A stretch of DNA of 64,000 bases from Heterodontus francisci (taxonomy: Eukaryota), in the NCBI RefSeq assembly GCF_036365525.1, contig NC_090413.1, positions 26,102,142-26,166,141 of the forward strand, read 5' to 3'. The notes below the pieces were generated by a model, which saw only the letters and a program-made list of their open reading frames with translations, had not been told where the DNA came from and searched no databases. Both the position numbers and the translations under genes were made by a program. Of this stretch, positions 1 through 64,000 are shown in pieces. Each line of letters opens with the position of its first letter. Within the stretch, counting starts at the first letter, position 1.

Positions 1-675
1 GGCTACTCCATTGCTGCACCCTAAATCATCAACAGGAGCCAGGCTAATGGATGGGGAGATGGTCAAGGTGGTATTTTCTTCCTATCTCTAAAGGACAATG
101 TTTCACTAGCAGCCAAGGCCGAGAGTACCCAAAGCACAAGAAGCTGGCAACCGTTCGGAATGCTACCATTCTGCCCACGTAGATGGAGAAGAGGGTGAGC
201 TGTGTTGGGAGATAAATGCAGTGGGGCATCTAGAAATTGTAAAAATGTAAGTTTTGTACACCTCACCCTCCTGAAATCCAACGCACATCCGTGTGTTTAA
301 ATGGATTGGTGATCTGCATCACTCTTTTAAATCTTTAAAATCTATCATTTCCCCAATTGTTGGTAAGTCAACCTCTAGATTTTAAAATGAAAAGAAGGGC
401 TTGCATTTATTTCAAACACTTCATAATTCCAGGACATCCCAAAGCACATCACAGCCAATGACATGTAGTCACTGTTGTAACGTAGGAAACAAATTGGGCA
501 CAGCAAGCTCCCACAAAGATTAATGAAATCAATGACCAGATAATCTATTTTAATTGTTGGCTGAGGGTTAAATATTGGCCAGGATTCCAGGGAGAGCTCC
601 CCTGATCTTCTTCGAACAGGGCTGTGCCATCCTTTGCATGAACCTGAAAGGGCAGATGGGGTCTCAGTTTGTTGG

Positions 676-1638
676 GTCGCTTGCTGTTTGTGGTGTATAT
701 TAATGATTTGGACTTAAATGTGGGAGGCCTGATTGGGAAATTTGCTGATGACAACAAAAATTGGCCGTGTAGTTAATAGTGAAGGGGAGAGTCGTGGACT
801 CCAGAATGATATCAATGGTTTGGTTGAGTGGGCGGAAAAGTGGCAAATGGAATTCAATCCAGAGAAGTGTGGGGTATTGCATTTGGGGAGGGCAAATAAA
901 GCGAGGGAACATACAATAAATGGGAGGATATTGAGAGGGGTAGAAGAAGTGAGAGACCTTGGAGTGCATGTCCACAGGTCCCTGAAGGTGGCGGGACAGG
1001 TGGATAGAGTGGTGAAGAAGGCATATGGAATGCTTTCCTTTATTGGCCGAGGTATAGAGTACAAAAGTGGGGATGTAATGCTGGAACTGTATAAAACGCT
1101 GGTTAGGCCACAGCTGGAGTATTGCGTACAGTTCTGGTCACCACATTACAGGAAGGACATAATTGCTCTGGAGAGAGTACAGAGGAGATTTACAAGAATG
1201 TTGCCGGGGCTTGAGGGTTGCAGCTATGAGGAATGATTGGATAGGTTGAGGTTGTTTTCCCTGGAATTGAGGAGGCTGAGGGGTGACTTGATTGAGGTGT
1301 ACAACATTATGAGGGGCCTAGATAGAGTGGACAGGGGAGGTCTGTTACCAGGGGACATAGATTTAAGGTGATTGGTAGAAGGATTAGAGGGGACATGAGG
1401 AGAAACTTTTTCACCCAGAGGGTGGTGGCTGTCTGGAATTCACTGCCAGGATCAGTGGTGGAGGCAGAAACCCTCAGTTCTTTTTAAAAGGTACCTGGAC
1501 ATGAACCTAAGGTGTTGTAACCTGCGGGATTATAGACCAGGTGCTGGAAGGTGGGATTAGTTTGGGTGGATAGCTTATTCGGCTGGGACAGACACCATGG
1601 GCTGAATAGCCTCTGTGCTGTATTTTGTTCTATGTTCT
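676..1638 (+). mobile_element. 5'-truncated CR1/HER1-type LINE
   Basis: RT C-terminus ORF 733-1236 (WAEKWQMEFN..LVRPQLEYCVQFWSP), frameshifted; CR1-type 3' tail. Confidence 0.9.
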
Positions 1639-3434
1639 ACCTCATTTGTGACACTGTACGTATGACAGTGCAGCACTCGGAATGCCAGCCTGGATTTTTT
1701 GCTCAAATCTCTACAGTAGAACTTGAGCCCATGAACGTCTGACCCTGAGGCAAAAATGGTACCCACTAAGCTACAGCTGACACTTGCACTACACCGTGCC
1801 ACTGTCCACATAGTATCAAAGTGGGGAAATACTTTGCGTATTGTATGCATATTATGTATGACATTCCACATCATCTCTACAGGAATCATTGGTCGTTCAG
1901 ATGTTATTTCCATGTCTGTAACAATCTTCAAATCAATATTCTTCCATCCATGACCAGGAAGGAATTTAACCACCCTATGTCACTTCCTCCACCTACCATA
2001 AATTGTGGTTTGTGGAAACACATTCAAATGATATTGTTGTTATTCATTTACTCCCATGAAACGACAGAATACAAAACCAGATAATACTGAGGTGTGAATT
2101 ACATGCCAGTATTGTCACACAGCAACAGTTCCTTCAGTACAACTGTGTTAGGGTTGGATTTGGTGTGACATCATCTTTGGCATTCTGCATCCTCGTTGCA
2201 TCGAAATTAAGACTGGTCATGCCATCTCTCACTCAAACTCATTCCAAACTATGGGAACTCCTCAAATCCCTCAATCTTCAATTATCCCTACAGTCAACAA
2301 CTTCTAAGACTTAAATCATCTAATTATTTACCTCATTTTAACATTCGCTCTTTTTAACCGTGTTGCTGTCTTGCAGTTTGGTCCCTTTTGTCCCTTCGAA
2401 AGGGACAAAGCCCTGTGCATGATGAGATACAGAGTCCTGTACTTTAAGCCTTGCCTGTGTTTTAATGAGATTCAGAGCCCTGTTACACAATGCCTTTGAC
2501 TATGAGGAAGTAGTATACTGTTTTGTAAGCAGAACAATTAGGCTTTTATTAAGTATAAAATAGTTTGGTTCAGATGTTTATGCTTTCTATCTGCCGCTCA
2601 GTGGGTGTTGTAGTGGCACTGACCATTTGTTCTGCTATCCGAGAGACTTCTACACAAAATGTTCACTCCCTGGCCAAGACACCTCTTGGCCTCACTAAGA
2701 CAAAGTAACAAACAGCAGCTGAGAGGCAGAGATGAACATGCAGTTAGCATTCTTATGCCTTGTTAATTTCCTGCCTTAAAGCAAACCAGCCTAATTCCAC
2801 TCTCTCTCTCTCCACAGCTTCAAAGGTCATCCAATTTTTCCTTTAAAGAAGGATAGGTCTTGACCTCCCCTGAATCTCCTAGTGACAATGTTAAATTAAA
2901 CACAATGTCTCTCTCTCCTCAACCAGAGTCTTCCCCCGTTTACTCCAACAGTGCCCTTTTGTAATTTAAAGAAAATGCTACGAAATCCCCTCTTAGCCTT
3001 CTCTGCTTCATTGCAATCAGCCCCAGTATCTCAAGACGCTGCTTATGATAGCTTCCCATCTTTGGCATCATTCTGGTGAAGTCCATTTGGCTCTGTAAAT
3101 GTGTGTTGTACCAGCAAACTGTCCCATCACCTCAGTGTGTAATCAACCCTCCTTTTCTGAGAGTCAGATCATTCAGAAGTTGTAACTGTTGTAGGATGAG
3201 GGAAGGGGAATCATTAACACAAGCTCTTAGCCCAGTCAGCAGTCACCTTATCAGATGAATATTAAGAAGACAATTAAGGTTTGATTCACTAAATTCTCCC
3301 ATCCAGCTATCCCCCAACTCAATTTTTTTCTCAAGTCTTACTGTGAACTCCTCCAATAGCCTGGAGAATGAAGACACTTTTCTAATCCTGATTAAGCCAC
3401 ACAATTCACAGGGTCCAAGTTTCAAATCCCCAGT

Positions 3435-3862
3435 CAACCAAACCTCTGCTACCTATATCCTAACTCGCTCCAAGTCCCGTGCACCCATTGCCCCTGTGCT
3501 TGTTGACTTGCCACATTGGATCCTGGTCCGGCAACGCCTCAATTTTAAATCCTCATCCCCGTTTTCAAATCCCTCCATGGCCTCGCCCCCTCCCTATCTC
3601 TGTAATCCCCTCCATCCCTAATCCGATTCTGGCCTCATGAGTATCCCTGATTTTAATCGCTGCATCATTGGAGTGCCTTCAGCTACATAGGTCCTAAGTT
3701 CTGGAATTCCTCCTTAAACCTCTCCAACTTTCTCTCCTCCTTTAAGTCTCTCCTTAAAACCTCCTATGTGGCTCGGTGTCAAATTTTGTTTGATTACGCC
3801 CTCATAAAGCTCTTTGGGATGTTTTACTCTGTTAAAGGCGCTATATAAATGCAAGTTGTTCT
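3435..3862 (+). mobile_element. L2-type LINE 3' fragment (representative copy)
   Basis: Degenerate coding remnant plus tail ggcgctatataaatgcaagttg. Similar copies at about 13330-13530, 38580-38985 and 60020-60760, and on the minus strand at 15615-15900 and 27615-27830. Confidence 0.65.
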
Positions 3863-5214
3863 TGTCTGTGTTCTCAGTCAGGGAGTGGCTGGCGGGGGGG
3901 GGGGGGAACTATAATTAGTCTCAACTGCCCCAAGCCAGGAAAATTAAAAAGAGAAATCTACCAGAGTTGCTGCTTCTGATATTTGTCCAGAAAGCGCACA
4001 TGCGAGACCAGGACAGGGCACGTTGGTGATGGCTACTGCAGTGGAATACCCTGCTGTCTGGGCTTGCGCGTGAAGAATGGCCATTTTGGGGAGATAGTCA
4101 GGACATTCGGGGGAAGAAATGGGGAGAAGGTCAGACAAAAATAAAATCTTCAGTGGGGACAGACGTTGGAGAAACATAATGATGGATAAAGCAGCTGATT
4201 AAGTGAGATCACAGGCCCACTCCCACCTCACCTTATCTGAATTGAAATGGAAGCTACAGACACGGTCAGTCAGACCGTCCATACAAAGAAAAGGGGTAAA
4301 TCACATCACAGAAAATATCACGTCAGTGGACAATCACCCGTTACCCTCCCCATTTCAATCAGACTAAAACGTTGACTCCAGTTGGGCTATAGTTTCCTCA
4401 GTCACACACTACCCTACGGGACGGACGCCAGCTTTTACCATACAGTGATGAGTGAACTATCTCACTTGTGGACTACCTGCAGAGCTCAGGCAATGAGATC
4501 CGATTTGGTCTTTCTATCCTTAGCCCTATGGCACTGAGGTCAATTGGAGCACTCCTAACAACCCCCCAGCTGTAATCAGGCACTCAAAGGGTTAAGTTAT
4601 GAGCACAGGTTGGTTAGATTAGGCTTGCGTACCCTTGAGTAAAGTTGATTAAGGGGTGATCTAATTGAGGTGTTTAAGATGGCTAAAAGATTTGACAGGG
4701 CAGATAGAGAGAAACTGTTTACTCTGGTGGGGGCAAAACCTTAAAATTAGAGCCAGGCTGTTCAAGGGAGATGTCAGGAAGCACTTCTTCATACAGAGGG
4801 AAGTGGGAATCTGCAACTCTCTCCCTTCATAAAGATATTGAGGCGGTGGGGGGGGTGCGGTCAACTGAAAATTTCTAAAATAAGATGAATAAATTTTGGT
4901 TGGGCAAGGGTATGAAGGGTTACGGAACAAAGGCAGTCATGATCTAACTGAAAGGCAGAACAGGCTGGAGGGGCTGAATGGCCCCTGCTTGTTCCTATGA
5001 TCAGTTATCTCAGTGCAAACCAGGGACTGAAATCGGGACTCTGCTGATCGTAACTACTCATTGAGACAAACTCTCTGAGCCATTTGGGAGGGTGGGTGGG
5101 TGAGGTGAGGCAGAATATTTCAATACCTATTTCACTGATGTTCACTATTACTTAACCAATATTCACCAGGCTGGACACGGCTACAGGAGAGGTGATAGAA
5201 ACATTTGCACTTAC

Positions 5215-5418
5215 CTGAGACATCTGAGGTCGCAGGTTGATCTCCTTAAGGTTGATAGAGTGTGGTCGGAGATTGTTGAGAAGCTGACAGAGGAGAACGC
5301 CATCTCGCAGAGCCCAGGCTAAGTCACAGACCTGAGCATTGTCCCAAGTCACTCTGTGATTAGGGGGCAACACTTTACAGTCAATCAGCCAGTTGGCACA
5401 TTGTCTCCAATGCTCCAT
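5215..5418 (-). CDS. vav1: VAV-family guanine nucleotide exchange factor, coding exon 1 (start of CH domain); most likely VAV1
   Basis: ATG at 5418 gives [68 protein letters not shown], then donor CAG|GTAAGT. 204 nt, matching the known VAV exon 1 boundary (..RPQMSQ|). QVC resembles VAV1, but VAV3 is not excluded. The rest of the gene lies left of the window. Confidence 0.85.
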
Positions 5419-5580
5419 CTCCCAACACTGTCCCACAATCAGCCACAAAGTGTGCGAGTTTCAGAAAAAAGAGAACAGGACAAAATTAAGTTGAAACACA
5501 AAAGCCCCTGCCACCTGTTCACTGCATTTCCCGTCTTGACTGTTTCCTCCAGAGAGCAGCTTGTTTCTAAACCACTGGCT

Positions 5581-5591
5581 CCTTCCTCTTT
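5581..5591 (-). promoter_or_regulatory. PU.1/ETS-like box about 160 bp upstream of the VAV ATG
   Basis: The minus strand reads AAAGAGGAAGG (PU.1 consensus AAAGAGGAAGTG), consistent with a haematopoietic VAV1 promoter. Confidence 0.4.
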
Positions 5592-6079
5592 CAAGCTGTT
5601 AATAAAAGCCTCACTTACAGAGCTTAAAGCACTCTGGGAGTCGTAGTCCATACAACACGAGCTAGACTTCAAGTCCCAGAGAACTTTGCAGCTAACCAGG
5701 CTGATTCATTTGAAACAGTATCGGGCTAACTATTTATATTACAAGAGGCTGTTTCTATTTGGCTTCAAGCCTTCCTATGTAATTTAGTTTCCCAGAACCA
5801 TCCCATTCACTTCTCCCTCCCACAGAACTGAAACAGCCTTAACCAAAGAACAAATAACACCCTCTGTGACTCTGATTGGGTTGCCAACTCTCCAGAATTG
5901 CCCTGGAGTCTCCAGGAATTAAAGATTAATCTCCAGAACACTGCTGCGAGCAAACCCAGGAGAAAAAGCCATAGGCGATGTAAAAAAATTATGTCTTTTT
6001 TTAAGCTGGGGTTGTTCTCTTTAAAGAAGAGAAGGTTGAGAAGAGAGTTGACAAAGGTATTTGAATCACGAGGGGGCGA

Positions 6080-7461
6080 GACATTGTAGATACAACACTG
6101 GCATCTACCCTGCAGTGTGGAAAATTGCCCAGGCATGTCCTGTACACAAAAAGCAGGACAGGTCCAACCCGGCCAATTACCGCCCCATCAGTCTACTCTC
6201 AATCATCAGTAAAGTGATGGAAGGTGTCATCAATAGTGCCAAAAAGCAGCACTTGCTTAGCAATAACCTGCTCAGTGATGCTCAGTTTGGGTTCCACCAG
6301 GGCTACTCAGCTCCTGACCTCATTACAGCCTTGGTTCAAACATGGACAAAAGAGCTGAACTCAAGAGGTGAGGTGAGAGTGACTGCCCTTGACATCAAGG
6401 CAGCATTTGACCGAGTATGGCATCAAGGAGCCCTAGCAAAACTGAAGTCAATGGGAATCAGGGGGAAAACTCTCCGCTGGTTGGAGTCATACCTAGCGCA
6501 AAGGAAGATGGCTGTGGTTGTTGGAGGTCAATCATCTGAGCTCCAGGACATCACTACAGGAGTTCCTCAGGGTAGTGTCCTAGGCCCCAACCATCTTCAG
6601 CTGCTTCATCAATGACCTTCCTTCAATCATAAGGTCAGAAGTGGGGATGTTTGCTGATTGCACAACGTTCAGCACTATTCGCGACTCCTCAAACAGTGAA
6701 ACAGTCTGTGTAGAAATGCAGCAAGACCTGGACAATATCCAGGCTTGGGCTGATAAGTGGCAAGTAACATTTGCGCCACACAAGTGCCAGGCAATGACCA
6801 TCTCCAACAAGAGAGAATCTAACCATCTCCCCATGACATTCAATGGCATTACCATCGCTGAATCCCCCACTATCAACATCCTAGGGGCTACCATTGACCA
6901 GAAACTGAACTGGAGTAGCCATATAAACACCGTGGCTATAAGAGCAGGTCAGAGGCTAGGAATCCTGCGGCGAGTAACTCACCTCCTGACTCCCCAAAGC
7001 CTGTCCACCATCTACAAGGCACAAGTCAGGAATGTGATGGAATACTCTCCACTTGCCTGGATGGGTACAGCCCGAACAACACTCAAGAAGCTCGACTCCA
7101 TCCAGAACATAGCAGCCCATTTGATTGGCACACCATCCACAAACATTCACTCCCTCCACCACCAACACACAGTGGCAGCAGTGTGTACCATCTACAAGAT
7201 GCACTGCAGCAACGCACCAAGACTCCTTAGACAGCACCTTCCAAACCCGCGATGTCTACCAACTTGAAGGACAAGAGCAGCAGATGCATGGGAACATCAC
7301 CACCTGCAAGTTCCCCTCCAAGTCACACACCATCCTGTTTTGGAACTTCACTGTCACTGGGTCAAAATCCTGGAACTCCCTTCCTAACAGCACTGTGGGT
7401 GTACCTACCTCACATGGACTGCAGCGGTTCAAGAAGGCAGCTCACCACCACCTTCTCAAGG
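6080..7461 (+). mobile_element. CR1-group LINE fragment of a different family, nested in a CR1 3' fragment (about 6004-7800)
   Basis: RT ORFs 6061-6615 and 6641-7267 (NYRPISLLS, GVPQGSVLGP, FAD), ending in cagctcaccaccaccttctcaagg. Flanked on both sides by contiguous CR1 3'-end sequence. Short 3' fragments of the same family at about 25360-25470, 51750-52090 and 61020-61240. Confidence 0.8.
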
Positions 7462-8831
7462 GAAAGATACTCTTCCCATTGGCGGAAGGGTTGAGAACCA
7501 GTGGACACTGATTTAAGGTGATTGGCAAAAGAACCAATGGCTACATGAGGAAAAACTTTACTTGGTGAGTGGTTAGGATCTTGAATGCGCTGCCTGAGAA
7601 TGTGGTGGAGGCAGATTCAATCATGGCTTTCAAAAAGAGAATTGGATAATTATCTGAAGAGAAAAGATTTGCAGGGCTGTGGGGAAAAGGCAGGGGTGGG
7701 GTGTTAGTGTGGGACTGGCTGAGTTGCTCTTGCCAAGAGCAGGCATGAACATGATGGGCCGAATGGCCTCGTTCAGTGCTGTAACCATTCTGTGATTCTA
7801 TAATGATCCAGCCCCTCGCTATACTATGGCAGAGGGCCTCAAACCATGCCCTTTCCCCGCTAAGCCTTTGCGGCAGCTGTCCCAAGCTTTAGTGTGTCCC
7901 TCGGCACGTCGTCCCGGGCCTCGGAATGGGCCAGTCTGCAACACACGGCTGTGGTCAACTCTTTGCACTGGAAGACCAGCAAGTTTCGGGCCGACCAAAG
8001 AGTGTCTTCCAAACCCCTTTCTCATTCTATACACGGCTCTTCGGCAATATCACAGTCAATGATGTTACAAAAGCCAGCTGGTCACTTTAACTGATCCTGC
8101 TTTTTATTTTAAACTTAATGCAAATTCTCAAATTTCTGTGGTGGGATTCTATCAGATGATTAATCCAGACCTCTGGATTACAAGATCAGCCACATAACCA
8201 TCGCTCTACCCTACTCTGTAAATGTAAATGAAAGTCTCCCTCTCTCCCTCTCTCTCGATTGTGTACTATGCAGCCCCCTCTCGTGGTACATTGAGGCACA
8301 TCAACACAAAATAAAAGTTACCAACCACTGTACTTCACAACTTTAGCTGCTCTTAAAGAAACATCGCACGTTTGTTATTTTTGTCTTCGATTATGGTGGG
8401 TATTATTGCTTTGCAAAAAGTAATCTTGAAATAAACTTTGTCAGAAAACCTCCAGTGCAGTACTGAGTGAAGGGTCGAGAGAGAAGTGATCGTGAGGTAG
8501 AGCCGGGTGTCATCAGCGAACTGACGCTGTGCTTTCAGATGATGTTGCCAAGGGATGAGAAATAGGAGTGGGGGCCAAGATCCTTGGTGGAAAATCAGAG
8601 GTAACAGTGCAGAAACAGAAAGAGAAGCCATTGCTGGTGATTCACTGGCCACGGTGAGATAGTTATGGATGATGGTGGAGAGGGGTCGGAGGACGATGGT
8701 GTGGTGAACTGTGTCAAAAAAGCTGCAGACAGGTTAGGAAGGACGAGGGGGGGAAATGTATCTTTGTCACTGTCACACAGGATAATTATTCTGAAAGCCT
8801 GATGCAGGGAAACCAAAGGGTGTGCTCTGTA

Positions 8832-8845
8832 CTGCCATCTAGAGG
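8832..8845 (-). promoter_or_regulatory. CTCF-like motif between the divergent VAV and GCLM-like genes
   Basis: The minus strand reads CCTCTAGATGGCAG, close to the CTCF core CCASYAGRKGGCRS. Confidence 0.45.
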
Positions 8846-9919
8846 GGTGTTTGCACTTTATAGCAAGATTTATTCAGAAGGAAACAGTCGCAGGTCTGCT
8901 GATGTATCAGTTGTGCGATCGGCTCAGTTGTATTATGGGCTCTGCTAAAAGACAGCAGCCAAAACTTCACCATTTTACACACCTGCTACATCCTGTTCCT
9001 TCTTCACCAACAGGAGTCAAAAAACAAAGCTTAGAGAATTATTAATAACAGGAAACGTTAAATTCCCTCGTGGGATTTAAGGAAGTCTTAGCAAAAACTT
9101 GCATTTCTATAGCCTCTTTAATGTAGTAAGATGTCCCAATGGGCTTCACAAGAAAGGTATCAGATTTAAAAATTGACACAGAGCTGAAGAAGGAGATAGC
9201 TGACCAAAATCTTAGCCTGAAAAGTGGGTTTTAAAGAGTGTTAAAAGAGTAGAAAGAGAGAGGTTTATTAAGGGAAGTCCAGGCTCCATGTCAAATTTTG
9301 CATTATTATGTTCCTGTGAAGTGTTTCGCGATATATTATTACATTAAAGGCGCTATATAAATGCAAGTTGTTGTTGTGTGAGCAAGATGAATTCTTCACT
9401 ATGACAATGGCCTCAGGAACTAAGGTTAAAAATTAACAGGCAAGCAGTCAGACGAGAACTCTGCCAGCCAAATGGTTATAGAGTTGTAGACTATGTTACG
9501 AGGCAAGGTGATTGAGGCAGATAGTATAAATGGGGTTAAGATACAATGATTTGTGGCAGATTTTGTGTCGCAAGTGTCCCAAAACAGCCACACAGAAGAG
9601 AGCTGGGTACTGAATGATGGAAGAGTTGCAGGATTTGACCGAAAGCATGGTCACAAAGAGGAAGCTTTTCAAGAAAGAACTTGCATTTACATAGCGCCTT
9701 TCTCAGCCTCAGGACATCCCAAAGCGCTTTACAGCCAGTGAAGTACTGCTTAAAGTTCAGCCACTGTTGTAATGTAGGAAACCCAGGAGTCAATTTGCGC
9801 ACAGCAAGCTCCCTCAAACAGCAATGAATAGATAACATGTTTTAGTGAGGTTGGTTGAGGGATAAATGTTGTCCAGGACACTTGGGAGAACTCCTCCCAC
9901 TCTTAGGTTTTAGCTGTTG

Positions 9920-10285
9920 ATCAGTGGTTAGTACTCTTGCCTCTAAGTCAGAAGATTGTAGGTGCAAGTTCCACTCCAGGACTTGAGCATAAAACTCAAA
10001 GCTGACACTGAGGGAGTGCTGCACCATCGGAGGTTCCGTCTTTTGGATGAAACGTTAACCTGGGGCCCTGGTGTCCTGGCCAATATTTATCCCTCAACCA
10101 ACATCACTAAACACAGGCAATTAGGTTGTCACATTATTGCTTGTGGGATCTTGCTGTGCAAATTGGCTGCTACGTTTCCTACATTACAACATTTTAAAGA
10201 TACTTCATGGGCTGTAAAGCGCTTTGGGATATCTTGCAGTCATGAAAAGTGCTACAGAAATGCACGTCCTTCGTTTATTTTCTTC
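9920..10285 (+). mobile_element. DeuSINE/SacSINE1-like SINE (representative copy of a family with more than 10 copies)
   Basis: tRNA-like head plus gtgggatcttgctgtgcaaattggctgc..cctacattacaac..aaagcgctttgggat..aaatgca. Other copies at about 396-670(-), 9665-9900(-), 16330-16665, 18515-18832, 25095-25340, 36580-36795(-), 37210-37565, 43440-43728, 49230-49610 and 50250-50430. Confidence 0.7.
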
Positions 10286-10874
10286 AAAATAGCGTCCTGA
10301 GGTCTTTCGCATCAACCTGAGAGGGCAGATGAAGCCTCGGCTCAACATCGCAGCCAAATGACGGCACCTCGGGCAGTGCCTCGTCACCTCAACAAAGTAG
10401 GAGTTGAACCCATGACCTTCTGACTCAGGCAGCGCTACCCACCCAGCCACGGCTGGCACAGTCAGACATGTCTAGGCTCACGCTTGAAGAATGGGGTCAC
10501 TGTGCAACCTGGCCCCGGTATGGGTCAGCAACTTTCAGAAGAACGAGAACCTTCTAGAAAGTATTCACAGTCTTAAGAAAAGCAGTATCAGAAATAGCAT
10601 GAGTCCGACTTTATCAGGCCTTTATCAGGTAATCTGTAACTCAGTTGTTGAAGCTGCTGAGTGATCAGCCGTGATTATCTAACCTACAGTTCCGAATGGT
10701 AGGCCAAAGACAAAGTCCTAATGTGTGGGGCGAAGTCTAAATTTCTCGGTTCATTGACTTATGTATGGCACAACCGCACCTCAGCAACTCTGCAATATTG
10801 TAAATCTCTCACACATGGGGGGAAAGGCTGGAACTCTGCACAGTCATGCCTTATTAATCCACTGATTGCCCAAC

Positions 10875-10885
10875 ATGAGTCAGCA
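10875..10885 (+). promoter_or_regulatory. ARE/NF-E2 (Nrf2-sMaf)-like element upstream of the GCLM-like ATG
   Basis: ATGAGTCAGCA matches RTGASTCAGCA, about 410 bp before the ATG. A related TGCTGAGTGAT lies at 10655-10665. Confidence 0.45.
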
Positions 10886-11291
10886 CCTATGTGAGGCATT
10901 CAGCTGTCTGTGTCTGCTTAATGTACAGCTCTGGGTGCTGACACAATGACAACATTGGGAATCACTTACACTTCTAGTTTATTCACCGATTGCCCAATGT
11001 TGTGTCCCACCCCTTACATCTCGAGTTGGCTGATTGTTCAGCCCTTAAAAACAATGCTTTCTTCTGATTGGATTCCTTTTTATTTATGCTCACTTGGGTG
11101 CGTCTCAGTGACATCACAGGGCAGGAATTCCCTGTTTATAAATGATTGAAAGCAGCCAACGAACACTGTGGCTGTGTTAGTGTTTGAAGAACTGCGTGAA
11201 AAATAAAGCTGAACTCATTCAGCCAAGAGCTTGGCATTTTTGATTTATTGTCGAGCTCAATATTTTTCAAAAGGACACCCTGGCGACCAGA

Positions 11292-11414
11292 ATGAGTGAT
11301 TTGAAGTCCTGGATGTTTGATCTCAACATGACAAAAACAATCAGCGTGTCCACTGGTAATGTGGTGAAGTGGTGTGCCTCTATGAAGACATGTCCAGTGT
11401 CGACAGATCAAGAG
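11292..11414 (+). CDS. gclm-like: GCLM-like (glutamate-cysteine ligase modifier subunit-like) exon 1
   Basis: MSDLKSWMFDLNMTKTISVSTGNVVKWCASMKTCPVSTDQE|gtagta. Aligns to the GCLM N-terminus (TLHLQTGNLLNWGRLRKKCPSTHSEE). 123 nt, phase 0. Confidence 0.8.
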
Positions 11415-11626
11415 GTAGTATGTTACCTGTGGTCACCATAATGCAAACTGTTGGACCTAGTGTTCTGGAGGGATGAGATTAGATAGGCTGAAGAGTCTTT
11501 TTATTTCATAATTGTCCTTTTTAAATAGAATGTACAGTCATTTAGTGCAAGCAACTGGTGTTTATGTTCTACCTGGCCCTCCTCCCAATCTCACCCTGCC
11601 CTTCTATTCCTTTCCTAGAGTCATAG

Positions 11627-11950
11627 AGAGAGAGAGATACAACACTGAAACAGGACCTTCAGCCACCGAGTCTGTGCCAACCATCAACCACCCATTTATA
11701 CTAATCCTACATTAATCCCATATTCCCTACCATGCCTCAATTCTCCTACCACCTACCTGCACTAGGGGCAATTTACAATGGCCAATTTACCTATCAACCT
11801 GCAAGTCTTTGGCTGTAGGAGGAAACCAGAGCATCCAGTGGAAACCCACGCGGTCACAGGGAGAACTCGCAAACTCCACACAGGCAGTACCCAAAACTGA
11901 ACCCGGGTCACTGGAGCTGAGAGGCTGCGGTGCTAACCACTGCGCCACTC
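11627..11950 (-). mobile_element. HE1-type V-SINE
   Basis: tRNA-like head (gtggcgcagtggttagcac), V-domain (gtgtggagtttgc.agttctccc) and CR1-like tail, all on the minus strand. Confidence 0.85.
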
Positions 11951-13625
11951 GATAAAGCTTTTCCTTAAATGCATCTATGCTAGTCACCTCAACCACTCCC
12001 TGTAGCTGTGAGCTGGGTTGTCCTGTGCTGCAGTGTAGTGGTTATATAACTGGATGAATATATGTCACGGGAGACTAATTAAACTTTAGTTTTGATACTA
12101 ACAAGTGGTGGAGGAATGTTGGAGAGTAAAGGAATGATGTTGAAATTCTTTATGTTTTAGTCAGGATGTCGTTACCAGTGCAGGGTAATTGTATGGTACA
12201 ATGATCGCAAGGTTTTTAATACATTAAATCCAATAAAAATAAATAAAAAATTACTAGATGAGTAATCATGAACTAAACATCCAGAGAACATGAGTTCAAG
12301 TCACATTGTGGCAGATTGAAAATTTGAATTTAGTTTTCCAAAAACTCTAGAAATAAAAATCTGGTTTCAGTGATGATGAAGTTGAAAGGTTGTTGCAGAA
12401 AGTCAAATTGTTCACCAACTTTTTTTAGGGCAGGAAACCTTAACTTGACTCCACACCTATGTGATTGACTCTTAACTGCCCTCTGAAGTGGCCTAGCAAG
12501 CCGCAGTTGTATCAGATGAACAAAAAAATGCCAGCCTTGCCAGTGACTCACTGCAGGGGAATGAATAAATGAGTGAATGAACGATGGTGGGAGATGTTGA
12601 AGTAGCTCTGGGCGTGACAGGCGGGGACCTGAACCATTGCCAAGGAGATTGTATCCTTGTCTCCTCAGCCACAGGTTTGGGCTTGTAGTTCCCCAGATGT
12701 TGGATGGCTGATCTTAAGGTGTGGTTTGCTGCTGACAACCTATTCTTGCACAACTTGCAGCAAAGCTGCCGGATGAATTTTTGTCAGAGAAGGGTAAGAC
12801 AGGCCCAAAGATAGAGCAAAGGTTCAGCTGCTTAAATCTGGTGAATGTGTTGGAGCCACAGGCACAACAGCATGGAGCTGGAGGTTTCTAAAAGATTCAA
12901 CTTTGCAAGAAAGAGGCAGTTATGAGGATGGGATGACTGGAGTTTGGTGCAGTGATAGCTGATATCTGCGACACTTGTTCAACTACAGGGGTGAGAGTTA
13001 GAGTGACATCCCCTGAGGCCACAATGCTCTGACCTGCACTCACTTTGAGTGAGGTTCCCTACTTGGGGTGAGATCAGTAAAACTGCCCCATAGTGTAAAT
13101 GTGTGTGCGTATATGTAGTATATAGTACATGTTCATGCAGAACGTCTGTGTGAATATATTACATAGTCCATCTATATAAATTGAAACTGTGAAATATAGG
13201 TTTGACCATTAGTTCTATGGAATGACCAATTGACATATACTGGGTGGAACCAAGATTTGTGGAATGGCCAAAATATCATCTTGGACTCAGATTCCTCAGC
13301 TATCTTACCCACCTTGTTGTTATCAATCACACCTCTGGAATTCCCTCCCTAAACCTCACTGAGTCTCTACCTCTCTTTCAGACTCTCCTTAAAACCTACC
13401 TCTTTGACCAAGCCTTTGGTCATCTGCCCTAATAACTCCTGATGTGGCTCAGTGTCCAGTTGTGTCTGATAACGCTCCTGTGAAGTAACCTGGGACATTA
13501 AAGGTGCCGTATAAATGCAGGTTGTTGTTGCTACTCTACTGACCCATCTCCCTAGCAGGTAGATGAACTGTTACTTCAGTGCACTAGGGGCCCATTGAAA
13601 TTAAACCCATCTGATTTGTTTTAAG

Positions 13626-13697
13626 GTTCTGTATTGCATCAAAGCCGCTTTGGTCGAATGGGCTTCCAGGTTCCAACCCGATCAGGCTGAAGTGAAT
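13626..13697 (+). CDS. gclm-like: GCLM-like exon 2
   Basis: tttaag|VLYCIKAALVEWASRFQPDQAE(VN). Aligns to LHDCIQKTLNEWSSQINPDLVR. Two in-frame donors: after 13691 (gtgaat) and after 13697 (gtaagt). Confidence 0.8.
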
Positions 13698-14402
13698 GTA
13701 AGTGTTTATCCTCGGTTGCTGTATGACTGAAATCCGTCTCAACTCAGCATCAATCTCTTCTTGCTCATTTCCCCTCCGTGTCCTTGACTGTTTCCTTGTG
13801 TACGTTTTTTCTAAATCCACCAGCACAAAAAACTGTATCTAAAACACTTAATCTGCTTGTGATGTAGGTGGGAGGAGTGCTTGTAATTCATGCCACCATC
13901 TTCCCATCCCGGAAGTACACGGCAGACATATTGAATTCGGTCAGACTCTATCTGAAAACCAGTGAATTCCAAATCCTTCTCCTGTTCTTCTGGGGAAGTC
14001 TCATAATATGTCCCTGAATGGTATAGTCCCTCTAGGAATGTTCTTTTATTAATATCTGAATGTTTTGTGCTCGTTACCTCGGGAAATTTGGACCCTTCTA
14101 TTTTGGGGAATCACAGGATCAAACACTCCCAGATCAGCATCAGCTGTGGACAGCTACAACTACAGTGTGGGTCGATGCAGCATGTGGGGCCATGTAGCCG
14201 GGAGTACCTGTTCTTGGTCGCAGGATTTTATTGTGTCTCTGATCTCCAGTAATGTTGGAATGGGGAGGCTGAAGGTGGGAATTCAAAGATTTACCCACTA
14301 AAACACTTGCATCTCTTTACCAATTAGGCTGCTGGTCCACTTAACATTCGTTTAATTAAGAACGCTAATTTTTTTTTTTTCTCTCCTGACTAATCCTGCC
14401 AG

Positions 14403-14487
14403 GGATTACCCCAGCATCTGGTTTGTAATCTTGTTCAGGATACTGAGAGGATTGGGCCTAATGAAAGAGAGGATATCAGGATATCGG
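14403..14487 (+). CDS. gclm-like: GCLM-like exon 3
   Basis: Polypyrimidine tract + ccag|GLPQHLVCNLVQDTERIGPNEREDIRIS|gtaggt. 85 nt; aligns to EFPDVLECTVSHAVEKINPDEREEMKVS. Confidence 0.85.
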
Positions 14488-15983
14488 GTAGGTGAACTCC
14501 TAGGGAGGGATGTTTTTATACAGTCAGTGGTTGGTTAATAAAGTGCTGTTATTGTCATGGATGAAATGGACACCACATTCTCTGAGCCAATCACTGAGTG
14601 AGGGCAAAAGGTAAGGTCATCAATCCTGTACTCCCAGGAGGAGTGACACTAGCAGGCAAGAAGTGGAGCTGGTGATTCCCCATTCCCCATCACCAACCTG
14701 CTCTCCTTTCAATTGGATGTGTGCGTGAGTGGGTAAATATTTATAGGCCAGTACAGATTTTCCTGTACAGTTTACAGTTAACTTCATTCAGACCTGGGAG
14801 ATTCAATCAGGGTTGAATTTTCGGGCCCTACCGGAATGGAGGAGGGCGGGGCATCCAGTGTGCTGGTTTCCCAAAACCATTCCCAGCGCCGGCCACTCTT
14901 GCGGAGGCGGGATTGGGTCCTTGCCCCAAACGGTCGGTAGCCAAGCCTAATTGAGGCCAATTAAAGGAGGCCAACTGGGATTTTCCAGTCGGTCTCCAGT
15001 TTCCTTCACCACGGGGGCCAGTTTCGGTGCCTGGAGGCAGGGCAGGAGGACCTCTCTGCCTGCCTGGGTGCAGGAGCAACCACAGGCCACCCAGTAGAGG
15101 GGCTCCCTCCTACCGACCCCAGCTCTGTACCTATTTTTAATTGAAGATGCAAAAAAGTGGAGGAAGGGTGCTTCCACATTGAAGAACCCTCTCTGTTACT
15201 TACCTTCCATTACAGCCTCTGATTGGCCCTCCAGCTTCGAGATCTCGTCAATTAAGAAGGCATCCCATGAAAATCCCAGGTCAGTGGCTGTTCCCCCCCT
15301 CCCAGGAGTGAGCTCGGGACCCAGAAACAGTTCCGATTACTGTTTCCCGCCTCCAGTGGGAAACTCCAGCCCCATTTGTTACTCTATTATAACACTGTAC
15401 TGCCGGCTGGTCCTATTCTAAGGCAGGTACTGGTCTCCCATCAGTACAACTAGGGGAAGAATAGCTGCTTCCTTAATAAGTGTGTATGACCTGTCAAGCT
15501 TCACAGAGAGACAGGGACAGACTGGGATAGGGAGGGAACAGTTAAACCGTGAATTTTTTTAAAATACCACCGCTGTATGTATAGTGTTTTAGTTTACGAG
15601 GCAAGGAATAATTCAACAATAATTTGCATTTATATAGCACCTTTAATATAGTAAACCATCTCAAGGCACTTCGCAGGAGCGATGTCAAACAAACTTTGGC
15701 ACGAAGCCACATAAGGAGATGTTAGGACACGGAGGTCAGCTTTAAGGAGGGTCTTAAAGGAGGAGAGAGAAAGGGGAAGAGGGTTAGGGAGAGAATTCTA
15801 GAGCTTAGGGCCTAAGCAGCTGAAGGCACGACTGCCAGTGGTGGAGCGCTTAAAATTGGGAATGCACAAGAGGTGGGAATTGGAGGTTGGAGAGAGTTTT
15901 CAAGCTGGAGCATATTTCAGAGATAGGGATCTGTTTTAATTCATACTTCCTTCTTCCTGACCTCCTTTTCTTCCCTCCCACAG

Positions 15984-16040
15984 TCAAACTGTTCATCTGT
16001 AGATTTGACACTGCAATCGTTAAAGAGGCTGTGACGAGAG
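15984..16040 (+). CDS. gclm-like: GCLM-like exon 4
   Basis: cccacag|(V)KLFICRFDTAIVKEAVTR|gtatgt. 57 nt, phase 1-1; aligns to AKLFIVESNSSSSTRSAVDM. Confidence 0.85.
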
Positions 16041-17007
16041 GTATGTAGAGACTACCCAACTGGTGGAACTGCAAGGGATTAAACAACTTCTCTCTCACTA
16101 CTTTATAGACAGGGGCCCTCAATGCTATTGAAATTGCAACAGAGTTTGTTTTGAGATTGAGGTGTCTTGAAATATTGAGAGACCATCCACAGATTCTGCT
16201 TCCTCACACTGCAGGATTCAGTTGCGATTCATCCAGAAATTGGCTCTGGGGTGCTGCAGACAGAGTCGACAGGGTCAGGGCAATATTTCTTCAGCTTCAT
16301 TTCGGATTGGAGCACGTCATTCAGGCTGCCACCCCAGTGCAGTGCTGAGGGAGTGCTGCAGTGCTGCGGCTGCTGCCTTTTCCAATGAGGTGTTAACTCG
16401 AGGCCCCCCCTCCACATGTTCCAGAGCCTCAGGTGGCTGTGGGAGATCCGGTGGCAGCATTTGAAGGCGAGCCAGAAGCTGCCCGTGTTCCCCTGGCCAG
16501 TGTTCATCCCTCAGAACTGCCAAAAAAACGGATTCACTGGCCATTTAGTGCAGTGCTGTTTGTGGGATCTTGCTGTGCGCACATGGGTTGCCGCATTTGC
16601 CTAGGCTGTGAAGTGCTGTGGATCGGCCTGAGGGTTTGAAAGGTTCAACATAAAGTTCTTCCTTTCAAAATAGTAAACCTATAGAGTTCTTCCTGAAACC
16701 ATTAACTTTGGGTGCCATCACTCAGCTTTCAAGGTTCTCGCCGAAGAGTGCAACTCGTAAATCTTTCCCTCGTCCCATGACCTTGTAGTGCCTTCAATGC
16801 TGTGTGCTCGCTAAATGACAGGCATCCATAAAGCTTCTCCTGCACCATCTCCGATGGATGCTCCTGTAACTCAGTCTTGTGCAGTCATTGGTGGATACTT
16901 ACTCATGGACCTCCTCCTGTATCAATGATAGGTATTCAATCGAAGAGATCCTCATCTACCATCAGTGAATGGTGCTCATCTATAGACCTTTTCATGTACA
17001 TCAACGA

Positions 17008-18030
17008 TTTTTTTTTAATTTCCAAAATATACTTTATTCATAAAATCTGTAAAAAATACATTACAAAACAGTTCCAAAAAGCACAAAGTCAAACAATACA
17101 AAGAGTGCAAAGGAGATCAGTTTCCCTCAATACAGGAGTGAGTTGCCTCACCACCCTTCCATTTCATTTGACATGCCATGTACATTTTACAGCAAACAAA
17201 TATTTTCTGGATACAGTTCGAGGGGTTTTCCATGGGTCCAGCCCCTCAGTTCAGCTTGGTGGAGGACCTTACACTGTGGCCTTTCCCCATTGAGTCTTTG
17301 CTGCGGCTGCCCCAAGCTTTAGTGCGTCCCTCAGCACGTAGTCCTGGACCTTGGAATGTGCCAATCTGCAGCATTTTGTCGTGGACAACTCTTTGCGCTG
17401 GAAGACCAGCAAGATTCGGGCAGACCAAAGGGCGTCTTTCACCGAATTGATAGTCCTCCAGCAGCAGTTGATGTTTGTCTCGGTGTGCGTCCCTGGGAAC
17501 AGCCCGTAGAGCACAGACTCCTGTGTTACAGAGCTGCTTGGGATGAACCTCGACAAAAACCGCTGCATCTCTTTCCACACCTGCTTTGCAAAGACACATT
17601 CCGGAAGGAGGTGGGCAACCGTCCCTTCCCCACCACAGCCACCTCGAGGGCATTGTGCAGAGGGTGTGAGACTCCGGGCGTGCAGGAAGGATCTGACGGG
17701 GAGGGCCCTTCTCACCACCAGCCAAGCTATATCTTGGTGCTTGTTTGAAAGTTCTGGTGATGTGGCATTCCGCCAAATGACTTTGGCAGTCTGCTCAGGG
17801 AACCATCCGACCAGATCCACCATCTCCTTTTCCCGTAGGGCCTTGCAGACCACTGCCTGATGGTTTGATGGTCAAAGGTGTTTTTCCGTCGAAACTTTTC
17901 CACGAAGGATTGGTGGTACGGCGCGGACCAACTGGATGGAGCGTTCTGAGGCAATGTGACCAGACCCATCCTTCGCAACACTGGGTACAGATAGAACCTC
18001 AGCGCGTGGTGACACTTGGAGTTTGCGTAC
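17008..18030 (-). mobile_element. Tx1-clade-like LINE 3' end in GCLM-like intron 4
   Basis: Minus ORF 17269-17853 with a zf-RVT-like motif (WLVVRRALPVRSFLH..CPRGGCG..TVAHLL.EC.FAKQVW) and a poly(A) tail at about 17008. A related older fragment lies at about 7808-8050. Confidence 0.75.
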
Positions 18031-18188
18031 GATCAATTTTTACTGGGAGCCTTTGTCCTGTACTTGCCCTAGAGTTAATCCCTTTCCCATTGTACCTATG
18101 TTGGACAACCACATCCCAGTCCACTGTCATTCTGTCATATGTCAGGAAGCACAGCTTTAAGAGACATGTTTTCTCCTTTCAATTGCAG

Positions 18189-18391
18189 CCTGTGTGGATC
18201 TTGGGGTAACTCAGCTGGATTCTGTAATCCTCGCTGTTGCTCCATTGCCAGGGGGACAACATCCAACTCTGGAGGACCTGAAGCCTTATTGGAAGGAGCT
18301 GGAGATATTGGTCCAAGACCAGAAGATTGCATCAATAGGAGTTTCAGACTTGGACCAGAAAATGCTGGAGGCTCTTTGCCAACACGCACAG
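18189..18391 (+). CDS. gclm-like: GCLM-like exon 5
   Basis: ttgcag|(A)CVDLGVTQLDSVILAVAPLPGGQHPTLEDLKPYWKELEILVQDQKIASIGVSDLDQKMLEALCQHAQ|gtgtgc. 203 nt; clear GCLM aldo-keto-reductase-fold match. Confidence 0.92.
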
Positions 18392-18832
18392 GTGTGCTTT
18401 CCCCATCTTCTCTTTGCTACTCTTTCCCCTGAAATCTTGCTGAGTATTGCAGCTATCTGGCTCCTTACCCAGGTGGATGCATTCCATCACACATGGGTAT
18501 CTCCTGTCCCTACAGTGTCAGCTGTAGCTCACTGGGCAGCACCCTTTCCTTCTGACTCAAAAGGGTGCAGGTTCGAGTCCCAGTCCAGAGACTTAAGCAC
18601 TAAACGTAGACTGACACTCCCAGTGCAGTACTGAGGGAGTACTCCACTATTGGACGTCCGGTCTTTCAGATGAGACATTAAACCAAGACCCCATCTGCTC
18701 TCTCAGGTGGATGTGAAATATCCAATGGGACGATCAAAAGAAGAGCAGGAGAGTTCTTCCCAGTATCCTGGCCAATATTTATCCCTCAGTCAACAGCATT
18801 GAAACAGATTATCTGGCTACTATCACATTGCT

Positions 18833-21662
18833 TGGATTAGTACCTGGGAGTATGATGTTATTGCTATTACTGAGACTTGGTTGAGGGAAGGGCATGATTG
18901 GCAACTAAATATCGCAGGTTATCGATGCTTCAGGCGGGATAGAGAGGGAGGTAAAAGGGGTGGAGGAGTTGCATTACTGGTCAAAGAGGATATCACAGCT
19001 GTGCTGAAGGAGGGCACTATGGAGGACTCGAGCAGTGAGGCAATATGGGCAGAACTCAGAAATAGGAAGGGTGCGGTAACAATGTTGGGGCTGTACTACA
19101 GGCCTCCCAACAGCGAGCGTGAGATAGAGGTACAAATATGTAAACAGATTATGGAAAGATGTAGGAGCAACAGGGTGGTGGTGATAGGAGATTTTAATTT
19201 TCCCAACATTGACTGGGATTCACTTAGTGTTAGAGGTCTAGATGGAGCAGAATTTGTAAGGAGCATCCAGGAGGGTTTTCTAGAGCAGTATGTAAATAGT
19301 CCAACTCGGGAAGGGGCCATACTGGACCTGGTGTTGGGGAATGAGCCCGGCCAGGCGGTTGAAGTTTCAGTAGGGGACTACTTTGGGAATAGTGATCACA
19401 ATTCCGTAAGTTTTAGAATACTCATGGACAAAGACGAGAGTGGTCCTAAAGGAAGAGTGCTAAATTGGGGGAAGGCCAACTATACCAAAATTCGGCAGGA
19501 GCTGGGGAATGTAGATTGGGAGCAGCTCTTTGAAGGTAAATCCACATTTGATATGTGGGAGGCTTTTAAAGAGAGGTTGATTAGCGTGCAGGAGAGACAT
19601 GTTCCTGTGAAAATGAGGGATAGAAATGGCAAGATTAGGGAACCATGGATGACAGGTGAAATTGTGAGACTAGCTAAGAGGAAAAAGGAAGCATACATAA
19701 GGTCTAGGAGGCTGAAGAAAGACGAAGCTTTGAAAGAATATCGGGAATGTAGGACCAATCTGAAACGAGGAATTAAGAGGGCTAAAAGGGGTCATGAAAT
19801 ATCTTTAGCAAACAGGGTTAAGGAAAATCCCAAAGCCTTTTATTCATATATAAGGAGCAAGAGGGTAACTAGAGAAAGGATTGGCCCACTCAAGGACAAA
19901 GGAGGAAAGTTATGCGTGGAGTCAGAGAAAATGGGTGAGATTTTAAACGAATACTTTGCATCGGTATTCACCGAGGAGAGGGGCATGACGGATGTTGAGG
20001 TTAGGGACAGATGTTTGATTACTCTAGGTCAAGTCGGCATAAGGAGGGAGGAAGTGTTGGGTATTCTAAAAGGCATTAAGGTGGACAAGTCCCCAGGTCT
20101 GGATGGGATCTATCCCAGGTTACTGAGGGAAGCGAGAGAGGAAATAGCTGGGGCCTTAACAGATATCTTTGCAGCATCCTTAAACACGGGTGAGGTCCCG
20201 GAGGACTGGAGAATTGCTTTTGTTGTCCCCTTGTTTAAGAAGGGTAGCAGGAAAAATCCAGGTAATTATAGACCGGTGAGCCTGACGTCAGTGGTAGGGA
20301 AGCTGCTGGAGAAGATACTGAGGGATAGGATCTATTCCCATTTGGAAGACAATGAGCTTATCAGTGATAGGCAACATGGTTTTGTGCAGGGAAGGTCATG
20401 TCTTACCAACTTAATAGAATTCTTTGAGGAATTGACAAAGTTGATTGATGAGGGAAGGGCTGTAGATGTCATATACATGGACTTCAGTAAGACGTTTGAT
20501 AAGGTTCCCCATGGTAGGCTGATGGAGAAAGTGAAGTCGCATGGGGTCCAGGGTGTACTAGCTAGATGGATAAAGAACTGGCTGGGCAACAGGAGAGTAG
20601 TAGTGGAAGGGAGTTTCTCAAAATGGAGACGTGTGACCAGTGGTGTTCCACAGGGTTCCGTGCTGGGACCACTGTTGTTTGTGATATACATAAATGATTT
20701 GGAGGAAAGTATAGGTGGTCTGATTAGCAAGTTTGCAGACGACACTAAGATTGGTGGAGTAGCAGATAGTGAAGGGGACTGTCAGAGAATACAGCAGAAT
20801 ATAGATAGATTGGAGAGTTGGCCAGAGAAATGGCAGATGGAGTTCAATCAGGGCAAATGCGAGGTGATGCATTTTGGAAGATCCAATTCAAGAGTGAACT
20901 ATACAGTAAATGGAAAAGTCCTGGGGAAAATTGATGTACAGAGAGATTTGGGTGTTCAGGTCCATTGTTCCCTGAAGGTGGCAACGCAGGTCAATAGAGT
21001 GGTCAAGAAGGCATATGGCATGCTTTCCTTCATCGGACGGGGTATTGAGTACAAGAGTTGGCAGGTCATGTTACAGTTGTATAAGACTTTGGTTTGGCCA
21101 CATTTGGAATACTGCGTGCAGTTCTGGTCGCCACATTACCAAAAGGATGGGGATGCTTTGGAGAGGGTGCAGAGGAGGTTCACCAGGATGTTGCCTGGTA
21201 TGGAGGGCGCTAGCTATGAAGAGAGGTTGAGTAGATTAGGATTATTTTCATTAGAAAGACGGAGGTTGAGGGGGGACCTGATTGAGGTATACAAAGTCAT
21301 GAGAGGAAAAGACAGGGTGGATAGCAAGAAGCTTTTTCCCAGAGTGGGGGATTCAATTACTAGGGGTCACGAGTTCAAAGTGAGAGGGGAAAAGTTTAGG
21401 GGGGATATGCGTGGAAAGTTCTTTACGCAGAGGGTGGTGGGTGCCTGGAACGCGTTGCCAGCGGAGGTGGTAGACGCGGGCACGATAGTTTCTTTTAAGA
21501 TGTATCTAGACAGATACATGAATGGGCAGGAAGCAAAGAGATACAGACCCTTAGAAAATAGGCGACATGTTTAGATAGAGGATCTGGATCGGCGCAGGCT
21601 TGGAGGGCCGAAGGGCCTGTTCCTGTGCTGTAATTTTCTTTGTTCTTTGTTCTTTGTTCTTG
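18833..21662 (+). mobile_element. Young CR1/HER1 LINE with uninterrupted ORF2 (APE + RT), in GCLM-like intron 5
   Basis: 897-aa ORF with GDFN, SDH, PQGSVLGP and FADD; (TTCTTTG)n tail. Splits a DeuSINE-like element (..cacattgct|LINE|gtttctgggagcttgc). Confidence 0.95.
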
Positions 21663-22161
21663 TTGTTTCTGGGAGCTTGCTGCAATTCCTAAATTAAACA
21701 GTAGGATTACAGAATCAGGAACTGAGCCATGCAGATCAGGGTACTCCAGAATCAATTCCTGAGTTAGCTGATCTTCAGATCAAGCTGTAATGTTGGCTCC
21801 ATTGCCAACACAAGGTTAAAATCAAGCTGGGCTTCGGCTCCTGAACACTGGGAATGGTGCTTTTGGGTGGATGTGGGGTTCAATTGGGACTGGGATTCAA
21901 TGCGATGCACCCTGCAGTTGAATAGCGCAGCAATGTTCACTGTCTTGAGTCCCACATGAAGAGTGGCCGCCCGAAGCAGTTTCCAAAGGGTTGAAGTCAC
22001 CAGCTGCATCGAATCTGACTTCACTCCTTGCCGTCAGGAAAGGAGGGAAGAAATTTGGAGAGAAGGAGTAAATAAGTGCGAAAGAAAGCAAATAGGACAT
22101 GAAGCTAAATGATTTTGGCTGCCTCTTGTGCCTGTTTGAACCAATGTACTCTTACTCACAG

Positions 22162-22276
22162 GTCCCACCGAGCAGTAACCAAGTGAATCTGTCCTCCTGC
22201 TGTGTAATACCACCTGACCTCACCGCCTTTGCTAATGAGAACAACATTCAACTGCTGACACATAATGACCCCCCAG
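22162..22276 (+). CDS. gclm-like: GCLM-like exon 6
   Basis: cacag|VPPSSNQVNLSSCCVIPPDLTAFANENNIQLLTHNDPP|gtaaat. 115 nt; GCLM signature NQVNL.SCCV.PPDL..FA....IQLLTHNDP. Confidence 0.95.
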
Positions 22277-23307
22277 GTAAATTACCCTTTACTGTCCCAT
22301 TTTCTGTAAATTCCCTCTGGCCGCATCCTTGTAAATTGTCAGACATGTTCTGGTTTGCTGATTTGCCATTAGGGGTACAAATAACCAGTCAGCTTGGTAC
22401 ACTGGGTAGCACGATTGACTGTGCATCAGAGGTCTTGGGCTCAAATCCCATTGCACACTTGACAGCACATGGCCGAGGCCTGCTATCTCAGCGCTGAGGG
22501 ATTGGTGCAGTATCAGGGTTGCTGCCTCTGAGATGGGATGTTAAACTGACTCCGAAACTGCTGCTTCAAGTGGCTGTACAAAACCATCTGGCATGATTCA
22601 AAGACCAGCGAGTTGTCCCAACCAATATCCTCCCTCAGCCAACACCACCAAAAACAGATTCACCGTGCCATTCATCAACCTGAGATTGGCGTTTTCCCAC
22701 GTTTCTGCTCGCCAGCTGGAGATTTCCCTGTGCCAAGGCAGGACCTGGGTTGTTTGAACATATTCCTGGAGGTTTAATCACAAGACCTCCCGCCTCCATC
22801 CATTTTACCCCCACACTCCCACCATTGATCACCCAACTTGCCCATCCCCGCGGTGCCCCGCCTTCCCACAGCCAATCAGAAACCGAATAATCTCTCCGTT
22901 TCCCGATTGGATGATTCAGGATTGTTGGTCAAGTGCCTTTTCTTTCCCATGTTCAATATTTTTATAAATAGAAAACAAAAGCGTTCATCGAAATTTTTTG
23001 GAAACACGACTTTTTAATTGCCTCTTTGATTTTTATCCTGGGATTGCTCACAGCAGTGTTCTGGAAGTTAATGTTTAATTCCAGGAAACTCCAGGGCAAT
23101 CCTGGAGAGTTGACAACCATAACCAGGACCTGTTTACATTGAGAATTCCCATTATAACAGATTGCACAGTCATGCTGAATGTTGACATTAAAAAAAATGA
23201 CCAAAAATCCCGAAAGCAGAATAGTGAAGCTTGGGGACAGGAAAAGCTATGAACAAAAGATTTTGAAACGTGACCGTCGCTTTATTAAGGTGGTCTTCCC
23301 TTTCCAG

Positions 23308-23477
23308 ATATCCTTCCGGTGGGATCTTTCCAGGAAGCCCTCAGTACCAGTCTGCAGGACCCTCATGCCCATGAGTGGGCACCACAGTGGCTCCTTCGAT
23401 ACTCAGCAATCATTAAGCACAGAGGAGTCATCAAGTCGAAAGGTTACATGCTCCATGCAGTGAGACAAGTAGAGTGA
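23308..23477 (+). CDS. gclm-like: GCLM-like exon 7 (terminal)
   Basis: ttccag|(D)ILPVGSFQEALSTSLQDPHAHEWAPQWLLRYSAIIKHRGVIKSKGYMLHAVRQVE*. Matches the GCLM C-terminus; TGA at 23475-23477. Confidence 0.93.
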
Positions 23478-23670
23478 CATTACTGAGTCTACATCAAGCT
23501 GCAACAACTGCCGTTGCTTTCTTTCTGCTGTCTAGTTCTGACTCACCTGAGTTCAGAGAGGTTTACAATGGGGAGATTTAAACTATGGTTAGGGTTAGTC
23601 TTGAAACTACCCTATACAGTTACAAAAGTGTCATGCGACTTGTTTATCACAAGGATGCATGGTAGCAACC

Positions 23671-23676
23671 AATAAA
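23671..23676 (+). terminator. Candidate polyadenylation signal of the GCLM-like gene
   Basis: AATAAA about 195 nt after the stop, followed by a GT-rich stretch (attgtttgttcctttggtatgtg). Confidence 0.55.
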
Positions 23677-23788
23677 GCTTATCACTGCTGTAATATTGTT
23701 TGTTCCTTTGGTATGTGAACGATTGTAAGATTCACAGGACTACAAATAATGTCCAAACAATATGTGGGTTTTTATTATAACTTAACTA

Positions 23789-23790
<2 letters not shown>

Positions 23791-23820
<30 letters not shown>
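23791..23820. repeat. (AT)n microsatellite
   Basis: (AT)15 run. Confidence 0.95.
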
Positions 23821-23823
<3 letters not shown>

Positions 23824-24167
23824 ATCTACACGCATCTCTCGCTGTCGGGCTACACCCACAACTTCCTGGTCATGTGTGACATGACATCACTTCCTCTGGT
23901 GATCTTCACTTACAGCCTCTTAAGATGTCCCCTCTTAAGGTGGTCCCACAACGACTGCAACCCTAATTGGCATCAAGTTGGTATTCACACTCAGAAAACA
24001 GATGTTGGCTGGTGTGGGATATTACAAAAAGATTTGCATTTCTATAGCACCTTTTATGACCTCAGGATGTTCCCACAGTGCTTCACATCCAATGTGGTAT
24101 TTTTGAGGTATAGTAACATTTGCAATGTAAGGAATGTGCTAGCCAATTTATGCACAGCCAGATCCTG

Positions 24168-24505
24168 GGGGCGGCACAGTGGCGCAGTGGTTAGCACCGC
24201 AGCCTCACAGCTCCAGGGACCCGGGTTCAATTCTGGGTACTGCCTGTGTGGAGTTTGCAAGTTCTCCCTGTGTCTGCGTGGGTTTTCTCCGGGTGCTCCG
24301 GTTTCCTCCCACAAGCCAAAAGACTTGCAGGTTGATAGGTAAATTGGCCATTATAAATTGCCCCCAGTATAGGTAGCTGGTAGGGAAATATAGGGACAGG
24401 CGGGGATGTGGTAGGAATGTAGGATTAGTATAAATGGGTGGTTGATGGTTGGCACAGACTCGGTGGGCCGAAGGGCCTGTTTCAGTGCTGTATCTCTAAA
24501 CTAAA
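24168..24505 (+). mobile_element. HE1-type V-SINE
   Basis: gggcggcacagtggcgcagtggttagcaccgcagcctcacagc...gggccgaagggcctgtttcagtgctgtatctctaaa. Confidence 0.9.
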
Positions 24506-26756
24506 CATAAACTACATATGGCAGTTTGATGAATGACCAATTAAACCGTCTTTCAGTAATGTTGGTTGAGGGATAAAAGTTAACCAGGGCACTGGGAATT
24601 ATGGTGAATTAAAGTCAAATCAGTTACAGAAACAGAAATAAAAAGAGGGAAAGAGCGATTAGGTTAAGAGAGGAAAAAGGCAGCAAGGAAAAGTTAAGAA
24701 AAAAATTAAAATATTCAAAATTCAAAATGTTTTAAATGTCTAAGAGGAATTAACTGCCTGCGGGGATGGGATTGAATTGTTTAAATTGCTCCCTTTCTGG
24801 GCCAGAGAGATCGATTGGCATTGCATTAACAATTATCACATCATTGAAAGGACATTTATGCAGTTTAGTATGAGGCCTAACGTACTGCAGAGAGTTTAAT
24901 GGAGAATTAATGTGTAAATGTAGAAAACTCTTAAAAAATAACATGGTGCTTAAGGGCGAGACATGGTGGAGAGCAAACAGCACAAAATCAACGAGCAACT
25001 TCTTTGCATCTTGCGCCATATCCCTTAACCCCCTGAACATGCTGATTTGCACATTAATAACAGTGTGCGGTGTTTACTCGTTGTTATTGGATCCCATGGC
25101 AGTATTCCAAAGAAGAGCAGGGGAGTTCTCCCTGGTTTCCTGGCCAAGATTTATCCCTCAACCAACATCCGAACAAACAGATTATCTGGGTCATTACCAC
25201 ATTACTGTTTGTGGGATCTTGCTGTGTGCAAATTGGCTGCCGTGTTTCCTACATTACAAAGGTGACTGCGCTTCAAAAAGTACTTCATTGGCTGCAAAGC
25301 GCTTTAGGACGTAAAAGTTGCTATCTAAATGCAAGTCTTTTTGTGACACCCTGACACAGCAGCAGGTTGAGAAGGCAGCTCACCACCACCTTCTCAGGGG
25401 CAATTAGGGATGGGCAATAAATGCTGGCCTGGCCAGCGACGCCCACATCTCATGAATGAATTGTAAAAAGAAGCCTGGTCTATCTTTGTCTGCCACACCT
25501 TCTTGTCCAGCTCGGGTGTTCTGGCAGTTGCTGTGGGTATTGCCATCCAGGCTTCACTCAATACCACAGAAGTTACTTAAGTATGGCATAATTTCAGAGT
25601 GCCAAATGCAACAACTTCCATGATGCATCTTTCATCAAGGCAACTGGAAGCAAAACACCCTGCAGCACAGTATCACAGTCACGACGTACCTGGAGAAACC
25701 ACCAAGAAATGCAGATGAGATATAAATAATCAAAGGAGTGTATGTGGCCTGTCAACCTGCAAGCAAGGGTTTGACTCTTAAATATTCTGTGTGGTCTGTC
25801 TGAATTCAGAGTTGTAGTTGGTGTGAATGTCTTTAATTCAGGTCCCAAGTTGAGAAAATGCCAATAAATCATCTCCTTCTTATGCAGAACAATTGAAAGA
25901 ACTTGAAACTTTAATAGGCCCAAAATGTTTTGCTATTTGTTTTTACAACGCACTGTGGTTCAATAATAAACTCATTCTAGGTCTTTCCAATTACAGTGTG
26001 TGAGAGTTATGCATAGATAACATCTGCTGTATCTCCAATGCGTTCCTTATCTCATCAAAGCAAAGAGGCAAGATACAAAGATAATTTACATCTCTCTCTC
26101 TTCACTCAGTGGGTAACCAAGTCTTGCTGATTTTTGTAGTTTGCTTCTGCCAGCTCCTTCAGCGTGGTAAAGGCTTAATGTAGGCTTCGGAGGGTGAGAT
26201 GTCAAATAGGGAAAGGGGTGCAATTATTGCCTGAGTTCCCTCTGTGTGGCCCCCATTGCGTGAAGGTCAGAGTCAGACACACTTAAATTGTGAAATCAGC
26301 TCTCTGTGGTTTGCCTTGCTGATGATGAAGATTTTTGAAATCCTCTATAGCTTTATTAATAGCACAGCACTGTGACTTGGACGTATGCCAACAATCCTTC
26401 ATTATTGCTGGGCCAGATTCTCCCACCTGAACATCATTTTTGGAGCATTATCACCACACAAATCTGCAGCAGTTCAAGAAGAGATCCACCAGTTAGTATT
26501 ACCAACCGTCCAGGATTGCACTGGAGTCTCCAGGGCACTGCTGTGAGCAACACCCAAAAGAAAAATCACAGGGGTGATTTGAAAGAAGAAGTGTTTGTTT
26601 GTCAAAACATTGGGGATTGGTTGGGGAAAAGGTGGTTTGACCAGGAAGGGTGTTCGAAGGCAGCAGATCATGCAATGAAAGCTCCAGGAATACATCTACC
26701 CAGAACTGGCAGCCCTACCAGCCTTCTAGGGATGGGCAATAAGTGTGGCCTTGTAT

Positions 26757-27066
26757 AATGTGTGTTTGTGTGTGCATGTCTTTGTAGTGTGTATGTGTGT
26801 GTGTGTCTGTCTGTATGTGTGCCTGTGTGTGTCTGCGTGCATGTGTGTATCTGCGTTTGTGCGTGTTTTTGTGTGTGTGCGCGCGACTGCACATGCATGT
26901 GTCTGTGCACGTGTCTGAGCGTGTTTGTGTGCATGCATGTCGGTGCATGTTTGCGTGTGTCTGTGCATGTTCGTGTGCGTGTGTCTGTGCATGTTCGTGT
27001 GCTTGTGTATGTCTGAGCGTGTTTGTGTGCATGCGTGTGTCTGTGCATGTTTGTTTGTGTGTGTGT
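26757..27066. repeat. Degenerate (TG)n/(TGCA) microsatellite
   Basis: About 310 bp of TG-rich sequence; source of the spurious HT/CV-rich ORFs. Confidence 0.9.
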
Positions 27067-27855
27067 ACCATCGGCCACTGAGTGGGTTGGGAAGCAATGA
27101 CTGTGCTGACAGGTTTTGTGTTGTAAACAAAGAGTCTGAAATAAAAACTGATATTTCTCTTCAATCATTTAATGAATTAAGCATTAAAACACAGGTTAAT
27201 AGGAGATTTCTAATGTATTCATGATTACATTTGAATACTCTTCTGCTTAGATCAGATTACCTTACAACAATTTACTGATCTCTCTGTAGAGAAAGACCAG
27301 TTATCCTTCCTCATCATTCAATTTGAACCAATTTTCACCACATTAATTACAAAGTATTAGAGTATTTACAGCAGGAAAACAACCATTCAGTCCAACAGGT
27401 CAGCTTAAAAAAAAATCAATTTAAACACATTCTTCATTTTCTGAGAGTAAGTGAGGAACAACAGAATCTACAACAAAGATAAACATCAGAAAACAACCAG
27501 AAATGTAGACAGGGTTGTGTGTGTGTCAAGATAGATATAGATGACAGAGGTCATTTGACCCACCTTAGCTCAGCCACCCAAAATAAGAAAAGGCTTACCT
27601 GCTCTCCATCACAACAACTTGCATTTATATAGCGCCTTTAATAGTAAAGCGTTCCAGGCACTTCACGTGAGCGTATCAGACAAAATTAAACACTGACCCA
27701 TATAAGGAGATATTAAGACAGGTGACTAAAAAGCTTCGTCAATGAGATAGGTTTTAAGGACCATCTTAAAGGAGAGAGAGGCGGAGAGGTTTAGGGAGGG
27801 ATTTCCAGAGCCTGGGGCCCAGGCAGCAGTTGCAGGAGTCACAAGTTTTTGCTTC

Positions 27856-29421
27856 TGTTATGATCTTGTAGTTTTTTTTTCCGGGAAGCATACTGTGTAG
27901 CAGGATCAATACTGCTTTAAAGCAGCAAGACTGAGTCAAAGAATGTGCCTTCTCGTTGCCGTAGGATACAGCCACTCAGAGACTGAGGATCGAGAGATAC
28001 ATTGGCCAGAATTTTATGCCATCCCAATGAGCAGGATGGTGGCAGGGGGGGTGTGGTGTAAAATGGAGCGAGAGGCTCCGGGAGGCTTTCCCAACATTCT
28101 CCTGCCTCCGCCGCCCTTTACATAGGGTGGGGGCGAAAAACAGCCCGCCCGCACCAGGCCAATCAAGGCCCTTAAATGGCCACTTAAGGGTCTTCGCCCT
28201 CCTCTGTGCGAATTTGGCGCATGGCAAGCAGGCGGCCTGGAGCCTGGAAAAGCCGCCCGTGAAAAGCAGGCGGCTTCCGATCGTCTCGGGTGGGTCCTGC
28301 TCATCGGGCCCAGGGTGCCTGATGGAGGGCCGCCCCTGCTACCCCAACCACACCCAGCACCCAATACATCCCCCCTTAACCGACCATCCTTGCCTCGCCG
28401 GGGCCCGAACGATTGCCCCCGGTGAGGCAACCAAAACTTACCTTCCCTCCCGGCTCCACGTCTTATATCTTCAACTGGGCTGCAGTCCCAGCAGTGGCCA
28501 CTGCTCCCAGTGGCGCTGCTGGGACTAAGAGCTGCCGGCCCGCTGATTGGCCAGCAGCTCAATGAGGCGGGACTTCTTCCTTCAAGCGGGTGGAAGTCCT
28601 GTCTCGGAACAATTAAAGCCCGGGGACCCGTAAAATCCGGAACGGATCCCCAGGCGAGAGGGAAGCGGGTTCGCCAGCGATCTTTACGTTGAAGACCGGC
28701 TCCCATCCGCCCACCGTAAAATTCCAGCTATTGTTGCCAATTGGCATTTGAAAGAAGCTGAAAAATTGGCTCTTGAGACACAGTTAACAGACACAGACAG
28801 ACAGCTGAACCAGCATATACTGAAGGAAAAGAGAGCTCCCCCACAGTTTATTTCAACCCTATTTATTATACTCTCAGATTTCTGATGTCAAGCCAGATTA
28901 ATTTCTTAAAAGAAAATAACCAAATTCCTTTAACTACTGAACTGTAATTGCTGAAATTCATCGCTAGAAAAGAAGAGCATCAATTCAACTGTTGAACTAG
29001 ACTACGGACTGTTCTACTATTGAAGAACCTTTTTTCCCCCATCGGACGGCTGTGAGAACGTCAAGCAACCTTACGCTGTTCCACATTGGAAGAGTTCACT
29101 TTGGCAGGAGCGTAAATCTGCAAGGACACTAATTGTTTTTAAATTTTAAATGTTGTTTATATCTTAGTAGTGTTTAAAAATTTATTTTTTTCTAATTAAA
29201 CAGTTAATTTGTTGATCTAAAGACACCTGGTTTGGTTAGCCTCATTCGGGGGTTAATAGATGGTACAATTTGGCTGGGTCTTTCTTTAATTTGGAAAGTT
29301 TAAAATGATACGTGAGGTGATCTGTGGAGGGACGGGACTGAATCAACAGTGCGTTTCTCCCACCACAATCAGAATCGCATGTTTTGATTGGGGGCTTTGA
29401 CTTGAGCGGTCGGTCGTAACA
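27856..29421. mobile_element. Solo LTR (Gypsy/ERV-like) with 4-bp TSD and a nested MITE
   Basis: cttc|TGTTATGA...TCGTAACA|cttc: inverted TG..CA termini and a perfect CTTC TSD. Confidence 0.8.
28004..28729. mobile_element. GC-rich MITE (PIF/Harbinger-like) inside the LTR
   Basis: att|GGCCAGAATTTTATG...CGTAAAATTCCAGCT|att: imperfect TIRs, 3-bp TSD. Confidence 0.75.
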
Positions 29422-30951
29422 CTTCCAATATTGAGCAGGGAGGACATTCCAAGTGTTGACTGCTCTTGGCAAAAATTAATTCCAATTTTTCCTTTTACCA
29501 GCTTTAAGCTACACTCCTTGTTACTTAGAATAGGAGCAGGCCATTCAACCCCTCAGGTCAAAACTGTCATTGTGCCTGATTGTTCTTATTAGAGCAGGGA
29601 AGATGAAGAGATGTCATTAAGGTTGTCAAAACCATGAAGGATTTTGACCAAGTAGATCGGGAGAAACTGGCAGGAGGGTCAGTAAGCTGAGGACACAGAT
29701 TTAAGATAATTGGCACAAGTACCAGAGGGGAGATGAGGGGAATTTTTTTACAAGTTGTTGTGATCTGGAATGTGCTGCCTGAAAGGGCTGTGGAAGCAGA
29801 TTTAATAGTAACTTTCAAAAGGGAATTGGAGAAATCCTTGAACAGGAAAAATTTTCAGGGCTGTGGGGAAAGAGCAAGAGGTGGGACTAATTGGATAGCT
29901 CTTTAAAGGAGCCAGCACAGACATGATGGGCCGAATGGGCTTCATTCTGTATGATTCTATAAATAGGATTTGATTTTACTTTTCCCATTTTTTTTCTCCT
30001 TTTCTCCCATCTTCCCCTGAAGGTACCAGGCTCGTGCTGCAGAATGATTCCGCAGCTTTGATACCCTGACCAGAATGGCCATTCTCCATGTGTGAGCTCA
30101 AACAGTGAGTGCTGGGAGGCTATTTGACCATGGGTGCCATCGCAGCATAGCCTAACCCAGTCCTCACTAGTCGCTGACACATGCAGGTGTGCCAGTGGAT
30201 GGAGGAAGCTGGATAGCAACTGGGAGCAGATGTCCCAGCTGATTTTTCTATCCCCACCTCTGAGCTGGGGATACTGAGGGCAATTAGAGTCGGGCCATCC
30301 CCCTCTCCTGCCGCTCCCCCTTCAGACTGAGATCTGCAGACCAACGATGAAACGGGGACTTTGTAAGGGGCACTTTAAAAATGGTTGAGTTGTGAGTTTT
30401 GCTTTGGAATACAGTTGATTCAAATGGTCAACATCTTATGCCTCCCTTCCTCCCCCGGGGCATATAGGTGACAATTAGACATTTTGGCTTGAGTTATACT
30501 GCTTTATATGGAGATTTTTAAAATCCCTGCGCGCTGCCTATGCTTACAAGAGCTTTTTCAGTGGAGTTTTAGCAAATTGAACTGTGACCCCCAACCCCCC
30601 CATGACCTGCCACACTCCTCTCTGACTCCTCCCCACCCCCCCGGGCCACCATTCCATTCCAGACTCCTGGGAAAAGAATGAGCAACCGAAGTGAAAATAA
30701 AGTATTCCCTTCTTGGTTCGGGCTCGATGCAGCCAGTTACAACATAGGAAGGCTATAAAAGAGGTTCATTGAGGACCTCCTACCCTGCCCTTCACCTATT
30801 GGATAGAATTGGACAGGGGTTTAAATGAGCTTGGCTAAGTTTAGGTCAAGCGAAGGCATTGGGTAGACATTTTTGCCAAAATAAAGTGTCAGCTGGAAGA
30901 TTAGCATTCGATATGGGTCTTCTCCAGCTGTCAACCAGTAGGTTCCATAGG

Positions 30952-31126
30952 TTAACAAAAGTGGGTCTTTATATTCTCTAAGATGCTTGTTAGGTATTCC
31001 TTCAACGTTATCTGGCAGATCCACTTGTGCTCTTCTGTACACGACATGTTAAACCAGGTTCCATTCTCCAGTCGGTAACCGCACGCTGATACCTCAGAAT
31101 TGTTTGGTTTATGGAATGCCAAGAGC
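30952..31126 (-). CDS. C-type lectin domain exon 3 (terminal)
   Basis: tttccag|LLAFHKPNNSEVSACGYRLENGTWFNMSCTEEHKWICQITLKEYLTSILENIKTHFC*. Phase-2 start fits the previous exon; C...W...C....WIC pattern. Confidence 0.88.
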
Positions 31127-32367
31127 CTGGAAACAGAATCAATGGAGCCACTTTAAATGTACAGAGTGTGTCTGGCCAACCCGGCCAGTGCACGTGCAAG
31201 CTCCGCGCAACGCGATCGCCAAAGTCATCAGAGCTCGTCTGCAACTTTGCAAGGATCAACTCGCGTCTGCGCGCGCCGACGTCAGCCCGCACCGGGGAGG
31301 GGGAGGTGGGGGGTTGGGGAGGGGGAAGAGATGGGGCGAGAAGAGGGTGAGAAGTAGCGATTGAGTGAGGGGGGGAGCAGGGGAAGAAGCGACAAGTCGA
31401 GCTGGGGAGGAGCGAGCAGGAGAAGAAGCCCCCATTGGTTGGGGGTAGGGGGGGGGGAGGGGGTGGTTGCACTTTATCGACTGACTTTCTGACTATCGAG
31501 TGGAATTTATTCACATTTCTGTGTATGATTGAGCAGCGCCATCTTTAGACGTCGCTGACAGTGACGTTTCAGTCAATGACGCGGCATTTGCACATATGCG
31601 GGCAGTGTGCCATCTATTGGTTGCATTGTCAACAAACGCGACCTTAAATATATGGCTCAGCAGCATTCACACCATTCTCTCACCTTGTTGTGCAGTGCTG
31701 GCCACTATTTTTCACTCTAATTTGTTGCTTATGGGATCTTACTGTGTACACATTACATAGAATTACACAGAATACACAGCAGAGAAACAGGCCATTTGAC
31801 CCAACTAGTCTGTGCTGGTGTTTATACTCCATACCAGTCTCTCCCATTCCATCTCCCCCATCTCAACCTTTCAGAAAATCTCTCTTATTCCCTTTTCTCT
31901 CATGTACTCATCTAGTTTCTTTTGAAAGCATCTAAGCTATTTGCCTCCATTTCCCTTGGTAGCGAGTTCCACACTCTATCCATTCTTGGAATAAAGGCAT
32001 TTCTCCTTATTTACCTATGGATTTATTAGTAACTGTCTTCTATTCATGTCTTGGATTTACTGACAAGCAGAAACACTCTCTCCATGTCTCACCTGTCCAA
32101 CCCATTCAGTATTTTAAAGACCTCGATCAGGTCATCTCTAAGTCTTCTCTTGGCTAAAAAATTTTTTTGCAGCTGCCTGAGTAACAGAGACAGCAATTTA
32201 AATGTAATTTGTTGCCTGTAGGAGGCTTTGGAATGGCCTGAGGAATCAAATTGTGTTAAATAAATCCCTCAGAACACAGTGAATTTCAAGCCCTAACATG
32301 GTACGATGGGATGCTAGCATTCCTGTAGTTTTTTGGTGAAGTTAATCTGCTTACTTTATTTTTTTTT

Positions 32368-32683
32368 AAGAGATACAGCACTGAAACAGGCCCTTCGGCC
32401 CACCGAGTCTGTGCCAACCATCAACCACCCATTTTTATACTAATCCTACACTAATTCTATATTCCTACCACATCCCCACCTGTCCCTATATTTCCCTACC
32501 ACCTACCTATACTAGGGGCAATTTATAATGGCCAATTTACCTACCAACCTGCAAGTCTTTGGCATGTGGGAGGAAACCCACGCAGACACAGGGAGAACTT
32601 GCAAACTCCGCACAGGCAGTATCCAGAATTGAACCCGGGTCGCTGGAGCTGTGAGGCTGCGGCCACTGCGCCACTGTGCCGCC
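32368..32683 (-). mobile_element. HE1-type V-SINE
   Basis: Reverse complement of the same consensus. Confidence 0.85.
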
Positions 32684-32749
32684 CTCAGCTAAATGTGTTG
32701 TTGCGCCATCAATTGGATTGTACTGATGGGCAAACCCCATGCACTACGT

Positions 32750-33133
32750 AATAAAAACAGAAAGTGCTGGAAAAACTCAGCAGGTCTAGCAGCATCTGTG
32801 GAAAGAGAAGCAGAGTTAACGTTTCAGGGCAGTGACCCTTCTTCAGATCTGAGAGATAAGAAATGTGAAAGATTTTAAGCAAGTAAAGCGGGGGTGGGGC
32901 AAGAGATAACAAAAGAGAAGGTATCGATAGGACAAGGTCACAGAATAGCTGACCAGACGGTCATGGAGCAAAGGCAAACAATATGTTAATGGTGTGTTGA
33001 AAGACAAAGCATTAGTACAGATAGGGTGTTAATGGACTGAAAACTGAACTGAGAAGCTGCCAGACTTGCTGTGTTTTTCCAGCACTTTCTGTTTCTAATT
33101 CAGATTTCCAGCACCACAGTATTTTGCTTTTAT
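32750..33133. mobile_element. Penelope-like element with inverted termini and long TSD
   Basis: Flanked by cccatgcacta(c/t)gt at 32736-32749 and 33134-33147. The ends are inverted (aaaacagaaagtgctggaaaaa / tttttccagcactttctgttt). Confidence 0.7.
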
Positions 33134-33272
33134 CCCATGCACTATGTTTCCCAGTTCACTGTTACATCATAATGCTTTTGTTCAAATACACTCCTAAGTG
33201 ATCCAGATAGATCACAATATACACCAACACCAACAGCATTCATGAAGCCTTTCACAGTGGCATAATCGGACA

Positions 33273-33605
33273 GGGCGGCACAGTGGTGCAGTGGTTAGCA
33301 CCGCAGCCTCACAGCTCCAGCGACCCAGGTTCAGTTCTGGGTACTGCCTGTGTGGAGTTTGCAAGTTCTCCCTGTGTTTGCGTGTGTTTCCGCCGGGTGC
33401 TCCGGTTTCCATAGCCAAAGACTTGCAGGTTGATAGGTAAATTGGCCATTTTAAATTGCCCCTAGCGTAGATAGGTGGTAGGAGAATGGTGGGGATGTGG
33501 TAGAGAATATGGGGTTAATGTAGGATTAGTATAAATGGGTGGTTGTTGGTCGGCACAGACTCGGTGGGCCGAAGGGCCTGTTTCAGTGCTGTATCTCTAA
33601 ATAAA
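33273..33605 (+). mobile_element. HE1-type V-SINE
   Basis: Same consensus as the 24168 copy. Confidence 0.9.
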
Positions 33606-33864
33606 ACACAATAAATCAATTTTAGATTACCTAAGGGTTAGGGATATTTTAAAAAATCCAGAAAATGCTGCAAACACGTGTAGAGACTGATCAGCCTCTG
33701 AGAGACAGAAAGGGGAGAGGTTTGGGAGTAACACTTTATCACAACCAGACTTTTTTAAAAAAAGTTCCATCCAGAACATTAACTTCTCGTTCCATCACAG
33801 ATGCAAATTGACCTGCTTTGAATTTTCCAGCAATTTATTTTTCTTTAATTATCTCACATCCAGC

Positions 33865-34820
33865 ATATATAAATGACTTAGATGAAGGGACTGAAGGTAT
33901 GGTTGCTAAATTTGCTGATGACACAAAGATAGGTTGGAAAGTAACTTGTGAAAAGGACATAAGGAGGATACAAAGGGATATTGATAGGTTACGTGAGTGG
34001 GCAAAGACCTGGCAAATGCAGTATAATGTGGGAAAGTGAGAAATTGTCCACTTGGCAGGAACAATAAAATAGAAGCATATTACCTAAACGGTGAGAGATT
34101 GCAGAGCTCTGAGATGCAGAGGGATCTGGGCGTCCTAGTGCATGAATCGCAAAAGGTAGTACGCAGGTACAGCATGTAATTAGGAAAGCCAGTAGAATGC
34201 TATTGTTCATCGCGAGGGGAATTGAATACAAAAGTAGGGAGGTTATGCTTCAGCTATAGAGGGCATTGGTGAGACCACATCTGGAGTACTGTGTACAGTA
34301 CTGGTGTCCTTATTTCAGGAAGGATGTAAATGCATTGGAGGCAGAACAGAGAAGGTTTACTAGACTAATACCTGGAATGGGTGGGCTGTCTTATGAGGAA
34401 AGATTGGACAGGCTAGGCTTGTATCCACTGGAATTTGGAAGAGGCAACTTGATTGAAACATATAAGTTCCTGAGGGGTCTTGACAGGGTGGATGTGGAAA
34501 GGATGTTTCCCCTTGTGGGAAAATCTCGAACTAGGGGTCACTGTTTAAAAATAAGGGGTCACCCATTTAAGACAGAGATGAGGAGAAATTTTTTCTCTCA
34601 GAGGGTCATGAGTCTTTGGAATTCTCTTCCTCAAAAGGCGGTGGAAGCGAGTCTTGGAATATTTTTAAGGCAGAGGTAGATAGATTCTTGATAAGCAAGG
34701 GGGTGGAAGGTTATCGGGGGTAGGTGTAAATGTGGAGTAATCAGTTCAGCCATGAATTTATACAATGGCAGAGCAGGCGCGAAGGGCCGAGTGGCCTACT
34801 CCTGCTTCTAATTCGTATGT
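33865..34820 (+). mobile_element. 5'-truncated CR1 LINE
   Basis: YINDL..KFADDTK, RPHLEYCVQYW, CR1 3' tail; frameshifted. Confidence 0.9.
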
Positions 34821-34986
34821 TCTTTACCTCTATGTTTAATTGTAACTTTGTCTCTAAAGACCATTGTATACATTTTTGGAAATGTGCCCTAATTTTCTCT
34901 AGTCTGTGTGCAGTGAAGGTTCTTACAATCCAAAGCAAGGGCTTATTGATTGGACTATGATGTCTGGAACCAGAATGATAAGTTAC

Positions 34987-35060
34987 CTTTCTTTGGTAGT
35001 ACCATTAGTCAACTCTCCAATCCAATGCATCGTGTTATTAACATTCTTCTCAATGAAAGC
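34987..35060 (-). CDS. C-type lectin domain exon 2 (WIG motif)
   Basis: atacag|AFIEKNVNNTMHWIGELTNGTTKE(R)|gtaact. 74 nt, phase 0-2. Confidence 0.85.
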
Positions 35061-35219
35061 CTGTATATGGAATAAGTGCACAGTTACTATGCAGAGCAGG
35101 GAAGGTTGGTCCACTGAAGGGTAAGGGGTTGAGTTTCTGTCAGGCAATTCTCCTGCTCCTACACCAGAATCTCAGGGTAACATCCATGGAAACCCCAGGC
35201 CTTAACAAGAACTTCACTT

Positions 35220-35500
35220 GAGGTGTGAGGGGCAAAGTTTAGAGGGGATGTGCGAGGCAAGTTCTTTACACAGAGGATGGTGAGTGCCTGGTACTTGCTG
35301 CCGGGGGAGGTGGTGGAAGCAGGTACGATAGCGACGTTTAAGAGGCATCTTGACAAATACATGAATAGGATGGGAATAGAGGGATAGGGACCCCGGAAGT
35401 GCAGAAGGTTTTAGTTTAGACAGGCATCAAGATCGGTGCAGGCTTGGAGGGCCGAATGGCCTGTTCCTGTGCTGTACTGTTCTTTGTTCTTTGTTCTTGT
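35220..35500 (+). mobile_element. Short CR1 3' end
   Basis: Same tail as the 18833 element (ggcttggagggccgaa..cctgttcctgtgctgta..ttctttgttc). Confidence 0.85.
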
Positions 35501-36168
35501 TCATTTATCCTGGGATTTCCACTATACACGCAGCAGACAAGTGGGAGAATTCCCATCCTGAAATCTAAGAGCACCGAATTCTGCTTGAATTTAATTGACC
35601 TTTTACTCAATAAAAATAATCCTGTCACTTTTTGCAATGGCCTTGTTAGCTCACCATAGATTTTTGCTGTGTCTTCAGAAGAAGGTGCATCAGATTGCGT
35701 CATTCGGCTGTCTCAATAAAAGGAGGTGCTGCCATTCAAATTTATACTCTTCAAAAAAACCTCATGATTTGGCATTTGTTGCACTTTCACCTTTGAGACT
35801 GGGTTGAAATCTAGTGCAGAGTGGTGGAACAGAAACCTCTGCTACATGTCCTATTGCAGAGTTCTTGTATAATTCATCAGAATGATACCTGGGTCAAAGG
35901 GGTTTAATTATGAGGCCATTGTTGGAGAAGACTAAAAGGAGCTAAAGTATGTTGCACTGTGCCCTCAACAAAATGGCATCATGCCTGATCTTCAGTAGAA
36001 TTGGGGAATGGACTGCCCCACCTTCCTAAAGAGGTGGGCATTAACTGTTGTAAAGGTTACAGTGACTGGATTTCCTAACCTAAGGTGTTAAGTACTTCCC
36101 CAGCCCCTGTTGAGCTGCATTGCTATTTTAACTGTGTACCATCTCAGGAGATTGTAACTCATTTGTAC

Positions 36169-36320
36169 CTGCTCCATCGCATTGTTGATCTCTGCAAGTT
36201 GATAACCCATTGACTGGCAGGATTCATTTGCCCTGTGCCAGTCCAAATGATTTGACGAAAAGTCATAGCATTTTCCATTAAAGAATTGCCCCTTTCCAGG
36301 GCACTTTCCAGCAGAGACTC
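36169..36320 (-). CDS. C-type lectin domain exon 1
   Basis: ctctgcag|VSAGKCPGKGQFFNGKCYDFSSNHLDWHRANESCQSMGYQLAEINNAMEQ|gtacaa. 152 nt; CP..F..KCY.F....W..A...C...G..LA.I....EQ pattern. Confidence 0.92.
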
Positions 36321-37989
36321 CTGCAGAGAAAAATGAGAAGTCAGAAAATTTTCTCAAAGGATGATTGGTTTGCTGAGTACAACTAGATAATATAATTTCA
36401 GAAACTGTACATTATGAATTATTGCATATCACTTATTGCTAATAGTACTGGAAAACTGTAAGTGGTTTGTTTCCACACCTCATATATAATCAGAGATGCA
36501 AATGGTTTACGTACAATTGAATGAGTCAACTGTGACTTTTCTAGGATGTTTTTACTAAAAAGTCACAAATGCTGTAAACAAAAAGAACTTGCATTTACGT
36601 AGCGCCTTTCATAATCTCTGGATGACCCAAACTGCTTTACAGCCAATGAAGTACCTTTGAAGTGTAGTCGCTGTTGTAATGTAGGAAATGCAGCAACCAG
36701 TTTGCACACAGCAAGATCCCACAAACAGCAAAGTGATAATGACTGGATATTCTGTTTTAGTGATGTTGGTTGAGGGATAATTATAGGCCAGGGTAAAAGT
36801 GTCACATCAGCAATGTTAACCTCTCTCTTTCTCTCTCCACAGATGCTGCCAAACTGATTGAGCTATTCATCAATTGCTGCTGTCTTTACTGTTGAGGAAC
36901 TGAAGCTTCCAGTGCAGACGATTGCCAGGGATGGACAGAGTCAAAGGGAAGATAAAGTGAATTAGGCAGCACCAATTAGGAGACTGCATGTCTGAAGATG
37001 GTAGAACAAGGGAATGAATGCAGAGGACAAAGCTTTCCTCAGTTCTGTGATAACACAAGGTACACTCAGTAGTATTGGCAGTAGGTTTTTTTTACTCTCT
37101 ATTCAATCTTTTAATTTTTGTGTGCACAGTAGTCCAAGTGACATTCAAAGTAGATGATGACTCACACGTGAAGAATGGAAAAATTGTGCAGGTCAAATTT
37201 AAAGACGTCAGCCTTGGCTCAGTGGTTTGTAGTTCCACTCTAGAGACTTGAGCACATAATCTAGGCTAACATTTCAAGTAATCTCTTCCAGATGAGATCT
37301 CAATCCCCTCTCTGGTGGACCTAAAGAGCCCCCTGGCTGTATCTGAAGATCAGAGGAGTTCTTCTGAGTCCCTACTGAGCATTTACCCCTCAGCCCCTGA
37401 CTAAAACAGACTATTTGTTCATTTATCTTATTGCCGTTTGTTGGACCTTGCTGTTTGTAAATTAGTTGCTATGCTTCCCTATCTTCTAACAGGGTTTACA
37501 CCTCAAAATGCTTTGGGATGCCCTGAGGTCATGGAAGGCGTTATAGAAATGCAAGTTCTTTCTCTTTCATCCAACAGGCAGTTCCGTGCTCTCAGGACTG
37601 CACTGGAGTGTCAGGCCAAATGATGCACTTCAATCCCAATCTGGGGCATTAACACACAACCTTCTGATGCAACTGAGCTGAACTAGAATCTGTTGCCACC
37701 TTGGGATTCCCTTTCCCACTGGTGGCAGGCCATATAGAGATGGCATTGCACCTGGCAGGATTTGTAGGGCTGCTCCTGCTCTTTGACCCTTTCTCCTGCC
37801 ACAGTATCAATTGCTGTTTCAGTGCGATCCCCGGTGAGATCCCTCTTTCTCCCTCTCCCCTAGCTTGGGTCTCCTGGTAAGCAATGACTGGCCCCCTCAA
37901 CTAACTGTGTTACCCCAATTTTAACCCAATTATACCCCCACCCGCTCCTCCCACCCTAGTGGGAATGCAGTGAAGTCACGTGCCCGTTA

Positions 37990-38540
37990 CATAGAATCAT
38001 AGAAATTGACATCATTGAAGGAGGCCATTTAGCTCATTATGTCTGTGCCAGCCAGAAAAAAGTTATCAAATCTAATCTCACTTTCCAGCTCTTGGTCTGT
38101 AGCCCTGTACAACACTTCAATTGCTTATCCAAGTGTTTTTTTACGTGTTCCTGACCACCACCACCCTCTGGATGTAAACATTTCTCAACATCTCTTGAAT
38201 CCTTCCACCAATTACTGTTATTAATCTCACTGCTAAGGGGAATAGGTCCTTTCTATCCATTCTCTCTAGGCCCCTCAGAATTTTGTACATCTCAATTAAC
38301 TCTTCCCTCAGCCTCCTCTGTTCCAAAAAAAAGCAAACACAGCCTATCCAATCTCTCCTCATTGCAAAAGTTCTCCAGTCCTGACACCATCCTCATAAAT
38401 CTCCTCTCTACCCTCTCCAGTACAGTTACATCCTTCCTGTAATGCAGTGACCAGAACCTCACACAGTACTCAAGTTGTGGCCTAACAAATGTTTTATACA
38501 GTTCTAGCATAACCTCCCTGTTCTTATACTCTATGCCTTC
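37990..38540 (-). mobile_element. Decayed CR1 LINE fragment
   Basis: Minus ORFs with GIEYKNREVMLELYKTFVRPQLEYCVRFWS. Confidence 0.85.
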
Positions 38541-39226
38541 CCCCGAATTTATTGACATATTTTATTGCATTATCTACGTCTTGATTTTAAAATTCTCATC
38601 CTTGTTTTCAAATCCCTTCATGGCCTCACACCTCCCTGGCTCCGTGATCTCCTCCAGCCCCACAACCCTCTGAGATCTCTGCACTCATCTAATTCTGGAC
38701 TCTTGAGCATCCCTGATTTTAATCCCTCCATCATTCATTGGTGGCTGTGCCTTCAGTTGCCTGGGCCCCAAGCTATGGAATTCCCTCCCCCAAACCTCTC
38801 CTTCTCACTTTCCTCCTTTAAGACACAAGACACTCCTTAAAGCCTACCTCTTTGACTAAGCTTTTGGTCACCTGACCTAATATCTCCGCATGTGCTCGGT
38901 GCCAACTTTTCTTTCAAAATGCTCCTGTGAACATTTTGGACATTTTGTTATGTTAACGGTGCTATATAAATATAAGTTGTTGTTGTACATCTGTGTAAGA
39001 CTCTCAAAGAAACAGGTATATTATGTTACTCTGCAATGCACGATAACCTGTGAATGCATACAAATTTAAGTAGAGTAGAATATTAAAGTAATTTGAGAAA
39101 TAAAATGCCAGTAATGTTCACATACATCAACATTCCCTCAGCAAAAGATTAACACATCCCTGCCAGGAACATTGTGTAAAGAACGTCATTCACAACAACT
39201 ATTGGATAGAATTCTAGATCACTCAC

Positions 39227-39277
39227 CAGTGATACTCATCCGTAGAATCATTTTCACTTCTTTACAAATTTCAGAAT
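39227..39277 (-). CDS. C-type lectin CTLD-proximal neck exon (one Cys)
   Basis: ccttcctttcag|SEICKEVKMILRMSIT|gtgagt. 51 nt, phase 1-1. Confidence 0.7.
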
Positions 39278-39584
39278 CTGAAAGGAAGGAAGAGATTAGA
39301 GAATATTATTCATGCACAAATATTCTCTTAAACATTCACTTAGTCCCAATAGAGTTGAAGTCAATAATGACATTAATTAAAAACAGACTGAGTAAGGGAG
39401 CATACGGAGCATTGGAATCCAATTCAAGTTTGCCCTGTTTATACTCCAGGCGTAGGGTTAGAAGTGAAGAAAGAATAAGTTGTATTTATATAGCACCTTG
39501 CATGACCTCAGAATGCCTAAATTGCTTTACAGCCAATGAAGTGTAGTCACTCTTGTAATGTGGGAAATGCAGCAGCTACACAGT

Positions 39585-39935
39585 GGCGGCACAGTGGCGC
39601 AGTGGTTAGCACCGCAGCCTCACAGCTCCAGGGACCCGGGTTCGATTCTGGGTACTGCCTGTGCGGAGTTTGCAAGTTCTCCCTGTGTCTGCGTGGGTTT
39701 CCTCCGGGTGCTCCGGTTTCCTCCCACACGCCAAAGACTTGCAGGTTGATAGGTTAATTGGCCATTACAAATTGCCCCTAGTATAGGTAGGTGGTAGGGA
39801 AATATATAGGGACTGGTGGGGATGTGGTAGGAATATGGGATTAGTGTAGGATTAATATAAATGGGTGGTTGATGGTCGGCACAGACTCGGTGGGCCGAAG
39901 GGCCTGTTTCAGTGCTGTATCTCTAAACTAAACTA
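39585..39935 (+). mobile_element. HE1-type V-SINE nested in a minus-strand DeuSINE-like element
   Basis: Same consensus; the flanks continue the host SINE (gcagcagc...gcacagcaagctcccacaa). Confidence 0.9.
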
Positions 39936-40291
39936 ATCTGTGCACAGCAAGCTCCCACAAACAGCAATGTGATAATGATCAGATCATCTGTACTCTTCAT
40001 TGAGGGATGAAAATTGGCAAGGATCCCGGGTTGAACATCCCCTGCTCTTCTTTGAAATAGTGCTGTAAGATCTTCCTGAGAGACAGTTCCTTGGTTTAAG
40101 AATTCATCCAAAAGATAGCATCTCTGACAGTGCTGCACTCAGAGCAATAGCCTAGATACCTCAGGTTTCTGCTGTAGGACTTAAACCTGAAACCTTTGGA
40201 CTCAGAGGTGAGATTGCTACCCACTGAGCAAGTGGAAATGATAGGTTAGAGAGTGGGACTATAAGCCCAGGAAAAATGTTGAGTAACTTAC

Positions 40292-40354
40292 CACTTTGCT
40301 TGAGTCCAAAAGGTGCCATTATTGGTTCTGGTATGTTTGTTTTAACATCTGATG
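40292..40354 (-). CDS. C-type lectin neck exon (Pro-containing linker)
   Basis: tttgaacag|SDVKTNIPEPIMAPFGLKQS|gtaagt. 63 nt, phase 1-1; begins CATCA like the B exons. Confidence 0.65.
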
Positions 40355-40384
40355 CTGTTCAAAGGAAAAGATGATTTCAAATTG

Positions 40385-40978
40385 GGTGCGTTTGCTGACA
40401 ACGCAGCCACTAGGTGGCGCTGCACTGGCACATGCACAAATGCAGCCTGTTCAACTAAAACATCACAGTCAGCGACGTTTAGGCAGCTGCCAGGACTAAA
40501 GATGGCGCTGATCAAATAATCACACAAAGGCAACATAAACACATGGCAGCACACAATGGTCGGAGAGATCGGCTGTCTAGGGAATGGCCGGAGAGAGTGG
40601 GCGGTGGGGGGGGGGGGGGGGTGGGGATTGGTCGGAGAGAGCAGTCGGGGGGGCGCAGGTGGAGAGCACACCCGCCATCAACAAGGTCTTCGGCCGCTCC
40701 CTCCCCGCTTCCCCCCCACACTCCGCTCTCTCGCCCACACCACGGTCTCTCCCCACTTCTCCGCTTGCTCTCTCTCCCGCGTTATGCGATGACGTCATCT
40801 GGGCATGCGTGTACCAGTCCTGGCAATTTACCTGATGACGTCATCCGCGCATGTGCCAACCGGTCCTGGCAATGTGGAACGCAGCGCACGCGCAGAGAGC
40901 AGGAGCCCGTTTGCGCATGTGCACAGATTGGCGCAGTCGCATGACGTGCCCGCCGGCATCGTTGCCAAGAATCACTTT
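40385..40978 (+). repeat. Unclassified CpG-rich interspersed element; second copy inverted at about 31150-31645
   Basis: gcgtttgctgacaacgcagccactaggtggcgc...gtcagcgacg..taaagatggcgctg matches the reverse complement of 31520-31645. Weakly inverted termini. Confidence 0.6.
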
Positions 40979-41149
40979 GTTCCAAATTAGGTGCAGAAGG
41001 AAACACAAGACAATAAATATCACGAATGAAATAGGTTGACAGCATATGAAGGTCATCCAATCATCCACAAAGTGAAATGGAATTCCTCAAACAATAAAAA
41101 AAATGTCAAAAATCTAAACAAAGTGCTATTTCAAAAAAAAACAATTGAA

Positions 41150-42190
41150 TAGAATTTTACGGCACAGAAATAGGCCATTCGGCCCAACTGGCCGATACTG
41201 ATGTTTATGATCCACACGAACCTCACCTCACCCTACTTCATCTCACCCTATCAGCACATCCTTCTATTCCATTCACCCCCACGTGTTCATCTAGCTTCCC
41301 TTTAATTGTATCTATGCTGTTCACCACACCCATTCCGTGTGGTGTTCTTATAAATATGACTTTCATGACATTGTAGGGCCTGATTTTAACTCTGCATAAG
41401 TGGATGGGTTTTGAATGAGTTAAAATCACTCTCCAAGGCTTTGACTAGGCTTCCTAAAGTGTGGTGCCCAGAATTAAACACATTATTCTAGCTGAGGCCT
41501 TCCTTGCTTTTGTACTGTTTTGCTCTACGAATAAAACCAAGGGGCGCCTATGATTTTTTTAACAACCTTCTCAAATTCTCCTGTCAGCTTCAAAGATTTA
41601 TGTAAATATACTCCCCAGGTCACTGTGTTCCTTTTAAAATTGTGCCTTTAATTTATATTGCCTCTCTTCATTCTTCCCACTGAAAAGTATGACTTCACAC
41701 TTCCCTATGTTGCATTCCATTTGCTTTGTGTCTGCCCATTTCACCAGACTGTCTGTCGTCTGTTACTATCCTCCTCATTGTTTAGTATTTTCCAAGCTTC
41801 ATATCATTTATCATCTGCAAACTTTGAAATGATACCCAAGTTCAGGTCATTAATATATGTCAAAAAGAGTAGTGGGGAACATCACCGTATTCTTACCAGT
41901 AGTCTGAAAGATAACATTTTGCTACTCCTTTCTGTTTCCCATCCCTGAGTCAATTTTGTATGCACACTGTCACTGTCCCTTCAATCTCATGGACTTTAAT
42001 TTTGATAAGTTTATTATATGGTACTTTGTCAAACACCTTTTGCAAGTCCAAATACACAACACGAATCCTCTCTATTACTTCATCAAAGAACTCAAACAAT
42101 TTAGGCAAACATGATTTGCCTTTAACAAATCCATACTGACTTTCATTTATTAGCCCAGACTTTTCCAAGTGCCAATTAATTCTGTCCCAA
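41150..42190 (-). mobile_element. Decayed CR1 LINE fragment
   Basis: Minus ORF with QYGFVKGKSCL...VVYLDLQKVFDKVP; CR1 tail near 41150. Confidence 0.8.
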
Positions 42191-42402
42191 AGTGAACTGA
42201 AACCCCGGTGCTCAAAACTGGTTTCCGTCATATCATCTCTTCAAGAGATCAACTTGGCAACAGGCGTAACTTGTATAAACTTTGTGGGAGAGATATGTCT
42301 CAGGGAATTTATAAAGAAGGTGTTTTGCTCCCAATTTCTAAATGATGAATTCGAAGCTGGAGCCAATCCATTGGGAGGGAGTCACTGTGACACAGAGTTA
42401 GA

Positions 42403-42898
42403 GGATTAAACTTTCAATTGGCCATGGAGGCGGATCTGGAGGCGGGACTGGAGGCGGAAAGGCCCACAGTTTCCTGCCACTGGGTTTCCCAGCCTCCGGG
42501 TCATTTTTATACATACCAGTTCGGGGGCGAGGAGTGACAGCTCCCTGCCCACAAGTGGCAAGAAGTTAATTAAAAAACTTAACTGACTTATTAAGGGCAG
42601 TGTGCAGACACTGACTGGAATTATTCAGTCGACAGTCAGACATCCCGTTGAGGCTGAAAGCCCAGCTGAAAATAGCAGTGGCCTCCCAGTGACAGACTTA
42701 GGGGACTAGCTCTCCATCTAGCCTCCTATTGGCCCTCCAGTCACAGGAGCCCACGTTAGATGGTGAGGGCGACCCTGGCCGTTGCACGACCTGCACTTCA
42801 AAAATCACGTTGGGCATCAGGTGCCGACGCAAAGCAGCGTCGGGACTCGGAAATGCACCCGGGGTCGGGGTCCCAACCCCAGAACAGAAATTCAGCCC
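42403..42898. mobile_element. GC-rich MITE of the same TIR type
   Basis: aga|GGATTAAACTTTC...GAAATTCAGCCC|aga. Empty paralogous site at about 47985 (gagtcagaaacgtccttag). Related copies at about 14810-15373 and 58082-58668. Confidence 0.7.
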
Positions 42899-43088
42899 AG
42901 AAACATCCTTAGTGAGGCAGACCCAGAAATAGAGGAAGCAGAGGCTTATGGAGTGAAACCCCATCACCCCATCCTAACACTCCCCTACCACCCAGTGCAC
43001 CCTGCTGCACAGCCTCCTCTCCTTGACCAGAGAGTGGTGCAAAGCTCGGCAAGACGCACAACTTGCAAGAATGATTTCAAGAACTTAC

Positions 43089-43163
43089 TTCTAGTTTGAG
43101 TCTCGTTCAGTTTGGTCATTAATTTATGCAGCCCCTCTTTCATTTCTGTACGAAGTGCTGAGA
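43089..43163 (-). CDS. C-type lectin neck exon (coiled-coil repeat A4)
   Basis: ctttcag|SALRTEMKEGLHKLMTKLNETQTR|gtaagt. 75 nt. Confidence 0.8.
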
Positions 43164-43326
43164 CTGAAAGACAGAAATTAGCCTCCGTCAACATGTAAGT
43201 AGCAGCTGAACATCAAAATTTAAAGACTCTGTCAGACAATTGAACATTACCATCTATAATTCTGTGTCATATTAAGCAGATTAATCATGAAGTGTACATT
43301 GTATATTGAAAGAGGTTATGACTCAC

Positions 43327-43386
43327 CGGCATAAACAGTACTGTTGGTGTTAGTTTCTTCTCCCTCTTGATGTGTGATTTGTGATG
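43327..43386 (-). CDS. C-type lectin neck exon (linker B2, near-identical to B1)
   Basis: tttcag|SQITHQEGEETNTNSTVYA|gtgagt. 60 nt. Confidence 0.75.
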
Positions 43387-43728
43387 CTGAAAGATGACAT
43401 CAGATTACGTTGTTATCCTTTGTGAATGTACTACATGGATTTGCATCTTAGTATGGGAATGAGGGAGTGCTACACTGCCAGAGGTGCTGTGTTTCAGGTA
43501 GGATGCTAAACCAAGGCTCAGTTGGTAGTATCCTTGCCTCTGAGTGAGAAGTCCCACTCCTGGACTCGAGCGCAAAAAAAAATCAAAGCTGACACTCTAT
43601 TCCAGGACTGAAGGAGTGCTACACTGTCAGAGCTGCCGTCTTTTGTATGAGAAATTAAACCGAGGCCCCGTCTGCCCTCTCAGGTGGAATAAAAGATCCT
43701 ATGGCACTATTTTGAAGACAAGCGGCAG

Positions 43729-46640
43729 GATGTTGAGAGTAGTGAGGTCAGGGATAAGGTTACAAGGACGCAAGAGGGCACTGGCAAGCAAGAACCTGGT
43801 TTAAAGTGTGTCTACTTCAACGCCAGGAGCATCCGGAATAAGGTGGGTGAGCTTGCAGCATGGGTTGGTACCTGGGATCTCGATGTAGTGGCCATTTCGG
43901 AGACATGGGTAGAGCAGGGACAGGAATGGATGTTGCAGGTTCCGGGATTTAGATGTTTCAGTAAGAACAGAGAAGATGGTAAAATAGGGGGGGGTGTGGC
44001 ATTGTTAATCAAGGAGAGTATTACAGCGACAGAAAGGACGTTTGAGGACTCGTCTACTGAGGTAGTATGGGCCGAGGTTAGAAACAGGAGAGGTGAGGTC
44101 ACCCTGTTGGGAGTCTTTTTTAGACCTCCGAATAGTTCCAGAGATGTAGAGGAAAGGATAGCGAAGATGATTCTTGACAGGGGTGAGAGTAACAGGGTAG
44201 TTGTGATGGGGGACTTTAACTTTCCAAATATTGACTGGAAATACTATAGTTCGAGTACTTTAGATGGGTCAGTTTTTGTCCAGTGTGTGCAGGAGGGTTT
44301 TCTGACACGGTATGTAGACAGGCCAACCAGGGGCGATGCCACATTGGATTTGGTACTGGGTAATGAACCCGGCCAGGTGTTAGATTTAGATGTAGGTGAG
44401 CACTTTGGTGATAGTGATCACAATTCGGTTAGGTTTACCTTAGCGATGGGCAGGGACAGGTATATACCGCAGGGCAAGAATTATAGCTGGGGGAAAGGAA
44501 ATTATGATGCGATTAGGCAAGATTTAGGATGCGTAGGATGGGGAAGGAAACTGCAGGGGATGGGAACAATTGAAATGTGGAGTTTATTCAAGGAGCAGCT
44601 ACTGCGTGTCCTTGATAAGTATGTACCTGTCAGGCAGGGAGGAAGTTGTCGAGTGAGGGAGCCGTGGTTTACTAAAGAAGTTGAAGCGCTTGTCAAGAGG
44701 AAGAAGAAGGCTTATGTTAGGATGAGACGTGAAGGCTCAGTTAGGGCGCTTGAGAGCTACAAGCTAGCCAGGAAGGATCTAAAGGGAGAGCTAAGAAGAG
44801 CAAGGAGAGGACACGAGAAGTCATTGGCGGATAGGATCAGGGAAAACCCTAAGGCTTTCTATAGGTATATCAGGAATAAAAGAATGACTAGAGTTAGATT
44901 AGGGCCAATCAAGGATAGTAGTGGGAAGTTGTGTGTGGAATCAGAGGAGATAGGGGAAGCGTTAAATGAATATTTTGCATCAGTATTTACAGTAGAGAAA
45001 GAAAATGTTGTCGAGGAGAATACTGAGATTTAGGCTACTAGGCTAGATGGGATTGAGGTTCAAAAGGAGGAGGTGTTAGCAATTTTGGAAAGTGTGAAAA
45101 TAGATAAGTCCCCTGGGCCAGATGGGATTTATCCTAGGATTCTCTGGGAAGCTAGGGAGGAGATTGCAGAGCCTTTGTCCTTGATCTTTATGTCGTCATT
45201 GTCGACAGGAATAGTGCCGGAAGACTGGAGGATAGCAAATGTTGTCCCCTTGTTCAAGAAGGGGAGTAGAGACAGCCCTGGTAATTATAGACCTGTGAGC
45301 CTTACTTCGGTTCTGGGTAAAATGTTGGAAAAGGTTATAAGAGACAGGATTTATAATCATCTAGAAAAGAATAAGTCCATTAGCGATAGTCAGCACAGTT
45401 TTGTGAAGGGTAGGTCGTGCCTCACAAACCTTATTGAGTTTTTCGAGAAGGTGACCAAACAGGTGGATGAGGGTAAAGCCGTGGATGTGGTGTATATGGA
45501 TTTCAGTAAGGCGTTTGATAAGGTTCCCCACGGTAGGCTATTGCAGAAAATTCGGAAGTATTGGGTTGAAGGTGATTTAGAGCTTTGGATCAGAAATTGG
45601 CTAGCTGAAAGAAGACAGAGGGTGGTGGTTGATGGCAAATGTTCATCCAGGAGTTTAGTTACTAGTGGTGTACCGCAAGGATCTGTTTTGGGGCCACTGC
45701 TGTTTGTCATTTTTATAAATGACCTGGAAGAGGGTGTAGAAGGGTGGGTTAGTAAATTTGCGGATGACACGAAGGTCGGTGGAGTTGTGGATAGTGCCGA
45801 AGGATGTTGTAGGGTACAGAGGGACATAGATAGGCTGCAGAGCTGGGCTGAGAGATGGCAAATGGAGTTTAATGCGGAAAAGTGTGAGGTGATTCACTTT
45901 GGAAGGAGTAACAGGAATGCAGAGTACTGGGCTAATGGGAAGATTCTTGGTAGTGTAGATGAACAGAGAGATCTTGGTGTCCAGGTACATAAATCCCTGA
46001 AGGTTGCTACCCAGGTTAATAGGGCTGTTAAGAAGGCATATGGTGTGTTAGCTTTTATTAGTAGGGGGATCGAGTTTCGGAGCCACGAGGTCATGCTGCA
46101 GCTGTACAAAACTCTGGTGAGACCGCACCTGGAGTATTGCGTGCAGTTCTGGTCACCGCATTATAGGAAGGATGTGGAAGCTTTGGAAAGGGTGCAGAGG
46201 AGATTTACTAGGATGTTGCCTGGTATGGAGGGAAGGTCTTACGAGGAAAGGCTGAGGGACTTGAGGTTGTTTTCGTTGGAGAGAAGGAGGAGGAGAGGTG
46301 ACTTAATAGAGACATATAAGATAATCAGAGGGTTAGATAGGGTGGATAGTGAGAGTCTTTTTCCTCGGATGGTGATGGCAAACACGAGGGGACATAGCTT
46401 TAAGTTGAGGGGGTGATAGATATAGGACAGATGTCAGAGGTAGTTTCTTTACTCAGAGAGTAGTAGGGGTGTGGAACGCCCTGCCTGCAACAGTAGTAGA
46501 CTCGCCAACTTTAAGGGCATTTAAGTGGTCATTGGATAGACATATGGATGAAAATGGAATAGTGTAGGTCAGATGGTTTCACAGGTCGGCGCAACATCGA
46601 GGGCCGAAGGGCCTGTACTGCGCTGTAATGTTCTAATTCT
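43729..46640 (+). mobile_element. CR1/HER1 LINE with complete ORF2 region (one nonsense codon, one late frameshift)
   Basis: Starts LKCVYFNARSIRNK. ORFs 43843-45033 and 45073-46416 are in the same frame, separated by TAG. Boundaries are defined by the empty site in the duplicate copy at about 49509. Confidence 0.95.
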
Positions 46641-46805
46641 AGTTTCCCCTAGGAAATAACTATCCCTGAATCAACAGGACTAAAATAGCTGGTCTGGTCA
46701 TCATCATATTACTGTTTGTGGGAGCTTGCTTTGCACAAATTGGCCAGAGAATGGTGCAAAGCTTGGGGAGATGTACGACTTACAAAAATGATTTCAAGAA
46801 CTTAC

Positions 46806-46880
46806 TTGTATTTTGAATCTCGTTCAGTTTGTCCTTTAATTGACGCAGCTCCCCTTTCATTTCTGCACGAAGTGCTATGA
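46806..46880 (-). CDS. C-type lectin neck exon (coiled-coil repeat A3, near-identical to A1)
   Basis: ttttag|IALRAEMKGELRQLKDKLNEIQNT|gtaagt. 75 nt. Confidence 0.8.
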
Positions 46881-48192
46881 CTAAAAGACAGACAGAAATC
46901 AGCCTCCGTCAACAAGTAAATAGCAGCTGAACATCAAAATTGAAAGTCTCTGTCAGACAATTGAAGACTTATTAAAAAAACAGACTAAGCACAGATCAAT
47001 GTTTTAACTTTAATAAGGAACGGCACAGCACTTTCATTGTCACTCCCAGTCTCATTCATTCTTTTAGCCTCTGCACTCGGAGACACAGACTCAGTTCCAG
47101 GGAAGCCCACACCGCTCCTGTACCTCAGACAATGGCCTATTCTTTGTACTTGAGTCTATGGGGGTAATTCTACAATCCGGTGCTCCCAGTGAGGAGTGAC
47201 ACTCGCTGGGAGCTCATCGACAGGAATCACACCTGTGTTAAGCCTGATATTTCATCCATCAGAATTATTGCTGGAAAAGCAGGAGCCACACCTCCATATT
47301 TGAACTCTTCACAGGGGGAGTCATATCACGGAATTACTAACAGTTTTTCCAGTAGCCAATAAAGAAATAATAATTCCTAGAGCTGCCGCACTGCATCCCT
47401 CTGTGGGCAGTTTTTAGTCAGCAGCTAATCAGTTTATTTTAAGCCTGTCTAAAACAGCGAAGTGTGAAGTATAGTACATTAAAAATTAATATGCAAAATC
47501 TGCCAATCGAGACATACCCCCCCCCCCCCCCCCCCGCACCCCCACCGCCTCTCCCATAGGTGCTGACTTGGCTACTGCCCTATCAAAGGGGCAATGTTTG
47601 AACTGTCTGCACCAGACACTACACACATTGGGGTAAAGATTATGAATGCTCCTTCTTCCCAGAGGCTGTGGCTGAGGCCGATGATGTTACAACATTCCCA
47701 GTCCTTGGAAGCTCAGTGGTTAAACCACAACACCTTTCGAGGTTGAGGAAATTAGATGATAGCAGCAGGTGCAGCAGTGAACTGAAACTCTGCTGCTCAG
47801 AACTAAGCTCCTTCATATTATTTCTTACCGCGGCCAACTTGGTCACAAGTGCAGCCCCATTTTAACTTTGCAACAGAAGTAATATCTTAGAGAATTTATA
47901 AAGAAGGTGTTCTGCTCCCAGTTTATAAATGATGTATTCAGAGTTGGAGTCAATCAATTGGGAGTGAGTCACTGTGAAATGGAGTCAGAAACGTCCTTAG
48001 AGAGACACACATGGGAAGATAGGGAAAATAGAAGCTTAGGGAGGGGATCCTCCTCTTCTCCCTCTTGCCACCCCCACCCCCAATCCTAACACTCCCCTCT
48101 CCCCAAGTGCTGCCTCCACCTTGGCTAGGGAATGGTGCAGATCTTGGGGAGATTTAAACAAAAAAAATTACAAATATGTTTCAATAACTTAC

Positions 48193-48267
48193 TATCACTT
48201 AGATTCATGCTGAGTTGGTTCATTAATTGGGCTTGATTAGACTCCATGTCTTTTCTTAGCATGGAGA
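48193..48267 (-). CDS. C-type lectin neck exon (coiled-coil repeat A2, diverged)
   Basis: tttttcag|SMLRKDMESNQAQLMNQLSMNLSD|gtaagt. 75 nt, phase 1-1. Confidence 0.72.
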
Positions 48268-49107
48268 CTGAAAAACAGATTGAAATCAACTTCCAGCATC
48301 AAATATATAACAGCCGATCAGCGGGAACAAAAGACTTTGAAGCAACCATTTTCTTAAAGAGTGTAAAACTTTTTTTTTTAGGGTTTGTCAGCTTTCATTT
48401 CAAATGTAATTATCACTCATGCCTCACTCCTTGTTTTATTGGCCAACCTTTCATAATTCTACAAGGGCAGTCACAGGAATTGTCCCAGTTTGTAACAGTT
48501 AACATATACACAGCATTCCTCATCAGAAAAAAAAACACTTGGAACCAGTATTGAAGGAAATAAACTTCCACGGAAGATCACCGCCCAGCAAGCTCCAGAA
48601 TGTGCCTTTTGAGGGAAGATGAAACCCTTTGGAAGGTGTGATTCAGCAGCTTGTTTGATATTTAAATCTGCTTTGGAGACAAGTTCTGTATGAACAAATC
48701 TGTAACTGGGACTGTCGGAAACCAACAGCTCATTTTAATGCCTTTTGACATGAAGTTTGGGCACAACATGCAACAGGGGATAATAAGATTGGATTGGTTT
48801 CTTCTCTCCATCCAATCCACCTCGTCTGACCAGAAATATCAGTGCCACCATCCAGTGATCTAATGGATTAATACTGACAACCTCCAACACTAGTGAGAGA
48901 AGATAATTTTTCTTATAAAACACTGATGTGCCGAGTATGAAACAGTGTCTGCTTACAAAACTGATGGTTGGATGGTTTATAACTAAAGTGAAACCCTTCA
49001 GTAAAAATTTAATTCCATTCTTGAGCATTACCATCTATAATTCTGTGTCAAATTAAGCAGATTAATCATGAAGTGTACATTGTATATTGAAAGAGATGAT
49101 GACTCAC

Positions 49108-49167
49108 CGGCATAAACAGTACTGTTGGTGTTAGATTTTTCTCCCACTTGATGTGTGATTTGTGATG
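49108..49167 (-). CDS. C-type lectin neck exon (S/T-rich linker B1)
   Basis: tttcag|SQITHQVGEKSNTNSTVYA|gtgagt. 60 nt, phase 1-1. Confidence 0.75.
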
Positions 49168-49674
49168 CTGAAAGATGACATCAGATTACGTTGTTATCCT
49201 TTGTGAATGTACTACATGGATTTGCATCATAGTATGGGAATGAGGGAGTGCTACACTGCCAGAGGTGCTGTGTTTCAGGTAGGATGCTAAACCAAGGCTC
49301 AGTTGGTAGTATCCTTGCCTCTGAGTGAGAAGTCCCACTCCTGGACTCGAGCACAAAAATAAATCAAAGCTGACACTCTATTGCAGGACTGAAGGAGTGC
49401 TACACTGTCAGAGCTGCCGTCTTTTGGATGAGAAATTAAACCGAGGCCCCGTCTGCCCTCTCAGGTGGAATAAAAGATCCTATGGCACTATTTTGAAGAC
49501 AAGCGGCAGAGTTTTCCCTAGGAAATAATTATCCCTGAATCAACAGGACTAAAATAGCTGGTCTGGTCATCATCATATTACTGTTTGTGGGAGCTTGCTT
49601 TGCACAAATTGGCCAGAGAATGGTGCAAAGCTTGGGGAGATGTACGACTTACAAAAATGATTTCAAGAGCTTAC

Positions 49675-49749
49675 TTGTATTTTGATTCTCGTTCAGTTTG
49701 TCCTTTAATTGACGCAGCTCCCCTTTCATTTCTGCACGAAGTGCTATGA
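49675..49749 (-). CDS. C-type lectin neck exon (coiled-coil repeat A1)
   Basis: ttttag|IALRAEMKGELRQLKDKLNENQNT|gtaagc. 75 nt, phase 1-1. Confidence 0.8.
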
Positions 49750-50566
49750 CTAAAAGACAGACAGAAATCAGCCTCCGTCAACAAGTAAATAGCAGCTGAA
49801 CATCAAAATTGAAAGTCTCTGTCAGACAATTGAAGACTTATTAAAAAAACAGACTAAGCACAGATCAATGTTTTAACTTTAATAAGGAACGGCACAGCAC
49901 TTTCATTGTCACTCCCAGTCTCATTCATTCTTTTAGCCTCTGCACTCGGAGACACAGACTCAGTTCCAGAGAAGCCCACACTGCTCCTGTACCTCAAACA
50001 ACGGCCTATTCTTTGTACTTGAGTCTATGGGGGAATATGGGGGTAATTCTGCAATCTGGTGCTCCCAGTGAGGAGTGACACTCGCTGGGAGCTCATCGAC
50101 AGGAATTACACCTGTGTTAAGCTTAAATTAGTGCTGGAAAAGCTGAGGCTACACCTCTTCAGAGGGAATTTTACTAACAGCTTATCCAGTAGCCAATAAA
50201 GAAATAATAATTGCTAGTGCAGCCAGACTGCATCCCTCTGTGGGCAGTTTTTCGAAGAAGAACAAGGGAGTTGTCTCCAATGTCCTGGCAAATATATATC
50301 CCTCATTGAACGTCACTAAAACAGCTGGTCTGGCTATCATTGCTGTTTGTGGGATCTTGTTGTGTGAAAATTGGCTGCCACGTTTTCTACATTACAACAG
50401 TGACTGCACAAAGTATCTAATTGCCTGTGAAGTAGAAATTCCATGCTGTTTTTCATGATCCTTCTCCTTAACTTTGGCGGATGAACGTGAGAGAAACAGC
50501 GAGACCAGCCATTTCTCCAGGATTTCCACCAAACCTATGGCAAGAGATCGGGAGAGCTTCCCCAGT

Positions 50567-50870
50567 CACAGCTCCAGGGACCCGGGTTCAATTCTGGGTT
50601 CTGCCTGTGTGGAGTTTGCAAGTTCTCCCTGTGACCGCGTGGGTTTTCGCCGGGTACTCCGGTTTCCTTCCACAGCCAAAGACTTGCAGGTTGATAGGTA
50701 AATTGGCCATTATAAATTGCCCCTAGTATAGGTAGGGGAATATAGGGAAGGTGGGGATGTGGTAGGAATATGGGATTAGTGTAGGATTAGTATAAATGGG
50801 TGGTTGATGGCCGGCACAGACTCGGTGGGCCGAAGGGCCTGTTTCAGTGCTGTATCTCTACATAAAAATA
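50567..50870 (+). mobile_element. 5'-truncated HE1-type V-SINE
   Basis: Begins at cacagctccagggacccggg; the rest matches the consensus. Confidence 0.85.
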
Positions 50871-51010
50871 AATAAAATTCCACACCATAGAGCTTGAAAA
50901 TGATATGATGCAAACAGCAGAAACGGTTGTAGAGCCCAGCCAGTTTTCATTCCGCTGTCCTTGTGTGTCAGTCACAAGTAGTTTCTGTCCAGTTAGTATG
51001 GAGTACTTAC

Positions 51011-51136
51011 CGCCTGAAAGGCCAATCATGAGCAGAATAAAAGTCATGAAGAAAGAGATGCCCAGAATCAGGAAGAGGAAACAAGCTTTTCCCCATACAA
51101 TTGGCAATTCTCCACATGAAAGTTTTCTTCCACAAC
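51011..51136 (-). CDS. C-type lectin exon 2 (transmembrane signal-anchor)
   Basis: ttttaag|CGRKLSCGELPIVWGKACFLFLILGISFFMTFILLMIGLSG|gtaagt. 126 nt, phase 1-1, with a hydrophobic helix of about 23 residues. Confidence 0.85.
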
Positions 51137-52106
51137 CTTAAAAATAAAAGTTAGATGAACAGTTTATTTGTAGCTCAATAACGTTTAGTGATAACACTAC
51201 AATTCCCATTCCCAACAGTGCACCTCACTCCCAGGGAACACAGATTGACCCACCGTGTTCTCGGCCTCTCCCTGACCTCTGCTCCCAGCCAGCTGACCAC
51301 TGGGGGTGTGGGATCCCTGAATTACTAGTTTGCCTAACGGCTTCAGTGTCTTACACTCTTGGTCAAGCAACCATATCCTTGGATCATTTGGAACTAGGTC
51401 CAGAAATCAATTGCCCAACATGCAGATCAGTGTCTCTAGAATGTTTCACATTGTATGCGAAGTTTTCCTCAGTTTTTTGGATTTATACCTCCATGCGGCA
51501 GGCATTAAGTCATTGGGATCAATAATCAAATGTTTTATAACTTCCTAGTTCATACTATTCACCAGATTGACAGCATAAGAAGCCACAGGTGCTTTTTTGA
51601 TGAGGAGGGTGCAAGTTGTTCCATCATAGATATCAGATGTGATTAAACTGACATGTACTTTAGATGTACAGGAACAGATAGCGAAGATACACACAAACTG
51701 TGTGTATAGTACCATATGTAATTCGAATGTCTCTGGTTTATCATTCTGCAGAAAGCACTGCAGCAACTCCCCAAGGTTTCTTCGTCAGCACTTCCCAAAC
51801 CCACAACATATACTGCCGAGAAGACAAGGGCAGCAGACTCAAAGGAACACCACCACCTCCAAGTTTCCCTCCAAACGACTCACCATCCTGACGTGGAACT
51901 ATATCGCCATTCCTTCACTGTTGCCGTGTCTAAAATCCTGCAACTCCCTCCCTAACAGCACTGTGCGTGTACCTCCACCACATGGACTGCGGCAGTTCAA
52001 GAAGACGGCTCATCACCACCTTCTCAAGGCCGATTAGGCAAAGGCGATAAATGCTGGTCTAGCCAGTGATGCCCACATCCCGAGAAAGAAAAAAAAATGT
52101 GTATAG

Positions 52107-53039
52107 TGCGACGACTGAGGCAGGAGGAGTGCACTGTCTTTTCTAGTTCCACTTCTCCACAGGTCACAACATATATTTAAATGTTTACCCTGTCAATCAT
52201 AGACTCTACTCTCTACCCCAGAATAAAAGCACCAATCAGGTTTCTTTAATAAACAACAAAATTATCAGTTTATTATGAAACAAGATTTATCTGGCAACAA
52301 AGCAAAGTCTTAGCACACAGATTGAGATATGAAAGTTCCCTTTTTAAACCCCACACACAAACTCACACACACTCTGCAAAAATACAGAAGTTGTCTCTAC
52401 AGAACTCTGTTACAAAAAAAAGACAAAAAAAGAATACTTTGGCCAAATACTTGCTAATTCTTGAAGAAAAAAAGAGGAGATATGGAAAAATGTCTGTCAT
52501 CCCTTTTGGTCTGGCGTCTGGGTATACGGTGACGGGTCACTGGGATCTTTTCTAAAGCAGTTCTTTTCAGGCGGCATTGAGAATTAATCTGACAGGTCTT
52601 TTCAGGAGAGATGCAGCACCAGGGATTTTAGCTCTCCCACACTGGATCTTTGCAGAGTTTCTTCAAAGAGGTAGAGAAAGAGGTGAGCTGGGTGGTCTTT
52701 CCTTGGAAAGTTGAAATCCAACTGTCTTCAAAACAGTTCACATCCCAATTGACTGGAAAACAATATCCAAACCCCAAACAGAAAGTCAACCTCCTGACCT
52801 CCATAAATCTTGACATATGACTTCTCTGTAAACATCTTCCCCAGGTCACTAAGGTTTCTATTGTTTATTGAGCTTAAAGCACATGATTGCCAGCAAAGGT
52901 TGTTTACAAACAACATCTGAAGTGTCCTTTCAGTGAACTTGGTAAAAAAAAACGCATTCATGGAATCTTTTCAGTTTTAAAACCCAAGTCCTCAACAAAA
53001 AATAATTTTTTTTTTTAAAATGGAAGCAGTTTTGTAATA
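52107..53039. mobile_element. Solo LTR with 4-bp TSD in lectin intron 1
   Basis: atag|TGCGAC...TTGTAATA|atag; the terminal CA has decayed to TA. Confidence 0.7.
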
Positions 53040-56000
53040 ATAGCCTATGTATACTCTTAGAAACAGCCCTTTTGGGTTGTCCAGTCTGTGCTGAGTTATC
53101 TATTCTCACCACTTTGCTGCTCACTCCCCTCATCCTCTTTTTGATGAAACTGTTGAATTCCCCTTTCAAAGAATTTAGCAGCTCTACATCAACAGCAGTT
53201 TATGGTCAGGAACACCACATTCAAAACACCCTCTGTCTAAAGACATTTCTTTCTAACCACGCATTAATTATTTTCAGAATTATCTTCAACCTGAACCTCC
53301 TACATGAAATTCTGACTGGACGTGGAACCAATCTATGCATATGCTTTAGCAGTGAGACACTCACTAGCCATACACTGTCAAAAATAAATGCAGATTCGGA
53401 AACAAGAAGAAGAAATAGTAAGAGTCCCTGGGATCTTAGTCATTTGACACTGCTATGTGGCCCAAATCCTAGGCTTTGTTTTCACTGGCAGGAGGGTTGG
53501 TAACCAGTGGATGCAGATTTAAGAGAATTGGCAAAACAAGCCAGGAGGAGATGGGGAGAGTTTTTTTTACACAGTGAGTTGGTGTGATCGGGAACGCACT
53601 TTCTGCAAGTGCGGTGGAAGCAGATTCAATAACAACTTTCAAAAGGGAATTAGATACATACTTAAAAAGGAAAAGAATTGCAGGACTATGGGGAAAGAGC
53701 TGGGCGAGTGGGACTAATTAGATAGCTCGTTCAAAGAGCTAGCACAGGCACAATGGGCCAAATGGCCTCGTTTTGTGTGCTCATGAATCCATGTGTTATT
53801 GGTAGTATAAGTTTAGGGAGGAATCTTGGCCAGGACACTGGGAGAACTCACTACCCTTCTTCAGATAGCATCGCACAATTCTAAAGGTGATTTGGTGAGA
53901 GGAAAATCACAGTAAAATCATTTCCTGATATATACTGTCAGTAAGCTCAATGCTCTGACATGAATTATAAAAAAGGACTTTGAAAATAAAACAAGAATCA
54001 GAGGTTTCTGTGAAAATATGAAATAATTTAAGAATAATATCATTGGCCCTTACTAAGGGGCTAAATCTGCTTTTAAATATTAATGACACATTTTGCAAAG
54101 ACCATAGACAGTTTTCATTAAAGCAGGGAAGGCTTACAGGATGATTTAAAAGAAGTGTTTAAAATTATAAAGGGATGGAACAGGTTCGACTGTTTCCAGT
54201 AGTTGAGGGATCTTGAATGAGAAATCAATGTTAGGTTGATTTAGGAAAGAGAGCAAGAGATTGTTTTTTTACACAGAGAGTTGCCAGACTGTGGAATGCA
54301 CGGCTGGAGTTAATGATTGAAGCAGAGACCATATCAGCATAAAATAAGCTAAAAGAAAAGGGGGGTAAAAGGTTATGGGAACATGGAATTAGGATCAATG
54401 CTGATATGGAGGACAAACGCAAGCATGGACTAGTTGGGCTGAATGCCCTGTCTCTGCACTATAATATCTATATAATATATGAAGATAAAGAAAAGACATG
54501 TGCTAAGGTTCGTACCTGGGGAATTATACTGTGCAAAGACGTTTGACGCTTTTGGGAATAAATTTGGGGAGGTTTGTCCCATTTTGACCACTGTAACTTC
54601 AGCGGAAATCCCGGAGAGATGGAGCAAAGGTGGCTTAGCCCTGTGGTCCTGAGTTTTCTGTGCCAAACCTTTGGCCGGAGGAGCAGAAATCACCCTCCTC
54701 CCCCCAAAAAACCCACCCAGAAATTCAACCACTGCTGATTTTAATGGGACCAAAATAGAGTGGGTTCGATAATAGACGGGCGAGACGCCCAGGCTGTGAA
54801 GTCAAAAATGATTTCCTCACCATCCCTTTCATCTTACTGTATCATGAAAGTAAAACTTGATAAAGCTGCTTTTAAATTCAGAACTCAAAACCCAACTTTT
54901 GTATCTTGAGATCCGTCCCATCCGAATGAACGCACATAGTTTGAAGGTCCCCTGATGTGAATGAGGTTCAGTTTGAATTTATAAATTCTACCACAATTCA
55001 AAATAAGGAATATTATCTAATGAGTTATTTTAATTATAGCTCCATAGAAATATTGACCCACCCTCTCTCTCCCCCCTCTCTCAGGTCATGACTGGCCCGC
55101 TTTGAGTTCCTTAGTTGTATTTATCTCTTAGAAAGTTTGTGCTGATCTGGACACATGTTACTTTAGCTCCAATCTTAAACGTTAGATAAACTTATGCAAT
55201 GTAGGAATTTTAACAATTTCGGTGGTACCAGTCTTACACCAAGAATAAATGAATGCTGATGTTAATCGCATTTAATAAGCTAGAGATGTTTCTGCTTCCT
55301 AACTTAAATTTTCCCCACCAGCATCTGGATAGTAATCTGATAGGGAGATTTCTGACCTTTACTCAACACCCACCTCAATCTGATATTCAGTTCTTCGAGA
55401 TTGTAGGATAAAACCGAGTGAGATTAACAACCACCCTGTCATCCCCTCAATTTGTGCTTCTTTTAACGTTTTCACATCATGGAGAAACACTTCAAAAAAA
55501 AACTTATTCATCAGTTAAAGGCTATTCAGTAATATTTCACATTGATCCCCATTCTTTTTTATTTACCAAGTGATTCATTAACTTAAATAAATGTCTTCTA
55601 ATCAATTCCTTTCTTCGGACTAAATGTCAGTAAAATTCCTCAGTGAGGAATAACTAAACCCCTGGTGATACTTCAAATATCATTTATTTTAAAAGACTGA
55701 AGTATTTCCATTCTTTCAACAACATATTCGAAGGTGTGACCTTCATCTAAGCAAATGTTGTCCTTTTAGATATTGGAGCCATCAAGCCAGAATATGTCAG
55801 TGGACTTAACTCAAAGCAATCTCATCCGTTTGCAAATCTCTCAGCCCAAAAGGGCTGTATTCTGAAAAGAGGAGGGGAGGTATCTTTCACTATCCATAAA
55901 CAATGGAGAAGAGAAGCTGGGATAATCTGAAGATAGGATGGAAAGTCCAGGAGTGTCTCAATATCTGAACAGAATTCTTCAAAGTAGAGCAGACTGCTCT

Positions 56001-56740
56001 TACTGTTGATAAAAAATATGATTAAAATCAAATTTATTTTAATAATATATATCATTTTAATGGCATAAGCAGAGAAGGTTAAGGAGAGATTTAATAGAGG
56101 GCTTCAAAATTATGAAGGGTTTTGATAGAGTAAATAGGGAGAGACTGTTTCCACTGGCAGGAGGGTCAATTACCGGAGGATACAGATTTAAGGTGATTGG
56201 CAAAAGAGTTAGAGGAGAGATGAGGAGAATTTTTTAAAGCCGTGAGTTGTTGTGATCTGGAATGCGCTGCCTGAAAGGGCAGTGGAAGCAGATTCAATAG
56301 TAATGGTTCATAAAGCGCAGAAGGAAGCCATTCAGCCCATTGTGTTTGTGCCAGCTCTGATAGAGCTATCCGATTAGCCTACTCCCCTGCTCTTTCCCCA
56401 TAGCCCTGCAAATTTTTCCTTTATTTATTTATTCAATTCCCTTTTGAAAGTTACTAATGAATGTGCTTCCACTGCCCTTTCAGTCAGTGCATTCCAGATC
56501 GCAACAACTCGCTGAGTTGAAAATATATGTCCCCCTGGTATTTTTGCCAAATAATTTAAAATTCAGTGTCCACTGGTTACCAACCCTCCTGCCACTGGAA
56601 ACAGTTTCTCCCTTTCATCTCTATCAAAACCCCTCAGAAATTTGAACTGCTCTGTTAAATCTAATGGGGCCTCTGATTTCCTGCAGCAGATTTCTTGCTG
56701 TAAAACGAGTATATCCTGCTGCTTGTGAGCCACTCCTTAC

Positions 56741-56870
56741 CTTGTTTAACTTCATATACCTGCTCTTGATTGCAACGTTGCCTGTGGCTGTAGAAGTTGT
56801 TGTAGGTGCTATCATTGTCCGCGGTCCCTCGGAGAATGTGGAAGTTACTGTAAGTTGGCTCGTGAGACAT
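56741..56870 (-). CDS. Type II C-type lectin receptor, coding exon 1 (cytoplasmic tail)
   Basis: MSHEPTYSNFHILRGTADNDSTYNNFYSHRQRCNQEQVYEVKQ(G)|gtaagg. 130 nt, phase 1, matching the next exon. An upstream acceptor (ctctccatag|, 56914) implies a 5'UTR exon; candidate donor at 57106. Confidence 0.7.
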
Positions 56871-59754
56871 GGATGCAGACAGGGCTCAATTCCAGATGAG
56901 TCTAGTCAAAAGAACTATGGAGAGAAAGAATATTCAGTCATCACCAAGATGCCAGAAGAGAAGTCAGTCTGGGGTTTTTTTCTGAACAGGTGGGCAGGGT
57001 ATTTTTATTTTGTCCTTTGCATCAAACTTTGCTCTGAACGCACTCTTCTATGATAGGTTCAGTGGAAGCTGATGTTATCTCCTGCATTTCCTGTGACTCA
57101 CTTACCTCAATGATGTACGAAAAAAAAAAGGCACCGCTATCAACCAAGATTGCTCCATGTCTCTGCTGTACATCAGTTTTACACATCCTTATTTTGTTTA
57201 TATCCCTTAACATGGGGGGAGAGGTTGGCGCTCTGTAACCTGTTTCAGCATCATGTGGGTGTGCTTCCCAATGGAGTCCGTTGTGAGTTAGATAACTGCC
57301 CTGTCCTCGCAACACACTTAGGCCCAATCTCAGAGCAGCATGCTCAACTGAGGAAAGGGGTCTGGCCTTTAGCAACTGTATGGGGGTGGGATTCTGACCT
57401 TTAGTACCCATGTCCCATAATTAGTGAGTGGGTCACGCATGATTCAATTGCTTCAGAGCCAGGCAAAGTTGTACCTAACCCACATTTCCAACTCCCAATC
57501 AACTTGGTGCTTTTTGGAGAGCTTGAACTATACCATTTCCACCAATAGAATCACAGCACAGAGTGAGTCCCATTGTGTTTGTGCTGACTGTTTGAAAGGG
57601 CTATCCAATTAGTCCCACACCATTGCTCTTTCCCCAAACTTTTCAACCCTTTCCTGTTCAAGTATTTATCCAATTCCCTTTTGAAAGTTACTATTGAATC
57701 TGCATTCCATCACCCTTTCTGGCAGCACGTTCTAGATCGCAACAGCTCGCAACTCATTTCCGCTCTGCTTCTTTTGCCAATTATCTTAAATCTGTGTTCT
57801 CTGGTTACCGAACCTCCTGTCAGCGGAAACAGTTCCTCTTTATTTACTCTTGATAATTTTTAACCCCTCTATTAAATCTCTCTCGAATCTTCTCTGCTCT
57901 AAGGAGAACAATTTCACCCCCTGAACATCTCTCCCTCCTTATTTAACTCCTTCTCCCCTTCCCTGCTCCGTTACCTCTCTCCCCTTAATATTTTTCCCTT
58001 TTTTCTGCTCTTCTATTTTAAATCTCGGTTTGAGTCGCTTTTTCAAGCCCACTGCAATCTGGTCAAAGTTACGAATGATGTACTGGATTTTGCGGAGGAG
58101 GCAGGGTTCCTGGCACTGGGCCGAAAGGGCGGCGGGACCCCCCTGTCAGCCTTTTCACGCCCTCCACCCCCCCTCCCCCAGCAGTGCCACCGGCACCAGT
58201 GGCCAACGCTGAAACCCCGGATCTCAGGTAGGTGAGGCGGGCTCGCTGGGGCCAGCCCGGACGCCCCGGTGAGGGAGGTGGGGGTTAGTCGTCCAGGGGG
58301 AGGGTGTTCTGGGAGGTGTATTGTTTTTCAGTTGGGACCTCCTCTCCCACAACCCCAAGCCCGCAGGGTGTGCGCCTCATTTTACAAGGCACCCTCCCCA
58401 TGTGGCGGACGGCCCTCTCCCGTCACTGGTTAGATCCCAGGGGTGGGGGGGTGGGGGGTGGTGAAAGGCCCTGAAGTGGCTATTAATAGGCCACTTAAGG
58501 GCCTCAGTTGGCCTCTGGGCAGGAAGGCCATCGTCAGCCTATCCCACCCCTGGGTCAATTGCTTGGCGAGGGCTCTCCGATCCCCCCACTCCCCCTCCAC
58601 CACCCGTCGTGAATCTATGGGCCCCCCCTCCTCCGACCCCACCTCATGGGGGCCCATGAAATTCAGCCGGATATCTTTACCTCTCCTCAATCTTTTGGAA
58701 CTCTGCATGGCCTTTCAGTATGAGCAGGCATGTCATTCCTTCTCCAATGACCCCCTTCTGCAGTGTGAGCAAAGGTCATCGACTTAGCCATCAAATCTCT
58801 TGTGTCACATTGGGCATGCATGAAGGTTCCATCTGCTCCAAGGTCCCATGGGTGTTCATAGCTCTTCACCATCTTCACCAATGAGCAAGATGAAGGCATC
58901 GGGCAAAGTGTTCACCAGTTCAGAGATGATACAAAGATAAACGGGAGTAAGGAGTCAGATATGAAAATTGTCTGCAGCCATGAATAGGGAAAGGGCCTGT
59001 ATCTGCAAGATGGCTGTGGCTATAGCTAAATCTGGAACTACAAACATGTTTATACCTTCTATTGACTCCAGGTCAAAATGGAGATTGGTAGATTTTTGTT
59101 AGGCAAGAGTATTTACAGAACTAAGACAGGTCGATGGAGTTAATATACAGATCAGCCAGGATTTTATTGAAGGCTCGAGTGGCTGAATTGTCTCCTCATG
59201 TTCCTATGCCGCTCCATAATTTCGGTAAAAATGTCCCCACTTTATAATCGGCTCACCTTTTTCACACAAAATGATGAACCATCACAGCATGGATAAAAGA
59301 GAGAGGGGAATTGTAAAGGAGAGAGGAAATGATTAGAGAGGGAGATAGTTCAATTGTCGGAGTTTTAGCTTGCATTGGGATAGTAATGTGAGGGATATGT
59401 TGCAACAATATCTCCAGATACAGAAAGAAAATTCCTCTTGAGACTTACCTGTGTTTGAAACCCCTGGGACTGGCGCAACTTTTCAGACTGTGGGTAAAGG
59501 TGTAAACCAGATATAGCCCCAAGCCTAATTTTTTTGGCAATTCCCCTGATGCAGTGCCAAGATTGATATGTTATCTAATCACATATATATATAGATTATA
59601 TTTGCTAAGGAAACTGCAGAATTAATGTTAAATGTACAACCATCTTTTTTTATTACTTGTTTGAATAGTCATCTATGATGTCAAAAAAGTTTCAGGTAAA
59701 CCTAAGGCTAAGTGGTAACGTACACATGATTAGTCTGTGCTCGGTTGCCCTCGC

Positions 59755-59856
59755 AAAATGGTGGCCACACATCATAAGCTTGCAAAATGGTGGCTACATG
59801 TCAGGTAAACTTCACAAAATGGTGGCTACATGTCAGGTAACCTTCACAAAATGGTG
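59755..59856. repeat. Short tandem repeat of about 32 bp, 3+ copies
   Basis: caaaatggtggctacatgtcaggtaa(a/c)cttca repeated. Confidence 0.8.
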
Positions 59857-61401
59857 TTTCACGTCTATGTACTGCCAACTGACACCAATGTTTGCTGACG
59901 AAAGCTTTCTAAATCTTCAGAAAGAATGACAAATAGAGAATAAATAATATACAACTAATTGAATAGTTGAGATTTTTAAACTAATCTCAATTTGCACAAA
60001 CTGGTGAAAATTAAACCTTTCTATACCTCCTGTAACAGCAGTGCCTGGTGTAATAGAGCTAAAATCACGCAGTTTGGTACGCACTTTCTGTGTAACATCA
60101 ACCATCTCCGCCCCTGCTTCAGCCCATCTGCTCCTGAAACCCTCATACGGTTCCTCTGTTACCTCCAGACTCGACGATTTCAATTTTGTGTTGACTGGCC
60201 TCCCATCTACTGCCCGCTTTAAAATCATTCAAACTCTGCTGCCGTATCCTAACTCGTACAAAGTCCCCGTTCGCCCATCACTCCCGTGCTTGCTGACCTA
60301 CATTGGCTCTTGGTCCGGTAATGCCTCGATTTTAAAATTCTCATCCTTGTGTTTGAATCAGTCCATTGCCTCATTCCTCTCTATCTCTGTAACTTACTGC
60401 AGCCCCACAACCCTCTAAGATCTCTGCACTCTCCCGATTCTGGCTTCTCACACATTCCCGATCTCCTTCAACCCTCCACTGGTGGCTATGCTAACAGTGC
60501 CCAGGTCCTAAGCTCCAGAATTTCCTCCATAATTATCTCATTGAATGGGAGAACAAACTCAGGAGGTTAAATGGCCTACTCCTGTCCCTTTGTTCCTTTC
60601 CACTTCTCTACTTCTCTCTCCTTGAGGATTCTGCTTATAAGTTACCACCCTGTCCTAAATATATGTCTTGGTGTTAAATTTCTGTCTGATAATGCTCCTA
60701 TGAACTAACTTGCAATATTTTACTCTGTTAAAGATGCTATATAAATGCAGGTTATTGCTGTTGTGTGGCACTTAATCTTCTATGCTCAAGGAATAAAAGC
60801 CCAGCTCATGAAAGCACGTCCTCAAAACATATTACAAAATGAACAATGTAAACCTTTGCTCGATCTATCAATACAGACAGACACAGAACCTGCCATTACA
60901 ATTGCAAAATATAATGCTTTCACTTCTACAATATCCTGACATTTTAACACATGTAAAACTCACAATATTATACAAAAGTACAGGAATATTACATTGGCAT
61001 TGTTTATCAAAACGTCATCTCCTCAAAGTGTCCCCTCTCTGAGTCACACAACCATCCTGACTTGGACATGTATCGACAGTCCTTTCATGCTGCTTGGTCA
61101 GGGATATCCTTACCTAACAGCATTGTGGGTGTACCTACACCACATGGACTGCAGCTGTTCAAGAACCCAGCTCACCACTACCACCTTAAGGGATGGGTAA
61201 TAAATGCCCGCCTTTGCTAGTGACATCTTTGTCCCGAGAACTAATTTTGTTCTAACGTCCCGATTTAGAGCAAGATCCGGTGCATAAATTGCACCCTCAT
61301 TCTTATTTTTTATGTTTTTCCAATATGAGACAGTGACTGGGTGGCTGATAGTAGGAAATTGGCCCAAACACCATTTCTGAACAGACTGGAGTAACTTATA
61401 T

Positions 61402-61615
61402 AAAAACAAGAAATGCTGGAACCACTCAGCAGGTCTGGCAGCATCTGTGAAAAGAGAAGCAGAGTTAACGTTTCGGAGTTCCGAAGAAGGGTCACTGACC
61501 CGAAACGTTAACTCTGCTTCTCTTTTCACAGATGCTGCCAGACCTGCTGAGTGGTTCCAGCATTTCTTGTTTTTGTTTCAGATTTCCAGCATTCGCAGTA
61601 TTTTGCTTTTATTAT
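61402..61615. mobile_element. Penelope-like fold-back remnant with a perfect 75-bp inverted repeat
   Basis: Arms 61402-61476 and 61500-61574 are exact reverse complements with a 23-nt loop. Degenerate TSD tggagta(a/g)ctt. Confidence 0.75.
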
Positions 61616-62217
61616 TGGAGTAGCTTTTATATGTGGCTGTTCTTTCAAAATCTAGCTGCTGAAATTTGCGAGAAATAGAGAGAAGGCTCTCAAGTTGCAA
61701 ACAAATAACATGAAAAGCACTGAAGTAAATAAATCTAACAGTCTACCTAATCATTGCAATGTGACTCACTGTATTCTAGGTTGTGTCTTGTAATCCCATT
61801 AATCTGACCTCAGTTATGCTGATAGAGTGATAGGTTGGGAAGAGGCTCGTGTGAAGCAGAAACATGGACCAGTTGGGCCGAATGGCCTGTTTCTGCACTG
61901 CACATTGCCTGTAATTCTGTGTATTTGATGAATCCAATGGCCCCAAATCTGGTCACCATTCTTGACCTGCTGATAAAGATTGGCCGATCCACTGCCAACA
62001 TTTCCCAACACCACTGAGAGCCCCCTAAAGATGTCGATAGACTGTATTCAAGGCTGTCCTCATGCACAATGAACAATATATACCTTTAAAGAACACATGA
62101 ATGTGTAACCACATGTTCCAACTGAAGAAGGATTACAAAAATATATATATATATATTTTAGAACTTTCTAATGTCATTTCGGTGGGGAAACCACAATCAC
62201 AAAGAGAGAGAAAGTTC

Positions 62218-62448
62218 TTAGCAGCTGCCGATCTCCATTTGGCCATTTTCCACAATTGTTTGCTCAGTAGGACTGGGTGGTGCCTTGGAACTGGATGGAG
62301 CAGAGAGATTAGGGATGGATGGAGCCTCAGGTACAGCACCTGATGGAGCGACATGATTGGAGCTAGCTGTGTGGTGATTGTCCCTCAGCACTTTGATTGA
62401 GAGTAGCAATTCCTTGTGTTGTTCTTCCATTGTAAAGAGGCGACTTTC
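62218..62448 (-). CDS. Probable terminal exon of a RASAL3/DAB2IP/RASAL2-family RasGAP
   Basis: taatacag|ESRLFTMEEQHKELLLSIKVLRDNH...PPSPTEQTIVENGQMEIGSC*. Resembles remembered RASAL3 (EHRLNEMERTQAQLRDAVQSL) and DAB2IP (EKRIASLDAANARL...SPT..ENG...C*) last exons. 231 nt, phase 0. Confidence 0.55.
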   Translation of the reverse strand, partial: ESRLFTMEEQHKELLLSIKVLRDNHHTASSNHVAPSGAVPEAPSIPNLSAPSSSKAPPSPTEQTIVENGQMEIGSC

Positions 62449-62769
62449 CTGTATTAAAACACCAGAGGCATCTGGTTAAAGGCGTGGATCTCAAACCCAT
62501 CTTTGCACAATATAACCACAGTGATTAAGCTGTGTTTAGGGATGAACCTATATTTTTAAGCACTCAAAATGCCTGTCTTGATTTCCTTCAGAATCAAGCA
62601 TTGAAGTAGCATGGTGTCTGTTGATGTATGTAGATAACATGTCATATTGGACCATACAATGATATGACACAGAAGGAGGCCATTCAGCCCAGCAGGTCTG
62701 TACCATCTCTTTGAAATAGCTATCCAATTAGTATCACTCCCATACTCATTCCCCATTGCTCTTCCCAAT

Positions 62770-63980
62770 AGAGGAGGAGGAAGTAGAGGTATTGGATAGG
62801 ATAAAAATAAATAGAAAAGAGGTGCTAAATAGGCTGGCGTCACTCAAAGTCAACAATCATTCAGTCTAGATCCTAGGAAGCTAGGGTGGAGATAACAGAA
62901 GTTCTGACCACAATCTTTCAATCCTCCGTGTATATGTGAGTGGCACCAGAGGACGGCAGGAATGCAAATTCAAAAAAGTGGAGAGCTATAGGCCAATCAG
63001 TCTACTGCTCATGGTGAGGAAACTACAAGAGATCCATTGTGAAGGACAACGTTACTTTTCACTTGGAGAAGCAATGGGTTAATAAGTAATCAGCCAGCAT
63101 GGATTTGTTAAGGGCAAATCATGTCTGACTAATCAGATTGAGTTCTTTGATAAAGCAACAGAGAGGATTGATGAAGATAGTACAGTAGAATATGAATTTT
63201 CTAAAGATATTTGACAAAGTACAACAGTAACAGACTTCTTCAGAAAATAGGAGCACATGGGATTAAAGAGGTGGTAACTTGGGTATATAATTGGTTAAGG
63301 GATAGGAAGCAGAGTAGTGGTGAACGGAGAGAAGTATGTAGTGGTGTACCCTAGAGGTTGATATTAGGACTGCTGCTTTCCTTGTTATATATAAGTATCC
63401 TGGACTTGAGTACAGGGAGTACAATTTTGAAGTTAGGAAACAAAATTTGGCAACGTAGTTAATAGTGAGCAGGATAGTAGCAGACTTCAGAACAACATAG
63501 ACAGACTAGAGAAATGGGCAAACACAGGCAGATGCAATTTAATATGGATAATTTTGAAGTGATGCACTTTGGGAGAAACAAAATGCAGAGGCAGTATAAT
63601 CAAAGAGCAGAGGGACCTGAGGTGCAAATTCATAAATCCTCGAAGGTGGCAGGGCAAGTTGATGAGGTGGTTAAGAAAGTGTCGGAGATAACTGGCTTTG
63701 TAAATAGGGGCAATGAATAGAAAAACAAGGAACTCGTGCTGAACCTTTTCAAGTTTCTAGTTAGGCCTCAACTGGAGTATCGTTCTGGGCACCATACTTT
63801 CAGAAGGATGTCAAGGCCCTAGAGAGGAGGCAGAGGAGATTTACAAGAATGGTACTAGGGATGAGGGAGTTCAGTTATGTGGAGAGATTGGAGATGCTCT
63901 GATTGTTTGCCTTGGAGTAGAGAAAGTTAAAGGAGGACCTCATAGAGATATTCAAAATTATGAGGGGTTTTGATAAAGGA
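62770..63980 (+). mobile_element. Highly decayed CR1 LINE
   Basis: Remnants of HGFVKGKSCLTN, QMQFNMDNFEVMHFG and RPQLEY in shifting frames. Confidence 0.8.
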
Positions 63981-64000
63981 ACAGTGGGCAGCACAGTGGT

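Follow-up and report, generated by a model that had tools for sequence, protein, structure and literature searches.

The 64,000-nucleotide stretch of the horn shark (Heterodontus francisci) genome analysed here, hereafter the window, contains a second gene of the GCLM type, a real paralogue hidden within the known GCLM family and designated GCLM2. GCLM serves as regulatory subunit in the enzyme whose step limits the rate at which glutathione is made, glutamate-cysteine ligase (GCL), which sets cellular glutathione levels. It is generally treated as single-copy, leaving aside duplicates from the later genome doublings of teleosts, salmonids and frogs. On balance, it is likely that GCLM2 arose as an ohnologue in an early-vertebrate whole-genome duplication (WGD) and still binds the one catalytic subunit, GCLC, as an alternative regulatory subunit that is itself non-catalytic; that it is a real, expressed paralogue is almost certain. 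An earlier note on this DNA had interpreted the gene along these lines, and that interpretation is supported.

The splice model of GCLM2 (Table 1) comprises seven exons separated by GT-AG introns of phases 0,0,1,1,0,1 and yields products of 272 or 274 residues devoid of internal stops; the seven-exon model of the earlier note is confirmed. Between 11415 and 14400, exon 2 is the sole candidate to pass a filter requiring a length of 60-75 nt, an open frame and both C[IVL] and W. The 274-residue model is identical to the horn shark RefSeq protein P0002 ('GCL regulatory subunit-like'). Databases already carry GCLM2 with a name assigned by automatic annotation, and the elasmobranch RefSeq/UniRef entries called '...regulatory subunit-like' (P0002, P0004, P0005, P0007, P0010-P0015, P0290-P0292, P0305) correspond to GCLM2 and its orthologues; nowhere in the portions of the literature covered by the search are they described as a distinct paralogue or ohnologue. 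A processed pseudogene or retrocopy is ruled out by the six introns and the open frame. For the horn shark, an isoform that skips exon 6 and lacks Cys193/194 is recorded (P0001), and Mobula has a comparable form with a frameshift. The first coding exon of the neighbouring VAV gene does not by itself separate VAV1 from VAV3 (120.8 vs 119.1 bits); with other VAV genes lying on chromosomes C8 and C32, this neighbour is best read as VAV1, in line with the earlier note.

Table 1. Features of GCLM2 and its surroundings (positions within the window)
Feature	Positions	Strand	Remarks
VAV1 (best reading), first coding exon (CH domain)	5212..5418	-	head-to-head with GCLM2; gene runs on left of the window
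GCLM2 5' UTR	11130..11291	+	contig-covered; starts 11151 (X1), 11130 (X3); contigs cannot fix the start site
GCLM2 coding exon 1	11292..11414	+	123 nt; N-terminal basic segment remodelled; covered by contigs of runs X1 and X3
GCLM2 exon 2	13626..13697	+	72 nt, or 66 nt with an alternative donor after 13691
GCLM2 exon 3	14403..14487	+	85 nt
GCLM2 exon 4	15984..16040	+	57 nt
GCLM2 exon 5	18189..18391	+	203 nt; codon frame from 18191; equivalent of human Cys114
Retrotransposon in GCLM2 intron 5, presumably LINE-type (from its sequence type)	18803..21574	+	923-aa open frame; outside the mRNA model
GCLM2 exon 6	22162..22276	+	115 nt; Cys193/Cys194 motif; absent from database isoform P0001
GCLM2 exon 7, coding part including stop codon	23308..23477	+	170 nt
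GCLM2 3' UTR	23478..23729	+	AATAAA at 23671; contig ends 23671, 23693, 23729

Expression of GCLM2 is indicated by intron-less contigs that agree with the model and derive from runs of three studies, none of the listed runs being recorded as RNA; the claim is based on the offsets between aligned pieces, and depth gives neither expression rank nor tissue. By the offsets in single contigs of runs X1 and X3, the gap from exon 1 to exon 5 measures exactly 214 nt (72+85+57) and that from exon 5 to exon 7 measures 115 nt, so that the form of exon 2 seen is the 72-nt one. In a coded organism, B, at least four coding differences from the window were assigned by hand among the rows listed (two synonymous, one Glu-to-Asp and one stop-loss). 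The region upstream of GCLM2 is CpG-poor and contains a TATA-like word near 11137, whereas the promoter of the canonical GCLM gene is CpG-richer and has a GC-box. ARE-like words within 3.5 kb upstream number four for GCLM2 and one for the canonical gene, in counts made without a control.

Two GCLM loci were recovered from the horn shark genome with either paralogue as query. The canonical gene (GCLM1) is located on chromosome C8 in the order FNBP1L-BCAR3-DNTTIP2-GCLM, GCLM2 on the 32-Mb chromosome C43, and GCLC exons occur at a single locus on C3, near 37.6 Mb. GCLM1 (exons of 135/66/85/57/203/115/170 nt) has the same six intron positions and phases as GCLM2, so that the copy arose by duplication at the DNA level rather than by retrocopying. 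The two proteins are identical at 134 of 270 residues. Compared with a shark canonical GCLM, GCLM2 shows 32% identity in exons 1-4 and 60% in exons 5-7; both the GCLM intron phases and the stronger divergence of the N-terminal exons noticed earlier are thus borne out. Homology to GCLM is full-length and closer than to other aldo-keto reductases (AKRs): the identity of GCLM2 to GCLMs of named vertebrates is 48-56% (E 1e-73 to 1e-84), its Atlas feature matches to GCLM clusters are 0.97-0.98, and the whole protein matches Pfam PF00248, single exons giving no Pfam match (0 of 6 tried). Since synonymous sites between the paralogues are saturated (pS 0.75), their dN/dS is not usable.

GCLM2 records come from 16 named elasmobranch species, both sharks and batoids; they are mostly full-length and form a clade supported by 99/100 in a first maximum-likelihood (ML) tree (47 rows, one of them an incomplete hagfish record whose composition was flagged as odd) and by 100/100 in a second tree, for which 17 of the 47 rows were dropped and three added (33 rows). 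In both trees this clade falls outside all jawed-vertebrate GCLM1, within which the chimaera sequence pairs with shark GCLM1 (100/99); the node joining jawed-vertebrate GCLM1 received 92/77 and 89/91 and is unstarred, and the vertebrate node 95/92 and 87/91. The trees thus agree with a duplication that came after invertebrates and other chordates had parted and preceded the separation of sharks from bony fish, but a chondrichthyan-stem origin is a borderline case in the AU test (see below). A hagfish-cluster sequence groups with GCLM1 in the ML tree (83/79), and the topology expected from the second vertebrate genome duplication (2R) is not rejected by the AU test (p=0.23). Identity for the same shark-ray pair is 65% in GCLM2 vs 90% in GCLM1, a faster evolution by which long-branch attraction may pull GCLM2 down the tree. 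Amphioxus sides with one of the two paralogues at 14 fixed differences, with GCLM1 in 10 and with GCLM2 in four, which makes GCLM2 the more derived of the two.

No GCLM2 from a bony vertebrate, chimaera (Callorhinchus) or hagfish was found among 308 proteins from protein searches (for bony vertebrates, among the matches listed, 120 of 322 and 150 of 747), and the gene was likely lost in bony vertebrates. Neither was a catshark or lamnid member among the matches listed, which did include catshark GCLM1; this hints at losses in some lineages. The earlier note had envisaged a second gene of cartilaginous fish lost in mammals; given that no match came from Callorhinchus or bony vertebrates, the evidence covers elasmobranchs and not all cartilaginous fish, and the absence in these searches spans all bony vertebrates.

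A WGD is a very probable origin of GCLM2. Five families (VAV, F-BAR, BCAR3/SH2D3, TECR-like and prostanoid receptor), a set chosen by hand among neighbouring genes rather than taken from a genome-wide count or measured against a null model, have paralogues on both C8 and C43, which points to an ohnologue. C43 carries paralogues of genes on both sides of GCLM1, and its SH2D3 and F-BAR genes are convergent, as they are on C8. Paralogues of VAV, F-BAR and SH2D3 also occur on C32; C43 and C8 both have paralogues on C32 and C36, which weakly fits a 2R pair; an origin in the first round (1R) is also allowed. Of the sister 2R ohnologue proposed earlier, the WGD part is supported and 2R specifically is not established. 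SH2D3A and TRIP10, which in the earlier note flank VAV1 on 19p13, share its chromosome in this shark but are about 1.5 Mb away, local gene order not being conserved. No GCLM remnant was found within 200 kb around these two genes on C43. Excerpts of published work report that skate and shark genomes retain ancestral chromosomes (PMC10115646) and that small 2R chromosomes retain fewer genes (PMC7269912; PMC10013865).

Other histories fit these data less well. An origin by transposition or segmental duplication on the chondrichthyan stem, followed by fast divergence and with the paralogous chromosome reached by chance, is improbable: it would make a loss in bony vertebrates unnecessary, and it agrees with the finding of GCLM2 in elasmobranchs only, with the differing immediate neighbours of the two loci and with a borderline AU result for GCLM2 plus chondrichthyan GCLM1 (p=0.0502, not rejected; an elasmobranch-only duplication is rejected, p=0.0018), but against it stand the position of GCLM2 in both trees, the paralogues of both GCLM1 flanks on the 32-Mb C43, and residues D219 and I196, which GCLM2 has in common with amphioxus against all GCLM1. 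It is very improbable that GCLM2 is under relaxed constraint and decaying into a pseudogene, as its faster evolution and the lack of catshark and lamnid members among the matches listed might suggest; the breadth of mostly full-length records, the strong site-specific constraint described below and the spliced contigs all speak against such decay. That the window gene is simply the shark orthologue of GCLM, in keeping with its automatic name and exon structure, is for practical purposes ruled out by the C8 gene, which groups by a short branch with the GCLM1 of other sharks and has the FNBP1L-BCAR3-DNTTIP2 context.

Columns that are near-invariant in GCLM1 tend to be conserved in GCLM2 as well (90 of 132 at ≥90%, vs 39 among 140 others; Fisher p=3e-11). 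Cys114, Cys193 and Cys194 are present in 12/12 aligned GCLM2; in excerpts of the respective reports, C193/194A GCLM does not restore GSH in human cells (PMC11696352) and C114 is described as an allosteric site (bioRxiv 2023.05.18.541312). Six segments are predicted to contact GCLC in an AlphaFold2 model of human GCLM-GCLC (PMC12097128, Supplementary Table 6): between GCLM2 and GCLM1 four of them are 75-95% identical, 84-93 is 50% and 24-44, the largest single predicted contact, 31%. The five C-terminal segments are 88% identical within GCLM2 vs 63% elsewhere, and 77% vs 41% between GCLM2 and GCLM1. In human GCLM, 24-44 is in addition part of a reported nuclear-import signal; here GCLM2 has acquired new fixed residues (N26R in 11/12, L30S in 12/12). 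Trp178, kept in 13/13 GCLM1, hagfish and 4/5 invertebrates, is lost in 12/12 GCLM2.

Judging from these patterns of conservation, GCLM2 probably still modulates GCLC. It would dock by way of its conserved C-terminal segments together with the Cys193/194 loop and, once docked, would raise the efficiency of GCLC with glutamate as GCLM does; the remodelled 24-44 segment may confer a different affinity or regulation, and the CpG-poor promoter suggests a more tissue-restricted use. A role change after the same ancient origin, by which GCLM2 would bind GCLC without activating it, as a competing damper, or would serve another partner, is rather unlikely. It could account for the remodelled contact/import segment, the loss of Trp178, the faster rate, the service of two modifiers by one GCLC and the isoforms without Cys193/194, and a nuclear role that does not depend on GCLC is reported for human GCLM (PMC11696352); yet constraint within GCLM2 is focused on the predicted GCLC contacts, and none of the three functional cysteines varies. 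Beyond the preferred reading of a retained GCLC modifier, we tentatively raise a further possibility, in itself doubtful, in which elasmobranchs have two GCL holoenzymes with one GCLC: GCLM2, an ohnologue some 500 million years old lost in bony vertebrates, would replace GCLM in particular tissues, its N-terminal contact setting a different glutathione ceiling or acting as a natural damper. Subunit-exchange control of glutathione synthesis of this form was not found in the portions of the literature searched.

The predicted model of GCLM2 (mean pLDDT 86.9) has AKR-type reductases as its top fold matches, and no GCLM structure was found in a PDB search. The resemblance is partial, with a Foldseek match of E ~4e-7 and a TM-score of ~0.4 and a weak sequence match to AKR4C9, the best AKR in the PDB (E 1.5e-6). 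AKRs use a catalytic tetrad Asp-Tyr-Lys-His. A catalytic AKR was considered and rejected: GCLM2 keeps Lys95, its N-terminal region does not align with that of the Asp and Tyr, and the place of the His of the 'DLYLIHWP' motif, which we take to be the catalytic one, is occupied by Ala128, so reductase activity is not expected.

GCLM is the limiting subunit for holoenzyme formation, according to an excerpt of PMC11051666. With its C-terminal contact surface kept and its N-terminal segment swapped, GCLM2 offers natural chimera material for mapping GCLC activation, and studies of 'gclm' expression in sharks and rays can mix up two genes. GCLM2 has in common with vertebrate GCLM the seven exons and phases (compared with the shark C8 gene), PF00248, about 50% identity, Cys114/193/194 and the QVNLxSCC, IQLLTHND and RYSxIxKxRGxIKSKG motifs; it differs in its own clade and chromosome, the altered LxKK basic segment and Trp178, and its faster evolution. 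The retention by cartilaginous fish of ohnologues lost elsewhere is a familiar phenomenon, which limits the surprise, and GCLM2 follows the same general pattern as other ohnologues kept in this group and lost in bony vertebrates; what sets this instance apart is that it concerns a core metabolic regulator.

GCLM2, the second GCLM-type gene of Heterodontus francisci, is a real, expressed and conserved hidden paralogue. Spliced by coordinate, its seven exons leave a frame open over 272 or 274 aa and all introns are GT-AG (phases 0,0,1,1,0,1), so that the seven-exon, in-frame gene with GCLM phases described in the earlier note was recovered in full. Exon 5 matches at 100% two database proteins of this species, both carrying the NCBI name 'glutamate--cysteine ligase regulatory subunit-like', and the sequence of P0002, a RefSeq protein, is the same as the 274-aa form; GCLM2 is already in RefSeq, under an automatic name. 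A literature search covering few subscription journals gave no listing on a second GCLM in cartilaginous fish; shark genome papers may include the gene in their supplementary tables of ohnologues.

Exon 5 is present in ten sequencing runs from three studies, none recorded as RNA, four of which (X1, X3, X7, X8) were compared with the window. By the offsets of the X1 contig, exons 1 and 5 are 214 nt apart (= 72+85+57) and exons 5 and 7 are 115 nt apart; the spacing is identical in a 1239-nt X3 contig and the 115-nt interval recurs in X7, all of this being arithmetic on the offsets of contig pieces and not exon joints read directly. X8 holds a 528-nt piece across exon 5. Since genome searches with P0002 and canonical shark GCLM found no intron-less GCLM copy, spliced mRNA is the simplest source of these contigs. 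Over the 500 nt preceding the start codon, CpG observed/expected is 0.30 and GC 43% for GCLM2, and 0.70 and 58% for GCLM1, the canonical copy.

Features of the window (nucleotide positions) and of related horn shark loci (contig and Mb)
Location	Strand	Feature
11151-11412, 18187-18386, 23304-23671		spanned by a single 1182-nt X1 contig, zero mismatches
18803-21574		long LINE-type open frame, 923 aa
22162-22276	+	GCLM2 exon 6, skipped with frameshift in database isoform P0001 (231 aa)
23475-23486	+	after GCLM2 stop codon, in frame: His-Tyr-stop
23477	+	C in three runs of organism B; first stop gone, Cys-His-Tyr added
~34989-56899	-	scattered candidate exons (e.g. 36169-36318), type II membrane C-type-lectin-like gene
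43693-46416		LINE-type open frames, 446 and 460 aa, one stop between
C43:26.102-26.166		the window (C43, 31.9 Mb; genome, 6.0 Gb)
C43:~26.32-26.35	+	L030-L033, multi-exon second VCP/p97 gene; exon compared 92% identical to copy at C1:86.33
C8:24.638-24.659	-	canonical GCLM; exons 135/66/85/57/203/115/170 nt
C8:~24.71-24.74	+	L051-L053, TECR-like gene immediately 5' of canonical GCLM; paralogue identity 82% (C43:12.97), 48% (C4)
C8:24.36, C43:24.54, C32:14.64		BCAR3 family
C8:24.19, C43:24.61, C32:14.38		F-BAR genes (3 of 11 FCH matches)
C8:24.74, C43:12.97, C4		TECR-like genes

Several other features were observed in the window. The product of the exon-6-skipping isoform was reproduced from the window sequence, it would be without Cys193/194, and a similar 228-aa form occurs in Mobula (P0127, P0286); no such skipping was seen among the contig pieces displayed. 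His-Tyr is also the C-terminus of canonical shark GCLM and of skate GCLM2, hence the earlier stop in H. francisci may be a recent change. The lectin-like exons gave only a sub-threshold A33R match in Pfam, and the length of the LINE-type frames suggests recent insertions.

Queries with exon 5, P0002 and canonical shark GCLM placed GCLM exons at two loci only, on C43 and C8, among the best candidates scored, a lower bound. The canonical gene on C8, with phases as in GCLM2, bears out the claim of a second GCLM-type gene and rules out the window gene as the sole GCLM of the genome. The two proteins are identical at 134 of 270 aligned positions, and the genes are saturated at synonymous sites.

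Conservation in GCLM2 follows that of GCLM1 (Spearman 0.47, 272 columns), with 90 of 132 near-invariant GCLM1 columns conserved versus 39 of 140 others (p=3e-11), a parallel which indicates purifying selection on GCLM2; its divergence is faster (65% identity vs 90% for GCLM1 in the same shark-ray pair). The AlphaFold2 model (mean pLDDT 86.9) matches best AKR-type reductases, at a TM-score of ~0.4, and a sequence search of the PDB found no GCLM structure.

A search with P0002 gave 322 proteins at E <= 1e-30; among the 120 listed, the top 15 show 58-100% identity, followed by a fall to ~52%. In an index-free protein search the best 150 of 747 matches were listed. Scored against GCLM1 and GCLM2 profiles, 32 of 308 fetched proteins are clearly GCLM2, each by a margin of at least 138 bits (next protein, 30 bits), and the named ones are all from elasmobranchs, in 16 species: Heterodontus, Heptranchias, Pristiophorus, Rhincodon, Stegostoma, Hemiscyllium, two Chiloscyllium, Pristis, Hemitrygon, Narcine, two Mobula, Rhinoraja, Amblyraja and Leucoraja. 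Of the proposed cartilaginous-fish distribution, the evidence covers elasmobranchs; for Callorhinchus, as for catshark, the protein collections gave GCLM1 alone among the matches listed. Lamnid GCLM2 was likewise not among the matches listed in protein searches; secondary loss or missing annotation is possible for the catshark/lamnid gap.

In maximum likelihood trees rooted with amphioxus, tunicate and echinoderm outgroups, the GCLM2 clade is supported at 99/100 (47 rows) and 100/100 (33 rows; 17 dropped, 3 added), and its sister comprises a hagfish-cluster sequence and all jawed-vertebrate GCLM1, within which elasmobranchs and chimaera group at 100/99. Deeper nodes are moderate (92/77, 89/91, 83/79) and a long-branch warning was raised. 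With the 33-row set, an elasmobranch-only duplication is rejected (AU p=0.0018), one in the chondrichthyan stem is borderline (p=0.0502), and the 2R topology, with hagfish outside both copies, is not rejected (p=0.23). The sister ohnologue proposed in the earlier note agrees with this topology and with the paralogues of GCLM1 neighbours found on C43, while a 1R origin is also allowed.

The order on C8 is F-BAR/SH3 gene (+), BCAR3-like (-), DNTTIP2 (Fcf2 domain, -), GCLM (-) and TECR-like (+), the first four presumably as in human 1p22. On C43, VAV and GCLM2 lie head-to-head, with 5.9 kb between start codons. Among three VAV genes (C43, C32, C8), that on C43 is best supported, partly by exclusion, as the VAV1 previously claimed, because its SH2 exon favours VAV1 (49.4 bits; VAV2, 30.9; no VAV3 chain among the matches listed) and its N-SH3 exon matches VAV1 chains only; exon 1 is ambiguous. 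To the right of GCLM2 follow a lectin-like gene, RasGAP, amidase, acyl-CoA synthetase, phosphogluconolactonase, p97-type ATPase and prostanoid receptor, which we take to include RASAL3, PGLYRP2, SLC27A1, PGLS, a VCP paralogue and PTGER1, most of them presumably on human 19p13. The VCP/p97 gene is possibly another ohnologue retained on this small chromosome. Prostanoid receptors occur on C43, C8 (twice) and C36, weakly on C32; SLC27A forms a C43 and C32 pair with no match on C8. F-BAR and SH2D3 genes converge on both C43 and C8. The SH2D3A and TRIP10 genes said to flank VAV1 on 19p13 share its chromosome in the shark but lie 1.5 Mb from GCLM2. Combined with the shark order, the human run, presumably TRIP10-SH2D3A-VAV1, suggests an ancestral order VAV1, GCLM2, SH2D3A, TRIP10, a mirror of GCLM, BCAR3, FNBP1L. 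For CLGM, chicken 17 and 8 are given as a 1-2 pair in a supplement of Simakov et al. (PMC7269912); GGA28 and GGA30 are described as fused chromosomes, and 2R pairs as marked by shared fusions (Huang et al., PMC10013865).

GCLC (PF03074; 10 matches) is confined to one locus on C3, and GCLM2 would most likely be an alternative modifier subunit competing with GCLM1 for this single partner. Numbered from bat GCLM, in agreement with eight published human positions, Cys114, Cys193 and Cys194 are kept in 12 of 12 GCLM2 and Trp178 is absent from all 12. Across six predicted GCLC-contact segments (PMC12097128, Supplementary Table 6), GCLM2-GCLM1 identity is 77% (122-127), 88% (187-198), 95% (209-216) and 75% (249-264), lower at 84-93 (50%) and 24-44 (31%), and 41% outside them. 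Segment 24-44 overlaps a nuclear-import signal reported for human GCLM at 4-36 (PMC11696352); as 2-4 basic residues are retained there (3-5 in GCLM1), the signal appears changed and not clearly lost. The main rival reading is that GCLM2 binds GCLC without activation, or has a new partner. As an alternative modifier, GCLM2 is predicted to dock by way of its cysteine loop and a conserved C-terminal surface, and the new N-terminal segment may alter the strength or regulation of its effect; by analogy, it would raise the catalytic efficiency of GCLC as GCLM does, by which the Km for glutamate is lowered and kcat increased (PMC11051666).
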